The position numbers and the translations under genes are program-made. A stretch of 64,000 nucleotides of DNA from TPA_inf: Saccharomyces. Its lineage: Eukaryota. Below the pieces are notes generated by a model. It did no database searches. It saw only the letters and a list, made by a program, of their open reading frames with translations, and had not been told where the DNA came from. The first letter of the stretch is position 1, and every line of letters begins with the position of its first letter. This document shows positions 1 to 64,000 of the stretch, piece by piece. The stretch is from positions 352,001 to 416,000 of the forward strand of contig BK006947.3 in the NCBI GenBank assembly GCA_000146045.2, given 5' to 3'.

Positions 1-819
1 TACCGTTTATGGTATAAATTAGAAAAGTTAAAGCAGCATGTTTTCATTTGAAACAAATACTAATGCAATAATAGGTACACCATCTACTACATAATTAATT
101 GATAGTTTCCTTTTCCGTTAAGTGCATGCATAGGACGCCCATAATTTTTTAAGTTAAAAAAGCATGTATTTACCTATTCGGGAAATTTACATGACATGGA
201 TGCCATAAGGAACGAAAATGAAACATGCATGTCAGAGGAAAAAGAACAAAGCGAGAGGAAAAAGCTGTTGCATTACCACGTAATTTTGTATATAAATATC
301 TGATAAATAACCATTTTATTTCCATCCACTTCTTCTGTCGTTCATCCGTTCATTGACATCACTAGAGACACCAGCGAGCTATCATCTTCATACAACAATA
401 ACTACCAACCTTAATGCAACCGATCACCACTGCTTCCACACAAGCCACTCAGAAGGATAAATCCTCTGAAAAGAAAGACAACTATATAATCAAGGGCCTC
501 TTCTGGGATCCCGCCTGTGTTATCGCTTAATTTTTGACGACAACCAAGAGGTCAAATCAATATCTACCCTTTCATTTATTACGTGTTGCTGGCAAACTAA
601 TTTATTCCAATTCTCTCATCATTAGCTCACCCTTTCCATACTTTTTCATACTTTTATACATATGTATTTGTAGTTATCACTTTAACAGATTTTTTCATGT
701 TTTTCTTTTCTGATACGCCTTTCCCTCCGCAGGAAATGAAAGATGAACCACCCATTACATTCGATTTTTTTTTTAATTATATTTTTGACTATTATTTAAT
801 CATTAAAAACACATATATT

Positions 820-3042
820 TCATAAATTCGTAAGGTCGTTAGTTCTATCGTAAAAGTGAAAAAGTTTTGAGCCAGTTTTCAAAAACCCGCAGGATCCCAC
901 TATGTATGGCTTTAAATAATGGTTTTTCACGTGCATCAAGTCCGTACTATCTTCACCACTATAAACTCTTATAGGTGGATTATTCGTTTCGAATGCTGGT
1001 GGCAGTGCCGGTTTGAAAATAATCTTACCTACCCATGGGTGGTCTTCCGTTAACGGTTTGATGCATCTTAATGAGTCTTTGATATATCTTTTCCTTGAAA
1101 CTAGTTGTGTCGCCGGTGCCCACTTCGAATCGTTACTGGATTGATTCTTATTTCCACATTTTAGTGACAATTTCTTTGGAAAATCATGATTTAAACAACC
1201 AGTCACGGAAAAGCTTTTCGTACTGAATATTGTACCGTACTCAACGTCCGCATTCTCATAGCGAGATTCTCTTTCATCCAAATATACCAATCTATTGATG
1301 TCATCATCCTCAACATATCCATCTTCATCATCCTCTTCGTAATTAGCATCGTCTTCGTCTTCGTCATCATCTTCATCTCCATTTACATCTTCATTGCCAC
1401 GGTTTAACTTTTCTTCACGATTCGTACGCTCAGCAGAATTCGAAATAGTTGACCTTCCTGTTCCCTCGTATACCGGTTCAAAATTATTAATTTTCAACAC
1501 TGACCGATCACAGCGCAAAGGATCTATAGGGTTGGAATTCGATCTACTTCTGAAGTTTTCATGGATGGATGTTTGTGCCGTTAAAACAGAATGTGCTGTG
1601 GGAGAAAAAGTGGAAGATAGAACAGAAGTATTGGTATTAGTAGTACTACCATTGTCATCGATTTCTTCTTGAACACTATTCAGTTCCTTCGATCTCATTT
1701 TTTGTCCAATGTCCATATTAGAGTTTTTTCTCGAACTGGAATCTGTTTTAAAGAAATTTCTTAGTTTTGATGTAAATAAGCCACAAAAATCAGTTTGAGA
1801 ACTCTCCCCTGCCAATGAACCAGAGTCATTGGGCCCATTGGAGTCATGACTCGCATCGGATACAGAGGGAGGTAGCAAGCTTAAACTTCTTGATCTTGAT
1901 TTGTTTGTCGGACGTTCGTTGCCGGTGGCCACTTTTGTTACAACAGAAGAGGTGTGTGATCTTCTTAAAAGTAAAGAGTGGGAGCGAGAATCATTTCTAT
2001 CACTATTTTGTCTGCTCTTGTTTTTGTTTTTGTTCTTATTGTGTTGCTTAAATCTTCTTGCCCTCGGATGTCTCCTTCTGGGAACGCTTCTATAGGTGGG
2101 CATTTCCCTCAATTCCAGATCCAAGGACAGGGATATACCCATGTTCAAATACATAGCCCAATAGATCAATTCGTCTACATGAGAAAACTGCACTAGAAAC
2201 TGTTGTCCCTCACAACGCATTCTTAAAACAAAATCTCTAGAGGAATAATCTATAGGCAGACCAACTTTGGCACATTGCAGGGAGTAACTCTTAAAGAGGC
2301 GCTCATCTGATAAAAATTTGTGCTCGTCTCGTGCTATTTCCCCGCATATCCTTTCCTTGTCATATTTATCGAATTGGTAAGTGGATTTCGTCGTGAACGC
2401 ATTTAATAACGACCGAGCCGAATGATGGCGATCGCTAGCAGTTTTGGAATGGTGGGAATGGTCAAACATGTCACCACCACGATAGTTTTTAATATGCCTG
2501 GTTAATGAATCGTCAATAGAATAAAAGTTTATCTGCGTAGAGTTTATTTGAAGAATAAAGTTGTTCCATAATCGAGAAGAAGCATTTTCAAAGGGCGATA
2601 GTTTTTCCATCTTCATAGAAACCACAGTATAGTGTTCTACAGACGGTGTATAACTGGGAGGTTTCACAGAAGTGAGGCACGGACGACAATGCTCATATAT
2701 AGGGTACCTAATGACTTTAGACGGATTCGCAAAATCATAACACGGAGGTTCCACTGGGTACGGATCTATGCAGTAAAGCACGTTTTTGTCAGCAACATCA
2801 ACATCTACTCCGGATTGTGGCTCCACTATTTCGTTCATGATGTTTGTGTTAATGTCTGTTATGCTATCGATATGGTTAAAAGTCACTTTCGGAAGCGGAG
2901 AATCCAGAATAGAATTACTAGTAGTACTGGAACAAAGAAACTCGTCGCCCATGGATATGGATGAGGCTGTCTGTGAAAGCTTCAGCCCCGTACTATCCAT
3001 ACCGTCGTGGTCTATTGTCATTTCAAAGATGCTGGAGGACAT
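820..3042 (-). CDS. YNL144C: Uncharacterized 740-aa protein with acidic and basic low-complexity tracts (paralog of YHR131C)
   Basis: The six-frame ORF 820..3171 gives 783 aa. I place the start at the in-frame ATG at 3040..3042 (MSSSIFEM...), giving 740 aa. It is transcribed divergently from MEP2, as on chr XIV. It contains a D/E block ([26 protein letters not shown]) and an (NK)n plus R/S-rich tract. Confidence 0.7.
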
Positions 3043-4793
3043 TTTCTGAATAGGTCCGTTTATCTCTTCTGCTGTCTGCGAAAACAACGTAAAAAAATAG
3101 TGCTTAGTGTTACTGCCTGTGTAACAACTAGTGCCAAAGTTACAAAGAAACTTCACTAACAGTTTTTGCAATTTACCAAGAAAGCACCAACAAAATAAAT
3201 AAATAGCATGCCTGTATATATTACGAAAAGTCCTTCAACTACGTCTTCCACTTGCTCTATCCCTTGGCGGAAAACAGAATACATGCAAATTTTAGAGAAT
3301 TTTTCAAGATGCCTGCCCCCCACATTTTCTTACTTGATCAAGAGCAGATCTGTTCCTTTGCGCAGGGGGTTGCATGGGGGAGAAACTGGCCGGAAGCAGC
3401 CGAAAGAAAGTTCGCAAAAAGATAATGGGGACAGTATTAGAGAAAACGGCGTGGAGGGGTATGGAGGAAACAGTTAGCATAGGTAACGAAAAACCGCAGC
3501 AAAATAATTCTCTCTTTTTTTCTTTTGACTTAGTTGTGGGACCCGGATCATTCGGTACTGCATCTTATTCCCGTGCCAAGGTCTCTGGGTGTTGCTGATT
3601 TCCGGGTATCCAGAGCTCTATCTGCTTCCGTACCCAGTGAGTGAGCTAAAATAAAAAAGGGGCCTCGGCGGAATTTGAATTCGGGTTACGTTTCCCACGG
3701 AGCCCCGGATAGAAAAGATTAGTTTCAGGTACATGTGTCAAATGAGGATAAATCTCAAACACCCATGTACCGAAAATCGATGTGTTGGTTATATTACAAG
3801 GTTGGAATAGACCACGGTGATAAGACGTGGAATTTTTGACTGACCATGCGACTCTGAAGGTGTTAACCGGAGGAATTCACGTAATTTACATCTCAAGAAC
3901 AGCAGAACAAAGATCGAGTATATGATGAAATTTCGTTTTACATGAATAAAGTCATATTTTAACTCACTGTGCACGGATTAAGGGCTGTGATTTAGTGGGA
4001 CGAGTGGTTCTACACTACTCAAGAAGTCACGCTGTCATTTGATGGAATTACAGTGCTTATTAGGAGCCGTGTAGCTTAGTGTGAATTGATGGAAGCTTTC
4101 GAGTTTCATAGAACATATCTGGTGAATGTATATGAGTTTTTCATTCCTTTTACGAGACGCAACTTTCCGCGGTTACGGAACTGTTGTTTTGTTTTACATC
4201 TTTTCATTTTTCATACATTTTATTGAGGCGTAGAAATGAAATGGGTAGAGCGGCACATGGATGTAACAATCTCCATTATTCACGTCGAGCCGATACCCGC
4301 TTCTGTTGACGCTCTGTTAAGCATAGAACCTACGAGATTTGTGCTAAAGGACGTTGGCAAGGAAGAAAACTATTGTTGATGACAGGATTTATAGCAGTAA
4401 ATATTTTTTTCTTTTTTGCGAAATTATGTACGTTTCTCATCCAAGAAGAATCCTGTTAATATTTAAATTTCTGCTAGTCATTATCATATTGCAATGGCTT
4501 TTATTAGTGAAAGCCACTGTCAACAGTAACTGAGCTACTCCCTCCAATGTTGTCTAACTCTATGCTCTTTTTGGCGTCTGAATGAGCCATAACGAGGGAA
4601 ATAACTGTATCAGGAATACTAACAGAATACAGATTGGATGCACTGGTGCTGGTGAGTTTTCTTTTTCTGATATTATTGGATAATATTTTCAGCTATAGAC
4701 TATCATCATTCAGCATTGGTCACGCTAAAATATACGTTCCATGCATACGTGATAGCCTACTCGGTTGTCAACTTCATTTTATAGGCTGCCTGG

Positions 4794-5010
4794 TCACCGA
4801 TTACCGCCCCGCTCAGCAGGACGGTTTAAGCTTCTGTTCTTGGAAACGACGTAATTCATGTCGGCCATCGAAATCATTCCTGGCTTTGTAATAGTCATAA
4901 TGAACAAGGAATGCTGTCTTGGGTTTTTTTCCCTTTGCGAATACCCGGGCTGCCAAAATAGAAAAGGAACAAATGGTAGGTCTTTAAGATAAGAAAGATA
5001 AGATAAGACA

Positions 5011-5044
<34 letters not shown>

Positions 5045-5186
5045 CCGATAACAAAGAAGAATCCTTCGGTCTCTTCTTACTGCTGTTACTGCTTATCAAG
5101 AGTGTCTGGTAATAGTCAAAGCCAGATAAGATAAGAAATGTAAAATCGACTATTTCCCTCGTAAAAAGCTTCAATTGCTCACGCAT
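4794..5186 (-). CDS. YNL143C: Hypothetical 130-aa ORF, probably non-genic (overlaps the MEP2 promoter)
   Basis: ORF track only. The ORF body spans a T32 run (5013..5044, encoding K11 on the minus strand) and a GATAAG cluster. No recognisable domain. Confidence 0.25.
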
Positions 5187-5225
5187 CGACGAATACTAAG
5201 CGGCGTGAAGACCCTGTGCCTTATC
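4988..5225 (+). promoter_or_regulatory. Cluster of GATA-factor (UAS-NTR) motifs in the MEP2 upstream region
   Basis: GATAAG at 4988..4993, 4997..5002, 5002..5007, 5125..5130 and 5130..5135. GATAAC at 5047..5052. CTTATC at 5092..5097 and 5220..5225. All lie 230 to 470 bp upstream of the MEP2 ATG. Confidence 0.65.
5013..5044 (+). repeat. T32 homopolymer (A32 on the minus strand)
   Basis: 32 consecutive T at 5013..5044. It lies inside the annotated YNL143C frame (poly-Lys) and in the MEP2 promoter. Confidence 0.95.
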
Positions 5226-5452
5226 AATGAAGTATTCAGTACAAGAGGTGTTCATTCCGAGCCACTTTTCTGCACCATATATAAGCAGTAGTTACACATG
5301 TGCTAACCAAACATCAGTGGGTAGTAATCATTCGTGCTTTCACGTCCTTTCAAATTAAATATCCTTCTTAAATAATAAGTCTGCACAGAGCTTTGAAAGA
5401 AGTTTAGTTTTGTAATATATCATACTTAATATATTACAATACAATATCAACA

Positions 5453-6952
5453 ATGTCTTACAATTTTACAGGTACGCCTACAGGCGAAGGAACGGGTGGT
5501 AACTCGTTGACAACAGATTTGAATACACAATTTGACTTGGCCAACATGGGATGGATCGGTGTGGCTTCAGCAGGTGTGTGGATTATGGTCCCAGGTATCG
5601 GTTTATTATATTCTGGTTTATCCAGGAAAAAGCATGCTTTATCCTTGCTTTGGGCCTCGATGATGGCTTCCGCCGTGTGTATTTTCCAATGGTTTTTCTG
5701 GGGATACTCATTAGCTTTCTCACACAACACTAGAGGTAACGGTTTTATTGGTACCTTGGAATTCTTTGGGTTTCGTAACGTTTTAGGAGCCCCATCTAGT
5801 GTCAGTTCTCTTCCCGATATACTGTTTGCCGTTTACCAAGGTATGTTTGCCGCAGTCACCGGTGCCCTAATGCTAGGTGGTGCCTGCGAGAGGGCAAGGT
5901 TGTTTCCTATGATGGTGTTCTTGTTTTTATGGATGACTATTGTTTATTGTCCTATTGCATGCTGGGTCTGGAATGCCGAGGGTTGGTTGGTCAAATTGGG
6001 TAGCTTGGACTATGCAGGTGGTTTATGTGTCCATTTAACATCTGGACATGGTGGTCTAGTTTACGCTTTGATACTGGGTAAGCGTAATGACCCTGTTACA
6101 CGTAAAGGGATGCCCAAGTACAAACCACATTCCGTCACCTCGGTGGTTTTAGGCACAGTGTTCTTATGGTTTGGTTGGATGTTCTTTAACGGAGGCTCTG
6201 CAGGTAATGCAACTATACGAGCATGGTACTCTATTATGTCCACAAACTTAGCTGCTGCTTGCGGTGGCTTGACATGGATGGTTATCGATTATTTCAGATG
6301 CGGAAGAAAGTGGACTACAGTTGGTTTGTGTTCAGGTATCATCGCTGGCCTAGTGGGTATCACCCCAGCCGCCGGGTTCGTGCCAATCTGGTCAGCCGTT
6401 GTCATTGGTGTGGTTACTGGTGCAGGATGTAACCTTGCTGTTGACTTAAAGAGTCTATTGCGCATCGATGATGGTCTAGATTGTTACTCTATCCATGGTG
6501 TGGGTGGTTGTATTGGTTCTGTATTAACTGGTATCTTTGCTGCAGACTATGTAAATGCCACTGCAGGCTCTTACATTAGTCCAATTGATGGTGGCTGGAT
6601 CAATCATCACTATAAACAAGTTGGTTATCAATTAGCAGGTATATGCGCTGCACTAGCCTGGACTGTTACTGTCACATCTATCTTGCTTCTAACTATGAAT
6701 GCCATTCCATTTTTAAAACTAAGATTAAGTGCTGATGAGGAAGAATTAGGTACCGACGCTGCTCAAATTGGTGAATTTACATACGAGGAATCCACTGCTT
6801 ACATCCCAGAACCAATCAGATCTAAAACATCGGCACAAATGCCACCTCCTCATGAAAACATTGATGATAAGATTGTGGGTAACACAGACGCAGAAAAGAA
6901 TTCTACGCCTTCCGACGCTTCTTCTACTAAGAACACTGACCATATAGTATAA
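5453..6952 (+). CDS. MEP2: Ammonium permease / transceptor of the Amt/MEP/Rh family (499 aa)
   Basis: Full-length ORF. N-terminus MSYNFTGTPTGEGTGGNSL and multi-TM Amt-type sequence recognised as Mep2. The upstream region is rich in GATAAG (NCR) motifs. Confidence 0.96.
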   Translation: MSYNFTGTPTGEGTGGNSLTTDLNTQFDLANMGWIGVASAGVWIMVPGIGLLYSGLSRKKHALSLLWASMMASAVCIFQWFFWGYSLAFSHNTRGNGFIGTLEFFGFRNVLGAPSSVSSLPDILFAVYQGMFAAVTGALMLGGACERARLFPMMVFLFLWMTIVYCPIACWVWNAEGWLVKLGSLDYAGGLCVHLTSGHGGLVYALILGKRNDPVTRKGMPKYKPHSVTSVVLGTVFLWFGWMFFNGGSAGNATIRAWYSIMSTNLAAACGGLTWMVIDYFRCGRKWTTVGLCSGIIAGLVGITPAAGFVPIWSAVVIGVVTGAGCNLAVDLKSLLRIDDGLDCYSIHGVGGCIGSVLTGIFAADYVNATAGSYISPIDGGWINHHYKQVGYQLAGICAALAWTVTVTSILLLTMNAIPFLKLRLSADEEELGTDAAQIGEFTYEESTAYIPEPIRSKTSAQMPPPHENIDDKIVGNTDAEKNSTPSDASSTKNTDHIV

Positions 6953-7335
6953 TGATATACTCAAGCAGACTATGATTTTATGTTTAATCTTTATGTAACG
7001 CTTCATTTAATAATTTTATTTTTAATATTTGATATATTTTCTTTTTTTGATAACTCCGAATGATGAGGGGAGACGTTAGTATTACTTCTCTTGTCTTATG
7101 TTATTATCATAATCGATGACTTTAACTGTGCACACTATAATATACAGCATCTCCAGAGCATGATAGCAAGAAATTTTCTTTAAGAAAGCCTCTATATACC
7201 CTATATATGCTGTTAACAGGAAAAGAGCACAAGGTTTATTTTGCTTTGGTTGCAAATTTTCATCGCTTATAGAAGACATATTTTGATGTAAAAACCTTGA
7301 TATACTTCCTTTTTGCCTTATCTTTCACTGTTTCC

Positions 7336-7343
7336 ATCTCTTT

Positions 7344-7387
<44 letters not shown>
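7336..7387 (+). repeat. T52 homopolymer in the MEP2-AAH1 intergenic region
   Basis: 52 consecutive T at 7336..7387, about 210 bp upstream of the AAH1 ATG. Confidence 0.95.
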
Positions 7388-7388
<1 letters not shown>

Positions 7389-7595
7389 AATCTTAAAATT
7401 CTCGAAACTGCACTGAAATGGCGCAGGAAACTGACCTCATCGCATGCCAACGAAGATTGAAAAAAATTAACATATAAGGCTTATGAAAGCGACATCTTTT
7501 GCAAATGAATAATTGACAAGCAGGCCTGTGTATTTATAGTTATTTTGAAATAATAACTACCATTAGAACTAACAAAAGAAAAGAAAAAAAAAATA

Positions 7596-8639
7596 ATGGT
7601 TTCTGTGGAGTTTTTACAGGAGTTACCAAAATGTGAGCATCACTTGCATTTGGAAGGTACTCTAGAACCTGACCTATTGTTCCCATTAGCTAAAAGAAAC
7701 GATATAATTCTACCTGAAGGTTTTCCTAAATCGGTCGAGGAATTAAACGAAAAGTATAAGAAGTTTCGTGATCTGCAGGATTTCTTAGATTACTATTATA
7801 TTGGTACTAATGTCTTGATTAGTGAACAAGATTTCTTTGATTTGGCGTGGGCCTATTTTAAAAAAGTTCACAAACAAGGCTTGGTCCATGCTGAAGTGTT
7901 TTACGACCCTCAGTCACATACATCTAGGGGCATCTCCATAGAAACAGTCACTAAAGGTTTCCAAAGAGCTTGTGACAAAGCCTTCTCTGAATTTGGTATT
8001 ACATCCAAGCTAATTATGTGTCTGTTAAGACACATTGAACCAGAGGAATGTTTGAAAACTATCGAAGAAGCTACCCCATTTATTAAAGATGGTACTATCT
8101 CTGCCTTAGGATTAGATTCTGCTGAGAAACCATTTCCCCCACATTTATTTGTTGAATGTTACGGAAAGGCCGCCTCATTGAATAAAGATTTAAAACTAAC
8201 TGCACACGCAGGTGAAGAAGGCCCCGCTCAATTCGTCTCGGATGCTTTAGACTTGTTGCAAGTAACAAGAATCGATCACGGTATCAACAGTCAATACGAC
8301 GAGGAGTTATTGGATAGGTTGTCGCGCGACCAGACCATGCTAACTATTTGTCCTCTCTCCAACGTGAAGCTACAAGTAGTCCAATCCGTTTCAGAGTTAC
8401 CACTACAAAAGTTTCTTGACAGAGATGTTCCATTTTCTTTAAATTCTGATGACCCCGCCTATTTTGGTGGTTATATCTTAGATGTCTACACTCAAGTTTC
8501 GAAAGATTTCCCACACTGGGACCATGAAACATGGGGTCGTATCGCTAAGAACGCCATTAAAGGTTCATGGTGTGACGATAAAAGAAAGAACGGTTTGTTA
8601 AGTAGAGTGGACGAAGTAGTCACTAAATATTCGCATTAG
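7596..8639 (+). CDS. AAH1: Adenine deaminase (adenosine/AMP deaminase fold, 347 aa)
   Basis: Full-length ORF with the HLHLEG metal-binding motif near the N-terminus. Recognised as Aah1. Position between MEP2 and THO2. Confidence 0.94.
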   Translation: MVSVEFLQELPKCEHHLHLEGTLEPDLLFPLAKRNDIILPEGFPKSVEELNEKYKKFRDLQDFLDYYYIGTNVLISEQDFFDLAWAYFKKVHKQGLVHAEVFYDPQSHTSRGISIETVTKGFQRACDKAFSEFGITSKLIMCLLRHIEPEECLKTIEEATPFIKDGTISALGLDSAEKPFPPHLFVECYGKAASLNKDLKLTAHAGEEGPAQFVSDALDLLQVTRIDHGINSQYDEELLDRLSRDQTMLTICPLSNVKLQVVQSVSELPLQKFLDRDVPFSLNSDDPAYFGGYILDVYTQVSKDFPHWDHETWGRIAKNAIKGSWCDDKRKNGLLSRVDEVVTKYSH

Positions 8640-8923
8640 TACCATTTGCAAGACATTGTATAATATTTTTGTTGAAAGTCTTTTTCGATTCATAAGCGCT
8701 TTTTTGTAAATTTATAACACTATGTGTATGCACAAATTTCATTCGATGTTTTTGATGCTTTTTACATCCCCTTTTGTGTGGGAAAGGATACAATAGAATT
8801 CTACAAACTTATTTGAGTGATTATACGAGCATTAGCTGGACCTTTTGTATTTCACGAGATTACAATTCGGGAACTATCAAAGTACACGTTAAAATTCAGC
8901 TCGGGTATGTTAAGTACTAGTAA

Positions 8924-11900
8924 TTACCTCTGGTACCTACTGACGTAATTCCCACCCTTGGGACCTTGCGGAAGCGCCTGAGTATTGCTCTTTCTATTTC
9001 CGTTGTACCTTTGATTTTCATTGGCTCTATGGGCAGCACCGCTATCTCGTGTATTTCTATAATCTTGCGTTTGAAATTTGTTTCTAATTGTTTCATCCTT
9101 CTTGAATCTTTTATTCGGCTTTTCTTCATTTTCTGAAGGCGAGTCGCGCTTGTAAGATGAAGCTTGGTAAGGGTTGGCTTTGCTGCTGTCTTTGCCCTCT
9201 TGAAATGGCTTTTCAGGAAACCGTAATTGTGAACGTTGTGAACTGTTTTTCTTATACTCTTCACGTAAGCGGTTATCCCTTTGATCAAAACCATCGCCCC
9301 TGTCCGGACCTGTGGGTCTAAGTGCCCTACTTCTATCATTATATGTTTTACTTTTACTAGGTCTAGTTGGTAGTTCTGACCTTTTATGTGCATAACTACT
9401 GATTGGCTTAATATTTTTGGGTGCAGAACGATCATTGCTTGGTCCTCTATAGTTGGAACTACCATAACCATCTTTGCCTCCAGCATTTCCGCTGTACCTA
9501 CTTGATCTTTTGGTATATTCAGGAGCAGCAGCTTCAGAATATGAGCTAGTCGTATCTGGGTATGGCTCGCGCGAGATATTTTTAATATACCTTTTAAGCG
9601 AATCAATTTTTTCTGCAAAATCTGGATTTTGAGGATTTTGAATGAGTGTCCTAAAGTACCTTTCGAATATTTCCAAAGTCGAATTTCTAAAGTCGAATAT
9701 TGGCATATTTTGCTTAGATAATTTCCTTAAATTCCGAGTTTCATCGTCGTTCTCTACTAAGGAAATTGCCTTTTGTAAATGGTTCGTGGCCAAATAATGG
9801 TTTATATCGTCGACGTGCCTGGTGACTTTGGAATATGACCATTGACTACTAGAAGGTTTTGTTGGGATTACAGGCTCATTACGAGAATAAGTATATCTAT
9901 CCTTGCTATTTAATCCAGCACTGCCGCTTGCAACACTTTTGGGTGGATCATTTTGAAGTCTTTGCGACTTATTAAGCTCTAACTGCTTTCTTAAAGCTAC
10001 TTGCTTTTGTTCATTTTGGCAAGCTGTTTCATAATTTTTGATCTCTTCTAATTCCATTTCACGTATTCTCTTTTGTTCAGCTTCCTCTTCAGTTAAGGTG
10101 CAGAATTCGTCCAATTCTAAAGCGTCCTTCAAACGCGCTTTCAAATGGCCAATCAATGCGCTGCTTGGTAGTTTAATATCCTCCCTTTCTTCATTTATCA
10201 AGTTTTCCTCTAAAGTTGTGTAAACCAACTGGATATGAGCTTTCACTACAGGGAAGACACTAGTGACGTGCTTCATGAATTCAATACCGTTTCTAATTGA
10301 CATGTAATTTTTTTCGGATAAAAGGTCAATGACTTGCTCGGTAATTACTGAATGCCATTCATAAAGCTTTCGAGAAGCTTGGTCGTTGAAATCGCCATTT
10401 AATCTCATTTTTTCAAGCTTTTTAAGAACGTCAGTGAAAAACAGACCTAAATTGCCTGCTTCAGAGCTAGTACAACAGAACAGCAACGTTTTTAAAATAT
10501 TTGATGTAATACAAGTATTCAATATCGACATCAAATTTTCTGTCCTAAAAGCCATAAAGATAAAAAACGAAGAGAAGAGAGCATCTGAAGGAGAAAATAA
10601 AACCCTTGGCACAACACAATTCTGCAAGAATATCTTAATTTGATCTTCCCCGCAGTCTTTGTTCCAGACATTTGATTTTTCAGATATAAATTCTGAAGTT
10701 TTCTTGAAGGCTCTTTGATGCGAAATTCCAGTAACCAAAATATCCTTGATTTGATTCTGAATCAGGTGTTTTTTTCTATTTGACATGTGGCCCGTGTTTT
10801 CTCCGGATAGTGCATTCTTACGCTCGTCATATAGTGATTTATCGAAATGGATATCGTATAATGAAAGTCTCCAAAAAGTAGTGAAAAGATCCTTTGATAT
10901 TTTCGTTAAATCAACATCGCTAAACTCTGCACCTTCAATTAATTCATCAATAGAAAAATTCTCATTTGAGTTCAATTGATTATCCAAGTAGTCTCTCCAT
11001 ATGTGGAAAGTCCACGGTGTCGATAAATGGAACCTATTATTCAATTCTACAAATGGGAGAACATTCTCTTCAAATGCTTTCCCTTTCAAACAATGTTTAA
11101 TTAACTCAATAAACGACCATAACAATGTATTCATTTCATCGCATCTAGTGGATAAAATTTTGTAATGAGAATTTTGCGTATTTGCTTTCAGGTTTAAAGT
11201 GTATAACAGGAGAATAATCTCAGAAATAGCGCTCTGATCAGTGAAAAATGAGGTTAGCCTCGACGAAATAACCGAATTATCATCTCTAAAATCATATATG
11301 AGATGTCTTGCATATTGCTTTAATGGTGATCCTGAGTTTAACATTAATAGTTGCTTCATATTAACTTCGTTTAAGTCTCTAATGCCCCCGACTGTAATAA
11401 TTAATTCCTTTAGGATAGAAACTGCTATGATATTCCCATTATGCAACGTCTTTAAAATATAGGTGATTATATTTGAGATATCCATATTGGGACAATTTTT
11501 GGCCAAACCTGCAATAAATATTGATAATCTCTGGACCCACATGGCCTGGTTAACACCATCAAATTGAACAGCAGGCCTGTTATAAGTTAAGCGTAACAAT
11601 AATACAAATTGCAATACATCATACGCAAAATCGTTAAAGTACTTCGTGGTGTAAACAACAAGCTCAGAAACTTTGTCATAGTTTTCAATCTGCTTAACTG
11701 CTGGTACCAGTGAGGCCAATGGATTTGTAGAGATTAATTTGGCAAATCTCCTGGACTCTTTTGCGATTGTATCTATACTCAAAGCCTTCAAAATACTCTT
11801 CGCTTCTCTTTCGGCCTTATTGAAGCTCACCTTAAGCGGTAGAATATCTTGGGATAATTTCGTCATCATTTCGTTGTAAATAAAATATCTTTTTTCAAAA

Positions 11901-13717
11901 GGGAAAAATTTCATTAGTTCGTAAACTTCCGATGTGGCAATTGGATTGTTCTGCAATAGCGAGGTAGCTGGAAAAATGAATTTTCTTACATAGTCTATCC
12001 ACTTATCAATCGTAACATGCAGAGACTCAGAACCGTGGTTCTTTTGAATGTCAGCTACCCCAATACGTGAAATCTTACTCAAAAGCGTAGGAATTCTCCC
12101 CAAATACGGTCCTATGATAGATAAATAGATATGCGAGTTTTCAAATAGATCATTTACAGAAGCAAAAGGAGTCAAATTGGAATTCCACTCGCTGTAATAG
12201 AAGACGTAGCTTGAATTCAATTCAAGGGATTCAAATGGCTCGTGAGTTTTATATTTATGGATCAACCTTGGCTTATGGGCTAGAATACCATTATCTATAC
12301 GGGTTATCATCAAAGCAGTTGCCATATCTTTTGATTCACCAGATGAGGTCATTGATGTGTACAATGGATTTAAAAGATATTCAAATACTCTTCCCAAATA
12401 TCTAGATAAGGATTCACTAACATATAACACTTTCGGATATTGCTTTAACACATGTATCACGGGAATAACGCAACCATGTATGAGTAAGCGTTCCAAGAGT
12501 TTTATTTTACCAAATAATAAAATATCTTGCTGAGTTTTCTGCTTGCCTTTTGATTCTATATCAGCGTTTGTTTCCTCAGAGATTTTATCCTTCATATTAA
12601 CATCATCATTTACAACAAGGGCGTTGTCTTCGTCAGTTTCATTTTCAGTGGACAAAGCAGCTGCCATAGCCAAGGGATTTTCTACGCCTTTAGTGGACTC
12701 CTCTTCCAGTTCAGTTTCTAAGTTTTGAATATATTCTTGTAGAAATTCCATCTCTGGTTTAACGTTATCCCAAATAGAATAAAAATTGACAAACCCATTT
12801 TTCAGTAAAATGCAACACATATCCATATACCGTTCATAGTTTTCCTTATCGACTTCTTCGTTATATTGCGATAAATTGAATGAAATAATGTTTGCTGCAA
12901 TCATATTACCGCCTTCATTAAGAGAAGAATAATTGGAATTGTTAGCTACATGGCTAGATGGCCAAGAATCCGACTTTCGTAAAAGAGCAATAAAGAACTT
13001 GTACCCTTCAGTGATAAACTGACTAGAAACGTTCAAAATAACATCTAAAGTACGAATAGAATCCAAGGAATATTTCCCCATAATATGATAGATTTCTTTC
13101 AAATATGCGGACACTTTGGAAAAATTGTCGGGATCATAATACGCCAATATTAATAAGGCTACCAATTGACCATAACCCACTGAATTTTCTACCAAAAGGT
13201 TATATTTCTTCAGTTCGTATTTTGACTTTTTTAACAAATGCCTTAATAAGGTGGTTTGTTCCTTGTTGAGCAGCTTAGAGGATATCCAACTAAATTTGAA
13301 CAATTCTTCATGCAACGACGGTATTAGTTTACATAATGATATGGTTGTTAGATCATTTATATTTGGAACAGTGCTTGAGACGGCGATAAACATTTTACCA
13401 ACTATGGAAGCCTGGGACACTTGCCTTTCATGATTCACTAATTCATTAGTAAATGATGCAACATCAGAAAGCTTGAGGGGAGAATTTTCATCGTTTTTAT
13501 TTATGAAATCAAACAGTTCAATAAACAAAGTCCTCAACCAGTCTTCCTTTTCATCATTTGACTCCAGTGCAGTGAAATCGGAGCAGAGAGTTTTTGATCG
13601 TTCAGGCCAGTTTCGTATCACCTCTTCCGTTAAAATGCTTGCCTGACTAGGGGAAGCTGGTGGTATCACTTTTTGAGAAAGAGCGTTCAATTTGGAAAGT
13701 AGCGTCTGTTCTGCCAT
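8924..13717 (-). CDS. THO2: THO/TREX complex subunit Tho2 (1597 aa)
   Basis: 1615-aa ORF. The start is trimmed to the ATG at 13715..13717 (MAEQTLLSKLNALSQ...) to give 1597 aa. Long helical protein with a basic, low-complexity C-terminus. Confidence 0.92.
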   Translation of the reverse strand: MAEQTLLSKLNALSQKVIPPASPSQASILTEEVIRNWPERSKTLCSDFTALESNDEKEDWLRTLFIELFDFINKNDENSPLKLSDVASFTNELVNHERQVSQASIVGKMFIAVSSTVPNINDLTTISLCKLIPSLHEELFKFSWISSKLLNKEQTTLLRHLLKKSKYELKKYNLLVENSVGYGQLVALLILAYYDPDNFSKVSAYLKEIYHIMGKYSLDSIRTLDVILNVSSQFITEGYKFFIALLRKSDSWPSSHVANNSNYSSLNEGGNMIAANIISFNLSQYNEEVDKENYERYMDMCCILLKNGFVNFYSIWDNVKPEMEFLQEYIQNLETELEEESTKGVENPLAMAAALSTENETDEDNALVVNDDVNMKDKISEETNADIESKGKQKTQQDILLFGKIKLLERLLIHGCVIPVIHVLKQYPKVLYVSESLSRYLGRVFEYLLNPLYTSMTSSGESKDMATALMITRIDNGILAHKPRLIHKYKTHEPFESLELNSSYVFYYSEWNSNLTPFASVNDLFENSHIYLSIIGPYLGRIPTLLSKISRIGVADIQKNHGSESLHVTIDKWIDYVRKFIFPATSLLQNNPIATSEVYELMKFFPFEKRYFIYNEMMTKLSQDILPLKVSFNKAEREAKSILKALSIDTIAKESRRFAKLISTNPLASLVPAVKQIENYDKVSELVVYTTKYFNDFAYDVLQFVLLLRLTYNRPAVQFDGVNQAMWVQRLSIFIAGLAKNCPNMDISNIITYILKTLHNGNIIAVSILKELIITVGGIRDLNEVNMKQLLMLNSGSPLKQYARHLIYDFRDDNSVISSRLTSFFTDQSAISEIILLLYTLNLKANTQNSHYKILSTRCDEMNTLLWSFIELIKHCLKGKAFEENVLPFVELNNRFHLSTPWTFHIWRDYLDNQLNSNENFSIDELIEGAEFSDVDLTKISKDLFTTFWRLSLYDIHFDKSLYDERKNALSGENTGHMSNRKKHLIQNQIKDILVTGISHQRAFKKTSEFISEKSNVWNKDCGEDQIKIFLQNCVVPRVLFSPSDALFSSFFIFMAFRTENLMSILNTCITSNILKTLLFCCTSSEAGNLGLFFTDVLKKLEKMRLNGDFNDQASRKLYEWHSVITEQVIDLLSEKNYMSIRNGIEFMKHVTSVFPVVKAHIQLVYTTLEENLINEEREDIKLPSSALIGHLKARLKDALELDEFCTLTEEEAEQKRIREMELEEIKNYETACQNEQKQVALRKQLELNKSQRLQNDPPKSVASGSAGLNSKDRYTYSRNEPVIPTKPSSSQWSYSKVTRHVDDINHYLATNHLQKAISLVENDDETRNLRKLSKQNMPIFDFRNSTLEIFERYFRTLIQNPQNPDFAEKIDSLKRYIKNISREPYPDTTSSYSEAAAPEYTKRSSRYSGNAGGKDGYGSSNYRGPSNDRSAPKNIKPISSYAHKRSELPTRPSKSKTYNDRSRALRPTGPDRGDGFDQRDNRLREEYKKNSSQRSQLRFPEKPFQEGKDSSKANPYQASSYKRDSPSENEEKPNKRFKKDETIRNKFQTQDYRNTRDSGAAHRANENQRYNGNRKSNTQALPQGPKGGNYVSRYQR

Positions 13718-14032
13718 AAAGTCCTGAAAATGTATACTGGTGCGAATATGTATCAACTGAAACCGTTTCACCCTATTATGCTTTAGATAAAGACGATAAA
13801 ATCACAGCCCTATAATTTATGCAACAGTGTTTGCTTCTAAATCAACGTGTTCCCTGGGCATAAACTCTCATACGTTATGTCGCTATTGAAGAAATAGCGG
13901 AAAATCTTACGCCGAAGTTAGCGTTGTCACCCGGGAAGAAGAGAAGAACATAAGCCTTCTCATTCAGAACATGTAAATAGTGGCTAAAATGGTTATATTA
14001 CACAATTCGAAACAGTGAAATTAAGAAAAGAA

Positions 14033-14412
14033 ATGGTATGTTACGTTCTATTGCGCTTTAGTTTGAATTGAAATCATCTTTACCATGGTACTAACTACGC
14101 TTGCGATGAATCGTGCAAGTCCGTGCGGCTTATACGTAATGCTAATACTCAAAACAGGCGGAAAAGCAGAGGCAGTTGAAGTTGCAGAAGATATACAAAC
14201 AAAAGTACATCGGACTGGGAGATGAGAGCACTACACGAGAACAGTGGCAGAGAAATGTGAGAAACGATACACTAAATACATTACAAGGCCACTCCGCATC
14301 TTTGGAGTACGTTTCATTGAGCCGAGGAGACCTTAGTATACGTGACACTCGTATTCACCTCCTGAAATCCATGTCCCCTGGCTATAAAGCCTACTTACGA
14401 GAAGAGAGGTAG
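14033..14412 (+). CDS. YSF3: SF3b splicing factor small subunit, 85 aa. Spliced: exon 1 is 14033..14035 (ATG only) and exon 2 is 14158..14412.
   Basis: ATG at 14033 is followed directly by GTATGT (14036..14041). TACTAAC branch point at 14089..14095. 3' splice site AG at 14156..14157. The spliced reading frame gives MAEKQRQLKLQKIYKQKYIGLGDE..., matching Ysf3. Confidence 0.8.
14036..14157 (+). other. YSF3: YSF3 intron (122 nt)
   Basis: GTATGT 5' splice site, TACTAAC branch point and AG 3' splice site, as described for the CDS. Confidence 0.8.
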
Positions 14413-14740
14413 GACGTTGAAGCCACATCCATAAATAATTTTTACATAAAATTACGCCTCGTATGTCGTTCTCAAGATTTATGGTAGAGATCACACTCAG
14501 TCAGTAACCTTTTAGGCATTGATTCTAGTAACTGTCGAACATTATTAACCTTGATGTTTATATAAAGATATAAAATGTTGGGACAGTATACAATTCATAT
14601 CGTTTAAAATGATCTATACATGTCGCGTGAAGTCATAAACAGGGATTTAGAAGTGAAATCTTTTGGTAGTATAGGGGAAAACTCAGCTTGAAACTTTTCG
14701 TAATTGAGTAGGCCAAGTTGCAACCGTGTGAAATCGAATC

Positions 14741-16321
14741 ATGCCTGACTCTAAGTACACAATGCAAGGTTATAACCTTGTTAAGCTATTAAAAAGGCTA
14801 GAAGAAGCCACTGCAAGATTAGAGGATGTCACCATCTATCAAGAAGGTTATATTCAGAATAAATTGGAGGCATCTAAAAATAACAAGCCTTCCGACTCCG
14901 GGGCCGATGCGAATACTACGAATGAACCTTCTGCAGAAAATGCTCCTGAAGTAGAACAAGATCCGAAATGCATAACTGCGTTCCAATCTTACATCGGTGA
15001 GAATATTGATCCGCTGGTAGAATTATCAGGAAAGATCGACACGGTGGTCTTAGATGCTTTGCAGTTGCTAAAGGGAGGCTTTCAATCGCAATTGACTTTT
15101 TTAAGAGCTGCTGTGAGATCAAGAAAACCGGATTATTCTTCTCAAACTTTCGCTGATTCTTTAAGACCTATCAACGAAAATATTATAAAGCTGGGTCAAT
15201 TGAAGGAATCAAACCGTCAAAGCAAATACTTCGCATATTTGAGCGCTTTATCTGAGGGTGCTCCTTTGTTCTCCTGGGTTGCAGTGGACACTCCCGTGTC
15301 TATGGTCACAGATTTCAAGGACGCAGCACAGTTTTGGACTAATAGAATTTTGAAAGAATACAGAGAGTCTGATCCTAATGCTGTTGAATGGGTTAAGAAA
15401 TTTTTGGCCTCTTTCGATAATTTGAAAGCCTACATTAAAGAGTATCATACTACTGGGGTTTCCTGGAAAAAAGACGGTATGGATTTTGCTGACGCGATGG
15501 CACAATCAACGAAGAATACAGGTGCTACTTCATCTCCTTCGCCAGCAAGTGCTACAGCGGCTCCAGCACCACCACCTCCTCCACCAGCCCCACCAGCTTC
15601 CGTCTTTGAAATCTCTAATGATACACCAGCAACGAGTAGTGATGCTAACAAAGGCGGTATTGGCGCGGTCTTCGCCGAACTAAATCAGGGTGAAAATATC
15701 ACTAAGGGTTTGAAAAAAGTAGACAAATCCCAACAAACTCACAAAAATCCTGAATTACGTCAATCCTCTACAGTTTCTTCCACAGGAAGTAAATCCGGTC
15801 CACCACCAAGGCCAAAAAAGCCATCAACATTGAAAACTAAGAGGCCTCCTAGAAAGGAATTGGTAGGAAACAAATGGTTTATTGAGAATTACGAAAATGA
15901 AACTGAATCTCTGGTTATTGATGCAAATAAAGATGAGTCTATCTTCATAGGTAAATGTTCTCAAGTTCTTGTTCAAATAAAAGGAAAAGTTAACGCTATC
16001 TCGTTGAGTGAAACTGAGTCATGCAGTGTTGTTCTTGATTCTAGCATTTCCGGTATGGATGTCATCAAATCCAACAAGTTTGGCATTCAAGTTAACCATT
16101 CCCTACCTCAAATCTCCATTGATAAATCTGACGGCGGTAACATCTATTTATCCAAGGAATCCTTGAATACTGAAATCTACACCTCGTGCTCAACTGCTAT
16201 TAACGTCAACTTACCAATCGGCGAGGACGATGATTACGTAGAATTCCCAATCCCTGAACAGATGAAGCATAGCTTCGCTGATGGTAAGTTCAAATCTGCT
16301 GTTTTCGAACATGCTGGTTAA
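14741..16321 (+). CDS. SRV2: Adenylyl cyclase-associated protein (CAP), 526 aa
   Basis: Full ORF. Poly-proline profilin-binding tract ([14 protein letters not shown]), a WH2-like region and a C-terminal CARP domain. Recognised as Srv2. Confidence 0.95.
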
Positions 16322-16594
16322 TATTGCGAGGAGCATTAATTGTATTTAGTTAAAAGAAATAAATCACATTTGAATCAATCAGAAAGAAAAGTGAATGAAT
16401 AAACAATTATATACTTTTTGTAAAACCTTTTTTTCATGTGTAACCTTTTCTTAAAGAAGTAACAGGAAAACGAGGAGCGACTAAGTGACTACTTGATCGT
16501 TCGAGTAGAACTTAAAAACAAAAAAAATTAAATATTTACAGTGTAAAGAGAGGCTGAAGATCAGTCAAAAGACGCGTGCAACAATACACGACGA

Positions 16595-18067
<1,473 letters not shown>

Positions 18068-18367
18068 TTAATTGTAACCAGTCTTCCGTACCAAAAAAGT
18101 ATAAAGGAGCTCCTACTCGATATATATTCGAATTAGTTGCACTTCCTCTGGGGAAACCTTCACCTTTTTGACCGTTCGCTCTCTCTTTTTGTATATCTTC
18201 AGCATAGTTCCTTAACTAATACTGCGAAGCGAAACGTATCCGGCTGCCACCATGAAAAGTAAAATCGTGCTTAACGAAGAAATCAATCATATAATCTATG
18301 AAGATGGATTGGCGGAGTTTATTAGAAGTTGCTAGCTGCTAGTGAAGAAAAGGGAATCGTGGATGTG

Positions 18368-19645
18368 ATGGTAGTACATTGGACAATTGTGGATGAAATA
18401 CGACTTCTTAGATGGGCATCTGAATTCAAACCGGCCGGAATTCATAAGCATTTCCACATGTTTTGCATAGTGGAAAGAATGAATTCGCCAGATAAGTATC
18501 CAGTGACGCTATTACAGAAAGAAACCATGAAGTTGGGGAAGGTATTTACTGCAAAAGACATATGGGATAAGTTGAGCCAATCTTACAATTTAGAGAAAAT
18601 TGATGAAATGGAGAATACATATTCCTTGGAAGCCACTACAGAGAGTTCACGGAATGGCAATGGAAATGGTGACGATGCAGAAATTCATGAAGAAACTTTA
18701 CTTGAATTGAATAATCGAATAAGAGTACGCAAGCAAGATTTTACATTACCTTGGGAGGAATACGGTGAGTTGATCTTAGAAAATGCAAGAAAAAGTCCAA
18801 ACTCTAACGAAGAGTATCCTCGAGTTGAAGATATGAATGAGAAAGATAGTACAATTCCAAAGGAAAGTCCTTCTACAGACCTAAAGAACGACAACAATAA
18901 ACAGGAAAAAAATGCGACAATTAAAGTGAAAGAGTTGCCTGAATATCATACAGAGGAAAATGATAGCCCCATAGACGTCCAGAAAGAACCCATTAAGGAG
19001 GTGCAAAGCGATGAAAAGGAACTCCAGAGGGAACATATGAGTGAAGAAGAACAGAAAATGAAAAGTACAAATAAAACAGCAGCTCCAGTAAGAAAATCTC
19101 AAAGGTTGAAAAGAAGTAAGGAAGTTAAATTTGAAGATGAAGAAAAGGAAGAGATAGAAGAAGATAATACGAAAGACGAAGAACAGAAAGAAAAGAAAGA
19201 GGAGATCCAGGAGCCAAAAATAACCCACAATGAAGAAGTAGATAAGGAAAAAAACGAAAACGAAGAAGGTGATGATGAGCGTGAAAAATCCACCTCTTAT
19301 GAAAATACCAATGGCTCTGAAAGCGAAGGAGTTGACGAAGGAGTTGACGAAGAACTGGGATACGAGTCTGAACGTGAGGCAGAAGGTAAAGGAAAACAAA
19401 TTGAATCAGAAGGGGGCAACTTAAAGAAAAAAACGGAAAACAAAAAAGGAGATGATCAACAGGATGATACCAAAAAGGATTCTAAGGACAAAAATGAACC
19501 ATTAGCAAAGAGAACTAGGCATTCATCATCCACAGGTAATACTAGCAATGAAACCTCGCCGAAAAGGAAAAGGCGGAAGGCAGGCTCTCGTAAAAATAGC
19601 CCTCCTGCCACAAGAGTTTCCAGCAGGCTACGAAATAAAAAATAA
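18368..19645 (+). CDS. EAF7: NuA4 histone acetyltransferase complex subunit (425 aa)
   Basis: 438-aa ORF trimmed to the ATG at 18368 (MVVHWTIVDEIRLLRW...). The C-terminal half is K/E/D-rich low complexity. Confidence 0.82.
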   Translation: MVVHWTIVDEIRLLRWASEFKPAGIHKHFHMFCIVERMNSPDKYPVTLLQKETMKLGKVFTAKDIWDKLSQSYNLEKIDEMENTYSLEATTESSRNGNGNGDDAEIHEETLLELNNRIRVRKQDFTLPWEEYGELILENARKSPNSNEEYPRVEDMNEKDSTIPKESPSTDLKNDNNKQEKNATIKVKELPEYHTEENDSPIDVQKEPIKEVQSDEKELQREHMSEEEQKMKSTNKTAAPVRKSQRLKRSKEVKFEDEEKEEIEEDNTKDEEQKEKKEEIQEPKITHNEEVDKEKNENEEGDDEREKSTSYENTNGSESEGVDEGVDEELGYESEREAEGKGKQIESEGGNLKKKTENKKGDDQQDDTKKDSKDKNEPLAKRTRHSSSTGNTSNETSPKRKRRKAGSRKNSPPATRVSSRLRNKK

Positions 19646-19881
19646 TCACTGCTCATATATAGATCGCGATAATAAACGCTCATCCGTTCCATAGAGGTAT
19701 CTGTATTTAATGTAGTGTAGCAGATATAGAATAAAATAACCTTAATGAAGAAATAGAATATACGTATGCTTCTCCTTGTCTAATCTTTTGTAATTATATA
19801 TCTATTTCAATTAAGGCTCAGATACTTACCATAAACATAAATAAAAAGCAGAAAGGCGGCTCAATTGATAGTACTTTGCTT

Positions 19882-20226
19882 TTAGTTGACCTTCAACAAT
19901 TCGACGTCGAAAACCAAAGTACTGTTTGGTGGAATCAAACCTGGGAAACCACGTGGGCCATAAGCATATGGGCCAGGGATGGTTAACCTAGCTTTTTCAC
20001 CAACAGACAACTTTGGAATACCAACATCCCAACCCTTGATGACTTGGCCGACACCGATGTTACATTGGAATGGAGAGCCCCTGTCAACGGAGGAATCGAA
20101 TTTTTGGCCGTTCTCCAAGGTACCGGTGTAATGAATGGTAACCAAGTCACCTGTCTTTGGGAAGGTGGCACCATCACCTGGGGAAATTCTGTCAATTTTG
20201 ACGTTACCTTCAATTACTTCAGACAT
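19882..20226 (-). CDS. FPR1: FKBP12 peptidyl-prolyl isomerase (rapamycin/FK506 receptor), 114 aa
   Basis: Full [49 protein letters not shown]... is an unmistakable FKBP domain. Confidence 0.97.
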
Positions 20227-20450
20227 TATTACTTGTTTTGATTGATTTTTTGCTTATACTCGAGTTTAGGTGAAAGGCCTTACTTTAAGCTTTCACGAGT
20301 TTATCCACCAAATTCTTTCAACGACGTCTCTCTTCCGGCAATTTTTTTTGCCCGAAAAAGACTAAGGCGGGTGAGGGGAATTGAACGGCACTATAATGTG
20401 GAGGTAAACAGAATGATCAAGCGCTATATACATAAGTAGCTATAGATTAT

Positions 20451-21581
20451 TTATTTCAAGACGGCAACCAACTTTTCGCCAGAATTCCTCCCGTGCTTAA
20501 TATCATCAAGTAACTGTGGGATATCATCTAACCCGTTCTTGTAAACTTTCACTGGGATGTGGTGGATTTCACCATCATTGATTTTTGGATTGATGAACTT
20601 AATAAATTTTATGGCGGCTTCCTTGTATTCAGGGTCTGCTGGCAAAGTAAACGTGCCAAATGGGACGTCGTTACCTCCTATCAAATATAGAAGGGTTCCT
20701 TCAATACTGACGTTTTGCCTCCTGTCTTCCTCCTTGATATCTTTTTCGGTTAAAACGGTCAATTGAACGACCGTAGCGTCTAAGTCATCAGCGGCACATT
20801 TGTACACCTGTTGAATAGTTTCTGTGTTGGAGACACAGTCCACCAAGTAAGGAATGTTGTTGTACTTCTTTTTTATCTGTTCGATAACGTCAGCATCGTG
20901 GTAGTCAAAAAGTTCATCTGCACCGTACTCTTTCAACAATTTTTCATGTTTACGAGAAGCAACGACGATGATCTTGCTGAAACCGTTTAGTTTTTTTGCC
21001 AATTGAATAAGCATCTGGCCAACAGCAGTGGCACCACCCCAAAATAAGATGGGTTGATCTCTTTGCGCTTTGGAGGGCTTCCATGTCATGTCCAAGCCAA
21101 AACTATGTGTAAGGATCATACCAGCCGTGGTCAATGAGACTGGGAGGGATACTGCCCCTTCTAAAGATTTTACGGGGCCTTCTGGTAGCTTGTCTTTACC
21201 GCACAATCTAAACTCTCTGGCTGGTTTATAAGCAGTCTCGGATGAAATGGCAGAGTACTCAGCAAAGGCACCGTTTGAGGGGAACCTCACTGAAGCACCG
21301 TGAATAACCCCATAAATGTAATCACCAATGGCAAAGCGTGCAGCATCAACATTTGGGCCCAACTTTACGATTTGGCCGGCTGCATCACAGCCTAAGAGGG
21401 CACCTTGAGGACCAATCTTGAAATCAATATGTTTCCAATCGGTAGGGTTACCGGCAACGGCGACAGTCTTAATTAGAACAAATCCTTCTTCTAATTCAGG
21501 AATTGGAATGTCCTGTTTGACTACAGCCTTGCCATTTTCAATGACAACGGCTTTCATGGTTTCTGGAATCGAGGCGGACAT
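20451..21581 (-). CDS. YNL134C: MDR-superfamily (zinc-less alcohol dehydrogenase / quinone oxidoreductase-like) NADPH-dependent reductase, 376 aa
   Basis: Full ORF with a Rossmann GGATAVGQ nucleotide-binding motif and the GroES-like N-terminal fold signature of MDR enzymes. An AGGGG (STRE-like) motif lies upstream, around 21873. Confidence 0.85.
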   Translation of the reverse strand: MSASIPETMKAVVIENGKAVVKQDIPIPELEEGFVLIKTVAVAGNPTDWKHIDFKIGPQGALLGCDAAGQIVKLGPNVDAARFAIGDYIYGVIHGASVRFPSNGAFAEYSAISSETAYKPAREFRLCGKDKLPEGPVKSLEGAVSLPVSLTTAGMILTHSFGLDMTWKPSKAQRDQPILFWGGATAVGQMLIQLAKKLNGFSKIIVVASRKHEKLLKEYGADELFDYHDADVIEQIKKKYNNIPYLVDCVSNTETIQQVYKCAADDLDATVVQLTVLTEKDIKEEDRRQNVSIEGTLLYLIGGNDVPFGTFTLPADPEYKEAAIKFIKFINPKINDGEIHHIPVKVYKNGLDDIPQLLDDIKHGRNSGEKLVAVLK

Positions 21582-22170
21582 GCTTGATATGCAGTATGAT
21601 ATTGCTTTTTGCTGTGTATAGTTAACGATTTTTTTTCAACTAGAATTACAGTACTAATCAAGAAGTGAGAGGAAGAAAACGGCAAAAAAAAAACTCTCTC
21701 CTTTTAAATCGAAGCATTGCCGAAATACCTTAAAAACGGTCTTAAATCCTTAACATCTGTCCTTACTAATCGATGCCAATCCAACGGAGGGAGCCCATAT
21801 GCTAGGTACTAAGAGTACGCAGGGGCGGAACCGCGCGACAACCGTAAGCGGATCCGAGGAACTTTAGTCAGCAGGGGCTGTGATGACCATTAAAAAATTG
21901 CGGACACAGGTAGTGGAACGAGCAATCAATGTGATCAATTTGCCATTTCATTCCACGAAATGGTTTCCATTCTAAGCATGAATGCTTTGACGTTACGGGT
22001 GTTGGTTATTTCGGTTCTTTTTATTGCTTCCGTGGGCACGTACGAGAAGGGAAGATGAATAGAAAAAGAGTTTCCGAGTTTTGTATGTCCAATGTTTACA
22101 TAATTTATATAACTTGAAGTTTAATCTTGGCATAAAGCTCTAGTTGTGACGAAGTGTGTAGGCCATCACA

Positions 22171-31986: not shown

Positions 31987-34848
31987 ATGAATGCTAGTGG
32001 AAGATCTCATTCCAAAGGCCCCATTATAAGGTCTGTGTCTTTAGAAGATCTTAAGAGAAACTCTAGTTTCAAAGGCAATCTAAAGTACAAAGATGAAGTC
32101 ACTTCACATAAAGAACCACAGGTCGGAACATTGAGCAACGAAGAACTGCTAAAAGATTTGGACAACATGTTGCGCGGTAAACTGAACATGGGAAGAAACA
32201 GTTTTCATGCCGATAAAAGAAATAAATCAGATGGAAATATCAGTGCCTTAACCTTCAAGGCAAGATCAGGTCTTGAGGGAGATATTCGTACCATAGATAT
32301 ACAGCAAGATAGTAGTGATGAAAATGATAATTTTAAGTTCAGTGATGATGGCGTTAATAAGGATAGAAATAATGAGAAAGATAATAATACTGATAACGCC
32401 GTTGAATTTCAAGACGATGCTGAAGAAGCTGAAGAGGAGAATGAGGATGAATCATTTGCTAATGTAGATGAACTGGATGGCTTTGATTTGAATAAGGTTT
32501 CTGATGGCAAGCATGTTCCTATCAATGAAAAGGGCGAAGTTGATTATAATATGCCGGTAGATAAAGAATTTCAGAAATCACTTGACCAGTGCGCAGCTTC
32601 ACTTGAGGAAAGATCAAGTGCACCTTATGCTTTACAAAGAGCAGTGGACTGGGAATTGAAGATGTTTTATTCTTTGGAAGATGAACTGTCGGAATGGTTT
32701 TGCAGCTCTGATTATATGCATTTTGGACAGACACAGACTCTGTTTAAACAGAAAATTACGCAACCACAATTATTCTTTGATGATGAAAACTATGCTGCGA
32801 GCGTAGTTGAATGTTTAATTGAAGACATCCCCAATTCTTTAGCATCTAATTTACTCGCATTATCATATATTTCTATGGGATGCTTTGCGTTTACGAATAG
32901 CAAAAGTGAGCATACAAAGATTATACGACGCAACAATTTAATGCTTGTTCCTCATATTCAAGAAATTGTTCATGCCTTCAAGAAGATTGCAATAAGTTGT
33001 AGGGATGACAACAGAAATTTAAAGAAACAAACAATTTTGCTATTTCATTCGTCAACAATCCTATACTTCATATGCAGTATTTGTATAGAAGGTAGAGGAG
33101 AAAATCCGGAAGCAGTAAATGTTGTTATCGACGCTTTTGAGAAAACAGATTTGTTGGAATTTTTAACAAAGTATATTGAAAATTGGAGGTGGAATAGCAG
33201 ATTAGCTATGCGCATAAGAAATATGATTTCTTTGCTCTTCAAGCTTATTGTATTACAATTTGGTGACAGTTCTGTCTACAAACAGACCAAATCATCTATT
33301 TATAATCTCCATGGCTTAACATATCCATCAAAGCATCCAGAAAAGCTTTCTATCTCCCCATTACATTATCAAGCATTCAGGGAGGACATTACTTCCCGTT
33401 TTCCTGATTACAATATGCCCAGTTCTGGCTTACCTAAAGATGTTGACAAATCAGAATCTCTTTCCCAGTTTCTGGAAATTCCTCGTCCAAAATCAAAGAA
33501 TCCTCTAAATATGGCGCTCATTGTTCCTGAAAAACATATTGCTACACCTGCTCCTTCACCGCCAAGCTCTCCACAATTAATGCATTTAGGTGAAGGTCCT
33601 AGACCTCGTAAATCTTTCCAAACAAACATGGCATATCCGTGTTTGTATCCATCTGATAATGAAGGATCTGAAGATGACACTCTGGAAGATAGGATAGATT
33701 TAAATATAGAGAGAAAACCTGATAACGATATAGTTATTCCATTCAGTACCGAAGAGGCAGCGAGAATATTAAGCGAGAGTTTAGAAATTAAGCTGAGTAC
33801 AAAACAACTTTGGTACGAAAGGGACTTATTCATGATAACTGAACGTGGTTGGAAACAGCAATTAGAAAATGAGCCATATGATTATGCCGCGCTTAATCAT
33901 GATGCAAACTCTTCAAAAGAGGAAAAAAGTGCGATTTGCATTATGCAGCGAATTGACAAATATTATAAGAGCTGCCTTTCGAGCTTTAACTCTCTTGTTT
34001 TTGTCTTACTGCAAACAATGGAATCAAGCTTGACAAATAACTTTCATAGGAAAAGTGAAGTCTCCGATAAAAATCTTCTAAATATGCTGACACCCCAATT
34101 GGAGATCGTGAGAGCTAAGGAATTGTCCCTAAAGTCAGCAGCGGGCATATTACATGCGTTATTGAAGTGGTTTAAGTTAAGCCATATTTTGAAATTTGAA
34201 CACTTGGCGGTAGTTATTCACGATTCGCGATACATCAACACATGCGCATCTATTTTAAGCAAATATTCTGAGGTTTATCCAGAGAGGGTTTTCAATAAAT
34301 ATGTACAAACCCCGAATTCATTTTGGAAGGAGTGTTCTCTCTCTAACGAGTCTTATCGTGAATCCTATTCAGTAGATGACTCAGGAGAGGTCGACACGGA
34401 GATTATGCCTTCGTTTGCATATCTGTTAAGAATCTTGAGAAAAGTCACAGGGAATAAAACACAAAGGTTAAAGGAGCTGCCCCTCTCCATCGGCATTCTA
34501 TTTAAACGCTATTATCGGCTCTTCAACCTTGACATGTATCATCCAATATTGAAAATAACAAGAGAACTCACACCATTCAAAAACAAGAGGTGGAAATCCG
34601 AGCATATGGAATTGATATCGGGGGTTTACCTTTATGAAAAGCTGGAGTTAACTGATAATTGGGTAACAGGGAAGGATATATCAGGAGAGTTGAGCGATGC
34701 TTGTGGTCAAGAAATTGCACTCCGGGCCTTGCTTCAATTTTACAATTTTCAACACTATGAAATATCTATGGAGGACCTTGGATATGGACACCGTAATAGT
34801 TCCAGCCAAGATCTGTTAAACAAGGAATCCGAGTATTTGAATATTTAA
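31987..34848 (+). CDS. FAR11: STRIPAK/Far complex scaffold protein (striatin-interacting protein homolog), 953 aa
   Basis: Full ORF recognised as Far11 (N1221 and DUF3402 type regions). Position between TEP1 and SPC98. Confidence 0.88.
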   Translation: MNASGRSHSKGPIIRSVSLEDLKRNSSFKGNLKYKDEVTSHKEPQVGTLSNEELLKDLDNMLRGKLNMGRNSFHADKRNKSDGNISALTFKARSGLEGDIRTIDIQQDSSDENDNFKFSDDGVNKDRNNEKDNNTDNAVEFQDDAEEAEEENEDESFANVDELDGFDLNKVSDGKHVPINEKGEVDYNMPVDKEFQKSLDQCAASLEERSSAPYALQRAVDWELKMFYSLEDELSEWFCSSDYMHFGQTQTLFKQKITQPQLFFDDENYAASVVECLIEDIPNSLASNLLALSYISMGCFAFTNSKSEHTKIIRRNNLMLVPHIQEIVHAFKKIAISCRDDNRNLKKQTILLFHSSTILYFICSICIEGRGENPEAVNVVIDAFEKTDLLEFLTKYIENWRWNSRLAMRIRNMISLLFKLIVLQFGDSSVYKQTKSSIYNLHGLTYPSKHPEKLSISPLHYQAFREDITSRFPDYNMPSSGLPKDVDKSESLSQFLEIPRPKSKNPLNMALIVPEKHIATPAPSPPSSPQLMHLGEGPRPRKSFQTNMAYPCLYPSDNEGSEDDTLEDRIDLNIERKPDNDIVIPFSTEEAARILSESLEIKLSTKQLWYERDLFMITERGWKQQLENEPYDYAALNHDANSSKEEKSAICIMQRIDKYYKSCLSSFNSLVFVLLQTMESSLTNNFHRKSEVSDKNLLNMLTPQLEIVRAKELSLKSAAGILHALLKWFKLSHILKFEHLAVVIHDSRYINTCASILSKYSEVYPERVFNKYVQTPNSFWKECSLSNESYRESYSVDDSGEVDTEIMPSFAYLLRILRKVTGNKTQRLKELPLSIGILFKRYYRLFNLDMYHPILKITRELTPFKNKRWKSEHMELISGVYLYEKLELTDNWVTGKDISGELSDACGQEIALRALLQFYNFQHYEISMEDLGYGHRNSSSQDLLNKESEYLNI

Positions 34849-35060
34849 ATCTCTACTTACGGATACCGAGGCTCGGGGCGCGATGTTATTGTCATTAACA
34901 ATCTCCTATCCCTCCCTATGTTTATATAGTTTTCAATGGAGGAGCATGAAAACCCCTTAAATAGTGTTTATTTGATCGCGCAATGGTGATGATTGGATCT
35001 TCATATCACAAGTGGGATACTAGGACAACCGTTGTTGGATTTCTATTATCATAATATATA

Positions 35061-35067
35061 CGGGTAA
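35061..35067 (+). promoter_or_regulatory. Reb1-like site CGGGTAA about 160 bp upstream of SPC98
   Basis: Reverse complement of the TTACCCG core. 7 of 8 positions match the consensus. Confidence 0.35.
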
Positions 35068-35226
35068 CGATTTTTGATGCGTCGCGTTTGTAAACAAAAC
35101 TAAACAAAACAAACAAATATACTCATTTGATGGCTTCATCTGCATATAAGAAATAGAAGAGCCAGAATACTAAGCATAACCATAATATATATTACAGTCT
35201 ATTTCAGTTGTAGCTGAAAAATCAAT

Positions 35227-37767
35227 ATGGAACTAGAGCCCACTCTTTTTGGTATAATAGAGGCATTGGCTCCTCAATTATTGTCGCAGAGTCATTTGCA
35301 GACATTTGTATCTGATGTAGTCAATTTACTGCGATCATCCACCAAATCGGCAACTCAATTAGGCCCTTTAATTGATTTTTACAAATTACAATCACTAGAT
35401 TCGCCTGAAACAACAATTATGTGGCATAAAATTGAGAAATTTCTCGATGCTTTATTTGGAATCCAGAACACCGATGATATGGTAAAGTACCTCTCTGTCT
35501 TTCAATCTTTGCTTCCATCAAATTACAGAGCAAAAATTGTCCAAAAATCATCTGGGCTCAATATGGAGAACCTTGCTAACCATGAACATTTACTTAGCCC
35601 AGTGCGGGCTCCAAGTATATATACAGAAGCTTCATTTGAAAACATGGACCGATTTTCTGAAAGAAGGTCCATGGTATCTTCGCCTAATCGTTACGTTCCC
35701 TCTTCAACCTACAGTTCTGTTACTTTGAGACAGTTGTCAAATCCTTATTATGTGAACACTATACCCGAGGAAGATATCCTAAAATACGTATCATATACAT
35801 TATTAGCTACGACATCGGCACTATTTCCGTTTGATCATGAGCAAATACAAATTCCGTCTAAGATACCCAATTTTGAGAGTGGACTTTTACATTTAATATT
35901 TGAAGCGGGTTTATTATATCAAAGTTTGGGTTATAAAGTGGAGAAGTTTAGGATGTTGAATATATCTCCAATGAAAAAAGCATTGATTATAGAAATTTCA
36001 GAAGAATTACAAAACTACACAGCATTTGTGAACAATCTGGTCTCTTCAGGGACAGTAGTGTCATTGAAATCGTTATATCGTGAAATATATGAAAATATAA
36101 TAAGGCTTCGAATATACTGTAGGTTTACAGAACACCTTGAAGAATTGAGCGGAGATACATTCTTGATTGAATTAAATATTTTCAAATCCCACGGAGATCT
36201 TACTATAAGAAAAATAGCAACGAATTTGTTTAATTCAATGATTTCTCTTTATTATGAGTATTTAATGAATTGGTTGACTAAAGGTCTACTCCGAGCTACT
36301 TATGGAGAATTCTTCATTGCTGAAAACACTGATACAAATGGTACAGACGATGATTTTATTTACCACATTCCTATAGAGTTCAACCAAGAAAGAGTTCCGG
36401 CCTTCATACCGAAAGAGTTGGCATATAAAATATTCATGATCGGCAAATCGTATATCTTCCTAGAAAAGTACTGTAAAGAGGTTCAATGGACAAACGAATT
36501 TTCTAAAAAGTATCATGTCCTGTACCAGAGCAATTCTTATCGGGGAATATCAACGAACTTTTTTGAAATTATAAATGATCAATATTCTGAAATTGTTAAT
36601 CATACTAATCAAATTCTAAATCAGAAGTTTCATTACAGAGACGTGGTATTTGCGTTAAAGAATATTCTTCTCATGGGTAAATCTGATTTTATGGATGCTC
36701 TTATAGAAAAGGCCAATGATATTCTCGCGACACCATCGGATTCATTGCCAAATTATAAGTTAACAAGGGTTTTACAGGAAGCCGTGCAGCTTTCTTCCTT
36801 AAGACATTTAATGAATAGTCCCCGTAATAGTTCTGTCATTAATGGATTGGATGCGAGGGTACTCGATCTTGGACATGGATCCGTGGGTTGGGATGTTTTT
36901 ACTTTAGATTACATCCTCTACCCCCCTTTGAGTTTAGTATTAAACGTAAATCGTCCTTTTGGCAGGAAAGAGTATCTACGAATTTTCAATTTTTTATGGA
37001 GATTTAAAAAGAACAATTATTTCTATCAAAAGGAAATGTTGAAGAGTAATGATATAATCAGATCATTCAAGAAAATCAGAGGTTACAACCCGCTCATCCG
37101 TGATATTATCAATAAACTTTCTAGAATCAGTATACTTAGAACTCAATTCCAGCAATTCAACTCGAAGATGGAATCTTATTATTTGAACTGCATTATAGAG
37201 GAAAATTTTAAAGAAATGACCCGGAAACTGCAACGCACAGAGAATAAAAGCCAAAACCAATTCGACTTAATTAGATTAAATAATGGCACCATAGAATTAA
37301 ATGGGATTTTAACCCCAAAAGCTGAAGTACTAACAAAGTCTTCAAGCAGTAAACCCCAAAAACACGCAATCGAAAAGACGCTGAATATTGATGAATTAGA
37401 AAGTGTACATAACACGTTCTTGACGAATATTCTTTCTCATAAGCTTTTTGCAACTAACACAAGTGAAATAAGCGTTGGTGATTATTCTGGGCAACCATAC
37501 CCAACTTCATTGGTTTTACTTTTAAATTCGGTTTACGAGTTCGTCAAAGTTTATTGTAATTTGAACGACATTGGATACGAAATCTTCATTAAAATGAATC
37601 TCAATGATCACGAAGCATCTAACGGATTATTGGGAAAATTTAATACGAATTTAAAGGAAATTGTTAGCCAGTATAAAAATTTTAAAGACAGACTGTATAT
37701 TTTTAGGGCAGATTTAAAGAACGATGGCGATGAAGAGCTTTTCTTATTGAGCAAATCGCTCCGTTAA
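35227..37767 (+). CDS. SPC98: Gamma-tubulin complex component (GCP3 homolog), 846 aa
   Basis: Full ORF with GRIP1/GRIP2 gamma-tubulin complex motifs. Recognised as Spc98. Confidence 0.9.
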   Translation: MELEPTLFGIIEALAPQLLSQSHLQTFVSDVVNLLRSSTKSATQLGPLIDFYKLQSLDSPETTIMWHKIEKFLDALFGIQNTDDMVKYLSVFQSLLPSNYRAKIVQKSSGLNMENLANHEHLLSPVRAPSIYTEASFENMDRFSERRSMVSSPNRYVPSSTYSSVTLRQLSNPYYVNTIPEEDILKYVSYTLLATTSALFPFDHEQIQIPSKIPNFESGLLHLIFEAGLLYQSLGYKVEKFRMLNISPMKKALIIEISEELQNYTAFVNNLVSSGTVVSLKSLYREIYENIIRLRIYCRFTEHLEELSGDTFLIELNIFKSHGDLTIRKIATNLFNSMISLYYEYLMNWLTKGLLRATYGEFFIAENTDTNGTDDDFIYHIPIEFNQERVPAFIPKELAYKIFMIGKSYIFLEKYCKEVQWTNEFSKKYHVLYQSNSYRGISTNFFEIINDQYSEIVNHTNQILNQKFHYRDVVFALKNILLMGKSDFMDALIEKANDILATPSDSLPNYKLTRVLQEAVQLSSLRHLMNSPRNSSVINGLDARVLDLGHGSVGWDVFTLDYILYPPLSLVLNVNRPFGRKEYLRIFNFLWRFKKNNYFYQKEMLKSNDIIRSFKKIRGYNPLIRDIINKLSRISILRTQFQQFNSKMESYYLNCIIEENFKEMTRKLQRTENKSQNQFDLIRLNNGTIELNGILTPKAEVLTKSSSSKPQKHAIEKTLNIDELESVHNTFLTNILSHKLFATNTSEISVGDYSGQPYPTSLVLLLNSVYEFVKVYCNLNDIGYEIFIKMNLNDHEASNGLLGKFNTNLKEIVSQYKNFKDRLYIFRADLKNDGDEELFLLSKSLR

Positions 37768-38145
37768 GAAATGATCCCGTCCCGTTTTTCATTTATAATA
37801 AATTTCCTCCACGCAGGTTTAATGTATAAGTTGTAATGGTAGCAAATGATTTACAGATTTATTTGCAAGTAAAGAGACTCTTTTTTCGTTTTGTTTTTCC
37901 TGGATCCGCAACACAAAGTGTATTACATATGGATACATGGAATATCTTTACAGTGCTAAATATATTAGGTTAAAAAAAGGTCGTTTTCTGTAAAGAATGC
38001 TTTTTCAGCGTTAACTTTACGTCTTTTTGATAATAAAGAAATTTAATTAGGTGAAGCGGAGATATTGAATATTATGTACTAATGATATGATGAGTAGGCG
38101 ACGTAACTATCGCGTATATAACATGAATCAGGTCGTCGAAAAGAA

Positions 38146-40167
38146 CTAGACCTTCATTGGATATACCATTCTTAGGAAGTATTTTTTAATGCCCGGACCT
38201 AAAAGAAGGTCATATTTAGTCTTTCTTTCTTTTAATTTACCCCAATCTTCATCGGCAGAATCGGTATCGTATTCGCTTGCCTTCCATTCTTTTAACTTCT
38301 CGTTTGTCATAGCTTGTCTTTCCGTTAATTTCATCCTGATAGAATATTCACGAAGGATAGAAATTAAAATTAGTGCGGCAATAAAGCAGCAACCGCAAAA
38401 AATTTGTGCATGTAAGTAAGGATTGCTCTTATCTTTCTCCACCGTCAATGCCTGGGCAATCACCTCACAAACCAATAAGAAAGGCGCACCACAGTAGTTG
38501 ACGAAGGCCCAAGCGGGCAAAAACTCTTCTGGTTTAACCATATCGGCAATCAGAACGGTATTCATGACGTTGGCGACACCAACGCATGAGCCAACTAGAA
38601 TTGAAAAAAAGATGAGTTGAACAAACGTATGAGCGGGGATCCAGAACGCAAACATATATATTGTTAACAAAGTGGTTAATACGATCGTTACGTTTGCCCT
38701 ACCAAACTTATCTCCCGCTAAACCCATCAGAGGTCTTCCGATGGATTGCGAGCCGTTCAAAATGGCAGTCAATGTGGAAGCGTCGTGCGATGATAATCCT
38801 TTCGAGATTGCGTATGAAGATAAAGTAAAAACCATCATATTGTAGGCAAATAATGCGAACATGAACCATAATGCAATAAGTACCACAAATGGCTTAGTTA
38901 TAACCTTTAATGAAAACATTGCTTTGAGCTGTTCAAACATGGCCCGAGGCGATTTCAATCCTATGGCAGGTGTAGGGTTTCTTTCTTTTAAGAGCGCAAT
39001 AGCAACTAGAACACTTATGCTACACGATATGCCTATGATACGAAGGCACCACCGGGTATTTCCAAAGTCAGAAAGCATTTTGTTTGTAGCCAAACCGTAA
39101 ACGACACCACCAGCACCGGTACCCAATAATGAGACACCCATTGCGACAGCTCTTTTTTTCAAGAACCATCCTGGTAAGACGGTTGTTGCTGGAACGAAAA
39201 TCAGTGATATTGAACAACCGACCATAAAACCTTGGGTGACATACAATTGCCATAACTTGGTAGTAAAGGAGGCCAAGAGATATGCGGCAAGCATTACAGC
39301 ATCACCAAAAAGCATGGTGGTCCGCAGACCAATTATTCTCATCAGTGCCATCACAAGGGGGGATAAGAGTTGACCGAGAAAGACAGTTAGGCCAGCAATT
39401 AAGGCATAATCGTACTTCGAAGCACCAGGGTAAGTATCATGGTTTAAGTAGTAGGCAAGGTCGACACCGAAGGATGCGTTGCAGCCCCACGTGGAAAACA
39501 TGGTCAAGAACACACAGAATGTCACGACCCAGCCATAACCACCGTCGGGGGGCAGTTCCAGCTGCCCGGTAGACTTGTTGGTGAATACTTTTTTTACAGT
39601 CGGTTCATCAGGCTCGAATTCGGTTATTCCTTGGGCCTCAAGATCCTTACCGGAGTGTTTCGTGGAAGCCGGATATAGTCTATTCCTCATGAGTTTGGAG
39701 TCCATGGAAGCTTTATGTTCTGTAGTATCATTTTGAATAGAAGAAGCAGAGAAAGCAGAGGAAGATGGTGCCGACAACGAGGCGCCTGCAGTCGTGGTGT
39801 GTGTGACTGGGATGTTTAACTTTGACTGGACTGACTCATTGTGCTGTAGCCTAATGGCATCGGCCACGTCAAATCTAGATTCTAATATTTTATTAACGTC
39901 TGCGGAATTTTCTTCCGTCTGCAAGTTGTCGTCATCGACAGCCTTTTTAATGTCGTTGAGCCGATTAGTTAACGTCCTACTAATAGACAATTTTCTCGAT
40001 GCATCGTTCGACTTGGTGCTGTGTAGATCAGAGCATGGAACCGGAGCAGCAATAGAAGCCTTAGAGAATGATACAGGCTGTGAAGAGTTTATCGAAGAAA
40101 CCTCGGACGATGTCTCAGAGACCATTCCGGAAGAAGCAGAAAAGTAGTCGTTTGAGTGCGTTGACAT
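38146..40167 (-). CDS. ESBP6: Major facilitator superfamily transporter, monocarboxylate-permease-like, 673 aa
   Basis: Full ORF with a long Ser-rich N-terminal extension followed by 12 predicted TM helices of MCT-like MFS type. Confidence 0.85.
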   Translation of the reverse strand: MSTHSNDYFSASSGMVSETSSEVSSINSSQPVSFSKASIAAPVPCSDLHSTKSNDASRKLSISRTLTNRLNDIKKAVDDDNLQTEENSADVNKILESRFDVADAIRLQHNESVQSKLNIPVTHTTTAGASLSAPSSSAFSASSIQNDTTEHKASMDSKLMRNRLYPASTKHSGKDLEAQGITEFEPDEPTVKKVFTNKSTGQLELPPDGGYGWVVTFCVFLTMFSTWGCNASFGVDLAYYLNHDTYPGASKYDYALIAGLTVFLGQLLSPLVMALMRIIGLRTTMLFGDAVMLAAYLLASFTTKLWQLYVTQGFMVGCSISLIFVPATTVLPGWFLKKRAVAMGVSLLGTGAGGVVYGLATNKMLSDFGNTRWCLRIIGISCSISVLVAIALLKERNPTPAIGLKSPRAMFEQLKAMFSLKVITKPFVVLIALWFMFALFAYNMMVFTLSSYAISKGLSSHDASTLTAILNGSQSIGRPLMGLAGDKFGRANVTIVLTTLLTIYMFAFWIPAHTFVQLIFFSILVGSCVGVANVMNTVLIADMVKPEEFLPAWAFVNYCGAPFLLVCEVIAQALTVEKDKSNPYLHAQIFCGCCFIAALILISILREYSIRMKLTERQAMTNEKLKEWKASEYDTDSADEDWGKLKERKTKYDLLLGPGIKKYFLRMVYPMKV

Positions 40168-40891
40168 TTTTCAGATTTATTTTCAGAAGCCCCGTAATTA
40201 TACCTAAAGAAAAAGTAAAGAAAAGTGGAGAAAACAAAAGAAAAAGATAAAACTTTTAAATATGTGGTGTGACAAATGCAAAATACTATTCTGACTCGCA
40301 CATTTAACTAACAAAAGAAAATTTGTCTAAGTCTAGCAGCTTTGGTAGAATATAGAAGAAACAGTCTAGTTTTGGCTCCGATATGAGTGGACAAAGCATC
40401 AAGATCTAAGGAATGCCAAGTATTTATCCAGGTTCTCCCGAAGACTTTTCTTCAATAGCGGCGGGGGTTTTTTTTTTTTGCAGATTGCCGAGATAGCCCG
40501 CGGCAAAGATACGTTATCTCGGTTATCGTCGGCAAGCGCTATTGTAACTAGATATAGGAAACTGTGGTCTGCAAAGATGCGGTATAAGGCCTCCGTCTGT
40601 TCTTACTGCGTTATCAGCCTTTGACAGTTTTAGTTCGTCAGGGTCTTTGACCAAATGATAAATTCCCTGGTTTACATTTTCACTAGTTTGTTCTCGAGCA
40701 ATGCTTAGTTGGCACATAAATGAGTCAGGCACTACCACTCGGGTAACGGTCTGCGCGTTTCTTTTTGCGGCCATGAAATTTTTCAGGCGATGAGCTTAAA
40801 GGTAAAGGAAAAAGATGGTAGGATGATAGGTAGGATGAAGCGGTATGAAAGTGGAAGAAGCACAATATAGCACGTCGAAACAGTGCTAATC

Positions 40892-42370
40892 ATGAGCGAT
40901 GACTTGTTTTCTAAGGCTTTGGAGAATCCCGACCAGGACTTGAACGTGGAATTGCCCAAGGATGATGTTGATTTAGGTCTTTTAGGTGATGGTGGGAACG
41001 AGAGGAAGACCGATGAACCGGTAGCAGACGCAGAAAGATCAACAGGCCTAGGATCCGGCTCTTCTGAATCCGAATCAGATTCCGGTTCTGATTCTGATTC
41101 TGATTCTGGCTCTTCAGGTAGTGAGGATGATTCTGCAGATCAGGACGTTGAAGGAGAGGACGAAGGTGGTGACGCGATTGAAAATGAAGACGAAGACGAA
41201 GACCCTTCACCTTCCGGTCCTATACTATCGAAGAACGAAATACTAGAGGAAACTGTTCCTGAACTACCGGAAGATTATGAAATTTCAGAAAAAACGATCA
41301 TCACTCCTATTGGTGTTTTGAAGTCTGCATTTGAAAATAATATAATCATTCACGCCACGATGTCGGGCGAAAAGCGTGTTTTAAAAGAGGGTTCCATTTT
41401 CTGTCTCGAGGATAGAACTTTGATCGGGATGTTGACGGAGGTGTTTGGACCCTTGCAAAACCCATTTTATAGAATTAAGTTGCCCGATTCAAAAAAAAAC
41501 TTATTCGATGAATTAAAAGTGCGTTTGGGTGAGAAAGCCTTTATAGTCACCCCTGATGCCCACTGGATAGATACTTTCGAGTTAAAGCGCAACAAAGGTA
41601 CTGATGCGTCTAATGGGTACGATGAAGAATTACCTGAAGAGGAACAAGAATTTTCCGACGACGAAAAAGAGGCCCTTTTCAAGAAAATGAAGAAACAGCA
41701 ACGGCAACGAAAGAAAAGGGACAACCGCAAACTAGCCAACGATAGTGACAATGTCAAGGTAAAGAGAGCTCGGCAGCCCAAGGCCAACAGTTTACCTAAA
41801 CTGGTACCGCCGTTGGGCATGAGCAGTAATGCTCCGATGCAACATGGGTACAAATCAAGAAACGCACGTGAAAATATCAAGCGTGAATCCAGTGCTACCT
41901 CTAATCGGAATGGCTCCTCCCCAGTGCCAATCACACAGCACCACCAACAACAGTTTTCTGCAAATAATTATCCCTTCCCTCAACAACCAAACGGTATGCC
42001 TTATCCACCATACTCACCTTTCCCTCAGCCGACTAACTTCCAGTATCCACCTCCACCATTTGGGCAGGCGACACCGGCCCAATTCTCCAACACTGTTCCA
42101 TATGGTAGCTTACCTCCCGCATACAACAATATGTCGCCGCCAACACAGCAGTCGTTCATGCCAATGACCCAAAGTCAACCGCCACTTCCATATGGCGTAC
42201 CTCCCATGAATCAAATGCAAAACCCAATGTACATCCAACCGCCACCTCAAGCACCTCCTCAGGGAAATGGTAATTTCCAACAAGTAATGGAATTACATCA
42301 AATACTTTTGCAGCAACAGCAACAGCAACACCAGTATCAGCATCAGCATCAGCAAGATCCAAGAACCTAG
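40892..42370 (+). CDS. NAF1: H/ACA snoRNP assembly factor (Gar1-like core, flanked by an acidic Ser/Asp-rich N-terminus and a Q/P-rich C-terminus), 492 aa
   Basis: 495-aa ORF trimmed to the ATG at 40892 (MSDDLFSKALEN...). Central Gar1-homology segment. Coding microsatellites (TTCTGA)n at 41086..41108 and (CAGCAA)3/(CATCAG)n at 42311..42355. Confidence 0.85.
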   Translation: MSDDLFSKALENPDQDLNVELPKDDVDLGLLGDGGNERKTDEPVADAERSTGLGSGSSESESDSGSDSDSDSGSSGSEDDSADQDVEGEDEGGDAIENEDEDEDPSPSGPILSKNEILEETVPELPEDYEISEKTIITPIGVLKSAFENNIIIHATMSGEKRVLKEGSIFCLEDRTLIGMLTEVFGPLQNPFYRIKLPDSKKNLFDELKVRLGEKAFIVTPDAHWIDTFELKRNKGTDASNGYDEELPEEEQEFSDDEKEALFKKMKKQQRQRKKRDNRKLANDSDNVKVKRARQPKANSLPKLVPPLGMSSNAPMQHGYKSRNARENIKRESSATSNRNGSSPVPITQHHQQQFSANNYPFPQQPNGMPYPPYSPFPQPTNFQYPPPPFGQATPAQFSNTVPYGSLPPAYNNMSPPTQQSFMPMTQSQPPLPYGVPPMNQMQNPMYIQPPPQAPPQGNGNFQQVMELHQILLQQQQQQHQYQHQHQQDPRT

Positions 42371-42684
42371 AGTCACGATTGAAATATTTAATAATAAATG
42401 CTATGTATCATAGATAAACTAGAAAGAGGCAAGAAAAATTTAACAAGTTTCTTAATTGAATATTATTTTACTGTCACTACCATTATTAGACGCCATCTCA
42501 GCGTGTGACATGATAATTTTTCTTTTTTTCTTTTTTTTTCCTCAAGGCGATGATATGAAACTTTCAAAAAATTTATATGTAAATAAAAAAGTTCTACGAG
42601 GGTTTAAATACGGAAGTTTATTTAGAAGATATTTATACTCTGAATACACACGTAGAGTACAGTAAAGGTTTTTTAGATCTACTA

Positions 42685-54357: not shown

Positions 54358-56022
54358 ATGGTTAAGGTCAGTTTGGATAACGTCAAATTACTGGTGGATG
54401 TTGATAAGGAGCCTTTCTTTAAACCATCTAGTACTACAGTGGGAGATATTCTTACCAAGGATGCTCTAGAGTTCATTGTTCTTTTACACAGAACTTTCAA
54501 CAACAAGAGAAAACAATTATTGGAAAACAGACAAGTTGTTCAGAAGAAATTAGACTCGGGCTCCTATCATCTGGATTTCCTGCCTGAAACTGCAAATATT
54601 AGAAATGATCCCACTTGGCAAGGTCCAATTTTGGCACCGGGGTTAATTAATAGGTCAACGGAAATCACAGGGCCTCCATTGAGAAATATGCTGATCAACG
54701 CTTTGAATGCTCCTGTGAACACCTATATGACTGATTTTGAAGATTCAGCTTCACCTACTTGGAACAACATGGTTTACGGTCAAGTTAATCTCTACGACGC
54801 GATCAGAAATCAAATCGATTTTGACACACCAAGAAAATCGTACAAATTGAATGGAAATGTGGCCAACTTGCCCACTATTATCGTGAGACCCCGTGGTTGG
54901 CACATGGTGGAAAAGCACCTTTATGTAGATGATGAACCAATCAGCGCTTCCATCTTTGATTTTGGTTTATATTTCTACCATAATGCCAAAGAATTAATCA
55001 AATTGGGCAAAGGTCCTTACTTCTATTTGCCAAAGATGGAGCACCACTTGGAAGCTAAACTATGGAACGACGTCTTCTGTGTAGCTCAAGATTACATTGG
55101 GATCCCAAGGGGTACAATCAGAGCTACTGTGTTGATTGAAACTTTGCCTGCTGCTTTCCAAATGGAAGAGATCATCTATCAATTAAGACAACATTCTAGT
55201 GGGTTGAATTGCGGACGTTGGGACTATATTTTCTCTACAATCAAGAGATTAAGAAATGATCCTAATCACATTTTGCCCAATAGAAATCAAGTGACTATGA
55301 CTTCCCCATTCATGGATGCATACGTGAAAAGATTAATCAATACCTGTCATCGGAGGGGTGTTCATGCCATGGGTGGTATGGCTGCGCAAATCCCTATCAA
55401 AGACGACCCGGCAGCCAATGAAAAGGCCATGACTAAAGTCCGTAATGATAAGATTAGAGAGCTGACAAATGGACATGATGGGTCATGGGTTGCACACCCA
55501 GCACTGGCCCCTATTTGTAATGAAGTTTTCATTAATATGGGAACACCAAACCAAATCTATTTCATTCCTGAAAACGTTGTAACGGCTGCTAATCTGCTGG
55601 AAACCAAAATTCCAAATGGTGAGATTACTACCGAGGGAATTGTACAAAACTTGGATATCGGGTTGCAGTACATGGAAGCTTGGCTCAGAGGCTCTGGATG
55701 TGTGCCCATCAACAACTTGATGGAAGACGCCGCCACTGCTGAAGTGTCTCGTTGTCAATTGTATCAATGGGTGAAACACGGTGTTACTCTAAAGGACACG
55801 GGAGAAAAGGTCACCCCAGAATTAACCGAAAAGATTCTAAAAGAACAAGTGGAAAGACTGTCTAAGGCAAGTCCATTGGGTGACAAGAACAAATTCGCGC
55901 TGGCCGCTAAGTATTTCTTGCCAGAAATCAGAGGCGAGAAATTCAGTGAATTTTTGACTACATTGTTGTACGACGAAATTGTGTCCACTAAGGCGACGCC
56001 CACTGATTTGAGCAAATTGTGA
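54358..56022 (+). CDS. MLS1: Malate synthase (glyoxylate cycle), 554 aa, C-terminal SKL peroxisomal targeting signal
   Basis: 589-aa ORF trimmed to the ATG at 54358 ([12 protein letters not shown]...). Malate synthase family sequence throughout. The ORF ends ...PTDLSKL (PTS1). Confidence 0.94.
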
Positions 56023-56340
56023 TCTCCCTTGCCCCAGTGTACACATATATAAAAATATATTCATGCCTATATGATTATGTATCGGAATCCAAAAACTTAT
56101 CTTTATATTGCTTCGTTTCGTAGTTAGCAATGAATCATCTTATCATGATTCCTTTTTTTGTTTTGGCCAGATTAATGTATCACGGTCGACGGCGAAGGCA
56201 TCAACCATTGTTGTGGAATTTCAAACACAATACTTGATGACTCCAAACGTGGGCATATATTTTGATTTGAAAAGAAGTCGAGAAAGTATAGCAACGCATT
56301 GTATACGTTTGAAGCTTTCAGCAAAGGATATACCGTGGAA

Positions 56341-57909
56341 ATGTACACGCCTATCCCTGCTAATACCCCTGCTCCCACTGCACCAACTTCATCGATGACG
56401 TCCAACTCTTCATCCGCATCAAATGCCAACACCACTAGCAGTAGTGGCATAAACCCAAGGAACAGAGCCAGTGGTACTCCATCCAATGAGCGGGCTCGTC
56501 CGGCGTCGGGTATCAGTTCGTTTTTGAATACCTTCGGAATTAGGCAAAATAGCCAGACAGCTTCTTCTTCTGCGGCTCCTGATCAGCGTCTATTCGGCAC
56601 AACCCCATCTAACTCACATATGAGTGTGGCCATGGAAAGTATCGATACCGCTCCGCAACAGCAGGAACCACGTCTGCATCATCCTATACAAATGCCTCTG
56701 TCGGCCCAGTTCCACGTTCATCGCAACTATCAACTCCCCATCTCCATATCTCTCACTGCCCCTACAACCACAGACCACCAGCAATCATCTGCGCATAATT
56801 TCGAAGGCAACAATGTTGGTAACGTTCAAGAGTCTTTGAATCAGCGGCAGCCTAACGGTACTAACAATACCACAACCTCGATAATTTCCATGGCGCCAGC
56901 GGCTACAACGAGAAATATAGTCGGTGGTGCAGATGGATCTACTATTGTTAACAACAGTCAGGAAATGTATAAGAATTTACGTCACTTGATATATGCTGCA
57001 AACCAGCCAAATGGGACCGAAATTTTACATTTGGATTTACCTGCAACAAGTGCAGAGGAGTCAAACAATATGTTCAATGTAGATGAGGTCACTTTGAAGC
57101 AAAGGAAAGATAAGCATGGTCTTTTTAGTATAAGACTAACCCCATTTATTGATAGTTCGTCCACGACAAATCAAGGTTTATTCTTTGAACCGATTATAAG
57201 AAAGGCTGGCCCTGGATCCCAATTGGTTATTGGCCGCTATACTGAGCGTGTTCGCGATGCAATTTCTAAAATACCTGAACAATATCATCCAGTTGTATTT
57301 AAATCCAAAGTTGTTTCAAGGACACATGGTTGTTTTAAAGTTGACTCTCAAGGTAACTGGTATATAAAGGATGTGAAATCATCTAGTGGAACTTTCTTAA
57401 ATCACCAAAGGCTCTCACCCGCTTCCTCTTTATCGAAAGATACCCCTCTTCGTGATGGTGATATTTTACAGTTAGGAATGGATTTTAGAGGTGGCACGGA
57501 AGAAATCTATCGTTGTGTAAGGATGAGGATTGAGCTAAATAGATCATGGAAACTAAAGGCAAATTCGTTCAACAAAGAAGCTTTACAGCGTTTGCAGAAT
57601 TTACAAAAATTAACTACAGGTATTGAAGAAGAAGATTGTTCGATTTGCCTATGTAAGATCAAACCGTGTCAAGCAATTTTCATATCACCATGCGCACATA
57701 GCTGGCATTTCCGTTGTGTAAGAAGATTGGTCATGCTCTCATATCCGCAATTTGTTTGCCCCAACTGTAGATCAAGTTGTGATTTGGAGGCCTCCTTTGA
57801 AAGTAGTGACGAGGAAGATGAAAGTGATGTGGAAAGTGAAGGTGATCAACTGGTGGATCAACTTAGCGTCTTAATGGAAACTTCAAAGGATGTTGATAGC
57901 CATCCTTAA
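56341..57909 (+). CDS. DMA2: FHA-RING E3 ubiquitin ligase (CHFR/Dma family), 522 aa
   Basis: 536-aa ORF trimmed to the ATG at 56341 (MYTPIPANTPAP...). Central FHA domain. C-terminal RING: CSICLCKIKPCQAIFISPCAHSWHFRCV...CPNC. Confidence 0.87.
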   Translation: MYTPIPANTPAPTAPTSSMTSNSSSASNANTTSSSGINPRNRASGTPSNERARPASGISSFLNTFGIRQNSQTASSSAAPDQRLFGTTPSNSHMSVAMESIDTAPQQQEPRLHHPIQMPLSAQFHVHRNYQLPISISLTAPTTTDHQQSSAHNFEGNNVGNVQESLNQRQPNGTNNTTTSIISMAPAATTRNIVGGADGSTIVNNSQEMYKNLRHLIYAANQPNGTEILHLDLPATSAEESNNMFNVDEVTLKQRKDKHGLFSIRLTPFIDSSSTTNQGLFFEPIIRKAGPGSQLVIGRYTERVRDAISKIPEQYHPVVFKSKVVSRTHGCFKVDSQGNWYIKDVKSSSGTFLNHQRLSPASSLSKDTPLRDGDILQLGMDFRGGTEEIYRCVRMRIELNRSWKLKANSFNKEALQRLQNLQKLTTGIEEEDCSICLCKIKPCQAIFISPCAHSWHFRCVRRLVMLSYPQFVCPNCRSSCDLEASFESSDEEDESDVESEGDQLVDQLSVLMETSKDVDSHP

Positions 57910-58118
57910 GGTCAAAGAAAATACACAGTTTGAAAAATAAAGAAAAACCACCGAACTCCACATCTCGTACCTTAATATTATTTTAATTATTCTCTTAGTA
58001 TTTATATATTTGCGCCGTTTACATATTTGACTTATTGTTTTCAGGAATACAATACCTCCATCGTTGGCAGTCAATTTTGCTTTCACATATAAAACTAAAA
58101 AAAAAGTAAAGAACTCGG

Positions 58119-60053
58119 TTAATCCTCGGTTAGTTTGCCAAGCTCACCTATTAATCTTAATAGGACTTCTTGAGTTTGTTGTTTGCCCAGACCATACTTA
58201 TATATTTCATGCCCACCTTCAACTATTTTCCATTCTTGAGTCTTGTGAGAAATTTTGGTCAAATCTCTTTGCCAATCGCCCCATAATGCCGACTTCTTCA
58301 CCATTTCCTTAGAGCTAACGATGCTTGTCTTCACATTTTGCAAAGATTCTGCATTGTTTGTCACATCTCTGTAACTTAGAATTGAACTCGTCACGCTTTC
58401 CAAAAACTTGGAACGCAAGAAACGTCCTTGATATTTCATATCACGCCCATATATACGTTCTTTAGACCCATGATGAGCTAGTAACCATGAAGTCTGTAAT
58501 CTCCATCCTAAACTCGACCAAATGCCTTTCCACCATAATCTAAATTCGTTATGCCTTTCTATCTCCGAAGGTAACCAAGTCTTATCATGGTTGCGGCCAT
58601 CCCCATCATTACCATTGCCATCGTCGCCATCGTCGCCATCACCACGGCCTGGAGGTAGTAATCTTTGAATGTAGTTTTTTAACAATAGTTCTTCATGCCA
58701 TGATTCAACAAGCATCATGCTATCCACAATATCGACATTCTTGGCGGTAAATACTCTTGTAAATAGCCCGCCAAGGTCGTATCCTACTGTAGTGAAGGGA
58801 CCTTTAATTTTTGCATCTTTGATCAATGCGTACCTTAAAGATTCCGCAACCATCGCAATAGAGATTGGGGCGGGAGGAGAATCGCTCAACCCGTACCCTG
58901 GTCTATCGTATAGACAATATCTTTGAATTTTGTCTAAATGATATAGTTCCTCAATCCAGGTGGCAGAAAGGTAACCAGTATCATAACCTCCGTGTTCAAA
59001 CAAGATGATAGGTTGCTTCTTATTTTCAGACAAATCTGTGTTGTTTTCTTGATCAAATACGTCACCATAACAAGTTATATGCAACTGATAGGTTTTAGCG
59101 GCATCTACGTAATGGAACGCCTCGTACGAGGGCGACTGAACGGTTATTGGTAATTTGTGAGTCAATCTGTAGGTATCCAATGTCGTTAAAAGTGTATTCA
59201 GGGTGAATAAAGCGAAGAATATTAAAATTAAAAACTTAATAGTATTCCTGAACCCAATGGATACCCATTCTGTCAATGTATGTTTGTTTTGGACCAGCTG
59301 CGAGCGGTGGGTGGGGGTTGGCGACCCAGAGCCATATTGGCTTCTGTCCCTGTTTTCGGTACTATTTGTATGGTTTTCGTTGAAAGTACTAATATTAGCA
59401 TCATCAATTCTGCGTTCCTCCAATGGCTCATTTATTGAGTTGTTGTAAAACAAGAGATACCAATCTAATATTGCCCCAATAAAAAATGAAAACGAAGTCC
59501 ACAAATATGTAAACGTGCCCACAAAGCCGATTCTTTGCCTAGTGTATTTAATTAGATAGGTCAATGCTAGATTGAACAACGTCAAAACACAGAGAGTTAC
59601 ATTTAAGCTGTAATCTAAAGCTGAGTACAGTCCCAGCTTATTAAACCAGAGATTGAAAGAATTAGCTATGATCGAGATGAATATTAAAGTCAAGTCGTTA
59701 AAACTTGCGTACCTGTTACTGAATCCGAAAAGAATATTGATATTGAAAAAGAAATCTGAAATCAAAGTGGTGACTAGCCAGATGGTGTTAATTAGAATTA
59801 GGATATTTAATATCCATTTGGAGTTATGAATAAAGATTCTATAACCTTTGCGAATTTGAAAGAGACTATCTTTGATGAACCCATCGGATTCAATGTCACG
59901 ACCTTCATTAACTGCTGGGCCATTCGCGGATCCTGCACCAAGGGTCCGGTGGTTGTTGTTCAGCAACGGTTGCGCTTCTGGGTGTTCACTATCTATATCT
60001 GTTCTTTCCATTCCCGTCCTTGCCGGATCATTATCTAAACCATTAGCCTTCAT
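58119..60053 (-). CDS. YNL115C: Uncharacterized multi-pass membrane protein with a C-terminal alpha/beta-hydrolase-like domain, 644 aa
   Basis: Full ORF. About 6 predicted TM helices in residues 80 to 300. After that come an HGG motif (EHGGYD, encoded at 58986..58994) and a nucleophile-elbow-like VGYDLGG (58767..58784). A G/D-rich loop (GDGDDGDDGNGNDGDG) follows, then a C-terminal GGHE. Confidence 0.82.
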   Translation of the reverse strand: MKANGLDNDPARTGMERTDIDSEHPEAQPLLNNNHRTLGAGSANGPAVNEGRDIESDGFIKDSLFQIRKGYRIFIHNSKWILNILILINTIWLVTTLISDFFFNINILFGFSNRYASFNDLTLIFISIIANSFNLWFNKLGLYSALDYSLNVTLCVLTLFNLALTYLIKYTRQRIGFVGTFTYLWTSFSFFIGAILDWYLLFYNNSINEPLEERRIDDANISTFNENHTNSTENRDRSQYGSGSPTPTHRSQLVQNKHTLTEWVSIGFRNTIKFLILIFFALFTLNTLLTTLDTYRLTHKLPITVQSPSYEAFHYVDAAKTYQLHITCYGDVFDQENNTDLSENKKQPIILFEHGGYDTGYLSATWIEELYHLDKIQRYCLYDRPGYGLSDSPPAPISIAMVAESLRYALIKDAKIKGPFTTVGYDLGGLFTRVFTAKNVDIVDSMMLVESWHEELLLKNYIQRLLPPGRGDGDDGDDGNGNDGDGRNHDKTWLPSEIERHNEFRLWWKGIWSSLGWRLQTSWLLAHHGSKERIYGRDMKYQGRFLRSKFLESVTSSILSYRDVTNNAESLQNVKTSIVSSKEMVKKSALWGDWQRDLTKISHKTQEWKIVEGGHEIYKYGLGKQQTQEVLLRLIGELGKLTED

Positions 60054-60770
60054 GATCTGTTCGCTCTGATGCCTACAGTTCTTTCTTCAATGGCTTTCCT
60101 TTCCTTTCCTCCTTATAGAATATAGCAAGGCATCTAACTTTTAGTTTTTCTCTCATCCCTTTAAACTGCACGATGGTTAAAATTAGGGGTCCGAATAGCC
60201 TTGCAAGGAATAGATTAAAGAACACTATATATGCATAGCCACTTCAAAACGTGCTGAGAACATGCCATCAAGGTTGACCAATACGATTGCTGATTCGACA
60301 ACTTCTACATTACATAGGCATATACATATCAGAAAAACGTGCTTTATAGGTACATTTTTTAATTCCTTAAACATAACTTGCTTCTATTTTGGGATAGTTC
60401 CTTTTCTTTGAACTACGTTTTTTGGGCAGAAATATAAAAAAAAACCGAAAAAAACGGCACGCAAGAAAGCTTATTCAAAAAGACGCAACAATATCATAGA
60501 TTATTCTAAGTACCAACAACGTGATAAACTTTGTTCTAATAAAGCTACATCTTATCTCTTCTGTACAGCTTTATTGGGGTGAATCATATTTACTTCAATC
60601 CGGGTAATGGTAAACGTAACAAGTGATAGAAATATTCACCTGCGATGAGCTGGAAAAAAAAAAAATTTCAAAAGAAAACCATACTAATGCTGAGGTATAA
60701 AGTAACGAATTGGGGAAAGGCCATCAATCCAAAGTCGGAAAAATTGAACTTCACATAAAGTACCAGGCAA

Positions 60771-61199
60771 ATGACTGAAGACATCGAACAAAAAAAGACC
60801 GCTACAGAGGTAACACCACAAGAACCAAAGCACATCCAAGAAGAAGAAGAACAGGATGTTGATATGACTGGCGATGAAGAACAGGAAGAGGAACCAGACA
60901 GGGAAAAAATTAAGCTTCTCACACAGGCAACATCTGAAGATGGAACTAGTGCCTCTTTTCAAATTGTAGAGGAGGATCACACGCTTGGAAATGCCCTTCG
61001 TTACGTTATAATGAAAAATCCAGACGTAGAATTTTGTGGTTACTCGATACCTCATCCTTCTGAAAACCTATTAAATATCAGAATTCAAACCTACGGTGAA
61101 ACGACCGCGGTGGATGCTCTTCAAAAAGGGCTAAAGGACTTGATGGATTTATGTGACGTTGTAGAATCTAAGTTTACTGAAAAAATCAAGAGCATGTAG
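60771..61199 (+). CDS. RPC19: RNA polymerase I/III shared subunit AC19 (Rpb11/alpha-like), 142 aa
   Basis: Full ORF. Acidic N-terminus followed by an Rpb11-like dimerisation domain (HTLGNALRYVIMKNPDVEFCGYSIPHP). Confidence 0.92.
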   Translation: MTEDIEQKKTATEVTPQEPKHIQEEEEQDVDMTGDEEQEEEPDREKIKLLTQATSEDGTSASFQIVEEDHTLGNALRYVIMKNPDVEFCGYSIPHPSENLLNIRIQTYGETTAVDALQKGLKDLMDLCDVVESKFTEKIKSM

Positions 61200-61448
61200 A
61201 TGTTACGGATCGACTCAAAGACCCTCTGTCACTCTGAAATTTCTAATAATTATGCACACCACGCTAGTATAGATACAGCTTGATTTGTGTATCCCGTTTA
61301 TAGTCGTGCTATTTAAAATCTATGTATAATATAACCAGATAAAAATACACCTTCGTACAAGGTGCTAATAATGTTGAGAATTCGAAATTCCTTTTTAAAG
61401 GCGTATTCCGTATTGAATGATTGAAAAATTTATTTCTTTTTTTATTTC

Positions 61449-61474
61449 TTTTTTTTTTTTTTTTTTTTTTTTTT
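61449..61474 (+). repeat. T26 homopolymer in the RPC19-DBP2 intergenic region
   Basis: 26 consecutive T at 61449..61474, directly upstream of the PAC/RRPE elements. Confidence 0.9.
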
Positions 61475-61482
61475 ACGCCGAT

Positions 61483-61502
61483 GCTCATCGCAGAAAATTT
61501 TT
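61483..61502 (+). promoter_or_regulatory. DBP2 promoter PAC element GCTCATCGC (61483..61491) abutting RRPE AAAATTTTT (61494..61502)
   Basis: Exact reverse-complement PAC (GCGATGAGC) and RRPE (AAAAATTTT) consensus sequences, 2 nt apart and about 140 bp upstream of the DBP2 ATG. This is the classic ribosome-biogenesis regulon architecture. Confidence 0.6.
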
Positions 61503-61620
61503 CCTTCAGTTTATTTGTCTTATAAAAAGACTGTCCTACGCTCAAATAACTTATACTTTTCTGTATCTCATTCAAATTATTTTCTTGTCAACAACCTGTA
61601 ACAGAATTAAGCACTATTAA

Positions 61621-64000
<2,380 letters not shown>

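What the first reader, a model, noticed from the sequence alone, without database searches (positions are those of the whole stretch)
4794..5225. The YNL143C ORF is assembled from MEP2 promoter elements: a GATAAG cluster and an A32 run encoding poly-lysine
The 130-aa minus-strand ORF 4794..5186 has no recognisable domain. It spans exactly the interval that carries at least eight GATA motifs (GATAAG, GATAAC, CTTATC) upstream of the nitrogen-catabolite-repressed MEP2 gene. It also spans a 32-nt homopolymer (5013..5044) that, read on the minus strand, is an uninterrupted A32 giving K11. Long A tracts in coding sequence cause ribosome stalling, sliding and RQC, and are strongly avoided in genuine yeast ORFs. 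Homopolymers of this length are also length-unstable, so the frame is unlikely to be conserved between strains. The simplest reading is that this ORF is a by-product of a promoter built from GATA sites and a nucleosome-excluding poly(dA:dT) tract. Any transcript through it would be MEP2-promoter-associated noncoding RNA.
Basis: partly seen in the sequence, partly recalled or inferred. Interest (0 to 1): 0.55.

Follow-up and report, generated by a model that had tools for sequence, protein, structure and literature searches.

The report
Chance ORF inside the MEP2 promoter
The 130-codon yeast ORF YNL143C is an unconserved reading frame lying across the well-known GATA-site and poly(T) control region of the ammonium-permease gene MEP2, so the DNA matters as a promoter, not as a gene, even though the lab strain makes a little protein from it.

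Summary
ORF 4794..5186(-) is 130 aa. T32 lies at 5013..5044. Eight GATAA-core sites lie in 4988..5225, seven of them GATAAG (Poisson P about 7e-10). Two small corrections: A32 encodes K10, not K11, and one GATA site lies outside the ORF.

Comparison with seven other Saccharomyces genomes shows DNA-level, promoter-type constraint. GATA hexamers are 90% identical. The conserved island 4963..5288 ignores both ORF borders. There is no 3-nt periodicity, and dN/dS is about 0.6 against 0.02 for MEP2.

From the homologous ATG the frame runs 130 aa (S. cerevisiae), 82 (S. paradoxus), 80 (S. mikatae) and 29 (S. kudriavzevii). The ATG is absent in S. arboricola, S. eubayanus and S. uvarum.

Within S. cerevisiae the T-run reads 10-33 in the assemblies, and all three downstream frames occur. 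Only 14 of 74 annotated variants keep the reference frame. No homologue exists outside S. cerevisiae.

Published EMSA oligos bound by Gat1 map exactly onto two GATA clusters inside the ORF.

A C-terminally TAP-tagged YNL143C protein is detectable in BY4741-background strains, so the "purely noncoding" claim does not hold.

Verdict: a known promoter plus a transient proto-gene-like ORF. It is already known in substance and of low interest.

The parts
4794..5186 (-). YNL143C ORF, 130 aa in this S288C-type sequence. It is an orphan whose frame is not conserved.
   Evidence: ORF confirmed. Pfam gives no hit. Only S. cerevisiae variants are found among 5.8 billion clusters and 1.84 billion representatives. 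The frame differs between strains and species.
4988..5007 (+). Distal GATA cluster (GATAAG-AAA-GATAAGATAAG, 3 sites). It is part of the MEP2 UAS-NTR.
   Evidence: Sites located. Window 4995..5007 is invariant in Scer/Spar/Smik/Skud, and the cluster is present in all 8 genomes. The Gat1 EMSA oligo MEP2_motif1 equals window 4982..5011.
5013..5044 (+). Poly(dT) tract T32 on the MEP2 coding strand, which reads as A32 and encodes K10 in the ORF.
   Evidence: Located. The same site holds T28 in S. paradoxus and T26 in S. mikatae, and interrupted T-rich tracts in the other species. S. cerevisiae assemblies read 10-33. The orientation fits the canonical poly(dT) position 5' of the NFR centre (PMC8347975).
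5047..5052 (+). GATAAC site.
   Evidence: Conserved in 7 of 8 genomes; S. mikatae has GATAGC. Some S. cerevisiae short-read contigs carry GTAAC.
5092..5097 (-). GATAAG site on the minus strand (CTTATC).
   Evidence: Located. Kept in Spar, Seub and Suva; changed in Smik, Skud and Sarb.
5125..5135 (+). Proximal tandem GATAAGATAAG (2 sites).
   Evidence: Invariant in all 8 genomes. Invariant block 5124..5138. The Gat1 EMSA oligo MEP2_motif2 equals window 5114..5143.
5209..5226 (.). Invariant block AGACCCTGTGCCTTATCA, which contains the eighth GATA site (CTTATC 5220..5225). It lies outside the ORF.
5278..5285 (+). TATATAAG, the putative MEP2 TATA box, 168 nt upstream of the ATG.
   Evidence: Invariant block 5278..5288. 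Its function is inferred.
4924..4930 (+). Second short homopolymer (T7). Its length polymorphism causes a further frameshift, giving REKNPRQ... versus REKSQDSIPCSL*.
5453..6952 (+). MEP2 coding sequence (499 aa ammonium permease), the gene served by the promoter.
   Evidence: PF00909. dN/dS is 0.02 as a control.

Best explanation
Interval 4963..5288 is the nitrogen-catabolite-repression upstream activating region of MEP2.

Its layout, from distal to proximal, is:
- three GATAAG sites
- a poly(dT) tract
- GATAAC
- CTTATC
- a tandem GATAAGATAAG
- CTTATC
- a TATA box

The GATA factors Gln3 and Gat1 (activators) and Dal80 and Gzf3 (repressors) bind the GATA sites. The poly(dT) tract lies on the MEP2 coding strand, upstream of the proximal sites. 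It most likely keeps the region 3' of it nucleosome-depleted through RSC (inferred).

Read on the opposite strand, GATAAG repeats (CTTATC...) and poly(A) are free of stop codons in all three frames. That predisposes the region to a long antisense open frame. In the S288C lineage this frame happens to join an ATG at 5186 to a stop at 4794, giving the 130 codons annotated as YNL143C.

The ORF has no conserved protein-level function. Its frame downstream of the A-run changes whenever the homopolymer changes length. A divergent transcript from the MEP2 promoter is evidently translated at a low level in the lab strain, which gives it proto-gene-like behaviour.

Shown: the motif layout, its conservation, the non-conservation of the frame, and published Gat1 binding, ChIP and TAP-western data. 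Inferred: nucleosome depletion by the T tract, the origin of the minus-strand transcript, and the absence of protein function.
For: 1. GATA hexamer positions are 90% identical across 7 other Saccharomyces genomes. The rest of the ORF's N-terminal part is 61-67% identical and its C-terminal part 47%.
2. The conserved island 4963..5288 ignores both ORF borders. ORF part 4803..4962 sits at the intergenic background of 0.51-0.61.
3. Codon-position identity is 0.833/0.830/0.840, against 0.98/0.99/0.80 for MEP2. NG86 dN/dS is 0.60-0.65 against 0.02.
4. From the homologous ATG the frame runs 130/82/80/29 codons in Scer/Spar/Smik/Skud. The ATG is TTG in Sarb, Seub and Suva. No gene is called there in those genomes, apart from an unrelated-start 144-aa call in L008.
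5. S. cerevisiae assemblies read T10, 24, 26, 27, 28, 32 and 33, giving ORFs of 89, 64, 128, 65, 95, 130 and 67 aa. Only 14 of 74 member sequences keep the reference frame.
6. There is no homologue outside S. cerevisiae and no Pfam hit.
7. An ORF of at least 130 codons arises in 1.8% of Markov randomisations of this one spacer, and one of at least 100 codons in 11%. GATAAG repeats are stop-free on the minus strand.
8. Random substitution alone would keep the open N-terminal frame in Spar with P = 0.60 and in Smik with P = 0.30.
9. Literature on the promoter: the Gat1-DBD EMSA targets equal window 4982..5011 and 5114..5143. A gat1 gln3 double knockout abolishes MEP2 promoter activity (PMC5903863). 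Dal80 and Gat1 ChIP signals lie at the MEP2 promoter, and PMEP2 confers NCR on URA3 (PMC6413948).
10. Literature on phenotype and chromatin: MEP2 and YNL143C deletion strains are the most strongly dependent pair in HIPHOP profiles, as expected if ynl143c-delta removes the MEP2 UAS (PMC4642827). Poly(dT) 5' of the NFR centre on the coding strand is the canonical RSC-read arrangement (PMC8347975).
Against: - A C-terminal TAP fusion of YNL143C is detected by western blot and falls in asc1-delta (PMC8102910). mRNA and protein were reported earlier. So the frame is translated through A32 in S288C-derived cells.
- The first 47 codons and the ATG are kept in all annotated S. cerevisiae variants but one (P0015), and the frame is open in S. 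paradoxus and S. mikatae. This is weak evidence, because it is expected by chance and the variant set is biased by annotation.
- Some T-run lengths come from nanopore-based assemblies, which mis-call homopolymers. An example is T10 in L019, a chromosome-level NCBI assembly whose 89-aa product is the SCEN_N01910 entry P0014 (I believe this is the nanopore-based CEN.PK assembly, from memory). Absolute lengths are therefore uncertain.
- Nucleosome depletion and the minus-strand TSS were not tested here.
Confidence: 0.85

Rival explanations
1. YNL143C is a genuine, very young de novo protein-coding gene of S. cerevisiae. Its 130-aa product has a function, and it overlaps the MEP2 promoter only by accident of origin.
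For: The TAP-tagged protein is detected, and its level responds to asc1-delta. mRNA and protein were reported earlier. The N-terminal 47 aa are nearly invariant among annotated S. cerevisiae variants.
Against: Only 14 of 74 variant sequences keep the reference C-terminal frame, and three of seven complete assemblies give 64-67 aa truncations. There is no periodicity, and dN/dS is about 0.6 with only 3 synonymous changes. N-terminal invariance is explained by the promoter constraint, which extends equally past the ATG. The HIPHOP profile mirrors that of MEP2.
Confidence: 0.05
2. The functional unit is only the short N-terminal peptide plus the poly-lysine or poly(A) run. This could work in two ways. 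It could be a micropeptide. Or translation into A32 could trigger ribosome sliding and no-go decay, which would dispose of the divergent promoter transcript. In either case the variable tail would be irrelevant.
For: The ATG, about 47 open codons and a long A-run (26-32) co-occur in S. cerevisiae, S. paradoxus and S. mikatae. Poly(A) encodes lysine in every frame, so the unit tolerates length changes.
Against: Chance alone predicts an open frame in these close relatives: P = 0.60 and 0.30. There is no periodicity. S. mikatae already carries a frameshift before the A-run. Deleting LTN1 does not change the full-length TAP-fusion level, and deleting ASC1 lowers it rather than raising it as seen for RQC reporters. 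The authors caution that a C-terminal tag cannot report truncated products. The A-run is absent in four other species that keep the promoter layout.
Confidence: 0.05
3. The minus-strand transcript itself is a regulatory noncoding RNA. Transcription through the GATA cluster modulates factor binding or nucleosomes at the MEP2 UAS, by transcriptional interference or promoter-associated RNA. Translation is incidental.
For: The ORF starts only about 90 nt from a palindromic-like TATATA element (5278..5285), so divergent initiation is plausible (sequence).
Against: No Rfam family matches. The distal half of the transcribed region is unconserved. NCR regulation of MEP2 is fully accounted for by GATA factors in the published work.
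Confidence: 0.05

Closest known systems
UAS-NTR: clustered GATAA(G) sites of nitrogen-catabolite-repressed yeast promoters (DAL5, UGA4, GAP1, MEP2), bound by Gln3/Gat1/Dal80/Gzf3
   Same: Multiple closely spaced GATAAG sites lie in both orientations within 500 bp of an NCR-sensitive gene. The two tandem clusters are the very oligos used for Gat1 EMSAs. ChIP shows Dal80 and Gat1 at this promoter.
   Different: Nothing essential differs; this is that element. The only addition is that SGD annotates an ORF across it.
Promoter poly(dA:dT) tracts that create nucleosome-depleted regions (HIS3/PET56-type; RSC-read, strand-biased)
   Same: A long homopolymer lies in a promoter, with poly(dT) on the coding strand upstream of the factor sites and TATA, the canonical orientation. 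Its length is variable between strains.
   Different: At 32 nt it is unusually long. It is a pure run only in the S. cerevisiae/paradoxus/mikatae clade, and interrupted T-rich tracts occupy the site elsewhere. Nucleosome depletion here was not measured.
Dubious ORFs and proto-genes of S. cerevisiae (non-conserved ORFs overlapping regulatory DNA; Carvunis-type proto-genes, cited from my own knowledge)
   Same: It is an orphan, with syntenic non-genic sequence in sister species, no purifying selection, and low-level expression.
   Different: It is longer than most and has direct western evidence. Its frame is toggled by a homopolymer. SGD has moved it between 'dubious' and 'uncharacterized' (the current status is from memory).
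Endogenous poly(A)/polybasic stalling sequences (SDD1, RQC1), studied as RQC targets
   Same: It contains the longest coding A-run in the yeast proteome, 32 A, and was chosen as a model for that reason.
   Different: It showed no RQC signature. Ribosome-profiling coverage was too low. The tract is a promoter element, not an evolved coding feature.

Membership tests
UAS-NTR (GATA-factor NCR promoter element) | Two or more GATAA/GATAAG sites close together upstream of the gene | tested here: met
   Eight sites lie in 238 bp, 232-465 nt upstream of the MEP2 ATG. P = 7e-10 for the seven GATAAG.
UAS-NTR (GATA-factor NCR promoter element) | Sites conserved in orthologous promoters | tested here: met
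   Hexamer positions are 90% identical in 7 other Saccharomyces genomes, and the layout is kept in all of them.
UAS-NTR (GATA-factor NCR promoter element) | Bound by Gln3/Gat1/Dal80 and required for NCR-sensitive expression | not testable with these tools
   Literature only. The Gat1 DBD EMSA used oligos identical to window 4982..5011 and 5114..5143, and a gat1 gln3 double knockout gives no promoter activity. Dal80 and Gat1 ChIP signals lie at the promoter, and PMEP2-URA3 is NCR-sensitive.
Nucleosome-depleting promoter poly(dA:dT) tract | Long uninterrupted homopolymer in a promoter, with poly(dT) on the coding strand 5' of the NFR centre | tested here: met
   T32 lies at -440..-409 relative to the MEP2 ATG on the MEP2 sense strand. 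The orientation rule comes from PMC8347975.
Nucleosome-depleting promoter poly(dA:dT) tract | Nucleosome depletion in vivo and an effect of tract length on expression | not testable with these tools
   No occupancy data are available here. The nitrogen-condition nucleosome paper gave no MEP2 promoter detail.
Conserved protein-coding gene | Reading frame maintained in orthologous loci and among strains | tested here: not met
   The frame runs 130/82/80/29 codons, and the ATG is absent in 3 species. All three frames occur among strains.
Conserved protein-coding gene | Purifying selection at the protein level (dN/dS well below 1, excess third-position divergence) | tested here: not met
   dN/dS is 0.60-0.65 and codon-position identities are flat. 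The MEP2 control gives 0.02 and strong periodicity. Power is low: 47 codons.
Conserved protein-coding gene | Homologues or a recognisable domain | tested here: not met
   Pfam gives 0 hits. Only S. cerevisiae variants are found.
Proto-gene / de novo ORF | Orphan ORF with syntenic non-coding sequence in outgroups | tested here: met
Proto-gene / de novo ORF | Evidence of transcription and translation | not testable with these tools
   Literature only: TAP western and mRNA plus protein. Ribosome-profiling coverage is low. The ORF is not in the Blevins 2021 de novo transcript supplements held.

The most novel reading that the evidence does not exclude
The poly(dT) tract may be an evolvable tuning knob with two outputs. 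First, its length and the copy number of the flanking GATAAG repeats may set how wide the nucleosome-free region is, and therefore how strongly MEP2 is induced in different strains. The tract reads 24-33 nt in most S. cerevisiae assemblies and 26-28 nt in S. paradoxus and S. mikatae; the repeats number 2 or 3. Second, each length change toggles the reading frame of a translated divergent transcript, giving strain-specific C-termini. That would be a eukaryotic analogue of a homopolymer contingency locus. The evidence here shows the polymorphism and the retention of a long pure run in three species. It shows nothing about the effect on expression.
Probability: 0.2. Interest if true: 0.45.

Novelty: already known. 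Interest (0 to 1): 0.2.

Why it matters
The value is mainly for annotation and for interpreting existing data.

1. The ynl143c-delta strain of the deletion collection removes seven of the eight GATA sites and the T tract of MEP2. Its phenotypes should therefore be read as MEP2 promoter phenotypes. The HIPHOP dependence between MEP2 and YNL143C fits this.
2. YNL143C has been used as the extreme endogenous example of a poly(A)/poly-lysine coding tract in work on ribosome quality control. The tract is in fact a promoter element in a non-conserved frame, so it says little about how genuine genes tolerate such tracts.
3. It is a clean textbook case of how regulatory sequence composition can seed a proto-gene. 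GATAAG repeats and poly(T) are stop-free on the opposite strand.

None of this changes what is known about NCR regulation.

Tried and rejected
- Pfam at E <= 10 gave nothing.
- An exhaustive HMMER search over 1.84 billion representatives found only S. cerevisiae variants.
- Rfam and tRNA scans of 3000..5500/7700 gave nothing.
- The MEP2 protein search could not deliver sister-species loci, because all sensu stricto Mep2 proteins collapse into one 90% cluster. I went through the faster-evolving neighbour YNL144C/MPF1 instead, and through cluster members.
- Short-read (Logan) contigs always break inside the T-run. They give only lower bounds on its length: and 37 for L024-L038.
- The Blevins 2021 de novo transcript supplements do not mention YNL143C or MEP2.
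- Marini et al. 1997, the original MEP2 paper, is not held.
- The nitrogen-condition nucleosome-mapping paper has no MEP2 promoter detail.
- One literature search failed on syntax.
- I considered whether the open N-terminal frame in S. paradoxus and S. mikatae indicates selection. I rejected this, because random substitution alone would keep it open with P = 0.60 and 0.30.
- I considered the 144-aa ORF called in the S. uvarum-like contig L008 as an orthologue. I rejected it. It starts at a different ATG (-150), inside the MEP2 5' region. S. uvarum proper stops after 69 aa, and S. eubayanus has no equivalent.
- The sigma-70 promoter and terminator scanner was not used, because it does not apply to yeast.

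Full report
**What is there**

The window is S. cerevisiae chromosome XIV of S288C type.
- THO2 (8924..13717, minus strand) is identical to S288C Tho2p.
- The 499-aa ORF at 5453..6952 is the ammonium permease Mep2.
- The 740-aa ORF ending at 3042 is YNL144C/MPF1.

In the 2.4-kb spacer between the last two lies the minus-strand ATG ORF 4794..5186, 130 aa. An uninterrupted T32 sits at 5013..5044.

Eight GATAA-core motifs sit between 4988 and 5225:
- GATAAG at 4988, 4997, 5002, 5125 and 5130
- GATAAC at 5047
- CTTATC at 5092 and 5220

Seven GATAAG in 238 bp compare with 46 in the whole 64 kb on both strands. The expectation is 0.17 and Poisson P = 7e-10.

Three details need correcting. A32 gives GAA + 10 AAA, which is K10 and not K11 (the same count appears in PMC8102910). 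The CTTATC at 5220 is outside the ORF. The ORF runs 194 nt beyond the distal end of the GATA cluster.

**Comparative data**

All sensu stricto Mep2 proteins fall into one 90% cluster. I therefore used the faster-evolving neighbour YNL144C and cluster members to fetch the complete orthologous spacers:

| Species | Locus |
|---|---|
| S. paradoxus CBS432 | L016 |
| S. mikatae IFO1815 | L013 |
| S. kudriavzevii IFO1802 | L005 |
| S. arboricola H-6 | L015 |
| S. eubayanus | L018 |
| S. uvarum | L007 |
| S. uvarum-like contig | L008 |

The alignment shows the same promoter layout in all eight genomes. From distal to proximal it is:
- two or three distal GATAAG sites
- a T-rich tract
- GATAAC
- CTTATC
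- an invariant GATAAGATAAG
- an invariant AGACCCTGTGCCTTATCA block
- an invariant TATATAAG

GATA hexamer positions are 90% identical to S. cerevisiae across the seven other genomes. The rest of the ORF's N-terminal part is 61-67% identical. The ORF's C-terminal part is 47% identical.

In the four species with the long spacer, the conserved island runs from about 4963 to 5288 (0.74-0.86 identity). It begins at the GATA cluster, not at the ORF's stop. It continues about 100 nt past the ORF's ATG to the TATA box. ORF positions 4803..4962 sit at the spacer background of 0.51-0.61.

**Is the frame under coding constraint?**

No. The evidence has four parts.

1. Length of the frame from the homologous ATG:

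| Species | Result |
|---|---|
| S. cerevisiae | 130 codons |
| S. paradoxus | 82 codons |
| S. mikatae | 80 codons |
| S. kudriavzevii | 29 codons |
| S. arboricola, S. eubayanus, S. uvarum | ATG replaced by TTG; stops follow within 9-30 codons |

2. The region after the A-run differs by many indels that are not multiples of three, even between S. cerevisiae and S. paradoxus.

3. Codon-position identity over the first 47 codons is 0.833/0.830/0.840 (S. paradoxus plus S. mikatae). For MEP2 it is 0.98/0.99/0.80. Nei-Gojobori dN/dS is 0.60 and 0.65, against 0.02 and 0.01 for MEP2. The ORF's 'synonymous' divergence (0.125) is well below that of MEP2 (0.40), as expected for DNA-level constraint.

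4. Random substitution alone would keep the first 47 codons open in S. paradoxus with P = 0.60 and in S. mikatae with P = 0.30.

The ORF has no Pfam match. It has no homologue outside S. cerevisiae, either in the 5.8-billion-cluster search or in the exhaustive search of 1.84 billion representatives.

A 130-codon ORF arises in 1.8% of Markov randomisations of this single spacer, and a 100-codon ORF in 11%. GATAAG repeats and poly(T) on the plus strand are stop-free in all three frames of the minus strand. On the plus strand the same repeats contain TAA.

**Within S. cerevisiae**

The 15 protein clusters found (74 member sequences) share the first 47 residues. They carry 1 to 9 lysines and then continue in different frames. 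A second frameshift occurs at the short T7 run (4924..4930).

Only 14 of the 74 keep the reference frame to the reference stop.

Seven complete assemblies carrying the same or nearly the same MEP2 allele give these values:

| T-run length | ORF length (aa) |
|---|---|
| 10 | 89 |
| 24 | 64 |
| 26 | 128 |
| 27 | 65 |
| 28 | 95 |
| 32 | 130 |
| 33 | 67 |

Two caveats apply.
- Several assemblies are nanopore-based, so individual lengths may be miscalls. T10 in L019 is the main suspect; I believe, from memory, that it is the nanopore-based CEN.PK assembly.
- Short-read contigs all break inside the run.

The variation nevertheless appears across technologies. It is accompanied by non-homopolymer differences: loss of one GATAAG unit, and a GATAAC-to-GTAAC deletion.

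**The T tract**

A T-rich element at this position is ancestral. A long pure run (26-32) exists only in the S. cerevisiae/paradoxus/mikatae clade.

It is poly(dT) on the MEP2 coding strand, 5' of the proximal GATA sites and the TATA box. According to Barnes and Korber this is the arrangement that RSC reads to open a nucleosome-free region 3' of poly(dT) (PMC8347975). Its function here is inferred, not shown.

**Published experiments**

For a promoter role:
- Hong et al. 2018 used two MEP2 promoter oligos for Gat1 DNA-binding-domain EMSAs. They are identical to window 4982..5011 (three GATAA) and 5114..5143 (two GATAA), both inside the ORF. A gat1 gln3 double knockout abolishes MEP2 promoter activity.
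- Ronsmans et al. 2019 show Dal80 and Gat1 ChIP signal at the MEP2 promoter, and that PMEP2 makes URA3 NCR-sensitive.
- In HIPHOP chemogenomic data, MEP2 and YNL143C deletions form the most strongly dependent gene pair. This is what one expects if ynl143c-delta is a MEP2 UAS deletion.

Against a purely noncoding reading:
- Barros et al. 2021 detect a chromosomal C-terminal TAP fusion of YNL143C by western blot. It is unchanged in ltn1-delta and reduced in asc1-delta. They note that ribosome-profiling coverage is too low to analyse.
- Ma and Xia 2011 record that SGD listed the ORF as dubious although mRNA and protein had been detected.

**Conclusion**

The ORF is assembled from, and constrained as, MEP2 promoter DNA, and its frame is not maintained between strains or species.

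In the S288C background the ORF is translated to a detectable level, so it behaves as a transient proto-gene rather than a silent stretch.

All elements were already known: the GATA UAS of MEP2, poly(dA:dT) promoter tracts, the doubtful status of YNL143C and its 32-A run. The contribution here is the explicit comparative and population evidence tying them together.

Practical consequences:
- Phenotypes of ynl143c-delta should be attributed to MEP2.
- YNL143C is a poor model for how real genes cope with coding poly(A).

Interest is low.

Noticed in passing
window 7346-7387: A second, longer homopolymer (T42) lies between the MEP2 stop (6952) and the AAH1 ATG (7596). It is poly(dT) on the AAH1 coding strand, about 210-250 nt upstream. 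Every short-read contig carrying MEP2 ends in it. It is presumably the AAH1 promoter NDR element.
   Followed up: partly
window 3203-3400: A strongly conserved island lies 160-360 nt upstream of the YNL144C/MPF1 ATG. Identity among S. cerevisiae, S. paradoxus, S. mikatae and S. kudriavzevii is 80-94%. Invariant blocks are at 3255-3269, 3317-3327 and 3353-3362. The motif content was not analysed.
   Followed up: no
window 5073-5083, 5161-5183, 5209-5219: There are conserved non-GATA blocks inside the MEP2 promoter. One example is AGACCCTGTGC, invariant in all 8 genomes and abutting the CTTATC at 5220. They suggest additional, unidentified factor sites.
   Followed up: no
window 4988-5007; proteins P0008 and P0011; loci L015, L018, L007: The copy number of the distal GATAAG repeat varies. 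It is three in the reference, S. paradoxus, S. mikatae and S. kudriavzevii. It is two in S. arboricola, S. eubayanus, S. uvarum and some S. cerevisiae strains.
   Followed up: partly
L030-L035 (position equivalent to window 5047-5052): Six short-read contigs from one project carry a 1-nt deletion that turns GATAAC into GTAAC, destroying that GATA site.
   Followed up: no
spacer YNL144C-MEP2: window 3043-5452 versus L007 and L018: The spacer is about 2.4 kb in S. cerevisiae, S. paradoxus, S. mikatae and S. kudriavzevii. It is only about 1.4 kb in S. uvarum and S. eubayanus. The extra kilobase (roughly 3640-4680) is poorly conserved.
   Followed up: no
protein cluster P0016: The 90%-identity cluster that holds Mep2 also holds Aah1 (347 aa) sequences. 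A fused gene model probably bridges the two neighbours. This is a database artefact, not biology.
   Followed up: no
L020 541-934: One S. cerevisiae assembly lists a 130-aa product on a 394-nt interval, not a multiple of three, with T33. The annotation was apparently lifted over a frameshift.
   Followed up: no

Follow-up and report, generated by a model that had tools for sequence, protein, structure and literature searches.

The window analyzed here, a stretch of 64,000 nucleotides of Saccharomyces DNA, carries the YNL115C ORF on its minus strand. The encoded protein is 100% identical to a protein in public data (P0001), where orthologs from other Saccharomyces species are found under the name YNL115C. 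The upstream neighbor, on the plus strand, encodes an FHA/RING protein. In the literature, YNL115C is represented by screens, one localization note, and phosphosites only; the searchable literature contains no experimental data on its function, and the terms "DUF2417" and "P53925" gave no literature match. The papers on SPAC23C11.06c are, by their titles, on expression and genomics only. The features of the locus are as follows (window positions, strand, description):

58119..60053, minus: YNL115C ORF, 644 aa plus stop
59961..59978, minus: E26-A-Q-P-L30-L31 of the N-terminal tail, an acidic dileucine of the E/DXXXLL type (putative signal for AP-3 sorting to the vacuole)
59172..59819, minus: five TM helices (about residues 79-103, 114-136, 145-167, 177-200, and 268-294) within DUF2417
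58149..59129, minus: alpha/beta-hydrolase-fold domain, residues 309-635
59070..59072, minus: C328 in strand 2, invariant (100% conserved in both the Asp-type and the Gly-type clade)
58986..58997, minus: E353-H354-G355-G356 in the loop after strand 3, at the oxyanion-hole position; not HGXP
58914..58916, minus: C380 in strand 4, invariant (100% conserved in both clades)
58767..58784, minus: nucleophile elbow G424-Y-D426-L-G-G429, between strand 5 and helix C
58689..58706, minus: E450-S-W452-H453-E454-E455 directly after strand 6, E450 being the probable triad acid
58341..58694, minus: helical cap domain (residues 454-571) that separates strand 6 from strand 7 (AF2 secondary structure)
58596..58643, minus: G/D-rich low-complexity insertion GDGDDGDDGNGNDGDG, residues 471-486, in a cap loop
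58371..58373, minus: Y561, a cap Tyr specific to the Asp-type clade (by conservation)
58206..58217, minus: G613-G-H615-E616 in the loop after strand 8, with the candidate catalytic His (by conservation and AF2)

A Pfam search aligned residues 26-328 with model positions 1-234 of DUF2417 (PF10329; E = 7.6e-67) and residues 348-619 with Abhydrolase_1 (E = 3.8e-31), the latter exceeding the curated cut-off. DUF2417 is a fungal membrane family in which membership is defined by a match across the whole 234-position model, as obtained for YNL115C, and the domain was also found in all distant homologs tested. Given these E values, the hydrolase motifs of YNL115C are not a product of chance. Since the UniRef label "AB hydrolase-1 domain-containing protein" is already attached to its orthologs, the combination of DUF2417 and Abhydrolase_1 is not new either; the domain architecture was annotated before, and the new part is the evolutionary history of the residue at the nucleophile elbow.

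About six TM helices had been proposed for the membrane part, and this number has to be corrected to five according to both the predicted structure (AF2) and the family-averaged hydropathy, which displays five peaks. The K+R count is 10.8 for the membrane side on which the N terminus lies and 2.9 for the opposite side, and the loop between TM helices at residues 201-267 is predicted to be disordered and cytosolic. S42 and S244 are phosphorylated (PMC6528989). The N-terminal tail carries E26-AQP-LL, a putative AP-3 vacuolar sorting signal according to the definition of such signals as E/DXXXLL (PMC8859911); E26, P29, and L30 are at least 90% conserved, and the consensus in distant fungi is ExTPLL. 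In addition, GFP placed at the C terminus of YNL115C was seen in the vacuole lumen or cytosol, and an N-terminal tag gave endomembrane staining (PMC5947560). Because of the hydropathy, the charge bias, the phosphosites, the ExxxLL motif, and the behavior of the GFP tags, we predict that the N terminus is cytosolic and that the hydrolase domain faces the lumen.

The original prediction quoted four stretches of the protein, and all of them are present in the 644-aa minus-strand ORF: ILFEHGGYD at residues 350-358, VGYDLGG at 423-429, the G/D-rich insertion at 471-486, and VEGGHEIY, which includes H615, at 611-618. The alpha/beta-hydrolase fold was borne out by the Abhydrolase_1 match above cut-off and by the predicted structure (AF2), in which the strands of the domain span residues 309-315, 323-329, 349-354, 379-382, 420-425, 443-449, 575-581, and 605-611. 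YNL115C thus has the profile match, the eight-strand sheet, and the elbow after strand 5 by which the superfamily is defined. Strand 420-425 is followed by the turn with D426 (codon GAC, window positions 58778-58776) and then by helix 428-438, which puts this Asp at the nucleophile elbow, as had been anticipated. In HMMER alignments, D426 stands opposite catalytic residues of two kinds, Ser in Est1, in the RtxA ABH domain, and in a feruloyl esterase, and Asp in the haloalkane dehalogenase DmxA. When full-length and domain profiles are aligned with solved structures, the hydrolase domain is covered in its N-terminal half only, and a profile of the C-terminal half gave no meaningful match in the PDB by which Y561 and H615 could be mapped onto epoxide hydrolases. 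H615 itself is located in loop 612-620, ahead of the last helix (AF2).

The G/D-rich insertion, described earlier as odd, corresponds to a low-confidence cap loop, with a pLDDT below 50 in the model of the whole protein and of about 50-56 in that of the domain. Saccharomycetaceae differ in the length of this loop, and the alignment shows mostly gaps here for the other Asp-type yeasts and a gap for at least 94% of Gly-type homologs. The invariant cysteines C328 and C380 could possibly form a disulfide pair, which would fit neighboring strands 2 and 4, whose adjacency follows from the canonical order of the fold.

In total, 405 related proteins were recovered by word-indexed searches plus a single exhaustive profile search; 293 of them are full-length members in which the hydrolase domain comes together with the membrane domain. 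Of these 293, 151 carry Asp at the elbow and 138 carry Gly, with Asn, Ser, Ala, and His occurring once each; YNL115C, with its Asp, is not a GxSxG serine hydrolase. The Asp-type motif, G-[FYH]-D-x-G-G, was found in Saccharomycetaceae, in the CTG clade (Metschnikowia, Candidozyma auris, Scheffersomyces, and Meyerozyma), and in Wickerhamomyces anomalus, Cyberlindnera, Pachysolen, Kuraishia, Babjeviella, and Sugiyamaella, and the median identity of Asp-type sequences to YNL115C is 44%. The Gly-type motif, V-S-[AH]-G-x-G-[GS], occurs in all sampled Pezizomycotina (Aspergillus, Penicillium, Fusarium, Exophiala, Tuber, Bipolaris, Blumeria, and others), in Taphrina deformans, in the early-branching yeasts Lipomyces and Myxozyma, and in Saccharomycopsis and Naumovozyma dairenensis. 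Conservation of the elbow Asp and of the C-terminal His among homologs, on which the original prediction had staked itself, therefore held within the core budding yeasts but not outside them; the 138 of 293 members with Gly at the elbow include all sampled Pezizomycotina, Taphrina, and Lipomyces.

We examined the remaining active-site positions against these two sequence sets. His is present at position 615 in 150 of 151 Asp-type and 111 of 138 Gly-type sequences, so that the proposed catalytic His is found at the canonical triad position and kept almost throughout the Asp-type homologs. Every sequence of both sets has D or E at position 450 (151/151 and 138/138), and E450 aligns with the post-strand-6 Glu of DmxA; it is the probable triad acid by alignment and conservation. 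E583 and D582, which follow strand 7, were ruled out for this role since, unlike the invariably acidic position 450, theirs vary (D/K/N; F/E/Y/Q). The oxyanion-like HGG motif is present in YNL115C, but H354 is kept in Saccharomycetaceae only, the family-wide form being E353-x-G355, and there is no Pro at +3. In Gly-type sequences, S424 of LVS-A/H-G was considered as a shifted nucleophile; this register was rejected because an elbow needs small residues at Nu-2 and Nu+3, and those found there are large.

With the aim of placing the elbow change in order, we compared the family with its nearest outside relatives, which are soluble proteins of ~300 aa (P0126-P0207) with a Ser nucleophile (GHSxGG) and without the membrane domain, next to Ser hydrolases of the PcaD/BioH/RutD type. 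They share with the YNL115C family E-x-G after strand 3, YDRxGxGxS, LVDSxHED (LVDSSHED in the outgroup, after strand 6), and a C-terminal GH. Behind strand 7, they conserve no acidic residue, which leaves a Ser-His-Asp triad whose acid follows strand 6. A neighbor-joining tree of 135 domains was rooted on these soluble Ser proteins, and states were assigned by Fitch parsimony. The fungal family is monophyletic in this tree, and its ancestral elbow state is Gly. One yeast clade of 65 members comprises 57 with Asp and 8 non-Asp sequences nested inside (N. dairenensis, four Saccharomycopsis-like sequences, and the P0070/P0074/P0108 group); its sister clade has 8 members, namely, 7 with Gly and Sugiyamaella with Asp, and the other 48 family sequences all have Gly. 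The most parsimonious history, as we infer it, begins with the replacement of Ser by Gly in the ascomycete ancestor; Asp then took the place of this Gly in the core budding yeasts, and a few reversions followed. Each of the two changes takes one nucleotide. By this reconstruction, the elbow Asp is a budding-yeast novelty in place of an earlier Gly.

The Gly-type proteins of Pezizomycotina, Taphrina, and Lipomyces (annotated as "mitochondrial integral membrane protein" or S. pombe C23C11.06c-like) belong to the same family, with the same architecture, and share with YNL115C the Cys pair, D450, R533, E552, W591, and Q595. They differ in their elbow (VS[AH]GxG[GS]) and in lacking the yeast-specific W452, W523, Y561, and W594, and His615 is lost in some of their lineages.

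The elbow had been likened to that of epoxide hydrolases, haloalkane dehalogenases, and some C-C hydrolases. The last of these were cited in error, as they use Ser (BphD S112A entries). Among the features of epoxide hydrolases are an Asp nucleophile in Sm-x-Nu-x-Sm-Sm (Arand and Marowsky, PMC5340866), found here as G-Y-D426-L-G-G, and a catalytic His with a charge-relay acid, for which H615 (150/151) and D/E450 (151/151) are candidates by position and conservation. A further one is the HGXP oxyanion-hole motif with an aromatic X (PMC5605520), which is absent from the Asp-type sequences; S. cerevisiae has EHGG, and other yeasts have E-G-G-Q or E-S-G-H. Trp never directly follows the elbow Asp in Asp-type sequences, position 427 being I, V, L, Y, or M, and YNL115C therefore has neither the halide-stabilizing Trp nor the HGXP with N or E as X that mark dehalogenases. 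In epoxide hydrolases, the epoxide oxygen is polarized by two cap residues, either Tyr/Tyr or, in Cif, His/Tyr. The Asp-type set shows no conserved pair of cap Tyr residues; it has one clade-conserved cap Tyr, Y561 (84% of the set; Gly-type sequences have K/R there), plus H453, and the Y461 position is Pro in most yeasts. NCBIfam returned only weak, sub-threshold matches to Ser families (PcaD at E = 3.5e-8, BioH, and RutD), with no epoxide-hydrolase or dehalogenase family among the matches of YNL115C, and Ser families also rank first in PDB sequence searches. By these sequence features, YNL115C is outside the epoxide-hydrolase and dehalogenase families, and the earlier placement is not supported. 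A bona fide epoxide hydrolase or haloalkane dehalogenase would have the elbow Asp, the His, and the acid seen here, but the missing HGXP, Trp, and second conserved cap Tyr, the ranking of Ser families, and the origin of the lineage from a Gly-type ancestor make this very improbable.

Cif and Cif-like epoxide hydrolases (PDB 3kd2, 4mea, 7jqx, and 7jqz) are soluble or secreted and have HGXP and a His/Tyr ring-opening pair, whereas YNL115C is 10-17% identical to them, lacks HGXP, is fused to a five-TM domain, and descends from Gly-type proteins; it may still work like a Cif-type enzyme. In DmxA (PDB 5mxp), in which the acid also follows strand 6, the Asp of VCHDWGS aligns with D426, in a match whose E value of only about 5e-4 is comparable to those of Ser esterases. 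A membrane-anchored Asp-nucleophile hydrolase had been regarded as an unusual activity for yeast; an alpha/beta hydrolase with an Asp nucleophile has a precedent in S. cerevisiae, namely, YNR064c, with epoxide-hydrolase activity in vitro (PMC11442136). Compared by description only, YNR064c has the alpha/beta-hydrolase fold in common with YNL115C but is soluble and has HGFP (PMC5605520).

Several observations bear on whether D426 is catalytic. Asp is essentially fixed in the Asp clade (150/151), even though a single transition would give back Gly, and W452 is found in 149 of 151 Asp-type sequences. Yeast lineages that lack the Asp often lack the His as well: W. mucosus has Asn at the elbow and Glu instead of His at 615, P0074 has Ser at the elbow and the same His-to-Glu change, and in the Saccharomycopsis clade Gly is present in 4 of 4 sequences and His is replaced by Tyr, Tyr, or Leu in 3 of 4. 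This argues for a functional coupling of Asp and His. Judged by conservation, D426, H615, and E450 are under strong purifying selection at the three triad positions, which suggests a working Asp-His-acid center. Furthermore, G424, W452, W523, S530, D538, R547, Y561, W594, and R596 are fixed in the Asp clade only, the pattern expected of a remodeled pocket.

Other observations count in the opposite direction. The 138 Gly-type proteins retain the architecture together with C328, C380, R384, S390, D450, E454, R533, E552, S581, W591, Q595, and W608, and the core function of the family therefore needs no nucleophile. In N. dairenensis, whose branch sits within the Asp-type Saccharomycetaceae, Gly is combined with a retained His, as it is in P0073. 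In addition, the strained positive-phi turn of the elbow is best tolerated by Gly, Asp, and Asn, so that D426 could be structural.

The reading that we prefer, to which we give a probability of roughly 0.4, is that YNL115C has a lumen-facing, membrane-anchored hydrolase domain with a working Asp-His-Glu center that is independent of the epoxide hydrolases and dehalogenases. It would be a vacuolar or endomembrane protein with a cytosolic tail bearing ExxxLL, a five-helix DUF2417 domain, and a lumenal hydrolase domain. The latter would stem from Ser-His-Asp hydrolases with the acid after strand 6 and would have exchanged its Ser for Gly in the family's ascomycete ancestor, and this Gly for Asp (GGC to GAC) when the core budding yeasts arose. 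D426 would then attack an electrophilic carbon of the substrate, and the resulting enzyme ester would be hydrolyzed by water activated by H615/E450, as in Cif-type epoxide hydrolases. The candidate substrate is possibly a lipid presented from the membrane. The fold, the places of the residues, their conservation, and the order of the elbow changes are shown by the data; topology, catalytic competence, a covalent role of D426, and the class of substrate are deduced. More doubtful is the fuller version, in which a Gly lineage devoid of a nucleophile regained a catalytic one as Asp in the ancestor of the core budding yeasts, with new pocket residues (W452, W523, Y561, W594, and R596), to give a lumen-facing vacuolar-membrane Asp-His-Glu hydrolase acting on a possibly lipid-derived electrophile.

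Two other readings do without a nucleophilic Asp. ABHD5/CGI-58 is an alpha/beta-hydrolase-fold protein without a nucleophile, and, in the manner of this protein and of NDRG, YNL115C might be a pseudoenzyme, i.e., a noncatalytic ligand-binding, sensing, or scaffold module in which D426 is a turn-compatible substitute for Gly. Compared with NDRG2/3 and ABHD5/CGI-58, which are nucleophile-less, YNL115C retains the His, the acid, and an elbow carboxylate. The persistence of the Gly-type family and the tolerance of the turn for Asp fit such a module, whereas the fixation of Asp despite the ease of its loss, the fixation of His615 together with it and its loss mainly where Asp is lost, and the retention across Gly-type sequences of the acid at 450 (100%) and of the His (80%), more than decaying triads usually keep, argue against it; on balance, we hold it to be somewhat less likely than the preferred reading. 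The fold also offers precedents for catalysis that is independent of the nucleophile, namely, cofactor-free dioxygenases and MKS1-type enzymes. A dyad of H615 and the acid at 450 might accordingly act on water or substrate as a general base throughout the family, with D426 tuning the site and no covalent intermediate being formed. The His and the post-strand-6 acid are kept in both the Gly and the Asp clades, along with R533, E552, S581, W591, and Q595, and a function common to the two clades cannot depend on residue 426; the His is lost, however, in about 20% of Gly-type sequences (e.g., changed to Glu in 17, including Chaetothyriales such as Exophiala), and we regard a family-wide dyad as distinctly improbable.

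Relatives of YNL115C are present across Ascomycota, including the pathogens Candidozyma auris, Exophiala, and Fusarium. If D426, H615, and E450 work together as in our preferred reading, YNL115C would be a second yeast alpha/beta hydrolase of the Asp type, of independent origin, located at the vacuolar membrane and facing the lumen, and this would point to an unrecognized lysosomal or vacuolar reaction on lipids or xenobiotics. The Ser-to-Gly-to-Asp series is also a natural test of whether a lost nucleophile can return with a different chemistry. If the domain is noncatalytic, the proteins would constitute a well-defined fungal family of pseudo-hydrolases, for which the Gly and Asp forms would provide ready comparison sets.

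Within the hydrolase domain of YNL115C, three residues stand out in the alignment of 293 full-length relatives:

59070-59072, minus strand: C328, in strand 2, invariant (293/293 family members)
58914-58916, minus strand: C380, in strand 4, invariant (293/293 family members)
58311-58313, minus strand: S581, just past strand 7, conserved Ser

Strands 2 and 4 are expected to be adjacent in the alpha/beta-hydrolase fold, and C328 and C380 may form a disulfide; such a bond, if formed, would suit lumenal placement of the hydrolase domain. S581 is located where most alpha/beta hydrolases carry their catalytic acid, just past strand 7, and Ser occupies this position in ~95% of both the Gly and the Asp clades, which are distinguished by their nucleophile-elbow residue.

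Topology is also addressed by two serine codons:

59926-59928, minus strand: S42, phosphosite
59320-59322, minus strand: S244, phosphosite

Both are listed in a phosphoproteomic table (PMC6528989) among the sites that changed in its Hog1 kinase-activity experiment on anaerobic xylose fermentation. Because these serines are phosphorylated, the segments around residues 42 and 244 are predicted to face the cytosol. Over positions ~107-222 (TM helices 2-4), the family profile has weak PDB matches (E 7e-4 to 0.03) to nicotinic acetylcholine receptor subunits, in their transmembrane domains, a result that probably reflects hydrophobic composition, not homology.

Among the Gly-type homologs, two carry fusion annotations: P0344 (1060 aa) and P0353 (1154 aa). 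In these annotations one is joined to an aldehyde dehydrogenase (PF00171), the other to an FAD monooxygenase (PF01494). Both may be merged gene models, or else clues to a metabolic neighbourhood. The ORF adjoining YNL115C is as follows:

56299-57909, plus strand: FHA and RING-finger protein (DMA2-like)

The ORF tool assigns it a TTG start, an artefact that comes from applying bacterial start-codon rules.

The N-terminal tail of YNL115C carries a putative sorting signal:

59961-59978, minus strand: EAQPLL (residues 26-31), acidic dileucine (E/DXXXLL)

Homolog comparison revealed that its ExxPLL/ExTPLL form is kept from Saccharomyces through Pezizomycotina. EAQPLL is of the motif type by which AP-3 recognises vacuolar membrane cargo, and we postulate a role in sorting.
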